Made by a program: the position numbers and the translations under genes
Sequence record: OP310984.1
DNA: 64,000 nucleotides
Reading direction: 5' to 3' (one strand)
The notes under the pieces: model-generated
What the model was told of the DNA's origin: nothing
Seen by the model: the letters and a program-made list of their open reading frames with translations, nothing else
Databases searched by the model: none
Shown here: positions 1-64,000 of the stretch, piece after piece
Numbering within the stretch: the stretch's first letter is position 1
Layout of the letters: each line of letters opens with the position of its first letter

Positions 1-293
1 GTTAACAGATCTAGCTGGATTTCTTTTTTAGATAGTTTCGTAGAATTACTAAGTTTTTCAATGACGGATGTAATTGTACGTAGATCAATTGCTAGTGAAA
101 GTGATTTAAAGATATTATTAATTGGTGTATCAGATAGCTTTGAAATAGCTATTAGTAGATTATCTAATTCATCATTAGTAATTTTCAGTTCTTTCACAAT
201 ATCATTATATTCAATTAGTTTACCATCAATAATATTACAGATTAAAAGTTTATGTAATTCTTTAATAGTGGTATTAACTTGTAGATTATTCAT
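1..293 (-). CDS. hypothetical protein, 3'-truncated by window edge ([17 protein letters not shown]...)
   Basis: Manual translation: ATG at 293 with upstream AAGG; open to window edge; co-oriented with neighbours. Confidence 0.7.
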
Positions 294-313
294 TTTTTTA
301 CCTTTTAGTTAAT

Positions 314-751
314 TTAAAATTTATTTACAGCTCTAAGAAAATATTCAGATGGATCATCGAAGAAGACAATACTATCAACAACACTATTTTGTCGAGTACA
401 CCTTACTTTGATAAGATTATATTCTCTGAATTTATTAAGCCCCCAAGCTTCTTTAGCACGATGGCGTAACCCACTACCAACAATAGCCCCATACCTAGTT
501 TGTTCAACAAATAAATAAACATCCCAGCCATGATGATTATCATGGTATTTTGCGTAGTATTTATTGTCTTTAGTTTTGTTTAAACTAAGACTATACCTTT
601 CTGTCTGTAGTTGATTAATATTCGATTTAATCATTTCATTTAATTTGGGTTCCACTGTATGAATGACATCGCCAGCAGTAGTGGCCATTACCTTTAGTTT
701 GTGATGCACGTTCGTAAGAACGTCCTCCCAAATGTTAGTAACTACGTCCAT
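314..751 (-). CDS. hypothetical early protein
   Basis: 145-aa ORF directly downstream of TATATTAC motif; GAGG RBS. Confidence 0.8.
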   Translation of the reverse strand: MDVVTNIWEDVLTNVHHKLKVMATTAGDVIHTVEPKLNEMIKSNINQLQTERYSLSLNKTKDNKYYAKYHDNHHGWDVYLFVEQTRYGAIVGSGLRHRAKEAWGLNKFREYNLIKVRCTRQNSVVDSIVFFDDPSEYFLRAVNKF

Positions 752-796
752 CTATTAAAACCTCGACACATTAATTTGATTTTGTAATACACACAT

Positions 797-825
797 GTAA
801 TATATATCTCAAATAAAATTTAGTG
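797..825 (-). promoter_or_regulatory. phiKZ-type early (virion RNAP) promoter
   Basis: TATATTAC on minus strand (plus gtaatata 797-804) with upstream AT-rich tract; matches the established phiKZ early consensus. Confidence 0.75.
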
Positions 826-850
826 CAATAGCCCTCCCCGAAGGGAGGGC
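806..850. repeat. 45-bp exact direct repeat, copy 1 (hairpin + early promoter upstream element)
   Basis: atctcaaataaaatttagtgcaatagccctccccgaagggagggc is identical at 16246-16290. Confidence 0.95.
831..850 (-). terminator. GC hairpin with cUUCGg loop, terminator-like
   Basis: gccctccc-TTCG-gggagggc on minus strand, just after the 863..1192 stop. Confidence 0.75.
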
Positions 851-862
851 CATATGCTCTTA

Positions 863-1192
863 TTATCGATTAACTACACGATAATTATCAATAATAAACT
901 CGATGTACTGTTCGACATCATGTAAGAAGCAGCTGTAGCTATACCGATCAAGTTTATTTAAAGCTTCAGTTAGAACTGGTTCGATATAGATATTTATTTC
1001 AGCTATTGATGGAATCTCAACATACTTATTTTCATATTCGGTAAGCTGCTCCTTTACCTTAGCCATTTGCTTTTTGTAAATGTATTCCATAGACCATTCT
1101 TTGTAAATGGAGCGCGCCCCATCAAAAAGATGATAACCAAATGCGATGCCACCTAGTACCAGAACACCAGTGGAAATAGTTGACATATTCAT
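863..1192 (-). CDS. hypothetical protein with N-terminal hydrophobic segment
   Basis: 109-aa ORF; GGAG RBS; TM-like VLVLGGIAFGY. Confidence 0.8.
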   Translation of the reverse strand: MNMSTISTGVLVLGGIAFGYHLFDGARSIYKEWSMEYIYKKQMAKVKEQLTEYENKYVEIPSIAEINIYIEPVLTEALNKLDRYSYSCFLHDVEQYIEFIIDNYRVVNR

Positions 1193-1228
1193 GACATATC
1201 TCCTTTTTTCAAGATTGAATTCATATGT

Positions 1229-1258
1229 GTAATATACTGTTTAAATACATTTGAATAC
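1229..1258 (-). promoter_or_regulatory. early promoter
   Basis: TATATTAC on minus strand (1229-1236); context gtaatatactgtttaaa is shared with 17304. Confidence 0.75.
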
Positions 1259-1273
1259 AAAAAAACACAATAT

Positions 1274-1298
1274 AAAGCCTCCCCGAAGGGAGGACTTT
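1274..1298 (-). terminator. UUCG-loop hairpin terminator
   Basis: cctccc-TTCG-gggagg followed by a T-rich tract on minus strand. Confidence 0.75.
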
Positions 1299-1321
1299 AT
1301 GGTAACTTTGTAAAAGACCTA

Positions 1322-1804
1322 TTATAGTTGAAAGTCTTTATCTTCTTCAATGATTTCATAACCTGATGAATTAACTATATTTTTATTTAAACGAACTCGT
1401 TCATCTACTAAGTATTTAACTACTTTAAGTAATTGACTTATCGACAGGTCATTATTTTCATCAGTATTTGATTTAAAAATACGACCACTAGTAGGCGAAG
1501 CATTTGTAAAACAAATACCTTCATTATCTTTATAAATATCATAATACCATACAACATGTGGACTATCTGTATTACTTATGACAAATACTAAAAACAGATC
1601 TTCATCATCACCTTGACCACTCAGGATCCCGATATTTTTTCGATGAGTTATACCACCTGTAATAACTAGGCCGTTGGCATAATCACTGAATTTAGATATA
1701 TCATACCCACCTTCAAGTTTACCATTTTCAAAATACTGTAATAGCACACCGCCTACTACAGCACCCCATGAAAAGAAGTTATCTTTATTTAAATGCTCAA
1801 TCAT
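1322..1804 (-). CDS. hypothetical protein
   Basis: ORF track 1322..1849; ATG at 1804 abuts the upstream stop, so it is the likely start. Confidence 0.75.
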   Translation of the reverse strand: MIEHLNKDNFFSWGAVVGGVLLQYFENGKLEGGYDISKFSDYANGLVITGGITHRKNIGILSGQGDDEDLFLVFVISNTDSPHVVWYYDIYKDNEGICFTNASPTSGRIFKSNTDENNDLSISQLLKVVKYLVDERVRLNKNIVNSSGYEIIEEDKDFQL

Positions 1805-1805
1805 C

Positions 1806-2222
1806 TTAAAAATCCTCTTTAGGTTCAGTGATCTGAGAATAAAGAACAAACATATCAGTTAGGATATTTCTATCTAGTTCATAATTATCTTTAATACTTA
1901 GTTGAATAGTTCCATTGGCTATTGATATTAGATCATTATTTTTTATATAAGTGTTAGAAAGAATAAAGCGATACATATATTCAGATATGGATAAATCCGG
2001 AATGTATGCCTCAACTTCAATTGTAGTTGTAATTAAATTAGGCGTATGATTCACCATGTTACAAGCTATATTAAAAAATACATCATCCCCAATATAGTAT
2101 TTTTTATTTAAAATTTGCGGCAGTTTATTTAAAGAATACTTCGATGATAGAATACGCATCATTTCATTATGCATTGCATGAATAGCTGCATTCAGTAGTG
2201 GTATGTGTAAATAAGATTCCAT
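1806..2222 (-). CDS. hypothetical protein
   Basis: 138-aa ORF, operon-packed. Confidence 0.75.
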   Translation of the reverse strand: MESYLHIPLLNAAIHAMHNEMMRILSSKYSLNKLPQILNKKYYIGDDVFFNIACNMVNHTPNLITTTIEVEAYIPDLSISEYMYRFILSNTYIKNNDLISIANGTIQLSIKDNYELDRNILTDMFVLYSQITEPKEDF

Positions 2223-2264
2223 ATTGAAATATACCTGTAGTATACAAATTATAAAACAACATAA

Positions 2265-2293
2265 AAAGAGAGAGGAATTTATCCTCTCTCTTT
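2265..2293 (-). terminator. intrinsic terminator
   Basis: 12-bp stem aaagagagagga/tcctctctcttt. Confidence 0.75.
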
Positions 2294-2309
2294 ATGCAAC
2301 TAAATAGTT

Positions 2310-2432
2310 TTACTCTTTTTGTTTCTCTTTAGCTTCACGTTTAGCTTTGAGTTCTGCATTATTAAGCCGCCAAGCAGCTTGCATAGTAGCTAGATTGACA
2401 AACTTAGGCTGTTGCTTATTTTTAACTTTCAT
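2310..2432 (-). CDS. small Lys-rich protein (40 aa, MKVKNKQQPKFVNLATMQAAWRLNNAELKAKREAKEKQKE)
   Basis: Manual translation; below ORF-track cutoff; followed by terminator. Confidence 0.55.
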   Translation of the reverse strand: MKVKNKQQPKFVNLATMQAAWRLNNAELKAKREAKEKQKE

Positions 2433-2503
2433 TTGCTAATTCCAAATTTATTTCGAATGGTTAATCTAAACTATTAAATTGCTTCATATTCTTCATGCAT
2501 AAT

Positions 2504-2797
2504 TTAATCCTCAGTCAGCGTAGTATAATCTACATAAAGATCATTGAGTTGCTCTTTTAATGAAATATTTATTTTTAATTCATTAAGAGTAATCCTATTC
2601 CAATGTTTACGCGGATTACCACATAGCATACAACGAGACCTACCGCAGTTAAACGGATTATGTTTACGCCATTTACCTTTAGCCTTTGCTGAAGGATTAG
2701 TGTCATTATAACGACTCGCGGCTAGTGAAACATAATAATTAACTATACGAGTATTGTGATGACGATTAAGTTGTGCAGATAGTTTGTTGCTTGACAT
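2504..2797 (-). CDS. small basic protein with H-x3-C-x4-C-x2-C-GNPR putative zinc-binding motif
   Basis: KHNPFNCGRSRCMLCGNPRK; GGAG RBS. Confidence 0.75.
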   Translation of the reverse strand: MSSNKLSAQLNRHHNTRIVNYYVSLAASRYNDTNPSAKAKGKWRKHNPFNCGRSRCMLCGNPRKHWNRITLNELKINISLKEQLNDLYVDYTTLTED

Positions 2798-2896
2798 ATT
2801 TATACTCCACCTTAATACCCCTACCCCAATATGGAGTAGGGTAAAGTATGTAGTAGAGTAAATTTAATACATTAACTTTTAACATTCTAAACTTCA

Positions 2897-3397
2897 TTAA
2901 TTTTCCACAATATCCTGGATGGTACGTAGACTTTCTTGCATTGTCAGTAAGAAATTACGATAAGGTTCACTGGTGTCCAAAAAAGGTGGCATGTTTAACC
3001 TATTAGTAACCTCTTCTAGAAATTCTTTATACTTATAAAGATTAATAGTGAATTTATTACAATCTGGATCAGTAGTAGTTGGGATAATATAATTACGAAT
3101 AATGTAGTAAATATGAAAACTGCTACCATATTCAATTAAAGTATAAGGATTATCATCAATGAATTTCTGTGCTTCTTTTCCTTTTAAGGCGAAATCTTCT
3201 CGTTCAACGATTTCATGAAGTAGCGGCCCTAAGAATTGCATTGGAATCACACCATACATTTTAGCGAATTCCTTAATATCTTTATATGTTACTTTTGGAT
3301 TAGGATATACCTCACGATTCCTACCAATATTTCTAACTAGATATAGTTTTTCTTTTACTAAGATATTTTCAATGCATAGTTCATCTTTAAATAGCAT
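2897..3397 (-). CDS. hypothetical protein
   Basis: 166-aa ORF; AAGGA RBS. Confidence 0.8.
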   Translation of the reverse strand: MLFKDELCIENILVKEKLYLVRNIGRNREVYPNPKVTYKDIKEFAKMYGVIPMQFLGPLLHEIVEREDFALKGKEAQKFIDDNPYTLIEYGSSFHIYYIIRNYIIPTTTDPDCNKFTINLYKYKEFLEEVTNRLNMPPFLDTSEPYRNFLLTMQESLRTIQDIVEN

Positions 3398-3446
3398 AAA
3401 ATATTTTCCTTTTAATAAGATGGTATTAAACTTTTTTCTTTATTGA

Positions 3447-4280
3447 CTAATATTTTCTTCGTTCGATATCCTGTAGTTTCGCGAATGTGTCGAGCTTGTA
3501 TTGGTCAACAAAATGCCAGGCTAGATCGGTAAGTGTATAGATGTCCGGACGTTCGTATTTACCGAAGTCTGGTTTCTCACGACTCAATTGAAAATCGATG
3601 AACTGATCTAATATAGGGCAACGATCTATCAGATCCTGTTCAATAGACCCAACCTTATCATTAACCAGTTCTTGGATACGTTTATAAAGGATAGGATCTG
3701 ACAGAAGAGGCAGTAGGTCATGGAATACCATCGGCGGATGTTCCAGACTTTCACGGACCCACATTGCAGCCAACAGAGGACGAAGAGAATAGAAGTATTT
3801 CTTCATCCGGATCTTCTCATCTGACAACCAACGCATTTTGGTTTGTTTGGCCATCGAGATATAGTGCATGTAACTCGATTCAGGGATGAAGTGTTTTAGC
3901 GCAGCATCGCGGATTAACATGTAGTCCCGATCAACCTTACGGTAAACGATTGGGGAGTTTAGCCATTCCAAGAGAGTGGGGTTAGACTTGTAAGCAAGCT
4001 GAAGAGTCTTAGTGATACTCCAACCAGCCAGGTCTAGTTCTTTAGACACCATCTCTTCAATAGTATCACGTGCTTCATTATCCACACGAACATAATGACT
4101 CGGATGATTAACATAAATGAAACGAACATCATAGTCACTATTGATAGAAGCAAAGCCCCATCCGCGACTACCGGACTCACAGGCATAGATGACTTTTACA
4201 CCATACTTCTTCTCGATGCGATTAAGTTCAGTATCGATGATTGCGCGCATTTCGTCGCTAACTGGATGCCGTGGATCCAT
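3447..4280 (-). CDS. Pol-beta-superfamily nucleotidyltransferase, YcgL/RlaP-like (PF10127-type)
   Basis: Signature YACESGSRGWGFASINSDYDVRFIY, DLAGW, KSNPTLLEWLNSPIVY, KKYFYSLRPLLA. Confidence 0.85.
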   Translation of the reverse strand: MDPRHPVSDEMRAIIDTELNRIEKKYGVKVIYACESGSRGWGFASINSDYDVRFIYVNHPSHYVRVDNEARDTIEEMVSKELDLAGWSITKTLQLAYKSNPTLLEWLNSPIVYRKVDRDYMLIRDAALKHFIPESSYMHYISMAKQTKMRWLSDEKIRMKKYFYSLRPLLAAMWVRESLEHPPMVFHDLLPLLSDPILYKRIQELVNDKVGSIEQDLIDRCPILDQFIDFQLSREKPDFGKYERPDIYTLTDLAWHFVDQYKLDTFAKLQDIERRKY

Positions 4281-4687
4281 TATCCACCAACCTTTTCAAA
4301 TTTGAGTTTTTCTTCTTTACCTGTGTCCAGATACATGAACATCGATGTACCCAGCAAGTTGTATACAAACCAACCTTTGCTCACAAGTTCCTCTTCGAAT
4401 TTCAGTGGTGCCGATAGTTCGCATATAGCCTCGTACGGGATGACAATAGGCTCTTTCTCGGGCTTAGTAAGAATCAGTGCATGATCTGCAAGCTTCAACC
4501 ATTGCTTGCGACTACTGATACCAAGACCAATACTAAACTCTTCACCTGGATCTTTTCCGTTAAAAAGGCTACAGCGAGTTTCTTTGGTTACTCTATTACC
4601 GGCGATACCGATCGTGAGAGGATCAGGAAAGACCCCCATCAATTCAATAACCATTTCAAGTTGACGCTTCAGTTCAATGTTGTTCAT
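4280..4687 (-). CDS. hypothetical protein
   Basis: 135-aa ORF; stop overlaps the next start. Confidence 0.8.
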   Translation of the reverse strand: MNNIELKRQLEMVIELMGVFPDPLTIGIAGNRVTKETRCSLFNGKDPGEEFSIGLGISSRKQWLKLADHALILTKPEKEPIVIPYEAICELSAPLKFEEELVSKGWFVYNLLGTSMFMYLDTGKEEKLKFEKVGG

Positions 4688-4795
4688 AGGACAAATTCCT
4701 TTGTATTGTATTTACGTACTACATCGGTCCACTAGGTAGGAGTCTGTGCATAGTAGTATTCGCTGAATATCCCAAATGAACTATAGGGAAATAAA

Positions 4796-4813
4796 GCCTC
4801 CCCGAAGGGAGGC
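4796..4813 (-). terminator. UUCG-loop hairpin terminator after thyA
   Basis: gcctccc-TTCG-gggaggc-tttattt on minus strand. Confidence 0.8.
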
Positions 4814-4820
4814 ATTTATG

Positions 4821-6287
4821 TTAGACAGCAACTTTACCAGCAATGTGTGGATGATATTCGTAGTTCTCGATAACAAAATCATCTACACCAATTTCCCGAA
4901 TATCTTTACCAATAGCTTCTTGTTTGAAACGAATGGTAGGTAGAACCTTCGGTTCACGAGTTAATTGAAGATCGGTTTGTTCTTGGTGGTTAGAGTAAAT
5001 ATGTACATCACCACCAGTCCAGATAAACTCTTCAGCTACCATATTCATTTGGTTAGCTAACATATGGGTCAGCAGACTGTAGAACGTGATATTAAAGGGT
5101 TTTCCTAAGAAAGTATCACAAGATCTTTGATAGAGTTGGCAACTCAATGCACGTTTAGGAACACCATGTTGATCCAGCCATTCTACTACTGCTTCATCTG
5201 TAGCCTTTTCATAACCACGACAGACACGCAGAAGTGCTTTAACCTGCTCAGCACTATCGAATGGAGGTTGACCACGAGTAATCTCACCACTAATCTTATC
5301 ATGATAAGCATCAGCTTCGAACTGGGTTTGGTCTAGAGCTTGCACTCGTTCATCTACGGTCAGTTCACGGGTCCAGAACTGAATAAATGCGTGGCAAGGT
5401 GGGAGTGCCTGCTCATCAATAAGATGTGGCGCCCATGCACAAACAATGATCCGACGAGAATCCGGGTTGGTGCGAAGTTGATCGATGATGTCTTGGATTT
5501 GGTCGATACGTCGAGTAACCACGCATCTATCGGTTTCCATGGTTGTACCTGGGATATCCGCCACGAAGTCAAAACCACGCTTCTCATAATCAAACCACTC
5601 ATATTTAGGGATTACACGAGTGTCTTCAAGATTACGCCATGTCTTACCGTAAACAGCACCTAGATCGCCGCCGACCAGACGCTCTGGTTCTTTATGCATC
5701 AAAGCACGATACAGTCGCTTGTTATATTCAGCACGAATACCTTCAGGATTTTTGGCTTCATCGAACCCTTCAGTAGCGAACCTATTCCACGACGTTACGC
5801 TAACTCCAATGATGTATTGGATTTCCTCACGGTTAACTGGATATTCATCCCAGAAGGCCTGAATAGTCTCTGGAGTCATACCCGACTCGAATTCCGCTAC
5901 AGTCTCAATGAATGGAGTAGAGTCATCGTTCATACAATGTAAGTACATTACGAATGGGGCACCAATGAGGGCAGTTACTGCTTTAAGAACGGCCTCATCG
6001 GTCATCGGCTCATATACTGCGGTTTCAGGTTTAACCCACTCGTTCCAGATGCGTACACCATTAGCGATCAGGTAATCCACCTTAGTATCACCTGACAGCA
6101 TCCAGAACAATTCATGAATTACAGAAGCTAGATGAATCTTCTTGGTGGTTACAACTGGTAGCCGATTATTACGCAGACTATAACGTTCTTGTTGACCAAA
6201 CATGCTCTGAGTACCAGTACCAGTACGGTCACCTTTATGTACACCGTGTTCTTTAACTAAACGGATTGAATTAAGATATTGTTCCAT
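4821..6287 (-). CDS. thyA: thymidylate synthase with large insertions
   Basis: KGDRTGTGT, GDLGAVYG, NPDSRRIIV, catalytic LPPCH, YQRSCDTFLGKPFN, GDVHIYSNH. Confidence 0.97.
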   Translation of the reverse strand: MEQYLNSIRLVKEHGVHKGDRTGTGTQSMFGQQERYSLRNNRLPVVTTKKIHLASVIHELFWMLSGDTKVDYLIANGVRIWNEWVKPETAVYEPMTDEAVLKAVTALIGAPFVMYLHCMNDDSTPFIETVAEFESGMTPETIQAFWDEYPVNREEIQYIIGVSVTSWNRFATEGFDEAKNPEGIRAEYNKRLYRALMHKEPERLVGGDLGAVYGKTWRNLEDTRVIPKYEWFDYEKRGFDFVADIPGTTMETDRCVVTRRIDQIQDIIDQLRTNPDSRRIIVCAWAPHLIDEQALPPCHAFIQFWTRELTVDERVQALDQTQFEADAYHDKISGEITRGQPPFDSAEQVKALLRVCRGYEKATDEAVVEWLDQHGVPKRALSCQLYQRSCDTFLGKPFNITFYSLLTHMLANQMNMVAEEFIWTGGDVHIYSNHQEQTDLQLTREPKVLPTIRFKQEAIGKDIREIGVDDFVIENYEYHPHIAGKVAV

Positions 6288-6487
6288 TACTTGATCCTCG
6301 GATTGTCTACTAGTCCACAGTTGAACCAGAGATGTTTATCATGGCGGCGATCATCACTAATAGATACGATCGTACCCTTACCATCTTTAAAGTTAATAAT
6401 CAATGCCCGAACTCGGCCATGGGAGAGAGCATTGAAAATTTTGTACGACTTTACACTGAATGCGATTCTTTCATCAAGACGATCCAT
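6287..6487 (-). CDS. hypothetical protein
   Basis: 66-aa ORF translationally coupled to thyA. Confidence 0.7.
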   Translation of the reverse strand: MDRLDERIAFSVKSYKIFNALSHGRVRALIINFKDGKGTIVSISDDRRHDKHLWFNCGLVDNPRIK

Positions 6488-6514
6488 ACTTCATTCCTCT
6501 AACCTTACTGGTAA

Positions 6515-6808
6515 TCATAGATCAACCTCTATCCGTTTGTATTTGATATTAACTGGAATACCTAATTCATTTTTTACAAGATTAAATGAGTTTTTCGATG
6601 GAGTGTATGTAGCAACTATAACGGCTTGACTATCAACTACAGCTACATCTCGCCATTCCATGTGCATGTTATCGAAATCATCTTTACCCATGATCAAGTA
6701 ATAAGACGTATCATTATGCGTAATGGTATTTTCAAACGGTCTAATTACAAAAGCACTTAAACTAGACGGTATACGGTGTCCTACTTGTTCAAGTATAACT
6801 GTATACAT
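6515..6808 (-). CDS. hypothetical protein
   Basis: 97-aa ORF; GGAGG RBS. Confidence 0.8.
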   Translation of the reverse strand: MYTVILEQVGHRIPSSLSAFVIRPFENTITHNDTSYYLIMGKDDFDNMHMEWRDVAVVDSQAVIVATYTPSKNSFNLVKNELGIPVNIKYKRIEVDL

Positions 6809-6829
6809 AAAACCTCCTAGACGATATAC

Positions 6830-6849
6830 GGGAGTCCCGAAGGACTCCC
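6830..6849 (-). terminator. UUCG-loop hairpin
   Basis: gggagtcc-TTCG-ggactccc on minus strand. Confidence 0.65.
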
Positions 6850-6913
6850 TAAGCGCAACTAACCAATCGGCTAGTATCTTACCTATATTATTAGTCTATA
6901 AGAAGTATTTTTA

Positions 6914-7621
6914 TTACAGACCAATACGAGTCAAAATTTCAGCCCAACCTTTCTCTTTAGCATATCGCAATAGGCTATTTTCAATATGGGTCTCACTATA
7001 GACAATAGGCTCATGACCACCTTGCACATGATACATTGTTAATGGTTCCACCACATGTTGACTAGACCAAGCATCGTATAAACGATCATTGATTTTAATC
7101 ACCACATATACCATCAATTTATCGTCGATGTCAAGATCAATACCTGCTACAAATGCATTAACATTGGAACGCACTTGGTCAGCAGTTAGTTGCACTTGCA
7201 GCCCGCCATGTATTTCAAATTCGATATCACAGATATTCTTATTTAACCAAGTATACACTGCCTGATTAGCATATGTCTCAATTGGATCACTACTACGTAA
7301 ATCTATTAATGGACCATATGTTTCTAATGATGAGACACTGGTATCAACTAAGTCATTCAATGAGTATTCGGTACTAGAACAACTATCTAAAACACAGATA
7401 GTGTTATCCTCGATATGGATAGGTAATACCTTGAATACCACATTAGCAACATTAGGTAATGAGGTACCTGGTTCAGAACTATTGAATGGAGTATAAAATA
7501 ATCGATCAGCCACTTCATTATCAATAGTTGATACATCCATTGGAACGAATCCATTAAGATCTTGTTTGATTACGTCATTGTGTCCAATTCCAGAAAAAGA
7601 TAAATACATTTTCTCAGACAT
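6914..7621 (-). CDS. hypothetical protein
   Basis: 235-aa ORF. Confidence 0.8.
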   Translation of the reverse strand: MSEKMYLSFSGIGHNDVIKQDLNGFVPMDVSTIDNEVADRLFYTPFNSSEPGTSLPNVANVVFKVLPIHIEDNTICVLDSCSSTEYSLNDLVDTSVSSLETYGPLIDLRSSDPIETYANQAVYTWLNKNICDIEFEIHGGLQVQLTADQVRSNVNAFVAGIDLDIDDKLMVYVVIKINDRLYDAWSSQHVVEPLTMYHVQGGHEPIVYSETHIENSLLRYAKEKGWAEILTRIGL

Positions 7622-7629
7622 ATCCGTAC

Positions 7630-7887
7630 CTATTTATTTACACAGATTAGAGTATGTTCTACTTTACTAGTACTAGAAGAAAAATAACGTAATAGAACAC
7701 CATCACTGATTTTTACAGTCTCTACATTATTACGAATAGCACTTGCTTTAGCTAGTTTTTGAATGCGCTCAATCGCGCTAAAACAAGTAGCCATGTCAGA
7801 GAACTCAGCGGTTGACTGCGATGCACCATTGGCTTGATAACCAGCGATACTGATACTACTAAAAAGAATTGCTAAAGTTGCATTCAT
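7630..7887 (-). CDS. small putative exported protein
   Basis: N-terminal hydrophobic stretch, two Cys; start overlaps sspB stop. Confidence 0.7.
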   Translation of the reverse strand: MNATLAILFSSISIAGYQANGASQSTAEFSDMATCFSAIERIQKLAKASAIRNNVETVKISDGVLLRYFSSSTSKVEHTLICVNK

Positions 7888-8792
7888 TTCTTACCACCTT
7901 TAATAACAGTGAGTTTTGGTGTACCGGTAGGACGAGAAGGTTTATTAATAATAACCTGCGAATTGGAAGAATTATTGAAATCCTCAACCATCTTATTTAC
8001 ATCATTGTCAAATGAATTAGATGTATTATCACCCGAGTCCACAGTTGATTCACTAACCACATTTGAAATAGGGTAACTGAGGAGTTCCATCATAAGTACA
8101 TTGATGTTATCCTGATAGTTTTCATTACGTGTACAATTAATAACCCGCTCACACCAATCCATAATTAATTCTGGTGCATTCTGTTTAATTACAGTTACCG
8201 CTACTCTAATATGTGCATCTAATTCTGGATTACTAAATTCAGTTACTCTGTTAATGGCGCTTTCAATCATCTGATCATGCTCATTCTCAGATGTATTCCT
8301 TACAACTAACTTACCATTAGTGGTATCGGCTTTATTTTTAAAATTAACCTCAGTGACATTACCTACGGTAGTTAATACTGGGTTTTTGTCAACTACATTA
8401 TTAACAGTTCCTTCTAATGTTGCACGAATAGTATCTGCATTGAGATATCTATCTACTAGTGGCATTTCAAAGAATGCGTTAGAATTATCATCAATAGGTG
8501 TAACTACACCCAATACTGCATAAAGAGGAAGTTTAATACTGACCCCAACTCCATTTACTGTTACATTGAAAGAGATATATTCGTCACTGATATAAAAATT
8601 CTTTGCACAGCGTGGATGGATATTGAAAGTGATAGTGTGATCTTCTTTCGCATGCTTTAGAGCTACCTCAGATAAATCAGGTACTAATTGAGTATGTGCT
8701 ACAATTAGAATATCTCTGAAGTTATTCTCAAGAAACCAATCATAGGTAGCTCGAAGAATATGGCCAGTGAGTAATGATTTTACCTTTAGCAT
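7884..8792 (-). CDS. sspB: SspB-like ClpXP adaptor (stringent starvation protein B)
   Basis: LRATYDWFLEN...FNIHPR...ISFNVTVNGVGVSIKLPLYAVLGV N-domain; C-terminal PKLTVIK resembles the ClpX-binding LRVVK motif. Confidence 0.85.
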   Translation of the reverse strand: MLKVKSLLTGHILRATYDWFLENNFRDILIVAHTQLVPDLSEVALKHAKEDHTITFNIHPRCAKNFYISDEYISFNVTVNGVGVSIKLPLYAVLGVVTPIDDNSNAFFEMPLVDRYLNADTIRATLEGTVNNVVDKNPVLTTVGNVTEVNFKNKADTTNGKLVVRNTSENEHDQMIESAINRVTEFSNPELDAHIRVAVTVIKQNAPELIMDWCERVINCTRNENYQDNINVLMMELLSYPISNVVSESTVDSGDNTSNSFDNDVNKMVEDFNNSSNSQVIINKPSRPTGTPKLTVIKGGKK

Positions 8793-8814
8793 ATTTGTAT
8801 TACCTTTAAATAAA

Positions 8815-9282
8815 TTATAGGAAGATATCTTCTACTGAGGGCACTATATTCTTTTCTTTTACAAGTTCAGTAGATTTGGTATAATGTGCATTAAATAGTT
8901 TCTTTAAATCTGCTTTTTCATATTTTACAGTATCTGCTAATTTCCAAATAGTAAGACCTAGATGAATACTAACTGAATTAACATGTTTTACGCATAGATC
9001 AATTAATTTGTTAAACTCTTCTAATTCATTTTTAATCAACGTTGCATCTAAAGCTTGGTGCAAACGATTAGATAATTTAACTTTATCTTTGTCAATTGTA
9101 AAGTTATTTTCAATATCCTTAGCACTCATCGGTGGTTCAACTTTATACCACACATTGGTTAGTTTACCGTCCACACGCGTCGTGATGGGATGTTTATAAT
9201 CAGTCCAACTTCTATGTAGATTATGTTTATCATCAAGAACATCTACAGTAACTTTCTCATTACCTGTAAAGAATGGATACAT
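8815..9282 (-). CDS. hypothetical protein
   Basis: 155-aa ORF. Confidence 0.8.
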   Translation of the reverse strand: MYPFFTGNEKVTVDVLDDKHNLHRSWTDYKHPITTRVDGKLTNVWYKVEPPMSAKDIENNFTIDKDKVKLSNRLHQALDATLIKNELEEFNKLIDLCVKHVNSVSIHLGLTIWKLADTVKYEKADLKKLFNAHYTKSTELVKEKNIVPSVEDIFL

Positions 9283-9455
9283 TAGGTTGCCTTTATTTTA
9301 TCAATGAGTAATTTTAATAGTTCATCATTAGTTAAATTGTCTTTATTTTTAATAATGTCTTTTAGTTTAAACATATTGAAAGTATACCACAACCACTTAT
9401 GAATTATATAACAAATCACTATAACTAATAATAGTAGTGAATGTAATGCTAGCAT
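9282..9455 (-). CDS. small membrane protein (57 aa, MLALHSLLLLVIVICYIIHKWLW...)
   Basis: Manual translation; AGGT RBS; stop overlaps the next ATG. Confidence 0.65.
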   Translation of the reverse strand: MLALHSLLLLVIVICYIIHKWLWYTFNMFKLKDIIKNKDNLTNDELLKLLIDKIKAT

Positions 9456-9491
9456 TATAACTACCTATTTTGATATGACTTGACCAAATAT

Positions 9492-9520
9492 GTAATATAG
9501 ATTTCAAAAAAAATTTAATG
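9492..9520 (-). promoter_or_regulatory. early promoter
   Basis: TATATTAC on minus strand (9492-9499) with upstream T-tract. Confidence 0.75.
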
Positions 9521-9526
9521 CAATAA

Positions 9527-9548
9527 AGGAGAGCTAAATAGCTCTCCT
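9527..9548 (-). terminator. intrinsic terminator
   Basis: 9-bp stem aggagagct/agctctcct followed by tttatt. Confidence 0.75.
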
Positions 9549-9556
9549 ATTTATGC

Positions 9557-9847
9557 TTATTTATTTTTCTTTCTTGACTTATCTTTAATAACTAAGTCTA
9601 ATGCTTCAAACATTTTAACAGCAGTTAAATGGTCGATAGAGTATGCCTTTTTACGTAAACGTCCAATAGCTACTGTATACTGGTATTCAGATAAACCATC
9701 ACTCATATTGTCAATAATTGATAGTGCTTCTTTATAAAGCCTGTTACACTTTATCGTGTGTTTGATGGCATAATAACCCCAGTTAATTAAAGCCATCATT
9801 ATAATCAGAAACAAAATACCTATAATTACTGTCATGATATCATTCAT
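9557..9847 (-). CDS. membrane-anchored hypothetical protein
   Basis: N-terminal TM (VIIGILFLIIMMALINWGY). Confidence 0.75.
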   Translation of the reverse strand: MNDIMTVIIGILFLIIMMALINWGYYAIKHTIKCNRLYKEALSIIDNMSDGLSEYQYTVAIGRLRKKAYSIDHLTAVKMFEALDLVIKDKSRKKNK

Positions 9848-10157
9848 TTGCTGTTTCCCTATTATTACATTTTAATATAATCAATGAGTTGATATCGTAA
9901 ATAAAAGATGTAAAAATATGTTGATTTGTTATTTTAGATGATTCTTTATCTATAATGTCTTGGACAGCATTTTGATAGAAAAAATAACTTATGCCATTGG
10001 GCATTTTATCTAATACATATCTAACCTTATAAACACCCATCCAGTGAATATAATGATTTTTTATATTAATAATGAAAGTTACACATGTTGATATAGCCGT
10101 TAGTGTTATCATTGATATAACAAATACTTTATACATTTGCAACCCACAGATTCTCAT
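9840..10157 (-). CDS. membrane-anchored hypothetical protein
   Basis: N-terminal TM segment. Confidence 0.7.
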   Translation of the reverse strand: MRICGLQMYKVFVISMITLTAISTCVTFIINIKNHYIHWMGVYKVRYVLDKMPNGISYFFYQNAVQDIIDKESSKITNQHIFTSFIYDINSLIILKCNNRETANE

Positions 10158-10170
10158 CTAGATGAAATAA

Positions 10171-10190
10171 ACCAGCCCCGAAGGGCTGGT
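10171..10190 (-). terminator. UUCG-loop hairpin terminator
   Basis: accagccc-TTCG-gggctggt-ttattt on minus strand. Confidence 0.8.
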
Positions 10191-10192
10191 AT

Positions 10193-10561
10193 TTATTTTA
10201 CAACCACAGCTTTACCGTAGTTGTTATCCATACAGGTTTTAAATGATGTAACGTATGCATCACGTGGGCTTTGTCTACGTGAATACACAACGTGCACCTC
10301 TTTAATTGCTGCTGGGAGAACATTGTAAAGAACGTTATCTTTGTTCTTCACGCCGTACCCTTTTAGGGATCGTAGGTTTTCTTCCCATTGTAAAATGGGT
10401 GTTTTACGCTGACGTGCTTCTGCTGTGGCATGTGCTATAAGTGCAACACCATTACAGTAATTCTCGTCAACTACCAACGATGCAGCTAGTGGGTTTGATA
10501 CGTATAACAACGTACTTAATACGGCCACTAACTTCATTACGTGTGTTAAACATTGCATCAC
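10193..10561 (-). CDS. putative exported/periplasmic protein
   Basis: Signal-peptide-like N-terminus (KLVAVLSTLLYVSNPLAA), Cys pair in mature part. Confidence 0.75.
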   Translation of the reverse strand: MMQCLTHVMKLVAVLSTLLYVSNPLAASLVVDENYCNGVALIAHATAEARQRKTPILQWEENLRSLKGYGVKNKDNVLYNVLPAAIKEVHVVYSRRQSPRDAYVTSFKTCMDNNYGKAVVVK

Positions 10562-10614
10562 GTTGTACCTAGGTTGCTAAGATCAGAATATAAAGCTACT
10601 AAAATAGCCTTAAA

Positions 10615-11214
10615 TCATTCTACAACCTTAACGTTACCATCTTCAATAACTAGATCTTTACCTACAACATCGGCAAGATCTAACTTATCTTTTACTTCCA
10701 GTTTCTTGATACTGTGTACAAAACGGAATACAGATAGACGAAGAATTAGTTCTTCTGGTACATCAACAACATCAATAAAGTATTCTGATGGGTTGATATC
10801 ACAATTGACATATTCCCAACTTTGTCTTAGTTCAGTTTCATTCTCAGTTACTTGTGCATCAAGAACTTCTTCAAAGTTAATATTGGCAATATTAGTATCA
10901 TTATCATTCAGATAAGTAAATTGAAGACTAGCATTATTAATGAATTCTTCTTCAACTACAGTTAGTGCACGTTGAGCGTGAATGGGTAGATGATATCGAA
11001 TACACCCATTAATAATAACCTCATTTGCCTTTTCAATATAACGTTCTTCTTTGAATTTTACATTAGATACGACGTAATCTAGGATTGCCTTGTAATATTC
11101 TTTATGATCTGGGTGGCTCTTTTCAATCCACTGTCGGCTACTTACGCTAATTTTTTTCTCGGCTAGAAAATCTCGGAATTTAGCACGATCGATATAAGCG
11201 GTACGTTTTTTCAT
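10615..11214 (-). CDS. hypothetical protein
   Basis: 199-aa ORF; AGGA RBS. Confidence 0.8.
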   Translation of the reverse strand: MKKRTAYIDRAKFRDFLAEKKISVSSRQWIEKSHPDHKEYYKAILDYVVSNVKFKEERYIEKANEVIINGCIRYHLPIHAQRALTVVEEEFINNASLQFTYLNDNDTNIANINFEEVLDAQVTENETELRQSWEYVNCDINPSEYFIDVVDVPEELILRLSVFRFVHSIKKLEVKDKLDLADVVGKDLVIEDGNVKVVE

Positions 11215-11226
11215 CAGTAGTTCCTA

Positions 11227-11742
11227 TTATTTAACATTTCTAGGTGTTAGTTCGATATGTGAACAGATCACATAAGATGCACATGCCAGTACATCTAAAC
11301 CATAATACTCATCATAATGGAAATATCCTCTGAGATTACCTTGTTTAGTAAAGGTGTATTCATCAGCTAAATCTAACTCGTTACTTGTCTCTAGCACATT
11401 GATTAATTTATCATATTCAACTTTTAGTGCTATATCAGTACAGATTATTTGCTTGATATATTTATCAGAGTTTGGATCATTTTTATAATCTAAAGTATCA
11501 GTTAATACAGTGGTTAATGCTAGAATAACATAGTCATGGTAACTTTCCGGTTGTTTAATCTCACCTTCAGGTATTTCAATCCATTCCCAACCATGTCGTA
11601 ATATATTTAGCATTACATGCCACTTACTGGTTTCATTACTAACCACAGCTATTGGTGAATCATTATAAGGTTTATACAAACCTGTTGTTTTTAAAAGATC
11701 TTTTTTAATAGCAGCTATATATAACGGGCGGTTTTCTGACAT
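11227..11742 (-). CDS. hypothetical protein
   Basis: 171-aa ORF. Confidence 0.8.
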   Translation of the reverse strand: MSENRPLYIAAIKKDLLKTTGLYKPYNDSPIAVVSNETSKWHVMLNILRHGWEWIEIPEGEIKQPESYHDYVILALTTVLTDTLDYKNDPNSDKYIKQIICTDIALKVEYDKLINVLETSNELDLADEYTFTKQGNLRGYFHYDEYYGLDVLACASYVICSHIELTPRNVK

Positions 11743-11751
11743 TTTTATAAC

Positions 11752-12081
11752 TCACATATATTTCAAATGTTTGCCAATTGGTCTGTTAGGGTTATACATA
11801 TAACCACGACCTGCTGCTGCCCTAATTACTAATTTCTGCATATCTGTTAATTTTCTATAATTATCACCAATTAATTTAAGTATAATACTTTCTATAGAAT
11901 CATTAGTTAATTCAGAAGGATCTGTTACTTTGAAATAATTATATACTAATTCTCTTTTAACTAGAAAATCAACTCTTCGTTTTTCTTTAATTCGTTTATA
12001 ACGTTGCGATACATGGATAAATGAAAATAAAACAACTATCCAGAATAAGGTCAAAAGTAGGTACTCATCAACTACATTCAT
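11752..12081 (-). CDS. membrane-anchored hypothetical protein
   Basis: N-terminal TM segment. Confidence 0.75.
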   Translation of the reverse strand: MNVVDEYLLLTLFWIVVLFSFIHVSQRYKRIKEKRRVDFLVKRELVYNYFKVTDPSELTNDSIESIILKLIGDNYRKLTDMQKLVIRAAAGRGYMYNPNRPIGKHLKYM

Positions 12082-12090
12082 TTTTAATCC

Positions 12091-12408
12091 CTATCTTTTT
12101 TTTTTCAAATTATCTTGTAACTCAACTAGTGTTCTGTTTAATAAACTAATTTGTTTCTGTTGTTCACATACAAGTTCACTTAACGTATTAATCTGTGCCT
12201 GTAGTTCTTTAGTATTAGTATCAATAACATCAAGAATATATTCTTTATTTTTCTTAGGCATTCTTTGCTTCCTCAACGTTAATTCACCAAACGGCAGAAA
12301 AGATGACTGGGCAGCCAACACTCTTTTAGAATGTCTTTTGCCCAGTCTTTTAAATGTCTTACGAAGTTTAATTGGTATAAGCATTAAATAATATCTCTTG
12401 ATGCCCAT
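12091..12408 (-). CDS. hypothetical basic coiled-coil protein
   Basis: 105-aa ORF; C-terminal heptad-like LQAQINTLSELVCEQQKQISLL. Confidence 0.7.
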   Translation of the reverse strand: MGIKRYYLMLIPIKLRKTFKRLGKRHSKRVLAAQSSFLPFGELTLRKQRMPKKNKEYILDVIDTNTKELQAQINTLSELVCEQQKQISLLNRTLVELQDNLKKKR

Positions 12409-12818
12409 GTACCATCTACAGAGTCATTTACAAATGGTGCACGGTCACCAGGTATTACTTGAGCCCATAAATCCACTTCAAGTAATATCCGACGACATGC
12501 ATAAAAAGGCTCTACTTCTACCCTGTATGAATTATCTTTAGGATCAATATACACAGTAGCAACTAGCTTAGGCTGGGCTCTTCGCCATTTATCCCATACT
12601 TTAAGAATTACTTCGCCTTCCATTCTGGCTATACGTGGAGTTATCTTTACCTCACTAATGATTAGCCCATCTGGACCTACCACTCGTTTAGGGGATAGCC
12701 ATTTATGATAACCAATATCATTAATCCCATTCTTTGAAAATACCGAGTCTTCAAGATATCCTCTCACACCAGGGTATAACGGAACCATTGTAAGCATATG
12801 ACACCTATAGTGATCCAT
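12384..12818 (-). CDS. hypothetical protein
   Basis: 144-aa ORF, overlaps neighbours. Confidence 0.75.
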   Translation of the reverse strand: MDHYRCHMLTMVPLYPGVRGYLEDSVFSKNGINDIGYHKWLSPKRVVGPDGLIISEVKITPRIARMEGEVILKVWDKWRRAQPKLVATVYIDPKDNSYRVEVEPFYACRRILLEVDLWAQVIPGDRAPFVNDSVDGTWASRDII

Positions 12819-13203
12819 TGGATGCCCATAAAACTGAATAAGGATTTTGAGTTAATTGGAATCTAATTGCAAAGTTTTCGATTTCCCAAAAACGATCAGT
12901 CTTATTCCACTCTAATTCCTTTTTCGCCAGATCAACATTAATTGTTGATATAATACGATTACGCTCTTCTTCAAATACAGTAAACCTGACGATTGCTGGA
13001 AATAAGCAATCTCTTTCTTTATAAAAGTTTAGAGTATTCTTATCGATATAACCTGGTCCTGGAATAATTTCAAGGATATTAAAATCAGTCCATCCTAAGT
13101 CTGGTATACCTAGATCAGGTAAATGTTTTAAAACCCCATTGCGTATAAAGGGTTTTCCATATTCTAGTGTGACCTCATGAAAAGAAGAACCATAGATTTT
13201 CAT
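12805..13203 (-). CDS. hypothetical protein
   Basis: 132-aa ORF. Confidence 0.75.
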   Translation of the reverse strand: MKIYGSSFHEVTLEYGKPFIRNGVLKHLPDLGIPDLGWTDFNILEIIPGPGYIDKNTLNFYKERDCLFPAIVRFTVFEEERNRIISTINVDLAKKELEWNKTDRFWEIENFAIRFQLTQNPYSVLWASNGSL

Positions 13204-13363
13204 ACAACCACCGTGCGTTTTAATTCATAGGGTTAGTATGTTTAGTACCGTTTGAATTTTATTTCATTACAGATGATCGCTTTGTTATATTTGGTGTTTG
13301 AATATTTTAGACTAGTTTCAATAAATGCTTTCTTTTTCATATATACACTTACGCAAAATAAAT

Positions 13364-13386
13364 AGGGACTCTCATTAAGAGTCCCT
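13364..13386 (-). terminator. intrinsic terminator
   Basis: 9-bp stem agggactct/agagtccct followed by T-rich tract on minus strand. Confidence 0.75.
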
Positions 13387-13391
13387 TAATA

Positions 13392-13724
13392 TTAAACGAA
13401 TAATAACTCCAGTACTAATACTGGAAATTTATGCCGATATTGTGGATGTACATACGTATGAAATTTATGTGTGCCTAAATGGAATTCAACGTACAGTACA
13501 ATAAAATCTTTAGCTACATTTCGATCATGTACGTAAATAGTGAGTATTTCACCATCATCATCTTTCTTACGTCCATAATCAAAATAGTAATTTTTGTTAT
13601 CAGCTATCCCTTCAGCATTTAATTGAATGCCCCTTACATCAACAACATTTAAACTAGAATCTTCATTAAATAAAGATCTAGTGCTACCATGGTAAACCAT
13701 TAATGGATCTAATTGAATCTGCAT
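13392..13724 (-). CDS. hypothetical protein
   Basis: 110-aa ORF; GAGGA RBS. Confidence 0.8.
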   Translation of the reverse strand: MQIQLDPLMVYHGSTRSLFNEDSSLNVVDVRGIQLNAEGIADNKNYYFDYGRKKDDDGEILTIYVHDRNVAKDFIVLYVEFHLGTHKFHTYVHPQYRHKFPVLVLELLFV

Positions 13725-13792
13725 GTGTTAGTCCTCTACTATGTAGTGAGGCACATGCCTCACTTATATTGTTTTAATTTTCATATTAATGA

Positions 13793-14140
13793 TCAATTAA
13801 AGTTAACAGTGCTATAAGCTTTACCTAATGCTGTAAATAGTTCTTCATTAAGTTCATCAAATTCTAACCAACCATTCATTTCACCTAAGATAGTTTTAAC
13901 AATCGTAAGATTAACAATCTCAGAGCTAGGAATGATATCTCGAATTCTCTCATGGAAATTAACTACTTGCTGAATACTTACTTTAGTATCATTGACTGAG
14001 ATATCATCATCAGTTAACTTATTAATAGCCATCATTGCTATACGTGAGAATAGATCAGTATGTTCTTCCTTAACAATTTCCCATGCTGCATTAAAGGAGT
14101 CAAGAACATCTAGATCATCAGAATTTAGTTGCTTTTGCAT
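13793..14140 (-). CDS. hypothetical acidic helical protein
   Basis: 115-aa ORF; GAGG RBS. Confidence 0.8.
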   Translation of the reverse strand: MQKQLNSDDLDVLDSFNAAWEIVKEEHTDLFSRIAMMAINKLTDDDISVNDTKVSIQQVVNFHERIRDIIPSSEIVNLTIVKTILGEMNGWLEFDELNEELFTALGKAYSTVNFN

Positions 14141-14242
14141 TTTAACCTCTTAAACATTATAACACATATACCCCACAACATAAGTCATGGAGTATATGCC
14201 TCGAAAGGTACGTAATAGAAATACTACCACATAGTATTGTAT

Positions 14243-14713
14243 TTACTCATTAATAACAGATACTTTGTTATTCTCAGCTTTATTTTTAGCCGATAGGGCT
14301 AAATAGAGACAACTATACCAAGTGAAGTAGTCTCTTGGGAAATAACCCTTTAAAAAAGTAGCCATATTTTTAGCACACGCTTTATTAATATTCTTATTAA
14401 TGATTTTCCTCTCATTCATTATTTTACAAGCTAACAATGAATAATGTAGTTGATTATTAGTACTTAGGTCTTCAAGGAATAGTTCTTTCACTGTTTGTGG
14501 CTTAGAACTTAGACACATTATAATTTCTTGAACAATATAGTCATTCGTCACTGAATGAATGAGTTCAAGATAGAGTGAAAGATTAATCGAATACAGATCT
14601 TGTTTATTATTGAAAATGTATCCATTTCTATCTAATGTAACTAATTTCTTATATGTGGGAGACATCTTTTCATTAACTATTTTATAAAAAAGACTAATCA
14701 CTAATTTAATCAT
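14243..14713 (-). CDS. hypothetical protein
   Basis: 156-aa ORF; 4-bp overlap with upstream gene. Confidence 0.75.
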   Translation of the reverse strand: MIKLVISLFYKIVNEKMSPTYKKLVTLDRNGYIFNNKQDLYSINLSLYLELIHSVTNDYIVQEIIMCLSSKPQTVKELFLEDLSTNNQLHYSLLACKIMNERKIINKNINKACAKNMATFLKGYFPRDYFTWYSCLYLALSAKNKAENNKVSVINE

Positions 14714-15843
14714 TTTAATAAACTTCCATCTACTCTATAAAAACCATGGACATCACGTTTACCATTTAGACTAGGTATCTCATATGGATCAGTTGATGGA
14801 TTTATCAGTTTGATTTTGCATTTATCTAAACGATCACGCAAGCTGATATTACCAGATAATGTTAAACCACGATACTGAATATCGATATTATCTAAATCAA
14901 CAATGAGCGTACTAAGCTCCCCATTTGTTAAGTATGGTACCACAACCGAGTCAATTACTTTTGCAATTGTCTTAGCTTCAATATGTATCCAGTTTCCAAT
15001 ATGATTAGCAATCTCTGGAAACTTATCTAGATCTAATATGATACTATAGTCACACCTAATTTTGATAATTCCATTACTTGACCAATAATGCATTGCACTA
15101 TTTATACCACCTAAATGATTCTCCATAGGTGTGAACTTTAGCCGTCCATTGAAATCTATAAGCACTTTTGAGTTATTACATGTATCAACTATTCTTGACT
15201 GATACATAAACATATTAAGTAGTTTTCTATTGATGGCCACAGTTGTACCATTAGTTAGTTCAACTACGACGATATCACCATCTGCTTCATAAGACTCTAC
15301 AATTAGAGTTATTGGGTTACTATCAAATTTGGAATTATTAGATAACCCACCCATCACAATCTTGTAATTACTATCAACTGATTTAACTTGATCTATTAAA
15401 GATGGATCAATGAAATCCTTAGTGAGTGGTTTTGATGTGAAAATTACAGCCACATTTAGATCACTATTGATTGGTGTATTTACAGGTATGTATTGTTCAT
15501 TAGAGAAATAGAATAATTTAAGATCTTCTATATCAGTTAGATTAATAATATCTAATGAATTATTAGTTACTTTATACATGAATGAATCAAAATTTTGTTC
15601 AACAAAATAAATCATCCATGTCTTAGTTTCTTTGGTATAATAACCCCATACTAAACTTCGATCATGTAATTTCCCAGATAGCATTCCTGTGAAATAACCT
15701 GACAGAATATCAATTTGATCAACATCTACATTTTCTCTGATATACCTATCAGTTAGATCGGCTATCTTTTGTTCTAATGTATCTACCTTTTTTAGTTTGT
15801 TAAAAATATCAATAACATTTTTTAAGTACTTAAACATAATCAT
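14710..15843 (-). CDS. hypothetical protein
   Basis: 377-aa ORF; AAGGT RBS. Confidence 0.85.
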   Translation of the reverse strand: MIMFKYLKNVIDIFNKLKKVDTLEQKIADLTDRYIRENVDVDQIDILSGYFTGMLSGKLHDRSLVWGYYTKETKTWMIYFVEQNFDSFMYKVTNNSLDIINLTDIEDLKLFYFSNEQYIPVNTPINSDLNVAVIFTSKPLTKDFIDPSLIDQVKSVDSNYKIVMGGLSNNSKFDSNPITLIVESYEADGDIVVVELTNGTTVAINRKLLNMFMYQSRIVDTCNNSKVLIDFNGRLKFTPMENHLGGINSAMHYWSSNGIIKIRCDYSIILDLDKFPEIANHIGNWIHIEAKTIAKVIDSVVVPYLTNGELSTLIVDLDNIDIQYRGLTLSGNISLRDRLDKCKIKLINPSTDPYEIPSLNGKRDVHGFYRVDGSLLK

Positions 15844-15874
15844 AAATTACCTTTTGAGTATAAACACGGAATAA

Positions 15875-15894
15875 AAGCGGTGTACACACCGCTT
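15875..15894 (-). terminator. intrinsic terminator
   Basis: aagcggtgt/acaccgctt stem followed by tttatt. Confidence 0.65.
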
Positions 15895-16192
15895 ATTGTT
15901 CAAATTTGATTTTGATATATCCACCACCAACATTAGGCTGCTTAGGTCTTAGCCATCCTAGATTAAGATCCATATTCAAAACAAACGTATATGCTGTTAC
16001 TCCATTTTCATCATCAACACTAATGGAGTGCCATCCATCATGATTTTGATCTTTAAGAGAATGGATTTTGGGATATAGTTGATTATGATTCAAATCAAAT
16101 ACTGTAACATCTCCAATTGATCTAATTGGATAACCGCGAGATCCTAAATGATGGGCTCCTCTGCGGTCCAGTGAAATAATAGCTTCGTTCAC
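15893..16192 (-). CDS. hypothetical early protein
   Basis: 99-aa ORF (GTG start, GAGGT RBS) downstream of the promoter cassette. Confidence 0.75.
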   Translation of the reverse strand: MNEAIISLDRRGAHHLGSRGYPIRSIGDVTVFDLNHNQLYPKIHSLKDQNHDGWHSISVDDENGVTAYTFVLNMDLNLGWLRPKQPNVGGGYIKIKFEQ

Positions 16193-16236
16193 GATAATTA
16201 CCTCATGTAGATGTTTCCATTAGTATATGCTAATCT

Positions 16237-16262
16237 ATAATATAGATCTCAAATAAAATTTA
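16237..16262 (-). promoter_or_regulatory. early promoter variant (TATATTAT)
   Basis: Same cassette as 797-850 with one change in the core. Confidence 0.6.
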
Positions 16263-16290
16263 GTGCAATAGCCCTCCCCGAAGGGAGGGC
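16246..16290. repeat. 45-bp exact direct repeat, copy 2 (includes UUCG hairpin 16271-16290)
   Basis: Identical to 806-850. Confidence 0.95.
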
Positions 16291-16302
16291 TTTATGACAA
16301 CA

Positions 16303-16533
16303 TTACCGCTTACTCATTATCGCAGCTAGTTCAACTTTAAATAATGCTTCTTCGACTTTACGAGAAATAGCATTTATTTGAACACGTTTATTATTTTCAC
16401 GATCTAATGCAATTGTATTTTTTCGTGTACAATAATCGTGTAAACCCAGTTGTCGCCTAACATAGAAAATAACAATTAATTTCAAAACACGAATATATCT
16501 CATAACGCGCTTGAACATTTTATAAATCCTCAA
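16303..16533 (-). CDS. hypothetical basic protein
   Basis: 76-aa ORF. Confidence 0.65.
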   Translation of the reverse strand: MRIYKMFKRVMRYIRVLKLIVIFYVRRQLGLHDYCTRKNTIALDRENNKRVQINAISRKVEEALFKVELAAIMSKR

Positions 16534-16537
16534 TAAT

Positions 16538-16729
16538 TTAAGGAATTGCTTTTAAAGCTTCTTCGCGTTCAGCTAAAAGCTTATCATATTGTATTTGTAA
16601 TCGGTTAATTTCCGCACGAGTTAATTTTGTCTTAGCATTAGGTTTCAACTTATGGTTAATATCAACGGTAATACCATGGTACCTAAATAGAGCTTCCATT
16701 TTGGCTATTTTCTTTTCAATATCATCCAT
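16538..16729 (-). CDS. hypothetical protein (63 aa, MDDIEKK...)
   Basis: ORF track extends to 16822, but that part contains a terminator; start reassigned to 16729. Confidence 0.6.
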   Translation of the reverse strand: MDDIEKKIAKMEALFRYHGITVDINHKLKPNAKTKLTRAEINRLQIQYDKLLAEREEALKAIP

Positions 16730-16761
16730 AGCTAAAATCCAAAAAAAAATAATAATGACTA

Positions 16762-16781
16762 AGGGGACCAGAAGGTCCCCT
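16762..16781 (-). terminator. intrinsic terminator after the 16788..17264 gene
   Basis: aggggacc-ttct-ggtcccct then AT-rich tract including T9 on minus strand. Confidence 0.7.
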
Positions 16782-16787
16782 ATATCG

Positions 16788-17264
16788 TTAGGCAGTAATA
16801 GCGCGGCGGAAGACTGAATCAAACTCTTCCTGGTATGCTTTAATCAGCTTTGCAGTTTCTTCACAAATGGTATTATTACCATAAAATGCATCTGCAAAAG
16901 ATTCTTGCTTACGTACTTCACAACCGAATAGCTCAAGACCATTTTTTGCTAGCTCAACTTTGAACTTAGCTAATTCGGTCATACCAATTGGTTTGGCCCG
17001 CCCTTCTTCGATACCATTTTCTTTTAGTTTAATATTATCACATACACTGCAATGACGAACATCTTTTTGTTTGTTCTTACGGAAGTTAGGACTTGATTTA
17101 GTTTGTTTTGCAGCAATGTCCATAAAGGTTTCCCTAGAATTTTTACGAACCGCAGCTTCATGATTCTTTTTAGCTCGATTTTTCTGTTTCTTCTGAACCG
17201 GCTTCGGCTGTACACCCAGCATTGAACCAAGTTCACTCCAGGAAGAAATAGTATTGCGTGACAT
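16788..17264 (-). CDS. basic early protein with a Cys-x2-Cys
   Basis: 158-aa Lys/Arg-rich ORF; GGAG RBS; right after early promoter. Confidence 0.85.
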   Translation of the reverse strand: MSRNTISSWSELGSMLGVQPKPVQKKQKNRAKKNHEAAVRKNSRETFMDIAAKQTKSSPNFRKNKQKDVRHCSVCDNIKLKENGIEEGRAKPIGMTELAKFKVELAKNGLELFGCEVRKQESFADAFYGNNTICEETAKLIKAYQEEFDSVFRRAITA

Positions 17265-17291
17265 GTATTAGAATCTCCTATATATGTTGAT

Positions 17292-17332
17292 TATATCACA
17301 TTTGTGATATACTGTTTAAAATGCTTTGAATG
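17292..17332 (-). promoter_or_regulatory. early promoter variant (TATATCAC) inside an 8-bp inverted repeat
   Basis: tatatcac-attt-gtgatata, then ctgtttaaa as at 1229. Confidence 0.65.
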
Positions 17333-17354
17333 TATAAACCACTATGTTGGTCAA

Positions 17355-17591
17355 TCATAGATAGAATGGTTCATGAATAACAACCCGATAACGAGTGTTA
17401 TATTGGTTAATTGGAAACATATGAACAATCTTAAAATGCAGTTCAGCAACCAAATTAAAGAATTCAGCATGCATGTTATCAGTTGAAATATCAAATGAGA
17501 TTGTATCATTAACTGCACAAAGTTCTGAATCAGATGCCTTTGTAATTTCAGTTAGCCGACTGACAAACTTTTCTTGGTTAGGACTAAGCAT
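17355..17591 (-). CDS. hypothetical protein
   Basis: 78-aa ORF following dcd. Confidence 0.7.
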   Translation of the reverse strand: MLSPNQEKFVSRLTEITKASDSELCAVNDTISFDISTDNMHAEFFNLVAELHFKIVHMFPINQYNTRYRVVIHEPFYL

Positions 17592-17593
17592 TA

Positions 17594-18163
17594 TTAAAGT
17601 CTCGCTGTTGTGATACCAATTTGATTTTGATATTTACCATTACGTTTTGCATAACTAACTTCACATGGGGCATCACCTCTAAAGAACATAAACTGAGCAA
17701 TACCCATATCAGCATAAATTTTTAGAGGTAGTGTAGTGCAGTTTGCAATCTCAATAACGACTTGTCCTTTGAAACCTGGTTCAATAGGAGTGACATTAAC
17801 AATTGCACCTAGTCGTGCATAGGTTGATTTACCTGTGCAAATAGCTAGGACATCATCTGGAATATTAAACGATTCTACAGTATGACCAAGAATATAACTG
17901 TTAGGTGGAATAATACAATAATCACCAGTCCAATCTACTAAGAATCCATCACTAGGGTCTAATGGGTCAATAACTGCACTTGTTACATTAGAAAAGATCT
18001 TAAAATTACGGGCTAGCCTTACATCGTACCCATATGAACTAAGCCCATAACTAATAATCTTTTTACCATCTTTTTCACGGACCTGGTGACCAATGAAATC
18101 CGTAATCATTGGTTCACGACCTTTAGATAAGTCAGTGATTGTTTTATCAGATAGAATAGCCAT
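17594..18163 (-). CDS. dcd: dCTP deaminase
   Basis: ILSDKTI, ISYGLSSYGYDVR, GKSTYARLG, NVTPIEPGFKG, EIAN, YADMGIAQ, YQNQ. Confidence 0.96.
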   Translation of the reverse strand: MAILSDKTITDLSKGREPMITDFIGHQVREKDGKKIISYGLSSYGYDVRLARNFKIFSNVTSAVIDPLDPSDGFLVDWTGDYCIIPPNSYILGHTVESFNIPDDVLAICTGKSTYARLGAIVNVTPIEPGFKGQVVIEIANCTTLPLKIYADMGIAQFMFFRGDAPCEVSYAKRNGKYQNQIGITTARL

Positions 18164-18186
18164 TTTTAACTTTTCCTGTTAAGTAA

Positions 18187-18771
18187 TCATCCCCAGAATC
18201 GGGCGATGAAGTGAACACACTCCATCTTTTTAGTTTCTTCCAGGAACTTGAAATAACCATCATCCACACCATTGCTCAAAAATAGCTGGCGATAGGTTTT
18301 TTCCGAAATGACTTCACCATTAACATCTTGATCGAACATCGTTGGCTTCTGATCATAATCGAAGTTCCAGAGGTCTTCCATATTGAAGATCATTGTAAGT
18401 GGGTACCAACCATCTTCACTATAATAGGCGTACGGTGTTAGATTGTCCTGTTTGGAATTGACAATTTGTGAAAGGCGACCTTCAAAGTTGTTCCATACTG
18501 GATGCGAGTCATCACTGACGAGTGTACCAAATCCACAGCCTTTAAGAGTCGGTCGACAGAATCGGTTGGTATACTCATTATTATCGGTTAACCAATCCCA
18601 AAGATAATAGCAACGGCTAAAGTTAAGAGCCTCGCATGTATGCATGTCAATGAATTTAAGTACACGTGCACCATCTGAAGAACGTGTGGAACGTTTGGTA
18701 ACTACAGGGAAAACATCAATACCCATTTTAATCATCCATTTAACAGAATTTTTCTTGACCAGGGATTTCAC
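18187..18771 (-). CDS. hypothetical protein
   Basis: 194-aa ORF. Confidence 0.8.
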   Translation of the reverse strand: MKSLVKKNSVKWMIKMGIDVFPVVTKRSTRSSDGARVLKFIDMHTCEALNFSRCYYLWDWLTDNNEYTNRFCRPTLKGCGFGTLVSDDSHPVWNNFEGRLSQIVNSKQDNLTPYAYYSEDGWYPLTMIFNMEDLWNFDYDQKPTMFDQDVNGEVISEKTYRQLFLSNGVDDGYFKFLEETKKMECVHFIARFWG

Positions 18772-19084
18772 CGTCCATAACCTCTAGTACCCAACGGCCA
18801 GTCATCAACTCACGTGCAACATCACATGCCGCCCCGCCAATCTTCTCAGCTACTTTGTCCAGCAGAATTGGATGATAGTTGTGATCACCCATTACTGCGA
18901 ACTTGCTTTCCCGTTCTATTTCAGCAAGTAAATCAGTGTCAACCCATTCAACACGCCCATCTGGATAGACAATATTAAGACCATACCACTTACAATAGTT
19001 TTCGATGGTTACAACTGGAATGTCATAAACACCTTTAAAACACAGCGGTAACTTACGATCTGAGTAATGAATACGTTCAGTCAT
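18740..19084 (-). CDS. hypothetical protein
   Basis: 114-aa ORF; 4-bp overlap with upstream gene. Confidence 0.8.
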   Translation of the reverse strand: MTERIHYSDRKLPLCFKGVYDIPVVTIENYCKWYGLNIVYPDGRVEWVDTDLLAEIERESKFAVMGDHNYHPILLDKVAEKIGGAACDVARELMTGRWVLEVMDGEIPGQEKFC

Positions 19085-19500
19085 TTGCCATTCACCAATT
19101 CAAAATAATTTTTTAGTAGATCTTCAGTTATTGGACGAGTATGTTCTTTAATCGATAATTCCTTACTGTCCATTTCAATTTCATATTCAGAAATTTGAAA
19201 TTGCTTATGTGGCACTGAACCATCTAACATAATGATCACATCTGCTAAGACTTGATCCACTGCACATTGCAACAAATTATTAACTTGTTGATTATCAGTA
19301 AGTGAGTAATCATTGATGGCTTTATTACGAATGTCATATAGCCTTTTACTTAAAGGAGTATTACGTTCAATATGTTCTGTTCGCCACTCTTCTAAAATCT
19401 GTTCTGTACTTAGTTTGGATAATGACGATCCGCCAAGTTTCTTCCTAACTTCATTTTCTGAAAATGGTTTATCATGCCAGAATTGATGATCTTGTTTCAT
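19081..19500 (-). CDS. hypothetical protein
   Basis: 139-aa ORF; AAGGA RBS. Confidence 0.8.
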   Translation of the reverse strand: MKQDHQFWHDKPFSENEVRKKLGGSSLSKLSTEQILEEWRTEHIERNTPLSKRLYDIRNKAINDYSLTDNQQVNNLLQCAVDQVLADVIIMLDGSVPHKQFQISEYEIEMDSKELSIKEHTRPITEDLLKNYFELVNGK

Positions 19501-19512
19501 AGTAAATCCTTT

Positions 19513-19770
19513 TTATAATTTAGAAATAGGTTTTAATACCGTATCTTTTTCATTGAATGGATTATAAACTTTATGCGGATTAATCATCTTTAGTTGCTCA
19601 TTCTTTCTTTCTAAATAAGCATCTGATGGTTTAATTGTTTTAGTTTTCCAAAAGTCATCGATTGGTTTTAACTTATCCATTTCTGACTGTTCGTTATCAA
19701 AAGGAGTTTCCCGATTTCTTAGTCGGGTCGAATTGAATAGGAGTCGTAAACTCCCGTCGTAATTCCTCAT
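19513..19770 (-). CDS. hypothetical protein
   Basis: 85-aa ORF. Confidence 0.7.
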   Translation of the reverse strand: MRNYDGSLRLLFNSTRLRNRETPFDNEQSEMDKLKPIDDFWKTKTIKPSDAYLERKNEQLKMINPHKVYNPFNEKDTVLKPISKL

Positions 19771-19886
19771 CTAAATTCTTCTCTTGAATTAATTTAGGAA
19801 AATGTTTTCTAACTGTTTTAATTGAAGCTATTAAATTGGAATAGGCTTTTTCTATGGACATTTTTATAACTCAAAATACATTATAA

Positions 19887-19910
19887 AGACAGTGGCTAAA
19901 ACCACTGTCT
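19887..19910 (-). terminator. intrinsic terminator
   Basis: agacagtgg/ccactgtct 9-bp stem followed by ttta. Confidence 0.6.
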
Positions 19911-20021
19911 AATTATTTCCCATAATGATCCACCTATAACTGCACTTAGAAAAAGCATTTTGAATATGGGTGGTTCTTCTTGTTCATGTTGCATGTCTGA
20001 TTTATTATTTTCGCTAGCCAT
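19896..20021 (-). CDS. small protein with C-terminal hydrophobic segment (41 aa, MASENNKSDMQHEQEEPPIFKMLFLSAVIGGSLWEIIRQWF)
   Basis: Manual translation; below ORF-track cutoff. Confidence 0.55.
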   Translation of the reverse strand: MASENNKSDMQHEQEEPPIFKMLFLSAVIGGSLWEIIRQWF

Positions 20022-20032
20022 TTTCTTTTACT

Positions 20033-20401
20033 CTAATGCCCACCATATTCTCTAATTTTCTCACCATCCCAAAACTCATAACCAGTCATATTGTGATTAA
20101 ATGGCTTTATTTTAGTAAACCCACTACGATAGATCCAGAAATGACCAGTGCCTCTTTTTAAGCGGCACTTATACATTGCTTTTTTCTCATATTCCGTGGG
20201 AGGGCTAATTTCTAGAACTTCAAGTTCATCACCCCGTATACAGAATAGCGCTGGTGGATGCTCACAGGATGCTTTCATACCGAGAACACCTGTTGACCAA
20301 ACTGTATCACCTGGCTTAATAACAGTGATGTCATTTGATACAGGTATTACAGGAATTGCACACATATTAGATGCTCCAGAGTAATTACCTCCAAAGAGCA
20401 A
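20033..20401 (-). CDS. hypothetical protein
   Basis: 122-aa ORF; start uncertain. Confidence 0.7.
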   Translation of the reverse strand: MLFGGNYSGASNMCAIPVIPVSNDITVIKPGDTVWSTGVLGMKASCEHPPALFCIRGDELEVLEISPPTEYEKKAMYKCRLKRGTGHFWIYRSGFTKIKPFNHNMTGYEFWDGEKIREYGGH

Positions 20402-20492
20402 ACACTGATATATTCATAGTCTGCTCTTTAGTAATATTTAAGAAGTTGGAATACTCATACTGGAGATAAATTAATGTCCATTTATACTAATC

Positions 20493-21095
20493 TCATTGTG
20501 TATAATAATTCTTTTTGAGATTATCCATATCGTAAGAATCATGTTTGAACTCAAACTTCTTAGCTATCTCACTCGAAAAAGCATGTTTACGTTTTTCTTC
20601 TTGTTCACGGATATCGTAAGGACCATTCTCTTTAACAAGATATTTTTTATACGGCCCAGTTCCTTGGATATATCCATCAGGAATAATGGTTGTGAGATAT
20701 TTAGCCTCTACCAACCGGATGCACCGTCCATAACCAACTTCATTGGCATGACGAACTTGGATTAGTTGTCTATTCTTGGCAATACGTTCAGATATGCATG
20801 GGAAGTAAACCGGATCATCTCCTTTTTTACAGTTACCCATATCAACCTTTGCGTACAGAATTTTTCTATGATTGGCTTCGAAGAAAGCCCGAGCTTCACG
20901 AATACGTTGGGACCGAATAGCTTCCTTAGTTCTGACATTCTTTAGATGTGCAGGTTGTAAAAAAGGATTCATCTTTCGCACGTGACGTTGGATAAGTTTT
21001 GTCGTGTAATGAGGTGAATCATTAGCCATAGCCAGTAGGCTATTGTACATCTCAATCGACATGATTACTTGCTGCGGGTCATTATTGCGCTGCAT
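20493..21095 (-). CDS. hypothetical basic protein
   Basis: 200-aa ORF; GGAG RBS. Confidence 0.85.
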   Translation of the reverse strand: MQRNNDPQQVIMSIEMYNSLLAMANDSPHYTTKLIQRHVRKMNPFLQPAHLKNVRTKEAIRSQRIREARAFFEANHRKILYAKVDMGNCKKGDDPVYFPCISERIAKNRQLIQVRHANEVGYGRCIRLVEAKYLTTIIPDGYIQGTGPYKKYLVKENGPYDIREQEEKRKHAFSSEIAKKFEFKHDSYDMDNLKKNYYTQ

Positions 21096-21202
21096 GCTGA
21101 TCTCCGTATGTGAAATAATGCTTTACTTTAAGGTCATCAGGATTATAAATAACACGTTGGAATTCATGTTTCTTCGCTAGTTTAAAAGCAGCTTACTTTT
21201 CC

Positions 21203-22303
21203 TTAGAAACCTACACGACTTGCTTTGCGTGGGCTACTGCAAGAACTAGTATTCAATGCTTCAGCTAAAGTAAGATTATTACCGACAAACTCAACTGGAT
21301 CTAGACCATTAGCTAAACGAGCTGCATTCGCTTGTTCAGCAGTAAGTGTTTTGAAGGTAAGAATATCGAAAGCACGGCCAGGTCGAACTAAAGCTTCATC
21401 AACATCACGAAGAGTCGGAAGATTAGTAGAAATGATAATCTTGGTCTTAGTAGATACTAGACCAGCTGTAGCATTTAATAGCCCTGACATATTACTATTA
21501 CCATCTACACGTTTAGCCACCATTTTATCAGAGTCTTCTGTAATAATGAGTGAATTATCCTCAACACCACGAATAAAATTAGTCAAACCGGCGTGGCCAA
21601 GTACATCATCTTGATCAGCTAGATACACATTACGATCATTATAACCACGAGCCCGAATAATCTCATTGATATAATTAGACTTACCAGTACCAGGAGGACC
21701 AATCAATAGTAGAACATTAGATTCAGATGCAGCGAATTCAGTCCAGATTTCAGCTGGAGATCGATCTAGGAATGGATACATTTCCATCATATTTGGATTG
21801 TAGTTACGAACAGAAATAACTTCACTAAAGCTATATAGTTCATTATTTTGATAGTTAACCCGAATTCTTTTAATACTAGGTGGACGAGTCTGATCAAATA
21901 CTTCTTCAAAACGTAATTTAAATACTTTGATCAGTTCTTCATTGGAGTATAATCTAAAGTTCTGACTAGTGGTACCTTCCATTCCATTCATTAGGAAACC
22001 AATGATTCCTTCATCATCTAGTAATGCAAAACCACCACTAATTCTGAATGCTTTCAGATTTAAAGGGCTTATAACTTCATCACATAGTTTGTAAATTTGT
22101 TCTTTGATGAATTCTTTTCTATCAACTCCAAAAGGATAGTGAATACGTAGATCTTCACTATCTGAACTAATTCCCTGTTCATTAAGAGTATAGCGATATG
22201 CATTGGAAATTGCACGGCCATTATCAACCTCCATAGCAATGGAGATAAAACGATCAATCCACTTCTGCTGGACTAACGTAAGTTTGCTATTACGATAATT
22301 CAT
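21203..22303 (-). CDS. AAA+ ATPase (classical clade, BCS1-like Walker B)
   Basis: Walker A GPPGTGKS, Walker B IITEDSD, SGLLN, IIISTN, SRH DEALVRPGRAFD. Confidence 0.92.
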   Translation of the reverse strand: MNYRNSKLTLVQQKWIDRFISIAMEVDNGRAISNAYRYTLNEQGISSDSEDLRIHYPFGVDRKEFIKEQIYKLCDEVISPLNLKAFRISGGFALLDDEGIIGFLMNGMEGTTSQNFRLYSNEELIKVFKLRFEEVFDQTRPPSIKRIRVNYQNNELYSFSEVISVRNYNPNMMEMYPFLDRSPAEIWTEFAASESNVLLLIGPPGTGKSNYINEIIRARGYNDRNVYLADQDDVLGHAGLTNFIRGVEDNSLIITEDSDKMVAKRVDGNSNMSGLLNATAGLVSTKTKIIISTNLPTLRDVDEALVRPGRAFDILTFKTLTAEQANAARLANGLDPVEFVGNNLTLAEALNTSSCSSPRKASRVGF

Positions 22304-22344
22304 TTGATGTTCCTTTTCTAATTGATAATCTAATTTGAGACGAT

Positions 22345-22374
22345 ATAAACCCTCCTACTAAGAGGAGGGTTTAT
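22345..22374 (-). terminator. intrinsic terminator
   Basis: 12-bp stem ataaaccctcct/aggagggtttat. Confidence 0.75.
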
Positions 22375-22406
22375 TTTGGCTATTATAACTAATTCATTTG
22401 AGAAAA

Positions 22407-23060
22407 TTAATTATTATATTCATCCATCAATTCAGGTAGACGGCTATCTCTAGGATCTAAGATTTCAGACCAATCAATTGGCATATATGGCTCATCAGAT
22501 TCATTTTTATTTAACCATTCTTCTAGTCTCTTTACATCATCGGACCAGTATAGGTTATACATAGTTGGCACATTTGCATCTAATGCCAACTGCCACGCTG
22601 TATTAGTACCACCACTAATTACAGAGGTTGGTGTCTTTTGTTCACCGTATGCAATAATAGTTGAAACAGGTTCACGTAAAGTATGGCCATGAATTTGAAA
22701 TACATTACGAGTATGTAGTTCAATACCTGTTCTACCTAAACCATTGAAACTTCCCCGAGCTGCACAGGCCATTGCCATAGCTGTGGGAATGGTATCAGTA
22801 TATACGGAGGCATCATGAAACCACGCTAGATTCTCAATTCGTCTTCCAAGAAATCCATTTCGAATAATGTAAATACGACTTTCTACTGTATCCCATTTAT
22901 CAGACTGAATTGCACCATACCAACCAGCTCTATCTGATCCATATGCATCGCCTGATGAAATACCTATACCTAGATCAACAAATGTTCTTCCTGCGCGTAT
23001 CATCAATTCTAGGGCCCATGTAGGGGCATAGCGACTACCGACAATAGCTGTCATTGCCAT
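22407..23060 (-). CDS. standalone SLOG (Smf/DprA-like) Rossmann-fold protein
   Basis: AIVGSR, ISSGDAYGSD, LHTRN, GGTNTAWQLA motifs of the DprA/SLOG fold. Confidence 0.75.
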   Translation of the reverse strand: MAMTAIVGSRYAPTWALELMIRAGRTFVDLGIGISSGDAYGSDRAGWYGAIQSDKWDTVESRIYIIRNGFLGRRIENLAWFHDASVYTDTIPTAMAMACAARGSFNGLGRTGIELHTRNVFQIHGHTLREPVSTIIAYGEQKTPTSVISGGTNTAWQLALDANVPTMYNLYWSDDVKRLEEWLNKNESDEPYMPIDWSEILDPRDSRLPELMDEYNN

Positions 23061-23770
23061 TATCTAACCCTCATTAGAAGACGGATATCACCGTACTTAA
23101 GAACGGCATTTCGGACTTGATAAATAAAAGGTTTAAATTCTTTTCGCTGTTGATCAGCCGTGAGTGTATAAGTTACTTTGATAGGTTCATTAGGAACATT
23201 GCAGAAAGATAGATAACGCGATACTCGACGTAGATTACGTAGGTGATTCTTACCACATTTAGGCCCGACTCGTTGTAACCGACCGTCGATAACCTTCCAA
23301 TCATAATTAGCTTTAAGGTTTAGAGAATAAAAACTTTCAGTTAAATTCTTATAATACTGTAATTGTTTTTGAGAGATTTTATTAATTTTTGGTTCATCTG
23401 TTACAAGACGTGGGCTATACCGTGAATAGCAATCTGGTTCTGACATACGATCCCAGGACATATAAGTATATAGACTCATATATACTGTTTTAGTAACTGG
23501 TTTAAGCTCACTCATACCTTTTAGAATAGCTTCACCACTAATCCATGCATCACAGCGTGGATCATCATCATAACTACTCCACCATTCTGGTTTCTTTTTC
23601 AGATCATCAGGAACACCATTATGGTAAGCAAATGGTTTTACATCCCAATAATTGCGAATATCAAGTAGATATGCATAAAGATCATAATTCTGTGTTAGTT
23701 CAATATCTTCGATACCAATCCATTCATTATTTACTTTAGCTTGAGTTTCTAAATATACATAATCACCCAT
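23060..23770 (-). CDS. hypothetical protein (QNYDLYAYLLDIRN-type phage family)
   Basis: 236-aa ORF; stop overlaps next start. Confidence 0.8.
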   Translation of the reverse strand: MGDYVYLETQAKVNNEWIGIEDIELTQNYDLYAYLLDIRNYWDVKPFAYHNGVPDDLKKKPEWWSSYDDDPRCDAWISGEAILKGMSELKPVTKTVYMSLYTYMSWDRMSEPDCYSRYSPRLVTDEPKINKISQKQLQYYKNLTESFYSLNLKANYDWKVIDGRLQRVGPKCGKNHLRNLRRVSRYLSFCNVPNEPIKVTYTLTADQQRKEFKPFIYQVRNAVLKYGDIRLLMRVR

Positions 23771-23974
23771 TTTCTTTATTTCCTGTATTAGATTAATATA
23801 AATGTTTTATAACAACTATTTCAATATTGAATAACGTATTATTGGTTGTTTTAATTTACTACTCAACCTGATAATGTGTAATACGTCTATCTATATATCT
23901 CTTTTCTCTGGTGAAGAGCATTAGCATTATTCCAAGGTAGAGTCCTTATTCTATTAAACATATGAGTAAATAAT

Positions 23975-23996
23975 CCCTCCCCAATAAAGGGGAGGG
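23975..23996 (-). terminator. intrinsic terminator
   Basis: ccctcccc/ggggaggg stem followed by attattt on minus strand. Confidence 0.7.
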
Positions 23997-24012
23997 TATA
24001 TGTTATCTTAAT

Positions 24013-24414
24013 TCATGCTTTTGAAAGATCATATTTAATAGCTTCATCTTTCATAGGAGTTAATACAATAGTCACTTTTTCAAAACCATGTATATCCCTA
24101 CCATTATAAGAAATATCAATACTCTCCCAATCCTGGTTAACTACTTCAGCATGAAGAATATTTTTAATATTGATAGCATCTGTTTTATCAAACCATTTAA
24201 AAACCTTTGGGTTAAATACAAGTTCGAAAGTAGTTTGATATGGATAGCTTTTCTGTTTAACAAGCCTACTAGATGCTAGTGATGTATTCTCAATGTTTCG
24301 AATAACATCAATCATTGCTTTACGGATAGTAAGTAATTTACTTTTCAGAACCAAATCAATAAATGCTGGATCAGTTGTCATTACTTCTTTTACAGATGGA
24401 AATGTGATTTCCAT
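24013..24414 (-). CDS. hypothetical protein
   Basis: 133-aa ORF; GAGGA RBS. Confidence 0.8.
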   Translation of the reverse strand: MEITFPSVKEVMTTDPAFIDLVLKSKLLTIRKAMIDVIRNIENTSLASSRLVKQKSYPYQTTFELVFNPKVFKWFDKTDAINIKNILHAEVVNQDWESIDISYNGRDIHGFEKVTIVLTPMKDEAIKYDLSKA

Positions 24415-24430
24415 AGCATCCTCTTATAGG

Positions 24431-24607
24431 TTAATTATTAAAAGATAAATCATAATCACTTTGTCTGCGATTCGGATTAACAGGATCAGGATATTTTCCA
24501 GTTTTGATAACTTCTTTTATAGCTCTAAAATCACGTTCTAGAAAATCTAGTTTTTTAACTAACTCTTTTTCTAATTCTTTATTGAGTAGTCTTCTTAATT
24601 TGCTCAT
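24431..24607 (-). CDS. small hypothetical protein (58 aa, MSKLRRLLNKELEKELVKKLDFLERDF...)
   Basis: Manual translation; own ATG overlapping the 3' end of 24579..24974. Confidence 0.65.
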   Translation of the reverse strand: MSKLRRLLNKELEKELVKKLDFLERDFRAIKEVIKTGKYPDPVNPNRRQSDYDLSFNN

Positions 24608-24974
24608 CTACGTATACTCTTACAATGAACCAATTGATTAGGCCAAAACCTTTTGGTGTGATGGTAATGTCATCTTTATATCCATTTTTAGTGATTACAT
24701 TACGTAATACTTTAATTGCTTCAGGTGGAATAAGATTAGCATTACCGGTAACACTATACTCGAAATAATAACCTACACCTGGTAAATAACCTGATGCAAT
24801 CTGGTTAGTACCTGTGATATTACTAACGTGTTGGAAGTCACTAAAAGCATTCTTGTAGAATAACAAAATATTAGGAATTACTTCATCCCTAATAGTAGAA
24901 CTAGTAATGGCATCCGCCGATGGAAAATAAGGTACTAATTCATCTGTTACATTGGTGCTATTAATATCGGACAT
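24579..24974 (-). CDS. hypothetical early protein
   Basis: 131-aa ORF; GAGGA RBS; first gene after early promoter. Confidence 0.8.
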   Translation of the reverse strand: MSDINSTNVTDELVPYFPSADAITSSTIRDEVIPNILLFYKNAFSDFQHVSNITGTNQIASGYLPGVGYYFEYSVTGNANLIPPEAIKVLRNVITKNGYKDDITITPKGFGLINWFIVRVYVDEQIKKTTQ

Positions 24975-25020
24975 AATCTTTTCCTCATTATAAAAGGATA
25001 AATATCTTTATGGTAATCCT

Positions 25021-25050
25021 GTAATATAGATTTAAATTAATTTATAATGA
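25021..25050 (-). promoter_or_regulatory. early promoter
   Basis: TATATTAC on minus strand (25021-25028). Confidence 0.75.
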
Positions 25051-25056
25051 ATGGCA

Positions 25057-25083
25057 TAAAGGAGCCCCTGGTGGGCTCCTTTA
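25057..25083. terminator. symmetrical hairpin (bidirectional terminator or 5' boundary of the adjacent RNA)
   Basis: taaaggagccc-ctggt-gggctccttta 11-bp stem. Confidence 0.65.
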
Positions 25084-25089
25084 ATGTAA

Positions 25090-25266
25090 TAGGTCCGACC
25101 CCTATCTAGAGGTCGGTGAGTAGCAAGGCACCGTAGTTGGGGTTCGTGTCGTTCCTGACGATACTTTAGTACCCCGGTTTATTTACGACTGGATCACCCC
25201 CTTAAAGTGCAGTGCGTTTTACGCAAACTGCCTTGCTCTATATCATTGCACTGTGCGTATTTTTAT
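25090..25266 (+). ncRNA. putative structured RNA resembling the 3' end of bacterial 16S rRNA (h44 end/h45/anti-SD)
   Basis: GC-rich intergenic island; blocks 25120-25136 and 25184-25205 match the 16S 3' consensus at 15/18 and 19/22; nested stems; ends in a T-rich tract. Transcription not shown. Confidence 0.65.
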
Positions 25267-25324
25267 TCGTTAGCTAATCTTATGACTTAGAGTTATATTT
25301 ACATACCCCTTAAGGAAAAATGCA

Positions 25325-27436
25325 ATGATAGACTCATTTAGGAAGCTAATGGGCTCGCTATCAATTACTGAAACTGATCAAGAAATTATCATCAGTGGTT
25401 TTGATGGTGCTGCATTCATTAGAGATATTAACAAGTATTGGCGAACCACTAAATTAGCTACGCAGTTATTTAACACGGTTAGTCGTCGTAGTATTTCATT
25501 TTATAAATTCTTTGCTCCTGAAATATATTACATGCTAGAAGCAGTAAAGAATTATAGAAGTAGATACATCTCTATTAAAACTGTTAATGCCATCCGTGAA
25601 GCAATGCTTCAATATACCTGGTTAAAAAATACTCGTCCTGTAGATACCAACTCTGTACCAGGTAGACTCAATTTCAAGATGTTAGACAAATTGACATTTA
25701 CACCAGATGAGTCTCAAAAAGCTTATTTTGAAAATTATAATTATCGAATTGACCAGTATGGTTTACGTGGTGATATTGTTGCAGGTAAACCTGGTACTGG
25801 TAAGACATTCATGACGATGGCTATTGCTGAAATGGTTGAGTCGGATATCATTATAGTTGTTTGTGAAAAGAAGTCTATTGATCTAATATGGAAGCCATCT
25901 ATTATTGAGATGTATAAGGAAAGACAAAAAGTATGGTCGACCATTGATGATAAAGCCTACAACGGTCAAAGAATACTTATATCCCATTACCAGGCGCAAG
26001 ATAAAATAATTGATCTATTAAGAAGCGGTATATTCAAAGGTAAGAACATTACGGTGATTCTGGATGAATCACACAATATGAACGATCCTAATTCTGCACA
26101 ATCTCTTAAGTTCCAGCAAATATGTTTTATGTCTAACTCTAATAACAGATTATTAGCGTCAGGTACCCCTGTTAAAGCACTTGGTTCTGAATTAGTAAGT
26201 GCATTAAGAGTATTAGACGATCTCTTCACCAATGAGGTTGAAGAACGTTTTAAGAAAGCATTTGGAAAAGAGACACAGAAAGGATTAGATATTGTCCAAC
26301 ATCGCTTTGGGTTAATTGCGTACGTCATTGAAAAGAAAGATACTGAGGTTTTACCACCGAGGATAAAAGCGTATCGTATCAAGATACCAAATGGATCACA
26401 GTATACTCTTAATGCCATTAAACGTGATTGTGAAGCTTTTATTAGAGAACGTGTAAAGTTCTATGCTGCGCGCCGACCAGAAGATGAGAAGTATTGGGCT
26501 AAACTAATGGCGATACACGAGAACTCTCTTAAGACCCAGGCGCAGAAAGATGGTTTCGCTCGTTATAAGAATTTGATTAAAATAATTCAGAAGAATCAAG
26601 ACCCGCGATACATTGGTGAAGAAATTAAAGAATCTAACCAATATGAAAAAATGTTTATAGAGCCAACTTTACCTCGTAATGAAATAGCTGCTTTTAGAGA
26701 TATTAAATCAGTTATAAAATACGTTATGCTAAAGATACAAGGTGAATGTTTGGGAAGGGTTTTAGGTGCTAAACGCATTCAGTGCCATGTGGACATGGTA
26801 CCGTATATTGACTGGGTTGGTATCACTGAATCAACTATGAAGAAAACGATTGCATTTACATCGTTTGTTGAGGTTGTTGATACTGTTGATAAGTACACCA
26901 ATAAATTAGGTATGCATCCGGCGGTGGTGTATGGTAAAACCAATGACAATTTACCTCAAATAATCAGTAGATTTGAGAAAGACCCTAAATTAAATCCATT
27001 GGTAGCTACATATGCTTCCCTTTCAACAGCGGTCCGTATGACGATGGCTGATACTATGGTGACAATTAATTCACCGTTTAGGCATTACATTCTAGAACAA
27101 GCTATTGCTCGAATTTACCGTAAAGGTCAGGATTCACAAACAGTCGTATATCAATGTACTCTCGATACAGAAGATGAACCGAATATCTCAACAAGGTCAG
27201 ATGACATTCTAAAATGGAGTCAGGCAATGGTTGAAGCTATTATGGGTATTAAATCTCCATTTGAGATCACAGAGTCATTAGAAAGTTATGTTGATAAAAA
27301 TAATAATTTTGATGAAAATAAAATCATTTATCAGATGCTAAAAGAATCATTTGAGAAGTATGATATCGCAATTGATTTTAATGACTTTGATACACGTATG
27401 TATAAACCATATCAGCCCGCATATATGCGGTTTTAA
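25325..27436 (+). CDS. superfamily 2 (SNF2/DEAD-like) helicase, phiKZ gp203-like
   Basis: Walker A GKPGTGKT, Walker B ILDESHN, motif III ASGTP, motif VI QAIARIYRKGQ; TAAGGA RBS. Confidence 0.92.
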   Translation: MIDSFRKLMGSLSITETDQEIIISGFDGAAFIRDINKYWRTTKLATQLFNTVSRRSISFYKFFAPEIYYMLEAVKNYRSRYISIKTVNAIREAMLQYTWLKNTRPVDTNSVPGRLNFKMLDKLTFTPDESQKAYFENYNYRIDQYGLRGDIVAGKPGTGKTFMTMAIAEMVESDIIIVVCEKKSIDLIWKPSIIEMYKERQKVWSTIDDKAYNGQRILISHYQAQDKIIDLLRSGIFKGKNITVILDESHNMNDPNSAQSLKFQQICFMSNSNNRLLASGTPVKALGSELVSALRVLDDLFTNEVEERFKKAFGKETQKGLDIVQHRFGLIAYVIEKKDTEVLPPRIKAYRIKIPNGSQYTLNAIKRDCEAFIRERVKFYAARRPEDEKYWAKLMAIHENSLKTQAQKDGFARYKNLIKIIQKNQDPRYIGEEIKESNQYEKMFIEPTLPRNEIAAFRDIKSVIKYVMLKIQGECLGRVLGAKRIQCHVDMVPYIDWVGITESTMKKTIAFTSFVEVVDTVDKYTNKLGMHPAVVYGKTNDNLPQIISRFEKDPKLNPLVATYASLSTAVRMTMADTMVTINSPFRHYILEQAIARIYRKGQDSQTVVYQCTLDTEDEPNISTRSDDILKWSQAMVEAIMGIKSPFEITESLESYVDKNNNFDENKIIYQMLKESFEKYDIAIDFNDFDTRMYKPYQPAYMRF

Positions 27437-27447
27437 AGGAGACAGAA

Positions 27448-27918
27448 ATGTCTGATCCACATTCATCTAATACTGGTGAAGATCTTATTCTTGGGCCTGA
27501 AGCCACCAGTGAAGAAATGTATAATGCGATTTTAAGGTGGGTTGACAAAGTAACAACCATCCTAGAATCTGGTGGTGGCCCTGGTCCAGGTCCTAGTACT
27601 GGTTTAAAACCAATTCTATTTCAAACTGGTACATTAAACCCAGGAGATGTAGTTACTTATGATCTTTCCAAAGTTATTACTTCTATGGGTGATTATACTC
27701 TGGCTACAGCCATCGTTGATCTCAAGATTATCGACCCTGAAACTACTAGTCCTACTAGTGGTAAGCTTATTAGCGCTTCTGCTAGTATTGGTTGGGATCT
27801 CGATTCATCTACAGGGATTTTAAATATCCGTGGGTATAGCCTGTCTGTACCAATCACTTATTATATTCGAGTTGACTCACCTATTAAGACGGCTGATATT
27901 CCCGTGTATACCCCGTAA
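27448..27918 (+). CDS. hypothetical, probable virion protein (gp202-like)
   Basis: 156 aa, Gly/Pro linker GGGPGPGPSTG then beta-rich domain; AAGGAG RBS. Confidence 0.75.
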   Translation: MSDPHSSNTGEDLILGPEATSEEMYNAILRWVDKVTTILESGGGPGPGPSTGLKPILFQTGTLNPGDVVTYDLSKVITSMGDYTLATAIVDLKIIDPETTSPTSGKLISASASIGWDLDSSTGILNIRGYSLSVPITYYIRVDSPIKTADIPVYTP

Positions 27919-27928
27919 GGAGTGAGAA

Positions 27929-29878
27929 ATGCCTTCTATTGTCCCGTCGCAAGTGCCGGGTCCTGTGGCACTAAACTCTAAAGTTAAATTTAACTTTAGT
28001 TCAGATATTCAGAAGGTGTATTATACAGTGAGCCCGGAGTTACCTCCGGTGCTCTCTGAATACATTGCTTATGATGGTGACCCTGCAACAGGTGGTAGTC
28101 CATTTATTGCTGTTGTGCAAGATGGCACTGGTAATGTTCTTTATGATTGTAGTTTTCCAAAATTCTATAATTTAAACTATGATACTTACCAAATTCCGGC
28201 TAATACAACAAACCCTCAAGATTTATGGGGATGGGTAAGATATTTTTATAACGCTATTGGGTTTATTAGGAATGGCAGTAAGTACGAATCAACTGGAAAG
28301 AAATTCTTAGTAATCACAGATAGTAATCCTAGTGAACCTTATTCAGTCCTCAATACGTCAGGTAATGGTTTTAAAAAGATACTAGATACGGCTGCTCGTG
28401 TACAAGATTCTACCTATGATGTTTATTACCCAGAAATGATGGGTGGCACAGTAGACCTTACTTTAACAGATCTTAATAAGTATTATGCATGTATTCTATT
28501 CTCTACTAAAGATCATAATACTGGTGCATTAACTCCTGAAAGAGTGAGTCAGGCGACTATTGATAATCTAGCTACTTGGCGTAAATCGGGTAATGGTATC
28601 TTTGTTATAACTGATTCTGCTTCAAGAGATTACACTAATATTGAAGATGCTAAAGAAAATAATGGTAGTTTTGCATTTACCGCTAATAGACTAGCCTTTA
28701 ATTTTGGTTCTTATTTCTCTGGTGTTGTTGATAGGTCAGATGTTCAATATACTGTAAATCAGATGCTAAGCTGGTCACCAAAAGCTGCATCATCTGGTTT
28801 GTTTACAGGTATGAATAAATCTATTGGTAATGGTCAAGTAACTGACTTTGTTATCAAAGGTGATTCAAGTGAAAGTGAGATTAAGCTTGTTACTTTCCCA
28901 GCGTATAACAAAGAAGATATTCCTGAATTTACCTTCGATCATACTGGCGAGTACATTTACAATTTTCTGTGTACGACATCTGAAAATCCTAATAAACCGT
29001 ATGCTATTTCATTTAGATTCCAAGTTGGTGTAGATGATGGTATCTTTGTTGCACGTGATAATGGCCAAGCTATTGATACTACTCAGATACTAACAGCTAA
29101 GCGTTATTTTGATCTTAATCTAGGTTACTCAAATGGTACTGACCATCAGGATTATCTAGGCGATATTCAAATAAATGGCTATTTAGTTGGATCATTCTTA
29201 TTTAGTCAGGGCATTACTCAGTGGGATCTGATAACTCATGGATCAACTCTTTTAATCCATGATAATGATCAGATACGTATTAACGTACGTGTACCTTATA
29301 CTTACACAATGCAGCATCAAGTGGTACTTAGTTCAAAACCTGCTTCTCTTTATAATGAAGCATCCCTTATAGGTACAATGGCATGGGATGATTATAAAGG
29401 GATAAGTAAAGCTAAAATTTATGAATATATTAATCTTAGCATGACCAAGTATATGTATCGTGTAGCGAATGCATATAAGAATAACATTAATATAAAACCA
29501 ATAGTATTGACTGCATTACGCCGTACATTCCTTGGTGAGACATTAAATACAGCTAATGTATATGTTTATGATAATAACTCCACATGGGGTAAACTATCAC
29601 AACGTGTCCAGAACGGACGACATGGTGATATTGTTATCTTTGCAGATACTTCTAAAGTTGTCCAGTATGATGAACTGGCTTCAACACCTGGCTGGTATGT
29701 AATGAAAGATCCAGGATTAGCTGATGTAACAGTAGCTAAACTAGTTCCATTCTTTGGAAATAACCGAGCTATTAAAAATAGGTTAAAGACTGGTGACATT
29801 CTTGATGAGACCACTGGTCAACCAATTTCTTTCCATGCTAATTGGAAAATAGAAAATGATAAACTTGTAAAAGTTTAA
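27929..29878 (+). CDS. large beta-rich hypothetical, probable virion protein (gp201-like)
   Basis: 649 aa rich in G/S/T/N/Y; TAAGGAG RBS. Confidence 0.75.
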   Translation: MPSIVPSQVPGPVALNSKVKFNFSSDIQKVYYTVSPELPPVLSEYIAYDGDPATGGSPFIAVVQDGTGNVLYDCSFPKFYNLNYDTYQIPANTTNPQDLWGWVRYFYNAIGFIRNGSKYESTGKKFLVITDSNPSEPYSVLNTSGNGFKKILDTAARVQDSTYDVYYPEMMGGTVDLTLTDLNKYYACILFSTKDHNTGALTPERVSQATIDNLATWRKSGNGIFVITDSASRDYTNIEDAKENNGSFAFTANRLAFNFGSYFSGVVDRSDVQYTVNQMLSWSPKAASSGLFTGMNKSIGNGQVTDFVIKGDSSESEIKLVTFPAYNKEDIPEFTFDHTGEYIYNFLCTTSENPNKPYAISFRFQVGVDDGIFVARDNGQAIDTTQILTAKRYFDLNLGYSNGTDHQDYLGDIQINGYLVGSFLFSQGITQWDLITHGSTLLIHDNDQIRINVRVPYTYTMQHQVVLSSKPASLYNEASLIGTMAWDDYKGISKAKIYEYINLSMTKYMYRVANAYKNNINIKPIVLTALRRTFLGETLNTANVYVYDNNSTWGKLSQRVQNGRHGDIVIFADTSKVVQYDELASTPGWYVMKDPGLADVTVAKLVPFFGNNRAIKNRLKTGDILDETTGQPISFHANWKIENDKLVKV

Positions 29879-29886
29879 CGGCATAA

Positions 29887-29907
29887 GCCCTCCCGCAATG
29901 GGAGGGC
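29887..29907. terminator. bidirectional terminator at convergent junction
   Basis: gccctccc-gcaat-gggagggc; near-identical to 59706-59726. Confidence 0.8.
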
Positions 29908-29918
29908 ATTATGTTGTT

Positions 29919-30578
29919 TTAACCACGCGTTATATTAAATAACCGTCTTTTCTGATCAAGTAATAAAATAGCGCTTGTGGTAATTTTAATGTTAAACCTA
30001 CGTTTAGCTAAACTCTGAGCTACTAGTTCAATAGCATCAACTAGATCGATTGATTCTATATCACCTGTATTTTTAGATTTACTAATTGGTTTACTAAGAA
30101 TTTTCCATCCCTTAGTAAAATTACTAGCTGACGGCTTTTGACCTATCTTGCTACGAAAAAATAGTCCAACTAATTTACTAGCTAGTTCACGTGGATCATT
30201 AAAATCTGTTTCTGGTGAATGTAAGGTAATATTACTGTTTGCCAGGAATTCATGGTTCTCCGCACGATCCTCGATGGTTTTAGCACGTGGATCAAAATCC
30301 CAACAATTAACAGTTATATTTACGTCATTACCATTACGACGTAGATCAATACATCTAATGAAATCAGTCATATCAAACTTACGTTCAACATCACGCATGT
30401 CATTAGCAATCTTCTCTAATTCATCGTTATCAGTAATACCAACTTGCTTAGTAATATCAAAAGTCAAATCGGCTAAAACGGATTGAGGAAAACTGGTTGC
30501 GATCAGCAAACGCAGTACGATTTCTGGACGACTTTTTCTATCTTTGTCGCCTGACATCTTCTCAAAGGTATTAGTCAT
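29919..30578 (-). CDS. hypothetical protein
   Basis: 219-aa ORF. Confidence 0.85.
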   Translation of the reverse strand: MTNTFEKMSGDKDRKSRPEIVLRLLIATSFPQSVLADLTFDITKQVGITDNDELEKIANDMRDVERKFDMTDFIRCIDLRRNGNDVNITVNCWDFDPRAKTIEDRAENHEFLANSNITLHSPETDFNDPRELASKLVGLFFRSKIGQKPSASNFTKGWKILSKPISKSKNTGDIESIDLVDAIELVAQSLAKRRFNIKITTSAILLLDQKRRLFNITRG

Positions 30579-30597
30579 GATGGCTATCCCAAAAAGG

Positions 30598-31029
30598 TTA
30601 GTTCACACCATTTAAACGCTCCCAGTCATCTAGGGTTGCACGAGCATCAAATAGTGCGTTGTGAAGCATTTTAGAACCTTTTCCACTTAGCTCATGATTT
30701 AATTCAAATATAGTTGGTAACTCAACAACTTGTTTACCTTTACCCATATCCATAGCTTTACCAGTGTAAACCATATCGTTAACATGATTAGCTATAAAAT
30801 GTAATCGAGCAAACTGACCAAGAAACTTGGCTAGTCTATCATGGAATTCTTCTAAAGAGATTGGTTCTTTTTGAAGAATAGGAATAACGTTTTCTTTAAC
30901 CCATTCATCTTCAATATTGTCATATGGTAGAACTTCGTAGAATTCACAACGTCGATCTTCACTAACAATACCGAGTGAAATAAGAGTACCAGTAGGCGTA
31001 TCAAATTCTGTATCAACAAAAAGTAACAT
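30598..31029 (-). CDS. DEDDh 3'-5' exoribonuclease, Rv2179c/RNase AS-like
   Basis: ExoI FVDTEF, LISLGIV, WVKENVIP, ExoIII HNALFDA. Confidence 0.85.
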   Translation of the reverse strand: MLLFVDTEFDTPTGTLISLGIVSEDRRCEFYEVLPYDNIEDEWVKENVIPILQKEPISLEEFHDRLAKFLGQFARLHFIANHVNDMVYTGKAMDMGKGKQVVELPTIFELNHELSGKGSKMLHNALFDARATLDDWERLNGVN

Positions 31030-31085
31030 AGTAGTTTTCCTTATACGAAAGTCTTATCATAACAATAATGCACTTACGTCAAAAA

Positions 31086-31108
31086 GAGAGAACCATGGCG
31101 GTTCTCTC
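31086..31108 (-). terminator. intrinsic terminator
   Basis: gagagaacc/ggttctctc stem followed by ttttt on minus strand. Confidence 0.75.
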
Positions 31109-31119
31109 CTATAAAAGTA

Positions 31120-31608
31120 TTAGACTTTTAGTCCACGAATATTGAAGATTATTTGACAAGCTGCAATTATTCTATTTCTAGAAATCTTTACAGGAATTTT
31201 GTAGTGGTTGAGTACAGCTTTAGGATTCTCAACACTCATCAATTCTTTAAGTAATTCGTCGCTAATTTTATTATGTGTCAGGACAAAGGTTGCGACATCG
31301 TGGTCCCAGCATCGTTTTATTGCACTACAAGCACGAATATACTTCTCGGCTAATTCGGGGCTAAAATCTAATGCTTCTAGCCATCTTTTGCGACCAGCAG
31401 TGTAAATCACTCGTGTACGAGTATTCGATGGGACAGCTACAATGTAGCCTGTACCTGGTGTCCTACGCTCTTCAATAGGTCTGATATTCCAATCACCAAT
31501 CGTCCTAATTAGTGTAGATAAATCATCATTAGCACCATAGTAGCCAATAGGTAAACCTAAACTTACTTGTGTATCTATTTGGTCTACAGTTTGATGTGTA
31601 ATAACCAT
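31120..31608 (-). CDS. hypothetical protein
   Basis: 162-aa ORF. Confidence 0.8.
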   Translation of the reverse strand: MVITHQTVDQIDTQVSLGLPIGYYGANDDLSTLIRTIGDWNIRPIEERRTPGTGYIVAVPSNTRTRVIYTAGRKRWLEALDFSPELAEKYIRACSAIKRCWDHDVATFVLTHNKISDELLKELMSVENPKAVLNHYKIPVKISRNRIIAACQIIFNIRGLKV

Positions 31609-31717
31609 TGTAGTTCTCTTCCCAATAGGGTTTTATAAACTTCCACAAGACTAAACTCCATTATAGCCCTATCAGATTGGGTAATAAAACTTAATAAAAA
31701 AAAATATTAAACATAAA

Positions 31718-31739
31718 ACCCTCTCCCGAAGGAGAGGGT
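31718..31739 (-). terminator. UUCG-loop hairpin terminator
   Basis: accctctcc-TTCG-ggagagggt-tttatgttt on minus strand. Confidence 0.8.
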
Positions 31740-31750
31740 AATATATAACT

Positions 31751-32113
31751 TTATCCATACATCACGAAAGGTACTTCGTAAACAATTAGATAAGTATACA
31801 TTAGTTTAAAACCAATGTGTAACCACTGATCTTGATTAAATGTAATTTTATTATCACATTTTAAATAATCAATAATGCAGTGAGAAATTGTTTCAATAAG
31901 TCCTAAAACTAATGAACCAGTAATGAAATAAACTGCGCCACCATGCATGAAGCTGTGTGCAGGTAATACCCATTTCCAATATAGTGAACCTAGTTCAGTA
32001 GTATGATTTTTAGCCTTTGCAATGAAATCATTTTGCAATGAAAAATCAAAGATGAAGTGCGCTACAATTAAACCAAAGAATAATGCCATTGAGTTGACAC
32101 TGATTAATTCCAT
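31751..32113 (-). CDS. DUF3307-family membrane protein
   Basis: HFIFDFSLQ, HSFMHG, HCIID, DQWLH histidine pattern with TM segments. Confidence 0.8.
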   Translation of the reverse strand: MELISVNSMALFFGLIVAHFIFDFSLQNDFIAKAKNHTTELGSLYWKWVLPAHSFMHGGAVYFITGSLVLGLIETISHCIIDYLKCDNKITFNQDQWLHIGFKLMYTYLIVYEVPFVMYG

Positions 32114-32124
32114 TTTATTTCCGC

Positions 32125-32487
32125 CTAGAAAGGTATTTCATCTTCAACAATGTGTGAATAGTCGATATTATGTTTTTCACATAATTCTTTAAATTTATCT
32201 ATTTTGGTCATAGCCTCTAATAAATCATTATGTAATTTATTTTTATAATTCTTACCAAAATCAGCAGGGTCAAATACAGATTTATAATAGGCATATATTT
32301 CAGAATATTCTTTCTTTAAAATATCAATAACTACTGGATCATTACCATCACCAAGATAACTAATCAGATGACATAAATCATAGTTTTGACGACGAGCTGC
32401 TTTTAAGATAAGTTCATTAATTTCAATTAATTCAGACTTATTACATCGCCTTCTTTTTATAGATCGAGTGATTTTATTAAATATCAT
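32125..32487 (-). CDS. hypothetical protein with acidic C-terminal DEIPF tail
   Basis: 120-aa ORF. Confidence 0.75.
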   Translation of the reverse strand: MIFNKITRSIKRRRCNKSELIEINELILKAARRQNYDLCHLISYLGDGNDPVVIDILKKEYSEIYAYYKSVFDPADFGKNYKNKLHNDLLEAMTKIDKFKELCEKHNIDYSHIVEDEIPF

Positions 32488-32488
32488 A

Positions 32489-32863
32489 TTAAGTTATCCC
32501 TAACCATTGTAGATAACCACTATCACTTAATCCACGATAATAATCATCTTTATTTTTACGTAAATAACAATAAACTATTTTACCCATTAATTGATAGTTA
32601 GCTTCATTATCAAAGGTAAATTCTTTTTCTAATCTATTATTACTATCCACTAATGAGATTACTACATTACCGTAACGTACTGTTAATTTAACTGTACGAG
32701 TAGAGTCGGTATCATGAAAGATATAAGTCAACCCATAATTCAACTCATTATTTAATACTTGAATACTAGTAGATCTATTAGATTTAATCTGAAGTGGATG
32801 CTCAACAATCGCCTTGAATGCTTTATTGCATAAGAGAATATTTTGTATTTTTAATGAATCCAT
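32489..32863 (-). CDS. hypothetical protein
   Basis: 124-aa ORF. Confidence 0.75.
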   Translation of the reverse strand: MDSLKIQNILLCNKAFKAIVEHPLQIKSNRSTSIQVLNNELNYGLTYIFHDTDSTRTVKLTVRYGNVVISLVDSNNRLEKEFTFDNEANYQLMGKIVYCYLRKNKDDYYRGLSDSGYLQWLGIT

Positions 32864-33018
32864 GACATTACCTGACTTTGTATTTATAATTTACCTATAT
32901 CAAATTAGAAGTAGGCAATAATGAGCTGACCCAGTAGTCTTCAATCTCAGCCTAATTGGATCAGTGTTTAGACTGAGATTGAATATTAAGCTGTAGTGGT
33001 ACTTTAATCAATGATGTA

Positions 33019-33375
33019 TTATGGATTTCCGGCAAGCCAGCTTACTGCACATATTGCTACCTCATCAAATTGATTCAATGAGAATTTGGTTATCCGAACA
33101 GCCTGTGCCATATTAAGAACTTTAAATTCACTATCACCAGACTCAATATGAGATATCATGCCAAGATGATCATTGCTGGTATCATAAACTGCAATGCGGA
33201 TATCCTTGCCTCTCTCAACCACATATGCAATAGATCGTTTTGTTACAGGGTTATCGATGACATTAACTGTTTCACGCAATGTAGCGTCAATCCGGGATGC
33301 ATTAATATGAATGCTAATTGCATTCAGCAAATGATGCTCAATCTGTCGCCCTGTTTCAAGAGTTAGAGAACCCAT
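33019..33375 (-). CDS. hypothetical protein
   Basis: 118-aa ORF; AAGGAG RBS. Confidence 0.8.
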   Translation of the reverse strand: MGSLTLETGRQIEHHLLNAISIHINASRIDATLRETVNVIDNPVTKRSIAYVVERGKDIRIAVYDTSNDHLGMISHIESGDSEFKVLNMAQAVRITKFSLNQFDEVAICAVSWLAGNP

Positions 33376-33387
33376 TATAATCTCCTT

Positions 33388-33750
33388 TTAGAATCCAAGA
33401 TAATCAAAGAATCCATGGTAATCGAATGTGCGTGTTGGGATACTTGTATCCGAAAAGAACGTATTTATTTGTTTGGCTAATTCAGTGTAGTAATGTGAAT
33501 TATATTTGTTGATCTTAGTAACCATCTTCTCATCAAAGAGATAGGTTACACGCATATTCAGTGGTTTAACTACATTGATCTCAATAACTACCTTACGAAC
33601 CATATCCTCAGATAAGAGTATACACTTAGCGTCACATGGTGAAACCTCTATTTTAATACCTACACAAGGCTTGAGGTTATCGTGATATTTCGTGAGTTCC
33701 TCTAATACAGCATCCATAGTTTGGATGAGCTTTATATTGGTAATGTTCAT
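33388..33750 (-). CDS. hypothetical protein
   Basis: 120-aa ORF; coupled to upstream gene. Confidence 0.8.
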   Translation of the reverse strand: MNITNIKLIQTMDAVLEELTKYHDNLKPCVGIKIEVSPCDAKCILLSEDMVRKVVIEINVVKPLNMRVTYLFDEKMVTKINKYNSHYYTELAKQINTFFSDTSIPTRTFDYHGFFDYLGF

Positions 33751-34487
33751 TACAGCCCCTCGTAAATATCCTTTCGTTTTGGATTGATGCCTGCAACCTT
33801 ACCTTTATCATTATTGATGTAACAAAGGAATTCATCGCAAGTGGTGGTCTTTACAAATGGGATAATTTGATTGAGTTCTAGTAAAGTATATTCTTTACCA
33901 AAGTATTTACACATTTGTGTAAGTTGACTACACACTACATTATAAAAGCCCCTAGTATTTTGTAGTGTAAGATACTCACCATCAATCACTCTATCATTAT
34001 TTACCATGTATACATCACGAATAGGATAAGTGTCTTTTAAGGGACCATTGCCAAATTTGACACCATGTACCCCATTAGGCCCATTTAGTAAATAGTATCC
34101 AGTTGGTACTGACCAATAAGTAGTTCCTTTAAATCCCAATAGATGTCCATATGGTTCATGATAATCGGATGTATAGCACTGATCATCCTCACAGATAACC
34201 TCCTGGTACATCGAGTATTCAACAGGTAGTTGTTTAGTTGGATCACTAGGGTGAACCACCAATATTATTGAATTTTCTGGATAACTGGTCCAACCGCAAC
34301 TACCCAGTTTGGATTGCTTATTGAAATTACATGGAGCAATTCGCGGAGTATGATTAGAGTAGAATAATGGTACTCCATAAAAAGCAAGTGGTTCGTAATT
34401 AACACTAGCTTTAGTATACATGCCAATACTAATCAGAAATACTGCACAGAATATACGCATCGATAATTTAAACATCAGTGCATCCAC
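33750..34487 (-). CDS. Cys-rich putative exported protein
   Basis: Signal-like N-terminus (RIFCAVFLISIGMYTKA), about 8 Cys in mature part. Confidence 0.8.
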   Translation of the reverse strand: MDALMFKLSMRIFCAVFLISIGMYTKASVNYEPLAFYGVPLFYSNHTPRIAPCNFNKQSKLGSCGWTSYPENSIILVVHPSDPTKQLPVEYSMYQEVICEDDQCYTSDYHEPYGHLLGFKGTTYWSVPTGYYLLNGPNGVHGVKFGNGPLKDTYPIRDVYMVNNDRVIDGEYLTLQNTRGFYNVVCSQLTQMCKYFGKEYTLLELNQIIPFVKTTTCDEFLCYINNDKGKVAGINPKRKDIYEGL

Positions 34488-35259
34488 CCTCGGTTTCCTT
34501 AATTGCTAATTTTACTAATACACTTACCCATGCGCCTTCATCGAGTAGCCAACCAGCTGCACCCGTGCCATGCTCGGCAAATCCAAGACTATCTAAATAA
34601 TGTAGCATGAATGTAGTCGGACCAAATCCATATTTCTTATCACATTCATTACGTTTAGAAATATTCCACCCTTGGCGATATATATCCAATACATCATCAA
34701 TATACTGCAATTCTGCTTCTGGATGACCACAACCACACAGGTTTAATAATTTGCGTGTAATGGTATTGCATGTATCACTATATTCTTTTTCATTATAATC
34801 AATGAAAGTGCCTTCCCGTTTGAATAGTTGCTTATCGGATGTTAAATCATTAAAATGACCAGGGTAATCTTGAGATGGAAGTGCACCTAGTGCCATTAGT
34901 ATAATAACACGCGGATCTTTACGCTCAACTGATTCAACGAGTACTTTAAAGTTGAGTTCTCGTTGTACCACATTGTTATCAATGTTGATATTATTCAGAA
35001 GAATGTCCATAGCTTCTTGACCATGCCAACTACGGAGGTTAGGTTGATTATTAGTATAACCAGTGATGGTCAATTGGTTAGCTGTGTTTGATTTACCAAC
35101 AGTAACATGTAAGTAATAAGGGCATTGTTCTAATTTATCAGCAATACCAGTTGAAGATTTGTTACCCTCAAGTAGTCCAACATCGCCATGACCGATATAC
35201 AAACAGATACCTTCTGTAGAAGGTTGAGTAGTATAGTTAAAGTTCAAGGATTTAAACAT
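34468..35259 (-). CDS. hypothetical protein with C-terminal CGCG-PE...EHG...GWL phage domain
   Basis: 263-aa ORF; LCGCGHPE and GFAEHGTGAAGWLLDEG. Confidence 0.8.
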   Translation of the reverse strand: MFKSLNFNYTTQPSTEGICLYIGHGDVGLLEGNKSSTGIADKLEQCPYYLHVTVGKSNTANQLTITGYTNNQPNLRSWHGQEAMDILLNNINIDNNVVQRELNFKVLVESVERKDPRVIILMALGALPSQDYPGHFNDLTSDKQLFKREGTFIDYNEKEYSDTCNTITRKLLNLCGCGHPEAELQYIDDVLDIYRQGWNISKRNECDKKYGFGPTTFMLHYLDSLGFAEHGTGAAGWLLDEGAWVSVLVKLAIKETEGGCTDV

Positions 35260-35286
35260 ACTCTTTCCTCTATTATAAATGATTAG

Positions 35287-35727
35287 TTATTTACCGTTTA
35301 TATAAAGATTAAATGGACATTGACACATGAATTCCGCATTTAGAATACTTTCAATATTGTAACTAATTGATTTATCAGTGATGATGTTGATATCTAAATA
35401 CCACGTTTTAGTATTTTGAGTAACTAGTCTGTATTCAATGTCAATACTAAAGCCAGGTGCATCGACTGGGTCATTATCACCTTCATGCTGATAAATAAAG
35501 TGTGAACATAAAGTATACCTAGCTTTAATATATTCATCTGGTTTTATAACTTTTAAAGGGGCATTGATACGTGACATAAAACCATGATAATTAAATTCTT
35601 TATCCCTAATGTCGATAATTTTAGGAGTAACCGATACATAGGCTGGCCATTGTGGTAAATCTAGTTCACCATATTTAGATTGGTCTTTATCAACGATATG
35701 AAAAGCCCTAACAATTCTATTAAACAT
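35287..35727 (-). CDS. hypothetical protein
   Basis: 146-aa ORF. Confidence 0.8.
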   Translation of the reverse strand: MFNRIVRAFHIVDKDQSKYGELDLPQWPAYVSVTPKIIDIRDKEFNYHGFMSRINAPLKVIKPDEYIKARYTLCSHFIYQHEGDNDPVDAPGFSIDIEYRLVTQNTKTWYLDINIITDKSISYNIESILNAEFMCQCPFNLYINGK

Positions 35728-35760
35728 TTGATATACCTTTTAACAAAAAAATTATAAAGA

Positions 35761-35783
35761 AGAGTCCCCATTATGGGGACTCT
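35761..35783 (-). terminator. intrinsic terminator
   Basis: agagtcccca/tggggactct 10-bp stem. Confidence 0.75.
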
Positions 35784-35796
35784 ATTATATCGTGCT

Positions 35797-36048
35797 TTAT
35801 TTTTTATCGCGACTAGATGGAGCTAGCTTATAGAACTTCCGGAACTTATTAATAGACAATGTAAATGAATCTTCCCTACCATCTGGATAACCGAGATAAA
35901 CATCACGTCGAGATAGTTTAATTAGCTTATGTGCAGTTGATACACCATTGCGCTCAACTAGAAAAGTTCGACCAATATAAGCTTCTAGATTATCAAGCTC
36001 AGTTGCAGGAATATATTTAGATTCTTTCAGAGTCAGGGTAGTGCTCAT
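35797..36048 (-). CDS. hypothetical protein
   Basis: 83-aa ORF. Confidence 0.75.
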   Translation of the reverse strand: MSTTLTLKESKYIPATELDNLEAYIGRTFLVERNGVSTAHKLIKLSRRDVYLGYPDGREDSFTLSINKFRKFYKLAPSSRDKK

Positions 36049-36084
36049 TTAATTTCGTCACCAGTTACGAAGTAATAAATTGAT

Positions 36085-37146
36085 TTATTTCCAGAGTGTT
36101 TTACCAATTAGATCATTTTCTGTGATGAAACTATCTAATTGATGTCCATAGTAAAGTAGACTATGAATTTGTTGATTTAGACGTTCTTTATTTGACCCTA
36201 GGAACATCTTATGCTTTTCTTCATCCGGTAATTTATCATAGACAAGTTGGCAATACTTTTTAGCTACTACCTTACCTGATGCAAGAAAACGTTCATCCCC
36301 TGTAAATAGTTGAGGAACGATATTTTCATCTAGATATTTATTAATCTCAGCATCCAGATCAAAATGTAAATCGCTGTCAGATACTTCTACAGGATTTTCC
36401 TGCTGCATATCATTCCATGGAATGTCCGAACTTTCACTATTGCTATCATATTCACTATTACTTGAGGATGTGTCAGATAGCTGCTCATCAAAAGATGATT
36501 GTTTATTCTTTTGTTTTTCACGCAAGAAGATAATCGATTCAACAATTTCATTAACAATGACATCTAGACCACGATTAGCATCGACCGTAATAGAACTAGG
36601 TTGATTGATGAGTCGTTCAAAACCTTTATCAACCTTATCGAAGTAATCAGATCCTTTAGATTCATAATAATCAAGACGCCTATTACTTCTCTTAATTCGT
36701 TCTTCACGTACCTCTTTAGGTGCAGTCAGGAAGAAGGTAGCTGGCTCTGGGATAGAGTGTAAGGTTCCTTGAAGGATATCCATAAACAATTTTGATAGAT
36801 ATGGATTAGTTTCTTCGAAAGGATACACATTTAGAGCATATGTCGATGCAATGAATCGCTCGGTAATAACAATCTTATCTTCTTTAAGAGCAGGTAAGAT
36901 GATATTCTCTACATTCATCACTCTATATGCACTATGCATCAGTACATCAAATTCCGGTGGTCGAACATCATTGTGTTTAGGCCAAATCAGCATTTGTCGG
37001 ATTTCTTCTGATGTATTTGTACCGCCAGGTTCACGTAGTGTTACGACATCATATCCACGTTTAAGAAGCTCCGCAACAACCATTTTTGTAACGGTCGTTT
37101 TACCGACACCTTCATTCCCTTCAATACTTACAAATAAACCATTCAT
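36085..37146 (-). CDS. tmk: thymidylate kinase with long C-terminal extension
   Basis: P-loop FVSIEGNEGVGKTT, LREPGGT, VITERFIASTYA. Confidence 0.93.
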   Translation of the reverse strand: MNGLFVSIEGNEGVGKTTVTKMVVAELLKRGYDVVTLREPGGTNTSEEIRQMLIWPKHNDVRPPEFDVLMHSAYRVMNVENIILPALKEDKIVITERFIASTYALNVYPFEETNPYLSKLFMDILQGTLHSIPEPATFFLTAPKEVREERIKRSNRRLDYYESKGSDYFDKVDKGFERLINQPSSITVDANRGLDVIVNEIVESIIFLREKQKNKQSSFDEQLSDTSSSNSEYDSNSESSDIPWNDMQQENPVEVSDSDLHFDLDAEINKYLDENIVPQLFTGDERFLASGKVVAKKYCQLVYDKLPDEEKHKMFLGSNKERLNQQIHSLLYYGHQLDSFITENDLIGKTLWK

Positions 37147-37478
37147 TACTGATCCTTCATCTTAAATTCAATTACTGCTTCAACGTTATCTTTTAAATCT
37201 TGTTGCGATAATTTTAATGAAGCCCTATAACCTAAGCTATATAGAACGTCAACTAATGCATCAATGCTTAGAGCTGGTAAATTACACATTTTAATATTTT
37301 CACTAAGTTCATCAGAGATACCTAGTTTAGTGAAAACATCGTCAATCAATACTTTTTGAGAAATGGCTTTTTGTCGAACAGTTTGTACAATTACAATAAC
37401 TAGATTAGATTTGATATCGTTAGAATGTGATTTTTTATTATCACCATAAACTTCTTTAAATAAATTCTGATCCGCCAT
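37146..37478 (-). CDS. degenerate XRE-type HTH protein (HigA/HTH_37-like)
   Basis: ISQK...KLGISDE...LSIDALVDVLYSLGYRASL pattern. Confidence 0.55.
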   Translation of the reverse strand: MADQNLFKEVYGDNKKSHSNDIKSNLVIVIVQTVRQKAISQKVLIDDVFTKLGISDELSENIKMCNLPALSIDALVDVLYSLGYRASLKLSQQDLKDNVEAVIEFKMKDQ

Positions 37479-37544
37479 GATACCTAATTCCTTAAATTAT
37501 TAAAATGTATTATTTAACCATTAAACTTTTTAATATAAAATGAC

Positions 37545-37565
37545 CAGTGGGTACATTACCCACTG
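37545..37565 (-). terminator. intrinsic terminator
   Basis: cagtgggta/tacccactg stem. Confidence 0.65.
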
Positions 37566-37595
37566 ATCTTATTATATTGACATAGCTAGTATATA

Positions 37596-38000
37596 TTAGC
37601 TATTGACATCTTCAAAGAAGCTGGCTACACTTTCAACAACATCATTCATAGCGCTGCTCTTATATTTGGTATCTACCACCGTAACAAGCTCGCCTTTACG
37701 ATCGATAATACCAGAAACAGTTGCACCACCTGCATTATAGGAATAACCCAGTTCAGCAATGTTTTCATTTTCTTTCATGTACGGTGCAGCTTTTTCAGCA
37801 AATACATAACTTACAGCTGCTGCCAGTTGCCCTGCACCTTCATGTACCTGAGCATACTGCTCGGCGGTCACGCCTGCCGGTTGTAGAACAACTTCTTCAA
37901 ATAGGCCATCCGGGATTTCGAATACCCCGGCATCGGACATGCTTACTTTTTCATTTAGGTTGTGGGTTTCGATAAACTTCTTGGTGGTTTCGATGGACAT
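37596..38000 (-). CDS. hypothetical acidic protein
   Basis: 134-aa ORF, visibly GC-richer codons. Confidence 0.85.
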   Translation of the reverse strand: MSIETTKKFIETHNLNEKVSMSDAGVFEIPDGLFEEVVLQPAGVTAEQYAQVHEGAGQLAAAVSYVFAEKAAPYMKENENIAELGYSYNAGGATVSGIIDRKGELVTVVDTKYKSSAMNDVVESVASFFEDVNS

Positions 38001-38030
38001 TTTAGTACTCTCTCTATTTAGGGTGGTGGT

Positions 38031-38273
38031 TTAATTTACATCTTTCATTACAAAGCAACTACCATCATTAAAGACAATCTTAATTAGATTGTCAGTTAAT
38101 GGTCGTTTATATACAACACATTTTACATCGGGGAGTTTAACTACTTCTTTTAAAGCATCTGGCATACCAATTAGATTAATGGTAGCTGCTACTTTATTTA
38201 GTGTGTCAAGATGTGAAATCAGCTCATGTGCTGACTTAACCAAATCTACCATTGTTTTGTCTTTATCTACCAT
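38031..38273 (-). CDS. hypothetical protein
   Basis: ORF track 38031..38327; ATG at 38273 follows the upstream stop. Confidence 0.7.
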   Translation of the reverse strand: MVDKDKTMVDLVKSAHELISHLDTLNKVAATINLIGMPDALKEVVKLPDVKCVVYKRPLTDNLIKIVFNDGSCFVMKDVN

Positions 38274-38274
38274 G

Positions 38275-38769
38275 CTAGTTACTCGATTTGATATATGAGG
38301 TACATACATCGCCAAAGTCTTCACCACTAGTATCAGCTACAATTGCAACTGGCGACCATCGAGCGGCAACAGCCTCACATACACCGATCGAATTCACTCG
38401 ACGAATCGCATGAGCACCAGTATCAATTACACTGAAACTGAGTTCACTAATGATTTCCACTCCTTTTAGTTCAGCGCTACTATCAATAACCTGGGTACTA
38501 ATTAGATAGTTAGCTGTATCATTATTATACGCAAGTACTAGTCTAAAAACCATGAGGGAGTTATCATTATCGGTGATGCCAGCGACTAGCTCATGATTCG
38601 AAGTGAGTGTATAGATACAACTACTTTCTTGAGTGGTAATTGGTAATCCTGGTGAAGAACTATATACACTAGGTGCATTAGCTGTATGTAGTTCAAACTT
38701 ATTTACAGCGGAGTTAGGACCAGGAACTTTATAACCAATAGGTCGGGCAGTGAAGATTACAACGTTCAT
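38275..38769 (-). CDS. hypothetical early protein
   Basis: 164-aa ORF; GAGGA RBS; first gene after early promoter. Confidence 0.8.
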   Translation of the reverse strand: MNVVIFTARPIGYKVPGPNSAVNKFELHTANAPSVYSSSPGLPITTQESSCIYTLTSNHELVAGITDNDNSLMVFRLVLAYNNDTANYLISTQVIDSSAELKGVEIISELSFSVIDTGAHAIRRVNSIGVCEAVAARWSPVAIVADTSGEDFGDVCTSYIKSSN

Positions 38770-38814
38770 TATGATTCCTCTTTACTAGATAGTTATTTTC
38801 CTAATTACACATTA

Positions 38815-38845
38815 GTAATATAAATCTCAAATTTTTTTTAATACG
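38815..38845 (-). promoter_or_regulatory. early promoter
   Basis: TATATTAC on minus strand (38815-38822); context atctcaaa shared with 806/16246. Confidence 0.75.
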
Positions 38846-38852
38846 ATATAAA

Positions 38853-38870
38853 GCCTCCCCGAAGGGAGGC
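38853..38870 (-). terminator. UUCG-loop hairpin terminator
   Basis: gcctccc-TTCG-gggaggc-ttt on minus strand. Confidence 0.8.
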
Positions 38871-38876
38871 AATATG

Positions 38877-39569
38877 TTAATTACCACTATAGGTACCTTC
38901 AGTACCTTGTTCTTTACGCCGTACTAAGCGTTGATGAATTGCACTAAGAGCACGGTCCATTGAATTAATCACTACCTGATTCTCTTCACATGCAAATGGG
39001 CCTGTTTGGTAACCTTCAAATAAATCTTTAACGATTTTAATTAGACAGTCAGCAGTTAGGCCATTTACACCAACTTCTGGAACAAGTCCATTCTGCATTA
39101 GGATAACACATTCAGTCAGGTTGTCGCCAGGCATGGCAGCTGGGTTAGTTTGAGCATTATAACCAGTTACCACATAACGTTTAGTTGCACCTGATTTCTG
39201 GTCAATGCCACTTGCTTCAATATTTAGACCATTTTCATCAAAATGTTCATGGCCATAAATACCTTGCATAGTTACCCATCCACCATCTTCTTGATAAATC
39301 CAATCTACCCCATTTACATGATAAGTATCACCTGGTTCAGGGTCAGCTGGAAGATCTTTAGTAGAGGTTAATGCACGGATACGCGCATATTCTTCAATTG
39401 TAATTTGTATATCAGTTGCAGTTATATTCTTCTTAGTTTCAGTAGCTTCATCATGTTGTGATTTATCACTACCTTCCTTTTGGTCATTATCCATATCAGA
39501 AGCATCTACTGTACTTTTAGCTTCTTTACTTTCTAAGGAAGCTAACCACTCAAGATTAGGTTTAGACAT
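38877..39569 (-). CDS. tad1: Tad1-like cyclic-nucleotide sponge domain with N-terminal acidic extension (gp184 position)
   Basis: C-terminal MQNG..E.G.NG...LIKIVKD...YQTGPFACEEN...AL..I.QRLVRR....EGT aligns to recalled Tad1 (FQKG...LLEIVRD...FQAGPFSSREN...ALMWMNRRVEDR...LGT); start reassigned by GAGGT RBS. Confidence 0.75.
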   Translation of the reverse strand: MSKPNLEWLASLESKEAKSTVDASDMDNDQKEGSDKSQHDEATETKKNITATDIQITIEEYARIRALTSTKDLPADPEPGDTYHVNGVDWIYQEDGGWVTMQGIYGHEHFDENGLNIEASGIDQKSGATKRYVVTGYNAQTNPAAMPGDNLTECVILMQNGLVPEVGVNGLTADCLIKIVKDLFEGYQTGPFACEENQVVINSMDRALSAIHQRLVRRKEQGTEGTYSGN

Positions 39570-39576
39570 ACTTACC

Positions 39577-39882
39577 TCAATAAATGAAACCACCAATGTA
39601 AAGTGACACTACTACATCGGCAACCCGAGGGTCTTGTGAATATTTAGATTTGACTAGTTTAATAAGTTCGGCTCGATTTTTAATGAAGCCTAGTTTCTTA
39701 TTATCAATTTCCTCAGCTTCGATTAGGAAGTCATTTAACTTCTTCTTACTACCCAGTACATTAATCACCATCTGATCAATAACTGCATTGGTGTTTGATA
39801 GTTTAGTTAACTCTTGTTCAAAAACTTCCTTACGTCCTTCTGATCCAATTAGAGCTAGACCGATCTTTTTAAGTAGAGACAT
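39577..39882 (-). CDS. hypothetical protein (gp183 position)
   Basis: 101-aa ORF. Confidence 0.8.
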   Translation of the reverse strand: MSLLKKIGLALIGSEGRKEVFEQELTKLSNTNAVIDQMVINVLGSKKKLNDFLIEAEEIDNKKLGFIKNRAELIKLVKSKYSQDPRVADVVVSLYIGGFIY

Positions 39883-39940
39883 GTTAATTACCTATTACAT
39901 TGGTTTAAGAATGGTTACAATAAATAACTATTCCAAGTAT

Positions 39941-48704
<8,764 letters not shown>

Positions 48705-48779
48705 ATTAAACTCCATTGACGATTAGTAAAGTATCATATCGTTGTTTAACTTAGTATTACCAAAATAGGAAAATAGAAA

Positions 48780-50246
48780 ATGAAGAAGGCATTAGTTCCT
48801 TTTAATATTTCTTTACTTATTCCTACTAAAGAACAATTAAAGTTCTTAGGTCAAGTAAAGAGTCATGAGATATTTGAAGGTTTAGGTGGTAACTTTCATG
48901 AAGATGGTTTGTTCTCTGTTTCCATTTTTGGAAGGGTTGGATCAACTGATCGTGAGAGTTTATTTGGATATATCCATTTAGGTTTAGAACTTATCCATCC
49001 AGCTGTATATCGAAACTTAATTAAATTAAAAGCTTTCTATGAAGAAATTATTCTTGGTAAGGCATTTGCAGTATTTGACGAATCTATTAAAGATTTTATC
49101 CGCGCTGATGAACTAACTGGTAAAACTGGTTATACATTCTTTTTTGATAACTGGAAACGAATTGACTTTGGATCCACTAAGTCAGGGATTCGGCTATCAA
49201 GGTTACAATTAGTCGAAAAATATAAAGATAACTGTATTTTTAAAGACATGCTTGTAACACCAGCCGCTTATCGTGATGCAGAGATTGATGAGAATAATCG
49301 TGTTGAGATGGATGAGATCAATGAACACTATAGGTATCTATTAAATCAGTCGTTTGGTGTACCTGATAGCTTTGGACCAAATGATGACTTGAGTATCTAT
49401 GATCGCAAACGAGTAGCAATGCAAAACACCGTATTAGCTATTTATGAACATTATGAACGACTGCTATCCGGTAAACGTGGATACATTCAATCTAAATGGG
49501 CATCCCGTCGTATTGCCAATGGTACACGTAACGTCATTAGTTCGCTAGATACTAATGCTGCTGATCTTGATTCACCTAATCGACCAACATTCAAAGATGC
49601 CGTAGTTGGCTTATATCAAGCAGCTCGTTCAGTTGCACCGCGTACAATCTTTGCACTAAGGCAAGGTGTAGTTGGTGAAGTGTTTGATACAGTTACTAAC
49701 ACTGTACAGCTCATCAATAAGAAAACACTACGTTTAGAATGGGTCGATATCTCTAACGAAGATATGGATTTATGGGGAACTCCTGAAGGGCAAGAACAAA
49801 TCATCAATGAGTTAGATGTCATTGAAAAACGTTCACGTGCAATTGAAATTGCTGATCATTATCTAGCCCTTATTTACGTTGATGATAAACAGAATTTTAA
49901 AATATTCCGCAACATCGATGAGTTACCTACTAATCTAAATAAGAAATTTGTTAGACCTATTACTTATGCCGAATTAGTTTACCTTAGTGGATTAAGTATG
50001 TGGCGAACAAACTCAGCGTTTGTTACACGATATCCTGTAGAAAACTACAATAGCTCTATCCCCTGTAAGATGTATGTTAAAACAACCGTAGTGGGTGAAT
50101 TACGTTATCCGTTAAATGATCAATGGGAACGTGATGATACGTTGGAACCAGCCTTAGAATTCCCTGTGTTTGAATTAAATAAACCAGCCCAGTGGCATGA
50201 CTCAGTATCCATCTCTCCTTCTATTCTCGCGCCATTGGGGGCGGAT
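48780..50246 (+). CDS. virion RNA polymerase beta' subunit (gp180-like), exon 1
   Basis: GLFSVSIFG, GYIHL, KRGYIQ...GTRNVIS; ends LAPLGAD at the catalytic motif. Confidence 0.93.
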
Positions 50247-51689
50247 TAATTGTAATACTGTATATCTAGTTATCCTATAGGAAATAAATAGGATAACAAC
50301 CATGTTAAAAAAATTCATTGAAAATCCAGGATTTAAAAAGATACCACATACTGGTGGCATGTATGAAATCAGCTGTAGTGGTATCGCTAGAGAAAGTATA
50401 AGTAAACGCGTACTGACCACAATGGTTAGTGATGAAGGCGAACATCTTTTTCCTGAACATACAACAGGTGAATGGTTTGACGGTTTGTCACTATCTGTTG
50501 TATTAGGTGTTACGTATAGAAACTGCATATTACCAATGCGGTTACTACATAAACTACGCGTTATTTACAAAGACGGTAATAAAAGTAATCATCGCCTAAC
50601 CAATTTTATTTGGGCGTGTCCTGAAGGTGAACTTACTCATCCATTAATAAAAGAATACTGCTATATTCCCGGATATAGTAGATACATGATTAATCGCGCT
50701 GGACAAGTACTTAGCACTGTTAACAGTAATCATCTCTCACCATACATGAATGAAGATGGTTATCTGATGTATGGTGTTCAGCCGGATGTAGGTAAACGTA
50801 CAATTGTAGGAATGCACCGTCTTCTTAGTCTAGCTTTCTTAAAATATCCAGGTAATGTTGATTCACTTGATGTGAATCATTTAAATGCAATTAAAGATTG
50901 TAATGATTTAACAAACCTTGAATGGGCTACCCGTAAAAGAAATTGCGAGCATGCGCACATCAATGGACTTCATAATTCCAAAGCAGTTTTGGTCAGAGAC
51001 CTTATAACTACCAATATAACTCGTTATTACAGCATAGAACAATGCGCCCGAGAAATTGGTATAGATGGTGAAACTTTAAGATTACGTTTAACTAAAAATA
51101 GTAATCTTGTTTACAATCAATCATTACAGTTTAAATACGAAGATGATGATACACCATGGAATAATGATAATCTCGTGTATGTGGAAACTCATCGCAGAAT
51201 TCATATTGAATCATTAGAATCTGAAGCTGTATTAATAAAAAACTCACTGAAGGAAGCCGCCGAGTTTTTCAATGTCACACCAGGTTGCTTAGGTTATCAT
51301 CTAAGGAAATCTGAACATGGTTGTATTTTTAGAAATTATGCAGTAAAGTACATAAGTCCACATATTCCGAAATGAATATGTTTTACTCTTCTAATTGCTG
51401 GAAACTCTCGTTAGACTAATCAACTACAGCATAACTGGAAACAGTAAGTGCGAATGTTTGAAAATGATTAGGTAGAGACAATCAGCAGCGAAGCCGCTAA
51501 ATTACTTAACTGTAATATGTGGAACGTTCAACGACTAGGGGGTTGCGCCCCGTAGGATCAAGTGATCCGAAATGGAGAGCACCTAAACAGATGATGCTGT
51601 AGGTGAAGATATAGTCTGGTCTTCTAGTGAGAGCTAGAGCTGCACGTAATGGTGCGAATAGAGTTTAACGCACTCTATTGAACATAACG
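50247..51689 (+). mobile_element. group I self-splicing intron with homing endonuclease
   Basis: 5' exon ends in U, intron ends in G; P AATTGCTGGAAAC 51393, Q AATCAGCAG 51480, R GTTCAACGACTAG 51526, S AAGATATAGTCT 51606; P7 GACTA/TAGTC; splicing restores AD-FDGD. Confidence 0.95.
50302..51375 (+). CDS. intron-encoded HNH homing endonuclease (NUMOD4-like + HNH + HTH repeats), gp179-like
   Basis: IPGYSRYMINRAG, MHRLL..AF, DVNHLNAIKDCNDLTNLEW, YYSIEQCAREIG, SLKEAAEFF. Confidence 0.92.
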   Translation: MLKKFIENPGFKKIPHTGGMYEISCSGIARESISKRVLTTMVSDEGEHLFPEHTTGEWFDGLSLSVVLGVTYRNCILPMRLLHKLRVIYKDGNKSNHRLTNFIWACPEGELTHPLIKEYCYIPGYSRYMINRAGQVLSTVNSNHLSPYMNEDGYLMYGVQPDVGKRTIVGMHRLLSLAFLKYPGNVDSLDVNHLNAIKDCNDLTNLEWATRKRNCEHAHINGLHNSKAVLVRDLITTNITRYYSIEQCAREIGIDGETLRLRLTKNSNLVYNQSLQFKYEDDDTPWNNDNLVYVETHRRIHIESLESEAVLIKNSLKEAAEFFNVTPGCLGYHLRKSEHGCIFRNYAVKYISPHIPK

Positions 51690-51875
51690 TTCGACGGGGA
51701 CACTGTATCATTTAACGCAGTTTATTCAGAGGAAGCTATCGCTGAAACAGATGCTTTCTTTAAGAAACGTATTGCATATATACATGCCGATGGTCGACTG
51801 GCATTTAGTGTTGGTGTCCATACACTCAATTTAACTCTTCGGTACATGACTGGGGAACCCAAACAAAGGGATTAA
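51690..51875 (+). CDS. virion RNA polymerase beta' subunit, exon 2
   Basis: Begins TTC GAC GGG GAC (FDGD) immediately after the terminal G of the intron. Confidence 0.93.
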   Translation, partial: FDGDTVSFNAVYSEEAIAETDAFFKKRIAYIHADGRLAFSVGVHTLNLTLRYMTGEPKQRD

Positions 51876-51877
51876 TC

Positions 51878-54800
51878 ATGCGCTTAAATATTACACAGTT
51901 TCTGAAAAATTATAGTGTACGCGAATATGCTAAACTTCAGTCACCTAAGTTGCATGCTCTAAATAAACTTGATCTACCTTTCGAATCCATTTATCAGTTC
52001 TTCGATGGTAATAATGCAGTAATGGGTCCTAGTCAAACAGACCCATTATTCTCCAAACATCAAGGTAAAGTATATATTGAGCATGTTACTGATATGCTTA
52101 CATTTGAAGGTAATCCACGTAGGACTTCAAATATCCCAGCAACAATGATTCAAGAGTTTCGCCGCCAGAACCGTTTCTTTAAACCTTTACGCAGTGATAC
52201 CGGTTTTAAATTATCAAACCAGAACATTCTGGTAATGAATTATAATTTAATTAACCCTCAATGGAATTATATGGCTTCTTATAAAGCTACATGGTTCCGT
52301 TGGTCAAATGACATGCGTACATTCTGGAGTGGCGTAGCGGCTGCATGTGAACGTTTTCCTGGTTGGAACCAGTTCATTGATGTACACTTACCTGAGTTAG
52401 TTCCACCTCCTTCTTCTTTTAATAAACTACGAGGGGGTTTGACTCAAGATCTAGCTAATCAATTCAATACACCTGATATTCTAAATATATTTGATTTAGT
52501 TCGTTGGGTTTCTGATGATCGTGAAAGTTCTTTCATGAATGTCATCGATGCTAAGTATTACGGTAACATTAATCTTTTATTCCGTGTACAAAGTTCATTC
52601 TTTGTTATTAACTTAGGGATGCTTGATCAATGGCGTCGTGATCCAGAAATTAAAGATGATAAAGGTTATGATACCCAGCAAATAGCTAGGCGCCTTATTT
52701 CACTAGTATCAGCGATGGTTGAATATAACCAAGGTAATACTTCATTAATTAAAGAAGATACGCCTATCTTTAATGAAGATATTATTGTTGATGAAGAAAC
52801 TCCGGTTAGTTATGAAGAAGGTGAAGCAGAAGAGGTTGAGGATGTTGAGTCTAATAACGTTGAAGAAGAAGTAACTGAAGTTGATGTTATTGATGATGTT
52901 CAATTTGACCCAACCAACTTAACTAACTTAATTGATATTGGCGCAATTGAGGTAACATATACCCCACCACCAGAAAGTGATCTTGAGGTAACAAAGCTTA
53001 TCATTGAAAAAGATCCACTGGAATCTTCACCTTCTCGCCAAATTAAAGAAGAGAAGGAACTCATTGTAACAGATGTACCAGAAGATGAGTTATTCATCAA
53101 TACTGAAGTTGATGAAGAAGATAAACTAATCGATGCCATTAGAGCTAAAGCATACGACATGTATCGCGTGAATATGATTTCTGCGAATACATTCGAGCAA
53201 GCTCAAGAAGATTCGATTATGTATCGTCGTCTACCTGATCCATTTACCGATCCTAATGATGAATCAGTAGAACCTATGACGATCGCTGAGGCGATGGAAT
53301 ATCATCCAGATGATCTTAAGATTCCAGAAGACACCACTTTTGAAGATAAGCCAACCATTGTTGATAAATCAATGTTGGGTAGTAAGTTAAAAGCCATCCA
53401 ACGCAAATACAACAAGGTCTTATTAAAGAAAGATATTTTAAACAGTGTGTTATCTGTTCAGAAACAAGGCGTATCAGTAACTAATTACAAAATTGAAACT
53501 GTACGCGATTCTGGTAACCATTACCAAATCCACAAAGTTACATTAAAGCCTATTCGTGGTAGAAGTTCACAAGTAATGTTCCGTATCCCTGTCATTGATA
53601 ATGACGGTAGGTTCATGTCTAATGGGGTAACATATCGCCAACGTTTACAACGTGCTGATATTCCAATTCGTAAAGTTAATCCACGTAAAGTTGCATTGAC
53701 CTCTTATTATAATAAGACCTTTGTGACCAGATCTGAACGTGCTGAAAACAACTTTGATAATTGGTTAATCAGAGCGATTACCAACCGTGCATTAGATGGA
53801 AGTGATATGTCTGTACATTCAGTTACCTATGCTGAATTAGATCAATCCAACTATGTTCTACCAAGGGTGTACACTACTTTAGGAACAGCTTTTAAAGGCT
53901 TCCATAATCACCGTAATGTGTTCTATTTTAATTTCAAAGATCGTAATGAATTCTTTGCAAAACAAGGATTACATATCGAAGATTATGAAACTGATGATTT
54001 GATAATGGTGGGGTTCAATGGCACTGATGCTATCTTGTTAGATAAGAATTCCATCTTTTACATGAAAACAGGTAATGAGCTAGAACCTATTGGTACCATT
54101 ACAGATATACTTGGCTTAGATCTAACCAAAGCGCCGTTAGAAGCTATTCTAATGTCAATTGGTGGTAAAGAGCTACCATTAGGTTTCATTTTAGCATATC
54201 ACCATGGCTTAAACAATCTACTTAAGAAGTTGAATGTTAATTATCAGCGTCATCAGCGTGGTACCAGGATTGTTGTCAATAGTACGGATTATACATTAGC
54301 GTTCGCTGATGAGATCCTAGTATTTGATCGAGCTGATTATAAAGCAATGCTTGTATTAAGTGGACTCAAACGTTATCATAAATCACTGCGGCGTTATTCT
54401 GTTTATGATTTCAATAAACGAGATGTTTACTTCAGGGTTCTTGAAGAAGCTGGATTAAGTAATAGATTTACACGTGATATTGATACACTCTTCTCAGCAT
54501 GGGTCGATCCAATCACTGAGGGTCTACTCAAGGAGATGGGTGAACCAACTACTTTTGAAGGATTGCTTTATCGGTCTGTCGAGTTATTAACGAACGACTG
54601 GAGTCCAGCAGAAGTAGATGGCGCATATATGCGCTATCGTGGTTATGAGCGCATGGCAGGGGCTATTTTTAATGAACTCAATAGAGCGGTACGTGTATTT
54701 AATATGCGTAATGGTGGGTCAGTGCAAACTGTCGAGTTAGATCCACACGTGATCTGGCGCAAGATTGTACAAGATCCGACAGTAGCCACTATTGAAGATT

Positions 54801-56233
54801 CTAACCCCATTGCAAATATCCGTGAACAAGAAGCGATGACTTATCGTGGAGATGGTGGACGCGGTCCAACTTCAATGGTTGCACGTACACGTATTTACGG
54901 TGAAGCGGATGTTGGTGTGGTTAGTGAATCAACTGTGGACTCAGGTGACGTTGGTGTTATTGCTTACTTAGTACCTGATGCTAACTTTGTAAACATGCGT
55001 GGTGTTACGCGTATGTTTGATCCAAAGACAGATGGGCCAGCTAGACTACTCTCAACTAGTGCACTGCTTGGTGTTGCAACCGAACATGATGACCCTAAGC
55101 GAATTAACTTTATCTCAATTCAGCAGCAGCAAGGTATTTATGCTGATGGGTATACAGTTACACCAGTTCGTACAGGCTATGAACAAATCATAGCCCAAAG
55201 GACTAGTTCTATCTTTGCTGTAGCAGCAGAACAAGATGGTGAGGTTGTAGCTATTGATGAATATGGTATCCAAGTTAAATATGCCGATGGTAATGTATTT
55301 GGATATCAATTAGGTACAGTTCATGGCACAGCAGCTGGTGTTAACTATCCACACATTCTTGTTACCTCATTAAAGAAAGGTGATAAGTTTAAACGTGGAG
55401 ATACTATCACATATAACAAACGTTATTTCTCTGAAGATAGGTATACGCCTGGGCAAGTATTATGGAAAGCCGGTTGTATGGCTGTTGTAGCATTTGATGA
55501 TAACCTTGACACTTTAGAAGACGGTTCAGTTATTTCTGAAGACCTAGCTAAAAGGTTAAATACTCAAACAACTGCAATCAAGAATATCGATGTTAGGTTT
55601 GATCAGACTATTCGAGATATGGTGAAAGTTGGGGATCATGTCGACTTAAATTCAATTCTATGTATAATTGAAGATCCTGAAACAGCTGCTCACTCACTAT
55701 ATGACGAGGCATCTATTGAGACATTACGCAAACTATCAGCATATTCGCCACGTGCTAAGCTCGTAGGTACAGTATCAAAGATTGAATGCTTCTATCATGG
55801 TGAAATAGACGATATGACACCAAGTTTACAAGCATTAGCTAATACGTCAGATAAACAACGCGCTGAACGAGCTAAATCATTGAAAGAACCTACTTTCACT
55901 GGACAAGTAGATGCTAACTATCGAGTGAAAGGACGAGCCTTAGAATATGACCACATGATTATTCGAGTGTATATCGATCATGATATCCCATGTGGTGTTG
56001 GAGATAAAGGCGTAGTAGCTAACCAGATGAAAACGGTATTCTCCCGTGTAATGACTGGACGTAATGAAACTGAAGATGGCCGTAATATTGATCTACTATT
56101 CGGTAATACATCGGTAGAAGAACGAATGGTTCTATCTCCTAAAATCATTGCTACAACAACTGGTATCTTGTGGGCAGCTGGAAAACATCTTGTAGCTGTA
56201 TATAGAGGAAACACTAATGCAAAAGCTAAGTAA
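51878..56233 (+). CDS. virion RNA polymerase beta subunit, phiKZ gp178-like
   Basis: 1451 aa; GRFMSNG, DSNP, GDGGR, QQQQ, LEDGSVISE, GVGDKGVVANQMKTV. Confidence 0.93.
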   Translation: MRLNITQFLKNYSVREYAKLQSPKLHALNKLDLPFESIYQFFDGNNAVMGPSQTDPLFSKHQGKVYIEHVTDMLTFEGNPRRTSNIPATMIQEFRRQNRFFKPLRSDTGFKLSNQNILVMNYNLINPQWNYMASYKATWFRWSNDMRTFWSGVAAACERFPGWNQFIDVHLPELVPPPSSFNKLRGGLTQDLANQFNTPDILNIFDLVRWVSDDRESSFMNVIDAKYYGNINLLFRVQSSFFVINLGMLDQWRRDPEIKDDKGYDTQQIARRLISLVSAMVEYNQGNTSLIKEDTPIFNEDIIVDEETPVSYEEGEAEEVEDVESNNVEEEVTEVDVIDDVQFDPTNLTNLIDIGAIEVTYTPPPESDLEVTKLIIEKDPLESSPSRQIKEEKELIVTDVPEDELFINTEVDEEDKLIDAIRAKAYDMYRVNMISANTFEQAQEDSIMYRRLPDPFTDPNDESVEPMTIAEAMEYHPDDLKIPEDTTFEDKPTIVDKSMLGSKLKAIQRKYNKVLLKKDILNSVLSVQKQGVSVTNYKIETVRDSGNHYQIHKVTLKPIRGRSSQVMFRIPVIDNDGRFMSNGVTYRQRLQRADIPIRKVNPRKVALTSYYNKTFVTRSERAENNFDNWLIRAITNRALDGSDMSVHSVTYAELDQSNYVLPRVYTTLGTAFKGFHNHRNVFYFNFKDRNEFFAKQGLHIEDYETDDLIMVGFNGTDAILLDKNSIFYMKTGNELEPIGTITDILGLDLTKAPLEAILMSIGGKELPLGFILAYHHGLNNLLKKLNVNYQRHQRGTRIVVNSTDYTLAFADEILVFDRADYKAMLVLSGLKRYHKSLRRYSVYDFNKRDVYFRVLEEAGLSNRFTRDIDTLFSAWVDPITEGLLKEMGEPTTFEGLLYRSVELLTNDWSPAEVDGAYMRYRGYERMAGAIFNELNRAVRVFNMRNGGSVQTVELDPHVIWRKIVQDPTVATIEDSNPIANIREQEAMTYRGDGGRGPTSMVARTRIYGEADVGVVSESTVDSGDVGVIAYLVPDANFVNMRGVTRMFDPKTDGPARLLSTSALLGVATEHDDPKRINFISIQQQQGIYADGYTVTPVRTGYEQIIAQRTSSIFAVAAEQDGEVVAIDEYGIQVKYADGNVFGYQLGTVHGTAAGVNYPHILVTSLKKGDKFKRGDTITYNKRYFSEDRYTPGQVLWKAGCMAVVAFDDNLDTLEDGSVISEDLAKRLNTQTTAIKNIDVRFDQTIRDMVKVGDHVDLNSILCIIEDPETAAHSLYDEASIETLRKLSAYSPRAKLVGTVSKIECFYHGEIDDMTPSLQALANTSDKQRAERAKSLKEPTFTGQVDANYRVKGRALEYDHMIIRVYIDHDIPCGVGDKGVVANQMKTVFSRVMTGRNETEDGRNIDLLFGNTSVEERMVLSPKIIATTTGILWAAGKHLVAVYRGNTNAKAK

Positions 56234-56414
56234 TAATGTAGCACATGGTCAGAACATTGCTGTTCTTCATGCTGCTGTTAAACTAGGTACTCAAGCAATT
56301 CTACAATCGCTTGGTGGCACCACCAGCTCCCCATCTCTGAATGGGGAGTTTTTAACTGAGGCTGATATTGCAGCAGCTTTAAACGCTCGCTTAATGAAGA
56401 ACCTCAATATCTAA
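56217..56414 (+). CDS. small hypothetical protein
   Basis: 65-aa ORF with GAGGA RBS, overlapping the end of RNAP beta. Confidence 0.6.
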   Translation: MQKLSNNVAHGQNIAVLHAAVKLGTQAILQSLGGTTSSPSLNGEFLTEADIAAALNARLMKNLNI

Positions 56415-56425
56415 GGAGTGTTAAA

Positions 56426-57985
56426 ATGTTCTGTAAAGAAACCCAAGCTGCGATTGTTGGCTCAGCACGTAGTCTAACTGAGGATAACCTTGTTCTAGTT
56501 ATCCCTAATGAAACATATCCCCTTGCGGTCTTTGCAGATGGTTTCAGTGTAGATGGCAACTCTAATAAAGTTGCCCTCTCTGAAGAGCTGGAAGCATCTG
56601 TAGAAGAGTTCTTCGAGGAAGCTAACCAAGAGCAACCTGTTAGTGTAGAAGAAGAGCAAGAAGCTCTGATTGCACATGTCTGCTCATCATTACAAAAGAT
56701 CCAATTCAATACGCAGAATGTTATTTGCCCTGCAATTGAATATATGGTACGTGTTTTTAATGAGCGTCAAAGCATTAGTTGTCAACCAGATGTAAGCGCT
56801 ACATTCTACCACTATAATGCAGTTCATAGTGATCCCCGCTTAACTGCACACGTTAGTACACGATACAATAATTTACAGCCGCTACCTGAGTATCGTACCT
56901 TTATTCTAGAATCAATTGATGCTAATGAAATTATTCGGTTAGTGTCAATGGGTAATCCGCATCTAGATCAAACTGAAGTTGAAGAATGGCTACTATCTAT
57001 TCCTAATAGTGCCGCTGTTATTGAAGGTGTGTGGAATTCTATCTTCAATGATGGTCGTCTTCTCATTCCAGGTGAACTTGAATATGTTGTGGGTAGGTCC
57101 TTCCCATTCACTGTTGATTCACTAGCTCTGGCTTACATGATTTGCGGTCACTACATCGATAACCCGGTTGAAGTTATTGGCGAGAGTGATGTTGACCTAG
57201 AAACATGGTCACTAACTATTCGTAAACTACATGAGATGTTTGGATTCTATCTCAAGCGTGCTTATGAACGTCGTCAAGCTGATCGTGATGCAGGTCTACT
57301 CATCCTAGCCTCAGAAGCTAATAATGTAGTTGCTAATTCTCGTTGCAAAGTAATCATTAATGGTGATGTTGCACCTCAATTTGAATTAGCCGGTGGTGAC
57401 ATCCAAGCTATCCTTGGTGCAGCTGTAGCAGGTAGTAATAACATTTACCTAGAACAGATTCTTAATAACTCAGAACAGTTTATTCAACGTTGGCTATCAG
57501 TATATCCGCTGATTAAACAATCGGCTATGGATAAAGGTTTACGTAAACTACGCAATGACATTCATGAATCATTTATGGATGGTGTCATTAATACTGAACT
57601 TAAAGATCGCCATGTTAATGAACTCGAATATCGTATTAAAGAAGCAATGAGTACGATGACGACTGAAGATCTTAAGAATCCTTATATCACCTTTGGTAAA
57701 CTTATCTGTAAAACATTCTTTACAGAAAATGTTTACTGGCAATATCTGCTAGCAGTTGATGAATTTAGTCAAATGTATCCTGAGGCCACTCTACGTGAAC
57801 TCAATACACAATCACTAATTTCACTAATGGCAGCATGGCTGTCTCAACAGATTAAAGTTGAGCGGTTCACTGGTGTTGTTGATCCTTATGCAAAACTACC
57901 AGTAAAAGAAGTTATTGAAACTGTAGAAGATGATAGCACTGAAACTTTAGATAATGTTGAAATCGAAGAAGAAGTTTCTAATTAA
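56426..57985 (+). CDS. conserved phiKZ-like protein (gp177 position, probably virion)
   Basis: 519-aa ORF; TAAGGAG RBS; synteny. Confidence 0.85.
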   Translation: MFCKETQAAIVGSARSLTEDNLVLVIPNETYPLAVFADGFSVDGNSNKVALSEELEASVEEFFEEANQEQPVSVEEEQEALIAHVCSSLQKIQFNTQNVICPAIEYMVRVFNERQSISCQPDVSATFYHYNAVHSDPRLTAHVSTRYNNLQPLPEYRTFILESIDANEIIRLVSMGNPHLDQTEVEEWLLSIPNSAAVIEGVWNSIFNDGRLLIPGELEYVVGRSFPFTVDSLALAYMICGHYIDNPVEVIGESDVDLETWSLTIRKLHEMFGFYLKRAYERRQADRDAGLLILASEANNVVANSRCKVIINGDVAPQFELAGGDIQAILGAAVAGSNNIYLEQILNNSEQFIQRWLSVYPLIKQSAMDKGLRKLRNDIHESFMDGVINTELKDRHVNELEYRIKEAMSTMTTEDLKNPYITFGKLICKTFFTENVYWQYLLAVDEFSQMYPEATLRELNTQSLISLMAAWLSQQIKVERFTGVVDPYAKLPVKEVIETVEDDSTETLDNVEIEEEVSN

Positions 57986-58003
57986 ATTATCTTAATGGTT
58001 AAT

Positions 58004-58110
58004 AATCATTAAAACATGCAATCGATGATAAACTCCGGTATTTGGAAGGATACCGGAGTAATACAGCGAATATTTAAAGGTGCATGATTTTGATTAAGTA
58101 TTTTAATCTT
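58004..58110 (+). other. structured intergenic region with 10-bp perfect stem and GGAA loop
   Basis: actccggtat/ataccggagt 58032-58059 inside catgca/tgcatg outer stem. Confidence 0.5.
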
Positions 58111-58132
58111 TACATAAATGAACAATTAGGAC

Positions 58133-58861
58133 ATGATAATGGACGTACGTTCTCTTCGACGGGATCCAGAACGGGTCCACAGTCATCTAACTGATTTAGA
58201 AGATAATTCAGTAGTAACTAATGCCCCATGTAAAATACAGATTCCAGAAAGATTTACAGGAAGACATCTAGCTGTTATTGGTAGTGAAGTATTCACTATT
58301 GGTATATTTCCTATTATTTTTAATGATGAATATTACGCAGTAAATAATACCATTGCAATGATGCGGATAAATCCAATCTCTACTGAACGCGTCCACATCA
58401 ATGGTGAAGTTTATCTAGAATTTCATTTTGATAAAGGTAGTAAGATTTTCCAGAATACTTACTTAGTTGTTAATGATACATTAACTTACTATGTCTATGA
58501 TGAGTTAATTAACAAAGGAAACTTCCCTTGGTATATTAACTATTATGACAAAGCCAAATTATTTGAGACAGCTAATTTACACGCTGGTGTTAACCTTGGT
58601 GGATGGCCTACATTACAACTTATTATTTCAACCACTCAGCGTGCCTCGGATGATATATCACAACTATATCGACATGTGTTAACTAGACACAGTGATATCG
58701 TGGATAATCCACCAGTCGACGTACCATTCCGTTCAGTTATCTGGAATACTTCAGACACAACATCAAAACTCAATGGGGCTTATTTTGATCAAGGTATCAC
58801 ATCAGCACTTGTTAACCCATCTGAGTCAGTAGAGCTTATTGAAGAACTCCTCAGGACCTAA
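58133..58861 (+). CDS. conserved phiKZ-like protein (gp176 position)
   Basis: 242-aa ORF; synteny with head protease. Confidence 0.85.
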   Translation: MIMDVRSLRRDPERVHSHLTDLEDNSVVTNAPCKIQIPERFTGRHLAVIGSEVFTIGIFPIIFNDEYYAVNNTIAMMRINPISTERVHINGEVYLEFHFDKGSKIFQNTYLVVNDTLTYYVYDELINKGNFPWYINYYDKAKLFETANLHAGVNLGGWPTLQLIISTTQRASDDISQLYRHVLTRHSDIVDNPPVDVPFRSVIWNTSDTTSKLNGAYFDQGITSALVNPSESVELIEELLRT

Positions 58862-58872
58862 GGAGTTGCGTT

Positions 58873-59685
58873 ATGCAACCATATTCTAATTTTTCTGGTT
58901 TGCAACAGCGTACTAATAACCAAGTAGTTATCGGCAGTGATATGTTAGCCGGTACTAATAAAAAAGGTGTATTAGTACCTGATGCGGATGGTTACTATCT
59001 AACTCCACTAGGAGCTTATGGTACCCGAAATTCAGCTGGTATGTTCTATGAAATGGCATCCGGCGTATCTATGTTTAATCCAGACTCACCTTTAATGCGC
59101 CGTGTTAAAAAGGGTGTTCTATTCATGGAATACAAACACCCTGAACCCTATCGTAAAGATGGCACACGGATGAATGAACATGAGTACCTAATGCGAATTC
59201 GTCAAATCGATGATGATCGTGTGTGTGCGCATATTAAGGAACTTATTCTGGTTGATTCTACAGATGAGAAAGGTCTTCCTATTAAACTAGTACTTGGCAA
59301 ATGCAAACCATACGGTCCTTTTGGTAAGTACTTCGAAGCATCTATTACCAATCCTTCTCAGAATACTTATTGCTCGGTAAGGTCAATAACTCAAGATGAT
59401 CCTATGCGCGGTATCAAATATACCCGTGAGATTTCAACTTGGGATATGGTTGGGGAAGGTGGTATTTACGGTGCTAATAAATGGAATTCCCCTGCATTAG
59501 AGAACTATGAAGATCAATTAATGGTTATCACGCCTGATACTCTATATCAGGTACAGCGTGAACGTGAACGTCAAATTAACATGGGTTTTGAATGTTCTGA
59601 TATCACCAATGTGACAGATCTAGCGAAAAGTCTTGGCTGGGATATTTCACCAGTTAAACATAGACGCCCTGGCTTCATGCGTTAA
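58873..59685 (+). CDS. head maturation (prohead) serine protease, phiKZ gp175-like
   Basis: 270 aa; EYKHPE, CSVRS, TWDMV motifs; ALE motif near residue 210 fits the known S/A/G-X-E autocleavage. Confidence 0.85.
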   Translation: MQPYSNFSGLQQRTNNQVVIGSDMLAGTNKKGVLVPDADGYYLTPLGAYGTRNSAGMFYEMASGVSMFNPDSPLMRRVKKGVLFMEYKHPEPYRKDGTRMNEHEYLMRIRQIDDDRVCAHIKELILVDSTDEKGLPIKLVLGKCKPYGPFGKYFEASITNPSQNTYCSVRSITQDDPMRGIKYTREISTWDMVGEGGIYGANKWNSPALENYEDQLMVITPDTLYQVQRERERQINMGFECSDITNVTDLAKSLGWDISPVKHRRPGFMR

Positions 59686-59705
59686 AAATAAAAAAAAGAC
59701 ATAAT

Positions 59706-59726
59706 GCCCTCCCGTAATGGGAGGGC
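59706..59726. terminator. bidirectional terminator at convergent junction
   Basis: gccctccc-gtaat-gggagggc. Confidence 0.8.
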
Positions 59727-59734
59727 TTATGCTG

Positions 59735-60859
<1,125 letters not shown>

Positions 60860-60882
60860 TCAAGCCCCAATATTAAAAACTA

Positions 60883-61857
60883 CTATTTTTTATAAGCAAT
60901 AAATTTTCCAATATGCTTGAATCCCTTACAACTAATAGTAACTTTAATCGGATATTTAGCCTTCATTACATAAATTAACCTGGACATATTAAACGGCGCA
61001 TAAAGTATAAAATCATTATCTACCATTTCTTTATGGAATGCATTAATCTTATCTTGGACTAGTTTAATATAATCCTCATCATTAATAATACTTTGTTTAT
61101 CTGAAATAACAATCTTATCTACAGTATCGCCTTCAGCACATAGTCTTTCATATACCTCAGTACGGATAAATGTATTAACTGCGATATATGTATTTTCTGT
61201 TACTTGTGTAGCTTGTGCACTATAAATATCACTAATACAGTAATTAGGTTTATATGGACCAAATGGATCAATAATATCTTTAATAGATACACTCTTTTTT
61301 GGTAGAACATGGGGTGTTTCTAAAAATGAAACACTGTCATGTGCATCAATATCTAAATACTTATTGACTAGTGGGGCAACGCGGTTGAATGCCTCTTCAT
61401 AGATAGCATACATGTAGCCACGGTAATCTGGTAAAGACGCATAATAATTACGCTGAACAACAGTCTCGCAACTACTAACATAATTATAAAAAATATCTGC
61501 GTGCCTTAAAACATTATTAAATTCATCTACGCCTAGAATTGAACTAATCCAACTAACATCATTATCGTGGATAAATATAGCTAAACGAAGGTTTTGCCGT
61601 TTTGGATTAGTTTCATCTTGGAATGGATATGTTGTATATAGCTCAGTGATAGCTTGTTTAACTACATCAGGTGATTCATTGAAAAATTCTTTTGAGAATT
61701 GATCAATTGACATATTTTGTCTTTGCTGATATAGTTCATTAATACGTGCTTCTACTTGCACAAGGAAGTTAATCTTTTTACTGATTTTAAGGCTATGTTC
61801 AGTATGCATTAAGTTATCTCTGTTTGATTGATTTAATAACATCACAAACAATTTCAA
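60883..61857 (-). CDS. hypothetical protein
   Basis: 324-aa ORF; start uncertain. Confidence 0.8.
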   Translation of the reverse strand: MKLFVMLLNQSNRDNLMHTEHSLKISKKINFLVQVEARINELYQQRQNMSIDQFSKEFFNESPDVVKQAITELYTTYPFQDETNPKRQNLRLAIFIHDNDVSWISSILGVDEFNNVLRHADIFYNYVSSCETVVQRNYYASLPDYRGYMYAIYEEAFNRVAPLVNKYLDIDAHDSVSFLETPHVLPKKSVSIKDIIDPFGPYKPNYCISDIYSAQATQVTENTYIAVNTFIRTEVYERLCAEGDTVDKIVISDKQSIINDEDYIKLVQDKINAFHKEMVDNDFILYAPFNMSRLIYVMKAKYPIKVTISCKGFKHIGKFIAYKK

Positions 61858-62254
61858 ACCATTCTTTTTCTTGAATGGTTAGGTTTGCTCCTGATAAAAC
61901 TAATGGACCAAAACTTTTTGCTTTAAATAAAACGAATGGTCGACTATTAAGATTTAATAATAGGGTATCACGAAGGATATTGGTAAGTCCATCTACGTAT
62001 TGATACTTTAAACCATAGTCTAATTTATAATGGGAATTAACCTCTGGTTGAAGAAAAGCCTTTTCTTTTTTACCAGTGATGAGATACATCCGAAGACCTT
62101 TGAATGAAAAGAAATTCTCATTATCAAGTGTGGTCTTCTTCTCTTTTCCATTAAACTGAAATAGATCAGGGAGCGGTGTATTACCGCTCTGATCTACAAT
62201 GATGCTATCTACAGGATAATTATTTTGTACCCATGGGGTTTCTGGATTATTCAT
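61814..62254 (-). CDS. hypothetical protein
   Basis: ORF track to 62305; likely start MNNPETPW overlaps the upstream stop. Confidence 0.75.
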   Translation of the reverse strand: MNNPETPWVQNNYPVDSIIVDQSGNTPLPDLFQFNGKEKKTTLDNENFFSFKGLRMYLITGKKEKAFLQPEVNSHYKLDYGLKYQYVDGLTNILRDTLLLNLNSRPFVLFKAKSFGPLVLSGANLTIQEKEWFEIVCDVIKSIKQR

Positions 62255-63008
62255 TTGAATTAGGCTCCACCCAATGAGGATCAGGTACAGGAACAATATG
62301 CACACTGTCCTCTAGTTTATCTCGAAGATTAGGATCATCAGTCCATTGTAGAGAAAGAGTGTATCTCTCCTCTTTAGGCCGTAGTAGTAGGAATCCACGT
62401 CTTAATGTATTCCAAGACATATTGGGCGATAGTAAACCACGCCTTTGTGTATTAGCCAATGAGGTAAGTTTCTTTTTATCCAATCCTACAAGGTTGACTG
62501 GATTATTTAAAAACTCTTCCCATAGCTTATCCCACTTCTCCTGGTTAATTCCTTCTTTCCAGAGAATATGCCTATACAGATGGGCCATTGTAGTTGTAGC
62601 TGGTTTTTGATTCTTAAAAATTTCACATTCTTCATAGGGGAAATCATTTGCAGAGCAAGTTACCTCATCTTCAGTTGGATCGATATTGATCGTATAAACT
62701 GAATCAGGTTTTGATGTACCCCAAATCAGACGTACCTCTAATGTTGCTTTAACAGGTGATAAGAAATCAATAGCTTTCTTAAAGCCATCCCAACTCATTG
62801 TATCAGCTTTAAGTGCTTTATTAAGATTACCTTTATCTGGGTTATTCTTGTTATGTGGTTTTTGAAAGTATGCATTCAAACGTTTATCCCAAGCAAACTG
62901 TGTCATATTACGCCACAGTAGTACTTCCCGGAAAACATAACACAAAACCCCTTCTGCCTGCCTTAATCCTTTTTGAGGATCGCTTAATAAGTCTTTTACA
63001 GATTCCAT
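62247..63008 (-). CDS. conserved phiKZ-like protein with internal domain duplication (gp171 position)
   Basis: 253 aa; two ~75-aa halves with a W-D-K...MSW...L-P...W pattern. Confidence 0.85.
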   Translation of the reverse strand: MESVKDLLSDPQKGLRQAEGVLCYVFREVLLWRNMTQFAWDKRLNAYFQKPHNKNNPDKGNLNKALKADTMSWDGFKKAIDFLSPVKATLEVRLIWGTSKPDSVYTINIDPTEDEVTCSANDFPYEECEIFKNQKPATTTMAHLYRHILWKEGINQEKWDKLWEEFLNNPVNLVGLDKKKLTSLANTQRRGLLSPNMSWNTLRRGFLLLRPKEERYTLSLQWTDDPNLRDKLEDSVHIVPVPDPHWVEPNSNE

Positions 63009-63078
63009 CTTTTTTACACCTACGGTGAATTGATAATAAACACACTTTATATTAATTTATACTTGTATAGTCTGCACC

Positions 63079-63603
63079 TCATAGTAACTTAATAATTGCT
63101 CTTGATAGTTCAATAATATCATAGTACATTCTATCCATCTGGCGCTGATATGCTTGATGGTTAATCTGTTCAAGATATTCAGTTTGTTGCCAAATTAAGT
63201 CACGCATAGTTTCAATAGATTTACATACATCAATAAAACTATCATTACTGTTTATAAAATATTCATCAAGGTCAATTGATTTCCTGTCGATAAACTCAGT
63301 ACGACACATTTCACTAATCTTTAGATCATCTTCATTTGCAATATGATCATTTAACCTAGTTAGAGCATCTAATAAATAACCAATACTGTAATGTCTTAGA
63401 TAGACAGGAACACCTATCATCTTCCTGATGGTCAGAGTTTTTAATTCATCCAGATTAATTAATTGCCAGAAATTATTAATAGCTTTTAATCGTTCTTCAC
63501 CTGAAATAATATCTTTATCTATCCGTTCTAATTCAGTTAGAAGTTGTTCTTTACCAACTTCCTTTTGGAAGCCCCGGAAATATTGAATAAGTTTCTTAAA
63601 CAT
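63079..63603 (-). CDS. hypothetical helical protein
   Basis: 174-aa ORF. Confidence 0.8.
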   Translation of the reverse strand: MFKKLIQYFRGFQKEVGKEQLLTELERIDKDIISGEERLKAINNFWQLINLDELKTLTIRKMIGVPVYLRHYSIGYLLDALTRLNDHIANEDDLKISEMCRTEFIDRKSIDLDEYFINSNDSFIDVCKSIETMRDLIWQQTEYLEQINHQAYQRQMDRMYYDIIELSRAIIKLL

Positions 63604-63682
63604 GATATAGGACCTATTTTTCAGATACTTAGCATATGGTAAGTATGTTAGGTATTACTATTACTAATTAGAGGATAATAAA

Positions 63683-64000
63683 ATGTTCCATGGTGCAGAT
63701 TTATCTGATGAGCCTTTAGAAAAGAAATCATCAACTACAGAAGAAAAGGTATATGCTGATCTAGAATATGAGCAGCAGATACGGTATACACAATCAGTTA
63801 AAGAGAAAGTACTAAAAGCTGTATTAGAAAATACAACTGGTAAAGTACCTACTGATAAAGAATCAGTTGATATGATTCTTAAATTAACAGATTCAATGGA
63901 TAAGACAACAATTGCTAACCGTCGTATTCAAGTTGATTCTGAGGGTGCACGCTCTAACCGTGAACTTGCTGAAGGCTTTGCTGAATTCGTTAAGATGCAA
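63683..64000 (+). CDS. hypothetical protein, truncated by window edge (MFHGADLSDEPLEKK...)
   Basis: Manual translation; GAGGA RBS; open to window end. Confidence 0.75.
   Translation, partial: MFHGADLSDEPLEKKSSTTEEKVYADLEYEQQIRYTQSVKEKVLKAVLENTTGKVPTDKESVDMILKLTDSMDKTTIANRRIQVDSEGARSNRELAEGFAEFVKMQ

Follow-up and report, generated by a model that had tools for sequence, protein, structure and literature searches.

The GC-rich island flanked by PHIKZ204 and the SNF2 helicase gene PHIKZ203 in phiKZ is a conserved structured RNA gene. Its RNA carries an invariant segment complementary to the 3' end of 16S rRNA and, judged from its sequence, most likely binds the host small ribosomal subunit. By six lines of evidence, the RNA belongs to the minus strand of the window (the whole 64-kb stretch of DNA analysed), opposite to the strand assumed in the original prediction, which had read the island as a plus-strand mimic of the 16S 3' end. 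A minus-strand transcript carries the complement of the 16S tail and would therefore pair with 16S rRNA, not imitate it.

Results

The window is a phiKZ-type genome (identity 100%), and the island is present in 47 phiKZ-type records. The predicted transcript of about 186 nt maps to approximately 212,854-213,039 of NC_004629, on the plus strand of the phiKZ record (the minus strand of the window), directly upstream of PHIKZ204. We found the gene in at least 26 distinct carriers, which are Pseudomonas-infecting nucleus-forming jumbo phages and their uncultivated relatives; they include the genera Phikzvirus, Miltoncavirus, Pawinskivirus, Serwervirus, Phabiovirus and Noxifervirus, together with D6/Psa21-type phages and IMG/VR contigs. 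In most homologues the element lies less than 1 kb from the SNF2 helicase gene. The locus of PhiPA3 is inverted relative to the helicase, that of 201phi2-1 is separated from it by 1.5 kb containing four opposite-strand genes, and the order of the neighbouring genes varies from genus to genus. An identical 17-mer also occurs in Amme-3 and XD2, on the tRNA strand.

Searches with nhmmer, covariance models and the exact motif turned up no convincing copy around the helicase gene in Chimalliviridae of greater distance (Xanthomonas RTH11, Ralstonia RP12 and about 55 IMG/VR loci with helicase identities of 32-41%); in these phages the element may be missing or placed elsewhere in the genome. Rfam 15, at gathering and permissive thresholds, returned only chance-level matches in the gap (E>3), ARAGORN detected no tRNA or tmRNA in the whole 64-kb window, and no ORF in the gap reaches 40 aa. 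In the literature searched we found no account of this RNA, in agreement with the original prediction that the element was undescribed.

The motif is identical to the universal 16S reverse primer. We rejected primer contamination and assembly artefact, including the chimerism about which the original prediction had cautioned, because the motif sits within covarying sequence across dozens of independent genomes. We likewise rejected a signal acting in the DNA itself (an origin or a protein site, for instance), since the G.U-specific covariation points to RNA.

The predicted architecture comprises a closing helix P1, a small 5' hairpin P3, a long arm P2 capped by a GNRA loop, then a hairpin P4 and a terminator. 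The alignment was built from a hand-specified structure and covariance models R1 and R2, followed by re-alignment. Covariation backs four helices, with 92.1% of cells paired and double-sided (compensatory) changes in 21 of 22 pairs; none of 500 shuffles matched the observed values, and slid alignments reached 33-45%. By comparison, MAFFT with RNAalifold, applied to 19 core sequences, misaligned the P2 arm and so yielded no more than 7 pairs.

The AGCAAGGCA/TGCCTTGCT closing helix noticed earlier is real and shows compensatory changes in relatives. Its 5' strand, AGCAAGGCA, occupies 25229-25237 on the minus strand and pairs with 25122-25130; all six modelled pairs (25229-25234 with 25125-25130) are compensatory, the model having left out the three outer pairs. 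The junction AACUACGG and the P1 3' strand UGCCUUGCU (25122-25138, minus strand) are placed by the covariation of P1, and the junction AACUACG is kept in most members. The stretch taken before as a first 16S-like block thus turns out to be half of P1, and it covaries away from the 16S sequence (ACAGGC/GCCTGT, GAAGAAGC/GCTTCTTC). Nor does the supposed helix 45 stem CGTAG/TTACG persist: it is unconserved, being missing in PhiPA3 and others.

P3 (25213-25225, minus strand) reads UGCG-UAAAA-CGCA, with double-sided changes in three of its four pairs; its loop is UUCG in two relatives (L102 and L191) and GUAA in PhiPA3, read on the minus strand. P2 (25139-25175, minus strand) corresponds to the long hairpin already proposed, and compensatory changes in relatives corroborate it. 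It consists of an outer stem GGGGU/ACCCC, a conserved internal loop UAA / GA and an apical stem; helices 3-5, which form this arm, are paired 100%, 95% and 96%, with compensatory changes in every pair. The apical loop is CAGGA in phiKZ and GNRA in about 23 of 27 members. We considered and rejected an RsmA sponge, as the GGA loop is confined to phiKZ and SL2. The CCGACC/GGTCGG hairpin of the original prediction is P4 (CCGACCUCU-AGAU-AGGGGUCGG, 25095-25117, minus strand), predicted in phiKZ between P1 and the terminator. A hairpin is predicted at this position in relatives too; that of 201phi2-1 contains a G.U on the minus-equivalent strand and a C.A on the opposite one.

Read on the minus strand, all pairs together contain 35-40 G.U against 13-14 A.C, interior positions flanked by Watson-Crick pairs contain 13 G.U against one A.C, and the terminator stems 10 against one. 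The minus strand gives GNRA and UUCG loops where the plus strand would give UYNC and CGAA. The promoter-like motif and the intrinsic terminator are both oriented for the minus strand, with which the mapped 201phi2-1 transcription termination site (TTS) and the tRNA-strand 17-mer of Amme-3 and XD2 also agree. The minimum free energy of the whole transcript favours this strand only weakly (p=0.02), in 16 of the 25 sequences that remained once a mis-extracted one had been dropped from the 26. Against it stands one conserved A.C mismatch in the P2 arm, which would be a G.U on the plus strand.

Upstream of the RNA, the minus strand reads CGAATAAAAATACG at 25256-25269, an A-rich tract followed by TAC(G), which is the upstream half of a candidate middle-class (nvRNAP) promoter. 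An equivalent A-rich tract and TAC(T), 14 nt upstream of TATAG, is found in the phiKZ, PhiPA3, 201phi2-1 and D6-type relatives, and TATG(T) replaces it in more distant members. Middle promoters of phiKZ have a TACT centred 22 nt upstream of the transcription start site (TSS), with an A-rich repeat before it (Wicke 2020, PMC8244752). The arrangement A-rich-TAC(T)-N14-TATAG is thus probably the phage middle-class promoter of this RNA. The TATAG box lies at 25238-25242 on the minus strand; the conserved ATGATATAG stands directly 5' of P1 in all homologues (TATGTAC in distant members), and the predicted TSS at about 25238 (+/-2) fits a spacing of about 22 nt from TAC.

At the other end, the predicted intrinsic terminator GGAGCCC-ACCAG-GGGCUCC followed by UUUAUGCC (25053-25079, minus strand; predicted 3' end about 25053) fits the general phiKZ form of a hairpin and TTTAT(G). 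Its U-rich tail is on the minus strand in every homologue, and on both strands only in phiKZ and SL2; the terminator loop is UUCG in 10 of 25. The published TTS of 201phi2-1 at 229,201 (PMC11512511) lies 8 nt past the homologous hairpin (229,176-229,193 of the record); the corresponding region of NC_010821 is about 229,020-229,201, plus strand. The promoter-like and terminator motifs are conserved in the family, and this 201phi2-1 TTS is the one end that has been mapped experimentally.

Two further signals lie outside the RNA. Past the terminator, the minus strand reads TCTATATTAC (25020-25029), an early-promoter-like element for PHIKZ204, named after the phiKZ early-promoter consensus; GTAATATAG recurs in D6, L032, Phabio, L162, L165 and L166. 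On the plus strand, AATCTTATGAC (25276-25286) resembles the TATG late motif and is a late-promoter-like element for PHIKZ203. A conserved copy precedes the helicase gene in phiKZ, SL2, D6, L032, L161, L162, L163, L165 and Psa21, with a variant in PS119XW, and in PhiPA3 a late-like motif sits on the other side of the inverted locus. Since AATCTTATGAC lies between the island and the PHIKZ203 start codon, the helicase promoter comes only after the island. This result, together with the inversion in PhiPA3 and the 1.5-kb distance in 201phi2-1, argues against the regulatory leader that had been offered as an alternative, which we tested for PHIKZ203.

The segment of interest, 5'-UUAAGGGGGUGAUCCAGUCGUA-3' (25184-25205, minus strand), is the complement of the 16S 3' end and is predicted to be single-stranded at the junction between P3 and P2. 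The similarity reported for it on the plus strand is confirmed: 19 of 22 positions match the 16S 3' end (reference: an annotated Acinetobacter gene), and 16 of 17 between 25189 and 25205. The family consensus 5'-(U)AAGGRGGUGAUCCAG(Y)C-3' is an exact complement of the last 14-21 nt of 16S rRNA, that is, the anti-Shine-Dalgarno tail and the first bases of helix 45. In phiKZ it forms 21 contiguous pairs with the 16S end, three of them G.U, or 18 without the wobble-paired extension. Across 28 sequences the runs are 14-21 nt long, with 16 nt or more in 25 of 28; positions 3-16 pair in 28/28, except position 16 (27/28), where Phabio differs. Substitutions within this run are without exception A-to-G facing U or C-to-U facing G, which keeps the wobble, and beyond position 18 complementarity falls to the random level. 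The CCCCC that replaces CCUCC, which the original prediction had noted, is a genuine base difference; its reading as an altered mimic does not hold, since the G on the RNA forms a G.U wobble with the 16S U.

A scan of the 64-kb window against the 18-nt 16S tail, with wobble allowed, gave 18 nt here and at most 10 nt elsewhere, and the 12-mer GGATCACC[C/T]CCT is invariant in every homologue; the earlier judgement that the resemblance exceeds chance is therefore sound. The covarying helices and the invariant segment also substantiate its broader view of a structured RNA element whose core relates to the 16S tail and the anti-Shine-Dalgarno. The predicted duplex with 16S has an energy of -38 kcal/mol in phiKZ (-29 to -42 kcal/mol across the family), compared with -6 for the Shine-Dalgarno (SD) of the helicase and a median of -5.8 kcal/mol for the leaders of 71 window genes (random windows, -2.9). 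Pairing past about nt 1530 of 16S would require an opened helix 45. We found no covarying intramolecular partner for the segment; in thermodynamic folding, its predicted unpaired probability (about 0.45) is only slightly higher than that of the rest of the RNA (0.37).

The segment is followed by no start codon: at the position of the rreB start, 7 nt past AGGAGG, there is GCC, GUC or another non-start triplet. Frames opened by the GUG inside the motif run from 4 to more than 25 codons with unconserved lengths, and the third-codon positions of the motif are no less invariant than the others.

Discussion

We propose, with a confidence only a little better than even, that this is a trans-acting ncRNA which pairs with the anti-Shine-Dalgarno tail of the 30S subunit, masks it, and damps or redirects SD-dependent initiation. 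A middle-class phage promoter would drive the RNA of about 186 nt, an intrinsic terminator would end it, and the folded RNA would present its invariant unpaired segment between P3 and P2. In the infected cell, we infer, this segment pairs with the 16S tail on free 30S subunits, in a duplex predicted to be far more stable than that of any mRNA Shine-Dalgarno. Because the segment lacks a start codon after it, the resulting complex would be unable to initiate. The anti-Shine-Dalgarno would thereby be occupied or masked, and SD-dependent initiation would be damped or redirected in the middle and late phases.

Some observations weigh against masking. The phage genes of the window themselves use ordinary Shine-Dalgarno sequences, as the leader energies above indicate, and a stoichiometric block of the anti-Shine-Dalgarno would therefore harm the phage too. 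Grad-seq at 10 min reported just two phage ncRNAs, both of them others. Ribosomes are also far more numerous than most small RNAs, an objection that the authors of the rreB study raised for their own case (PMC5711450).

The continued SD dependence of the phage genes would sit more easily with a ribosome-docking adaptor, in which pairing anchors the P1/P2 scaffold and a bound phage or host protein on the 30S platform, or serves to position or stabilise the RNA at that site, perhaps close to the phage nucleus, where ribosomes first encounter exported mRNAs. The scaffold is kept beyond what exposure of a Shine-Dalgarno would need (GNRA loop, UAA/GA internal loop, AACUACG junction), and phiKZ proteins do go to host ribosomes (PMC10914614; review PMC13282480); however, no partner protein or co-varying neighbour gene is evident, and the gene order around the RNA varies between genera. 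We consider such an adaptor unlikely. A partner other than the mature 30S is more doubtful still. The motif could pair with pre-16S or free 16S rRNA and so disturb 3'-end maturation or the formation of helix 45, it could form an RNase III-type duplex through which the anti-Shine-Dalgarno is removed, or it could bind a protein, its 16S complementarity being incidental. Helix 45 is regularly entered on its 3' strand, by 4-9 nt of complementarity, and the whole run reaches 21 nt in phiKZ; about 18 of the 28 members also have a junction CUACG(G) that is complementary to the 5' strand. Yet Phabio and the Noxifer group stop at position 14-16, so that the tail alone is covered universally, and the CUACG changes in distant members do not keep the wobble.

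It is very improbable that the RNA is a small mRNA of the rreB kind, in which an extended Shine-Dalgarno supports low-level synthesis of a tiny peptide and the function lies either in that peptide or in its translation as such. A 17-nt Shine-Dalgarno in a terminated transcript of about 165-190 nt is indeed the rreB/rreR type, but non-start codons occupy the rreB start site, the frames from the motif GUG are unconserved, and the third-codon positions are as invariant as the rest. The plus-strand mimic of the 16S 3' end (end of helix 44, helix 45 and anti-Shine-Dalgarno), proposed as a decoy for Era, KsgA, bS21 or toxins that cut rRNA, is for the most part refuted by the computational evidence, and we give it hardly any credence. 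The 16/17 match of its second block stands, and 13-14 cells, including the A.C site of P2, would be G.U on the plus strand; but the minus strand is favoured 13:1 at interior positions and 10:1 in terminator stems, its loops are GNRA and UUCG rather than UYNC and CGAA, and every strand-sensitive signal that we set out for it above has the same orientation. A plus-strand promoter is absent upstream of the island, with the conserved helicase promoter lying downstream, and PhiPA3 carries the locus in inverted orientation with respect to the helicase. The first block and the helix 45-like stem are unconserved, and the Rfam SSU rRNA model, applied to both strands of 24950-25350, has no match at E<=10. 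The CCCCC/CCUCC polymorphism would alter the specificity of a mimic, yet it is neutral for an antisense RNA. With the RNA on the minus strand, the decoy role is left unsupported. Incidental complementarity, finally, is very unlikely for 14 nt of the most conserved rRNA tail, kept in about 28 lineages with wobble-neutral changes only.

The preference of phiKZ-like phages for their own mRNAs calls for an explanation. These phages do not degrade the host genome early, and their protein nucleus parts transcription from translation; Grad-seq has shown that phage mRNAs are prioritised on ribosomes, with no mechanism given. A conserved phage RNA that complements the anti-Shine-Dalgarno tail perfectly over 14-21 nt offers a concrete hypothesis for this preference. 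More tentatively, and with somewhat less than even confidence, we suggest that nucleus-forming jumbo phages of Pseudomonas, and possibly an unrelated group of phages of about 96 kb whose tRNA array contains the 17-mer, use a dedicated ncRNA to seize the 16S anti-Shine-Dalgarno tail, so as to change the choice of mRNAs on which host ribosomes initiate or to dock phage cargo on the 30S subunit during infection. If so, no other trans-acting RNA is known to reach the mRNA-selection site of the ribosome through base pairing, and this one would be the first; it would join the phage factors aimed at ribosomes, give a functional context to the enigmatic 'super-SD' RNAs of the rreB/rreR type, and supply synthetic biology with a 30S-binding module that is both compact and portable. 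Should the downstream effect turn out to be modest, Rfam would still gain a well-supported new class of structured RNA.

Comparison with known systems

By analogy of type, the closest known relatives are the small mRNAs rreB and rreR of alpha-proteobacteria, which are about 165 nt long, independently terminated, and complementary over 16-17 nt to the whole single-stranded 16S 3' end (Hahn et al. 2016, RNA Biol, PMC5711450). With its 17-nt Shine-Dalgarno, rreB co-sediments with the 30S subunit, and the extended Shine-Dalgarno strengthens 30S association and suppresses translation (PMC5711450). The phage RNA resembles them in being small, bounded by a predicted terminator and, in 25 of 28 sequences, contiguously complementary to 16S over at least 16 nt. 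On the other hand, rreB and rreR have a conserved ORF of 14-18 codons and a GUG at the end of the complementary region, and the phage RNA has neither; the rre genes are cellular, whereas the phage RNA is encoded by lytic jumbo phages and has a larger covarying scaffold (P1, and P2 with its GNRA loop), the likeness being one compared at the level of the motif.

Ordinary Shine-Dalgarno sequences share with the phage RNA the same partner, the CCUCC tail of 16S, and the core GGAGG or GGGGG. Those of the 71 window genes span 3-8 nt (median 5), in contrast to the 18-21 nt and -38 kcal/mol of the phage element, after which no gene follows.

Among jumbo-phage RNAs, the published phiKZ candidates 3'UTR_PHIKZ298 and 5'UTR_p40, and the gp182-leader sRNA conserved in 201phi2-1, EL and PhiPA3 (PMC8545117, PMC10914365, PMC11512511), are likewise short, structured, terminator-bounded, conserved and located upstream of genes. 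They lie at other loci, however, and 16S complementarity has been reported for none. It may be that the RNA described here corresponds to one of the 17 unnamed '5'UTR-derived' candidates of phiKZ, or to one of the three intergenic sRNAs of 201phi2-1.

Phages also encode homologues of bS21 or bS1 that act at the anti-Shine-Dalgarno region. In phiKZ, PHIKZ014 is a ribosome-binding protein (PMC10914614). These factors share their target, the host initiation machinery, with the RNA described here, but they are proteins, whereas the present factor is an RNA predicted to act by base pairing.

Results

The window belongs to a phiKZ-type genome of Pseudomonas aeruginosa (99.9% identity to phiKZ, 100% to 'Wadjak 2', OP310984), and a window position x corresponds to position 238,092 - x of phiKZ NC_004629 on the opposite strand. 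The element lies in a 350-bp gap between PHIKZ204 (24579-24974, minus strand) and PHIKZ203, a virion-associated SNF2/DEAD helicase (25325-27436, plus strand), and no record carries an annotation inside this gap. The start codon of PHIKZ203 is placed at 25325 by the RefSeq phiKZ coordinates and at 25349 by OP310984.

Homology searches bear out conservation in relatives, with the island found in several other genera. Distant BLASTN located it beyond phiKZ-type phages in PhiPA3, PS119XW, 201phi2-1 and Phabio. The set grew to at least 26 distinct sequences when pattern scans, an HMM and two covariance models were applied and 80 helicase-centred IMG/VR loci taken in; the additions are D6, Psa21, Noxifer and many uncultivated relatives. 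For nearly all homologues the SNF2 helicase gene is no more than 1 kb away, but local gene order varies: the PhiPA3 element has an inverted orientation with respect to the helicase, and four genes and 1.5 kb separate the two in 201phi2-1. No convincing match was found near the helicase in more distant Chimalliviridae (Xanthomonas, Ralstonia, loci with at most 41% helicase identity).

In PhiPA3-, PS119XW- and SL2-type phages (L002, the PhiPA3 locus, 1-1316; L003, the PS119XW locus, 1700-3194; also BRkr/PA1C matches), the helicase gene measures about 3.1 kb or aligns as two separate segments, versus 2.1 kb in phiKZ, which suggests an inserted intein or intron in the PhiPA3-, PS119XW- and SL2-type lineages. 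Elsewhere in the window, the virion RNA polymerase beta-subunit gene (48780-56233) is interrupted into parts at 48780-50249 and 51878-56233, between which lie a group I intron core (Rfam RF00028, 90 bits, 51317-51639, plus strand) and its accompanying HNH endonuclease ORF (50302-51375).

In the covariance-model alignment (22 distinct sequences; five helical segments, 22 pairs), pairing reaches 92.1% over the modelled pairs, a somewhat flattering figure because the alignment is fitted to the model, and double-sided changes occur at 21 of the 22. None of 500 shuffles reaches the observed values, and slid partners are only 33-45% paired. Explanations other than conserved structure do not easily account for how many pair types occur at each position. 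On the minus strand the RNA comprises a covarying closing helix P1 (25229-25237 with 25122-25130), a small hairpin P3 followed by a long unpaired junction, a long arm P2 with a conserved internal loop and apical tetraloop, and a short conserved junction AACUACG (phiKZ AACUACGG, 25131-25138); outside P1 come P4, an additional hairpin, and the hairpin of the terminator. The hairpins and closing helix of the original prediction are all present in the sequence.

In about 18 of 28 members, CCGUAG on the 5' strand of 16S helix 45 has its complement in the CUACG(G) of the short junction, whose substitutions in distant members do not keep wobble pairing; in phiKZ this CUACG(G) is also able to pair with the 3' flank (UCGUA) of the motif complementary to the 16S tail. 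At its inner end, P1 has a GCA (25229-25231) that could alternatively pair with a UGC just 3' of P3 (GCAG/CUGC; 25206-25212 versus 25122-25124). Judged from sequence, two mutually exclusive conformations could exist in phiKZ, PhiPA3 and 201phi2-1 types; covariation in the homologous locus L161 favours P1 (GGUA/UACC). Only phiKZ and SL2 carry, in place of the GNRA tetraloop, a P2 loop CAGGA (25153-25157, minus strand), which presents GGA in a loop, as do the motifs that RsmA/CsrA proteins bind.

The RNA had been assumed to be read from the plus strand, whereas the evidence points to the minus strand. There, G.U outnumbers A.C in the modelled helices (35-40 versus 13-14), and by 13:1 at positions with Watson-Crick pairs on both sides, where alignment choice is unable to create such a bias. 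Read on the minus strand, about 23 of 27 members have a GNRA apical loop in P2 (GGGA, GAGA, GUGA, GCGA), where the plus strand would give an unremarkable UYNC, and the small hairpin and terminator have minus-strand UUCG or GUAA loops. phiKZ terminators in the window consist of a hairpin and UUUAU(G); this tail is found on the minus strand in every homologue and on the plus strand only in phiKZ/SL2, whose hairpin flanks are symmetric. Terminator stems show ten G.U against one A.C on the minus strand. A strong 201phi2-1 terminator has its 3' end at 229,201 by ONT-cappable-seq (PMC11512511), 8 nt past the homologous hairpin (229,176-229,193, corresponding strand).

Directly 5' of P1, the minus strand carries a conserved A-rich tract, TAC(T), 14 nt and TATAG (TATGTAC in distant members). 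In the phiKZ middle promoter, as described by Wicke et al. (PMC8244752), an A-rich repeat precedes a TACT whose centre lies 22 nt before the transcription start, and the fit of TAC(T) to this spacing places the predicted transcription start at the first base of P1. Nothing promoter-like precedes the island on the plus strand. Downstream of the island, a promoter-like AATCTTATGAC (25276-25286, plus strand) is conserved from genus to genus, and the inverted PhiPA3 locus has it too, on the far side; it is presumably a TATG-type late promoter of the helicase (virion protein) gene. On the other hand, the minus strand has only a slight advantage in whole-molecule MFE, and one conserved A.C site in P2 is G.U on the plus strand.

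Intrinsic terminators across the window take the form ATAAA, GC hairpin (often with a UUCG-type loop), TTTAT(G), for example at 1278-1293, 4796-4813, 16271-16290 and 22350-22369; many are symmetric and might terminate transcription from either side.

The invariant minus-strand block reads 5'-(U)AAGGRGGUGAUCCAG(Y)C-3'. Set against the 16S tail in a fixed register, positions 3-16 pair in 28 of 28 sequences with a single exception at position 16; contiguous paired runs span 14-21 nt, and past position 18 complementarity is at random level. Inside the paired run only two kinds of substitution occur, A/G opposite U (12 G.U in the middle of GGRGG and a single one at position 15) and C/U opposite G (at position 17); both are precisely of the sort that leaves an invariant partner paired, and no variation occurs where a transition breaks the pair. 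Predicted duplexes with 16S range from -29 to -42 kcal/mol, compared to -6 for the helicase SD and a median of -5.8 for 71 gene leaders in the window. No covarying intramolecular partner of the motif was found.

With an annotated Acinetobacter rRNA gene as reference, 25184-25205 is identical to the 16S 3' end at 19 of 22 positions, and 25189-25205 at 16 of 17, as first reported. Chance is a most implausible source of this match: wobble-tolerant complementarity to the 18-nt 16S tail extends over 18 nt at the element and 10 nt at the next-longest site on both strands of the rest of the 64-kb window.

UAAGGAGGUGAUCCAGC also occurs in Amme-3 and XD2, Pseudomonas phages of ~96 kb that have no relationship to phiKZ; it sits in a tRNA array, on the tRNA strand, between tRNA-Arg and tRNA-Asn (about 600-770 of the Amme-3 locus and 590-780 of the XD2 locus, plus strand). 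A covarying GNRA-capped hairpin precedes it, and R2, the second covariance model of the element, matches weakly (E 0.01-0.03). The position of UAAGGAGGUGAUCCAGC on the tRNA strand adds to the case for the minus strand at the phiKZ element. From sequence, Amme-3 and XD2 may hold a second family of phage RNAs complementary to the 16S tail, possibly related to the first.

Discussion

The element is shown to be a conserved, folded minus-strand RNA that exposes 14-21 nt complementary to the 3' tail of 16S. We reject the proposed mimic of 16S, since a minus-strand RNA is the complement of that tail and the other likenesses are not conserved: the supposedly 16S-like 25120-25136 is the 3' strand of P1 read from the opposite strand, which covaries (ACAGGC/GCCTGT, GAAGAAGC/GCTTCTTC) and loses its 16S likeness, and the h45-like stem is not kept among relatives. 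Given that only wobble-preserving substitutions occur inside the paired run, the noted change of CCUCC to CCCCC is a G.U wobble with 16S, which an antisense would tolerate as neutral and a mimic would not. A leader of the helicase is rejected because the conserved, putative late promoter of the helicase itself stands between island and gene. A peptide gene resembling rreB, which with rreR represents alpha-proteobacterial small mRNAs with an extended SD, is rejected as well: the gap holds no ORF of at least 40 aa, the position of the rreB GUG start (7 nt after AGGAGG) is occupied by GCC, GUC or other non-start triplets, frames opened by the motif-internal GUG have unconserved lengths of 4 to more than 25 codons, and all motif bases are equally invariant, third positions included. 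Rfam families are excluded as the identity of the element, as a scan of the site matched none even at E<=10, SSU rRNA model included; ARAGORN gave no match there.

We lean, by a little, towards a ribosome-binding non-coding RNA. By analogy with rreB/rreR, the motif would base-pair with the anti-SD tail of host 30S subunits in a complex that would be non-productive because no start codon follows, and we choose this reading on these grounds; during middle and late infection, masking of the anti-SD would damp or re-direct initiation that depends on an SD. As caveats, phage genes themselves use normal SDs, the abundance of ribosomes means that an RNA acting purely as a sponge would have to be expressed at a very high level, and pairing past about nt 1530 of 16S needs the base of helix 45 opened. 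A close alternative, which we regard as rather improbable, is that pairing merely docks a structured scaffold, perhaps with a bound protein, on the 30S platform.

The transcript of the element may be one of the anonymous small RNAs listed in transcriptome papers on phiKZ and 201phi2-1, where it would appear as a '5'UTR-derived' RNA upstream of PHIKZ204. As the original prediction supposed, the literature searched, including these papers, contains no mention of the element family or its 16S complementarity. Among RNAs with such a 16S-complementary segment, only rreB and rreR have been studied experimentally; they bind 30S strongly, and their extended SD suppresses translation (PMC5711450). The phage RNA is not a member of this family, since it has no conserved small ORF of the kind that defines the rre RNAs, and shares no likeness with them outside the motif; it would nevertheless work like these extended-SD RNAs.

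Follow-up and report, generated by a model that had tools for sequence, protein, structure and literature searches.

A Phikzvirus orthologue of phiKZ gp184/Tad1: a three-part protein that probably loads an immune-signal sponge into the head ahead of infection

Results

Genes and signals at the locus

The window, i.e. the whole stretch of DNA that we analysed, shows 100% identity to the opening 64 kb of OP310984.1, the record of Pseudomonas phage Koomba boorn-mokiny kep-wari Wadjak 2 (genus Phikzvirus); the features of the window are collected in Table 1. On the minus strand we found an ORF that begins with an ATG at 39569, carries a GAGG 9 nt before this ATG and ends with a stop codon at 38877-38879, encoding 230 aa. 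The translation is identical to CDS NP274_00067, which the record labels as 'hypothetical protein'; the same label is carried by the 20 further members of the cluster formed at 90% identity, which come from phiKZ-like phages. When compared with PHIKZ184 the protein showed 219 of 230 identical residues (95% over all 230 residues), and the same number was obtained with chain I of PDB 8Y6V, deposited as 'gp184' of the phiKZ capsid (E 2e-149). On the basis of these two comparisons the gene is the orthologue of phiKZ gp184. A full-length match to phrog_22140 (6e-159) was found as well. The window protein and phiKZ gp184 (PHIKZ184, UniProt Q8SCX8, 8Y6V chain I) share their length, a three-part layout, the protease motifs and the residues of the ligand pocket, and both genes are placed after gp181-183 homologues. 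They differ in eleven substitutions and in name: gp184 is called Tad1 in the phiKZ literature, whereas 'hypothetical protein' is used in the window record and in the sister genomes. Nine of the eleven substitutions are located in the first 75 residues (seven of the eleven within residues 14-54), two in the Tad1 domain and none at the pocket residues. No part of the protein is better conserved than the Tad1 domain, in which 2 of 122 residues are substituted.

The gene order gp181-182-183-184-185, followed by thymidylate kinase, is the same as in phiKZ, and the gaps in the run of gp181-, gp182- and gp183-like genes leading to the Tad1 gene measure 55, 58 and 7 nt. An earlier note, made from the sequence alone, had placed the gene behind gp181/182/183-like genes and the nearest TATATTAC downstream of it, and both details were borne out. 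Its term 'tail gene run' fits the upstream neighbours, as gp182 serves as a baseplate spacer according to the phiKZ structural atlas, but not the window protein itself, which by analogy to phiKZ is a head component. We found no TATATTAC upstream within the gp181-183-like run; the sole perfect copy nearby lies past the stop codon and past a hairpin with a fold of -16.7 kcal/mol (z -4.35). As a putative early promoter, this copy would serve the next gene (38275..38769) and not the Tad1 gene. As a bare 8-mer the motif is not enriched in the window (8 found versus 7.7 expected); we rejected it as statistical evidence, as the count equals chance, and used it as context only. Because only 7 nt separate it from the gp183-like gene, no motif of the early type precedes it and a terminator-like hairpin follows it, we infer that the Tad1 gene is expressed late. 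The gene of the head maturation protease is located within the same window as the gene of its candidate substrate.

Table 1. Coordinates of the Tad1 gene, its parts and neighbouring features in the window
Feature	Coordinates	Strand	Evidence
Tad1 gene, 230-aa orthologue of phiKZ gp184/Tad1	38877..39569	minus	ORF list, annotated CDS, PHIKZ184 match
Residues 1-13, conserved motif L-x-W-[LA]-x-x-L-E with an S/G-L-E site of protease type at its end	39531..39569	minus	
Residues 14-54, acidic variable linker, predicted disordered, with S-K-E and A-T-E	39408..39530	minus	
Residues 55-108, predicted beta 'anchor', candidate for docking on the inner capsid surface, ends in G-H-E 106-108	39246..39407	minus	
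Residues 109-230, Tad1 domain, predicted cyclic-nucleotide/gcADPR sponge	38880..39245	minus	AlphaFold2, Foldseek, HMM matches
gp183-like gene, 101 aa, separated by 7 nt from the downstream Tad1 gene and probably transcribed with it	39577..39882	minus	
gp182-like gene, 664 aa, baseplate spacer ring protein	39941..41935	minus	PDB 9xqs_K PHIKZ182, E 0
Head maturation protease (gp175 counterpart)	58873..59685	plus	phrog_3014 'head maturation protease', 3e-90
Terminator-like GC hairpin just past the Tad1 stop codon	38853..38870	minus	Terminator scan
TATATTAC, early-promoter-like	38815..38822	minus	87% A+T in 30 nt upstream

A C-terminal Tad1 domain

The fold was tested on a model of residues 109-230 alone and not on the full-length model, whose overall pLDDT of 55.8 is poor because residues 1-68 are predicted to be disordered. 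Modelled alone and as a monomer with AlphaFold2 and 20 aligned relatives, the domain reached a pLDDT of 89.1 and a pTM of 0.79. The model contains three strands (8-14, 21-27 and 45-50 in domain numbering) and two long helices (65-81 and 87-112). This topology agrees with the fold described in the Tad1 paper, an N-terminal antiparallel beta-sheet followed by two long helices. In a Foldseek search of the PDB with the domain model the top 20 matches were all Tad1 crystal structures, with E-values of 2e-7 to 6e-5, TM-scores of 0.61-0.76 and alignments spanning 113-133 columns for a model of 122 residues; the next match had an E-value of 0.06. Canonical Tad1 proteins, i.e. CbTad1 of a C. botulinum prophage (7UAV/7UAW/8SMD/8KBE) and CmTad1 (8KBB-8KBD), resemble the domain in fold (TM 0.70-0.76), in domain size and in the pocket residues for gcADPR and cyclic dinucleotides. 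However, they share only 20-25% identity with the window protein, which in addition bears a 108-residue N-terminal packaging extension.

Sequence comparisons gave the same assignment. Residues 117-226 align to solved Tad1 chains with E-values of 9e-7 to 3e-5 in a phmmer search with the single sequence, and with a family profile built from 19 relatives the E-values against solved Tad1 chains dropped to between 9e-13 and 1e-9. The window protein furthermore matches phrog_2428 (4e-18), and relatives carry PF24729 Acb2_Tad1_hairpin as a precomputed Pfam match. Pfam scans yielded no relevant match, whether run on the full-length protein, on its C-terminal domain or on three relatives, which we treated as an issue of sensitivity or version and not as evidence against membership in the Tad1 family. 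A homologue search with the C-terminal domain alone returned 2 proteins, and the canonical Tad1 comparators were taken from phage records. Judged by sequence and model, residues 109-230 are a Tad1 domain. The earlier note had aligned the last ~110 aa to a Clostridium prophage Tad1 sequence and had proposed HMM and Foldseek comparisons with Tad1 as a check; our comparison, made with the named matches only, points the same way, as do the fold, the profile E-values and the 20 Foldseek matches.

Pocket residues and predicted ligand range

According to the Tad1 paper residues F82, N92, R109 and R113 of CbTad1 form the pocket for gcADPR and cyclic dinucleotides. By HMMER alignment and the numbering of that paper they correspond to Y187, N197, R214 and R218 of the window protein. 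N197, R214 and R218 are invariant in all aligned relatives, and position 187 is Y or F in the 19 N-extended relatives. Other Tad1 proteins are reported to form hexamers (trimers of dimers) and to bind gcADPR and cyclic nucleotides. In the solved members R90 and T97 of CbTad1 (R88 and T95 of CmTad1) hold the phosphates of cyclic trinucleotides and help to build the hexamer. These positions are E195 and N202 in the window protein, i.e. in contrast to CbTad1 and CmTad1 the trinucleotide contacts are not conserved. Position 195 is E, D or P in 19/19 N-extended relatives and E, T, H or K in other phage homologues; the three-fold trinucleotide site is a property of the solved Tad1 members and not of every homologue. 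Because both contact residues are replaced, we predict that the window Tad1 takes up gcADPR and dinucleotides but binds trinucleotides weakly or not at all, and its CBASS spectrum may be narrower than the broad range of the solved Tad1 proteins. This prediction fits a second-hand account of a phiKZ recombinase mutant that is sensitive to the cA3-dependent NucC and is rescued by the trinucleotide sponge Acb2: evidently phiKZ Tad1 does not cover the cA3 signal.

The N-terminal extension and its protease-type motifs

The N-terminal extension claimed in the earlier note is present and comprises 108 residues. Its first part, residues 1-13, carries a motif that was found in 16/19 N-extended relatives, even where the beta module is lacking, and may represent a short propeptide or a head-targeting signal. 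Among the 89 ATG-started ORFs of at least 80 aa that we scanned in the window, W-[ALVI]-x-x-[LIM]-E within the first 30 residues occurred in the Tad1 gene only. As no other scanned ORF has the motif, we rejected it as a general head-targeting signal visible in the window. The following residues 14-54 contain 11 acidic versus 6 basic residues (net charge -5) and have pLDDT values of 31-41 in the full-length model; the acidic segment described in the earlier note is thus found as a charged stretch within the disordered part.

S/A/G-x-E motifs occur at four positions: S-L-E 11-13, S-K-E 14-16, A-T-E 42-44 and G-H-E 106-108. The earlier note had correctly listed S-L-E and A-T-E but had left out S-K-E and the decisive G-H-E. 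The phiKZ capsid paper describes that the head protease gp175 cuts S/A/G-x-E sites and that gp184 is cleaved by gp175 in phiKZ. The column of the first G-H-E residue is G, S or A in all 19 relatives, and a G/S/A-x-E motif is found at the domain boundary in most of them. Motif and domain boundaries together point to a predicted head-protease cut after E108; a second cut would probably occur after E13. A cut after E108 would yield a Tad1 of 122 residues, which equals the size of canonical Tad1 proteins.

A beta module that matches the capsid-bound part of gp184

The last part of the extension (about residues 55-108) is a module of the type LP..P..G..Y..W; other Pseudomonas jumbo phages have it in virion proteins and internal head proteins, in line with the short module of structural proteins that the earlier note had recognized. 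In the full-length model three short strands are predicted for residues 71-100, with pLDDT values of 70-76. Foldseek aligned the full-length model to chain I of 8Y6V, of which 34 residues are modelled, with a TM-score of 0.82, an rmsd of 2.0 A and 94% identity. A stretch of 34 residues with two differences to phiKZ must begin at residues 6-11, 58-69 or 156-177. Only the range 58-69 fits a piece that is 'mainly beta-strand', so we place the start of the capsid piece there. Because both the structure match and the substitution positions fit residues 58-69, the part of gp184 that is wedged in the capsid would be the anchor module, and the Tad1 domain would be absent from the averaged map.

The phiKZ capsid paper assigns gp184 to vertex-binding complexes of the inner capsid, of which five lie under each vertex; each complex contains one gp184, which fills the gap between gp86 and a hexamer subunit. 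It also reports verified gp175 cleavage sites in gp184, large parts of which are unmodelled and whose resolved terminus lies near one of the sites. In an interaction-proteomics study C-terminally tagged gp184 was packaged and then detected in translation-blocked cells, i.e. as an injected protein. A phiKZ transposon study names the gene tad1, describes it as non-essential and dispensable for growth at 37 degrees, and has the N-terminus wedged in the capsid and the C-terminus liberated and injected. AntiDefenseFinder reports Tad1 in phiKZ. At second hand phiKZ Tad1 is reported to bind its ligands and is cited as blocking CBASS and Thoeris, with Li et al., Nature 2024, as the source; phiKZ does not appear in their 2023 preprint.

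Such a position in the capsid could suggest that the window protein is a minor capsid 'cement' protein whose Tad1-like domain is a structural leftover and sequesters no immune signal in the window phage. The resolved gp184 in the gap between gp86 and the hexamer subunit, the Pfam scan without a match and a phage, Psa21, that retains the anchor alone at the same locus would agree with a purely structural role. However, the capsid map shows no more than 34 residues of gp184, and these match the anchor and not the Tad1 domain. A leftover is furthermore at odds with a domain that is the most conserved part of the protein (2 substitutions in 122 residues) and has pocket residues that are invariant across relatives, with the dispensability of the phiKZ gene at 37 degrees and with the citation of gp184 as an anti-defence protein. 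We regard a cement function of this kind as very improbable.

The observations in phiKZ also bear on the fate of the packaged protein. If it were packaged but left uncut at the domain boundary, the full-length or N-terminally trimmed protein would stay tethered to the capsid and would not be released. This would be compatible with our placement of the cut after E108, which derives from motif and domain boundaries only, but it has to be reconciled with the verified cleavage sites in gp184 and the resolved terminus near one of them, with a C-terminal tag that travels into the cell in phiKZ, and with a Tad1 domain that is absent from the averaged capsid map. We consider the chance of a permanently tethered sponge close to negligible. 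Capsid location, cleavage, injection, anti-defence function and dispensability were shown in phiKZ and are transferred to the window phage by analogy.

Distribution of anchor and sponge in related phages

When 1.8 billion representative proteins were searched with residues 1-112, only ten matches were obtained, among them proteins of 881-884 aa that begin with the module and a protein of 321 aa that has it in its interior. PA1C-like phages carry the anchor module in an 'internal head protein' of 896 aa (phrog_6807), and PhiPA3 carries it in gp096, a virion structural protein, the genes of both being located in the inner-body gene cluster. The module also occurs in phiKZ-like gp184, Psa21, D6 and RVTF4.

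Different layouts were observed at the locus itself. Psa21 encodes a 91-aa protein at the syntenic spot after the gp181-183 homologues, which consists of the N-terminal region and the module and ends at the module boundary. No Tad1-like sequence was found within 3 kb of this short protein (E up to 10), and the counts for the 66 Pseudomonas records with a Tad1 match leave no room for the two records of Psa21. As no Tad1-like remnant lies within 3 kb, we rejected the idea that the short protein is a truncated fusion. Noxifer carries the reverse arrangement, a 134-aa Tad1 without extension at the same locus. In PhiPA3 gp217 and 201phi2-1 gp280 Tad1 is preceded by the N-terminal motif and an acidic linker, with no beta module; the record of gp280, a syntenic homologue, states that mass spectrometry detected this protein. 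A 310-kb metagenomic contig contains an anchor-Tad1 fusion of the phiKZ type in the same gene order. The single-part natural versions, i.e. the anchor alone in Psa21 and Tad1 alone in Noxifer, mark the same boundary as the motif, and the three layouts (anchor alone, sponge alone, both fused) support a domain boundary at residue 108. One locus that holds the anchor alone, the sponge alone or both fused, together with anchors that bear other cargo elsewhere, suggests a transferable docking handle.

The layouts are also relevant to the question of when the sponge acts. It could work mainly as newly made protein late in infection, with packaging being real but quantitatively minor. From the stoichiometry given in the capsid paper for phiKZ, each head would hold ~55-60 copies with a similar number of ligand sites, and the injected dose may be so small that it only delays signalling until fresh protein becomes available. 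A packaging extension is absent from the canonical Tad1 proteins of other phages, and the short form of Noxifer at the same locus likewise does without one. On the other hand phiKZ gp184 is injected into translation-blocked cells, and in phiKZ-, PhiPA3- and 201phi2-1-like phages Tad1 is preceded by the N-terminal motif and acidic linker, or by the anchor; such a conserved N-terminal extension argues for selection on packaging. A mainly late action with negligible use of the packaged protein therefore appears improbable to us. The packaged and the newly made modes are not mutually exclusive.

Discussion

We conclude that the window encodes an orthologue of phiKZ gp184/Tad1, a protein of three parts through which, with high probability, the head is loaded beforehand with an immune-signal sponge. 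The protein would be made together with the neighbouring virion genes and would enter the prohead, where the beta module (~55-108) would wedge between a minor capsid protein and the hexamer centre beside each vertex. The head maturation protease would then cut after the glutamate of S/A/G-x-E motifs, most likely after E108 and probably also after E13, and in this way free the 122-residue Tad1 domain inside the head. In the next infection the freed domain would be ejected with the DNA and assemble into oligomers, which would sequester the gcADPR of Thoeris and the cyclic dinucleotides of CBASS via Y187, N197, R214 and R218 before phage genes are expressed. Binding of cyclic trinucleotides at the three-fold site would be weak or absent (E195, N202). 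For the window phage itself we infer the exact cut sites, the late timing, the oligomeric state and the ligand spectrum.

Since the gene is the orthologue of a published protein, the feature as such is already known. The earlier note had proposed a late-made sponge that is possibly packaged into the virion and delivered at injection. Out of four elements of this proposal three hold, namely the Tad1 domain, the extension, and packaging with delivery, the last of these according to the literature on the 95%-identical phiKZ gp184; late production is a putative reading of the gene order. The note had also rightly suspected that a phiKZ Tad1 homologue was already reported, as gp184 is named Tad1 there. 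The novelty that it still saw in the extension does not hold, because the extension, its processing and the delivery of the protein have been published for phiKZ gp184 too.

Several known systems resemble the proposed route. In phiKZ gp93, gp162 and related inner-body proteins the N-terminal part stays on the inner capsid, a cut occurs at S/A/G-x-E and the C-terminal part is ejected, as with gp184. The cargo differs, however, being helix-rich in these inner-body proteins and a small globular sponge here. With the internal head or virion structural proteins of PA1C-like phages and PhiPA3 (PHROG labels) the window protein shares the same anchor module. DarA and Hdf of phage P1 are likewise anti-defence proteins that enter the head while it is being assembled and reach the cell together with the DNA. 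IPI* of T4 follows the same logic. P1 DarA/Hdf and T4 IPI* are nevertheless unrelated proteins with different targets, namely restriction systems there and nucleotide signalling here.

Beyond the published protein we tentatively propose that the ~55-residue beta module and its G-x-E site serve the nucleus-forming jumbo phages of Pseudomonas as a portable handle for docking to the capsid. Tad1 would have been captured by a pre-existing minor capsid protein, which would have turned an expressed sponge into a preloaded one, and this jumbo-phage Tad1 clade, which has glutamate at a position where the solved Tad1 proteins hold trinucleotide phosphates, would be specialised for gcADPR and dinucleotides; we see the chances of this proposal as nearly balanced, with the scale tipping slightly against it. 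The comparison on which the portable handle is based is absent from the papers that we examined and adds a little to an idea already in print.

For the phage, a sponge that is loaded in advance solves a problem of timing. Thoeris and CBASS fire early, before phage gene expression, and an injected sponge would be there from the first second. The principle of preloading has already been published for phiKZ gp184/Tad1, and at that level the window adds no new biology. The practical gain is in annotation, as the window gene and the 20 cluster sequences from phiKZ-like phages can now be named. The layouts across phages furthermore amount to a natural dissection of the packaging handle and yield a testable prediction on the ligand range of the sponge.

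Transcription signals and gene neighbourhood of the gp184 orthologue

The early-promoter-like 8-mer TATATTAC occurs eight times in the whole window, which corresponds to the chance level; seven of these copies are located on the minus strand, and all genes annotated between 29919 and 48704 are likewise encoded on this strand. Since a strong terminator-like hairpin of 12 pairs separates the gp181-like from the gp182-like gene, the genes of gp182–184 may represent a separate transcription unit. In the same neighbourhood the thymidylate kinase carries, beyond its kinase domain, a long C-terminal extension rich in serine and acidic residues. Further along, an HNH endonuclease gene is found between two coding sequences labelled 'RNA polymerase beta subunit'. 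The gene order at 48780..56233 (plus strand) matches the gp180/gp179/gp178 arrangement, which has been described in phiKZ as an intron-encoded homing endonuclease within an RNA polymerase operon. A PDB sequence search with the head maturation protease, the counterpart of phiKZ gp175, yielded no match.

Features in the window and at loci of other phage records (L numbers are locus handles)
Feature	Length	Position	Strand	Basis
Thymidylate kinase	353 aa	36085..37146	-	ORF and annotation
Terminator-like hairpin	12 pairs	41956..41983	-	
HNH endonuclease	 	50302..51375	+	annotation
Head maturation protease	270 aa	58873..59685	+	phrog_3014, 3e-90
PhiPA3 (HQ630627.1) gp096		L002 3461-4426		
HHBS36_1 (PQ287642.1) internal head protein	896 aa	L003 3851-6541		
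Psa21 (MK552327.1) anchor-only protein	91 aa	L004 2857-3132		
Thanatos-2 (MT457553.1) short Tad1 homologue		L009 592-909		
Noxifer (MF063068.1) Tad1	134 aa	L011 2941-3345		

Database labels of gp184 and of other Tad1 homologues

All named members of the gp184 protein cluster (18/18) are labelled 'hypothetical protein'. Also in the cluster are some short, incomplete copies that are recorded as belonging to Klebsiella pneumoniae assemblies; their contigs measure 220–572 bases, and contamination seems the likely source. Several Tad1 homologues in Bastille-like Bacillus phages (e.g. JX094431.1 orf166, NC_024137.1 and MN150686.1; annotation only) are recorded as 'putative structural protein'. In Shewanella phage Thanatos-2 the gene immediately before the Tad1 homologue is annotated as 'inhibitor of prohead protease'.

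Anchor module and Tad1 domain as separate proteins

The anchor module was also found on other head proteins: it stands at the start of the internal head protein of HHBS36_1 and comprises residues 181–235 of PhiPA3 gp096, both of which are encoded in the inner-body gene cluster. At loci syntenic with that of the gp184 orthologue, Psa21 encodes a protein consisting of the anchor only and Noxifer a Tad1 without the extension. Both are naturally occurring single-part forms of the anchor-Tad1 fusion.
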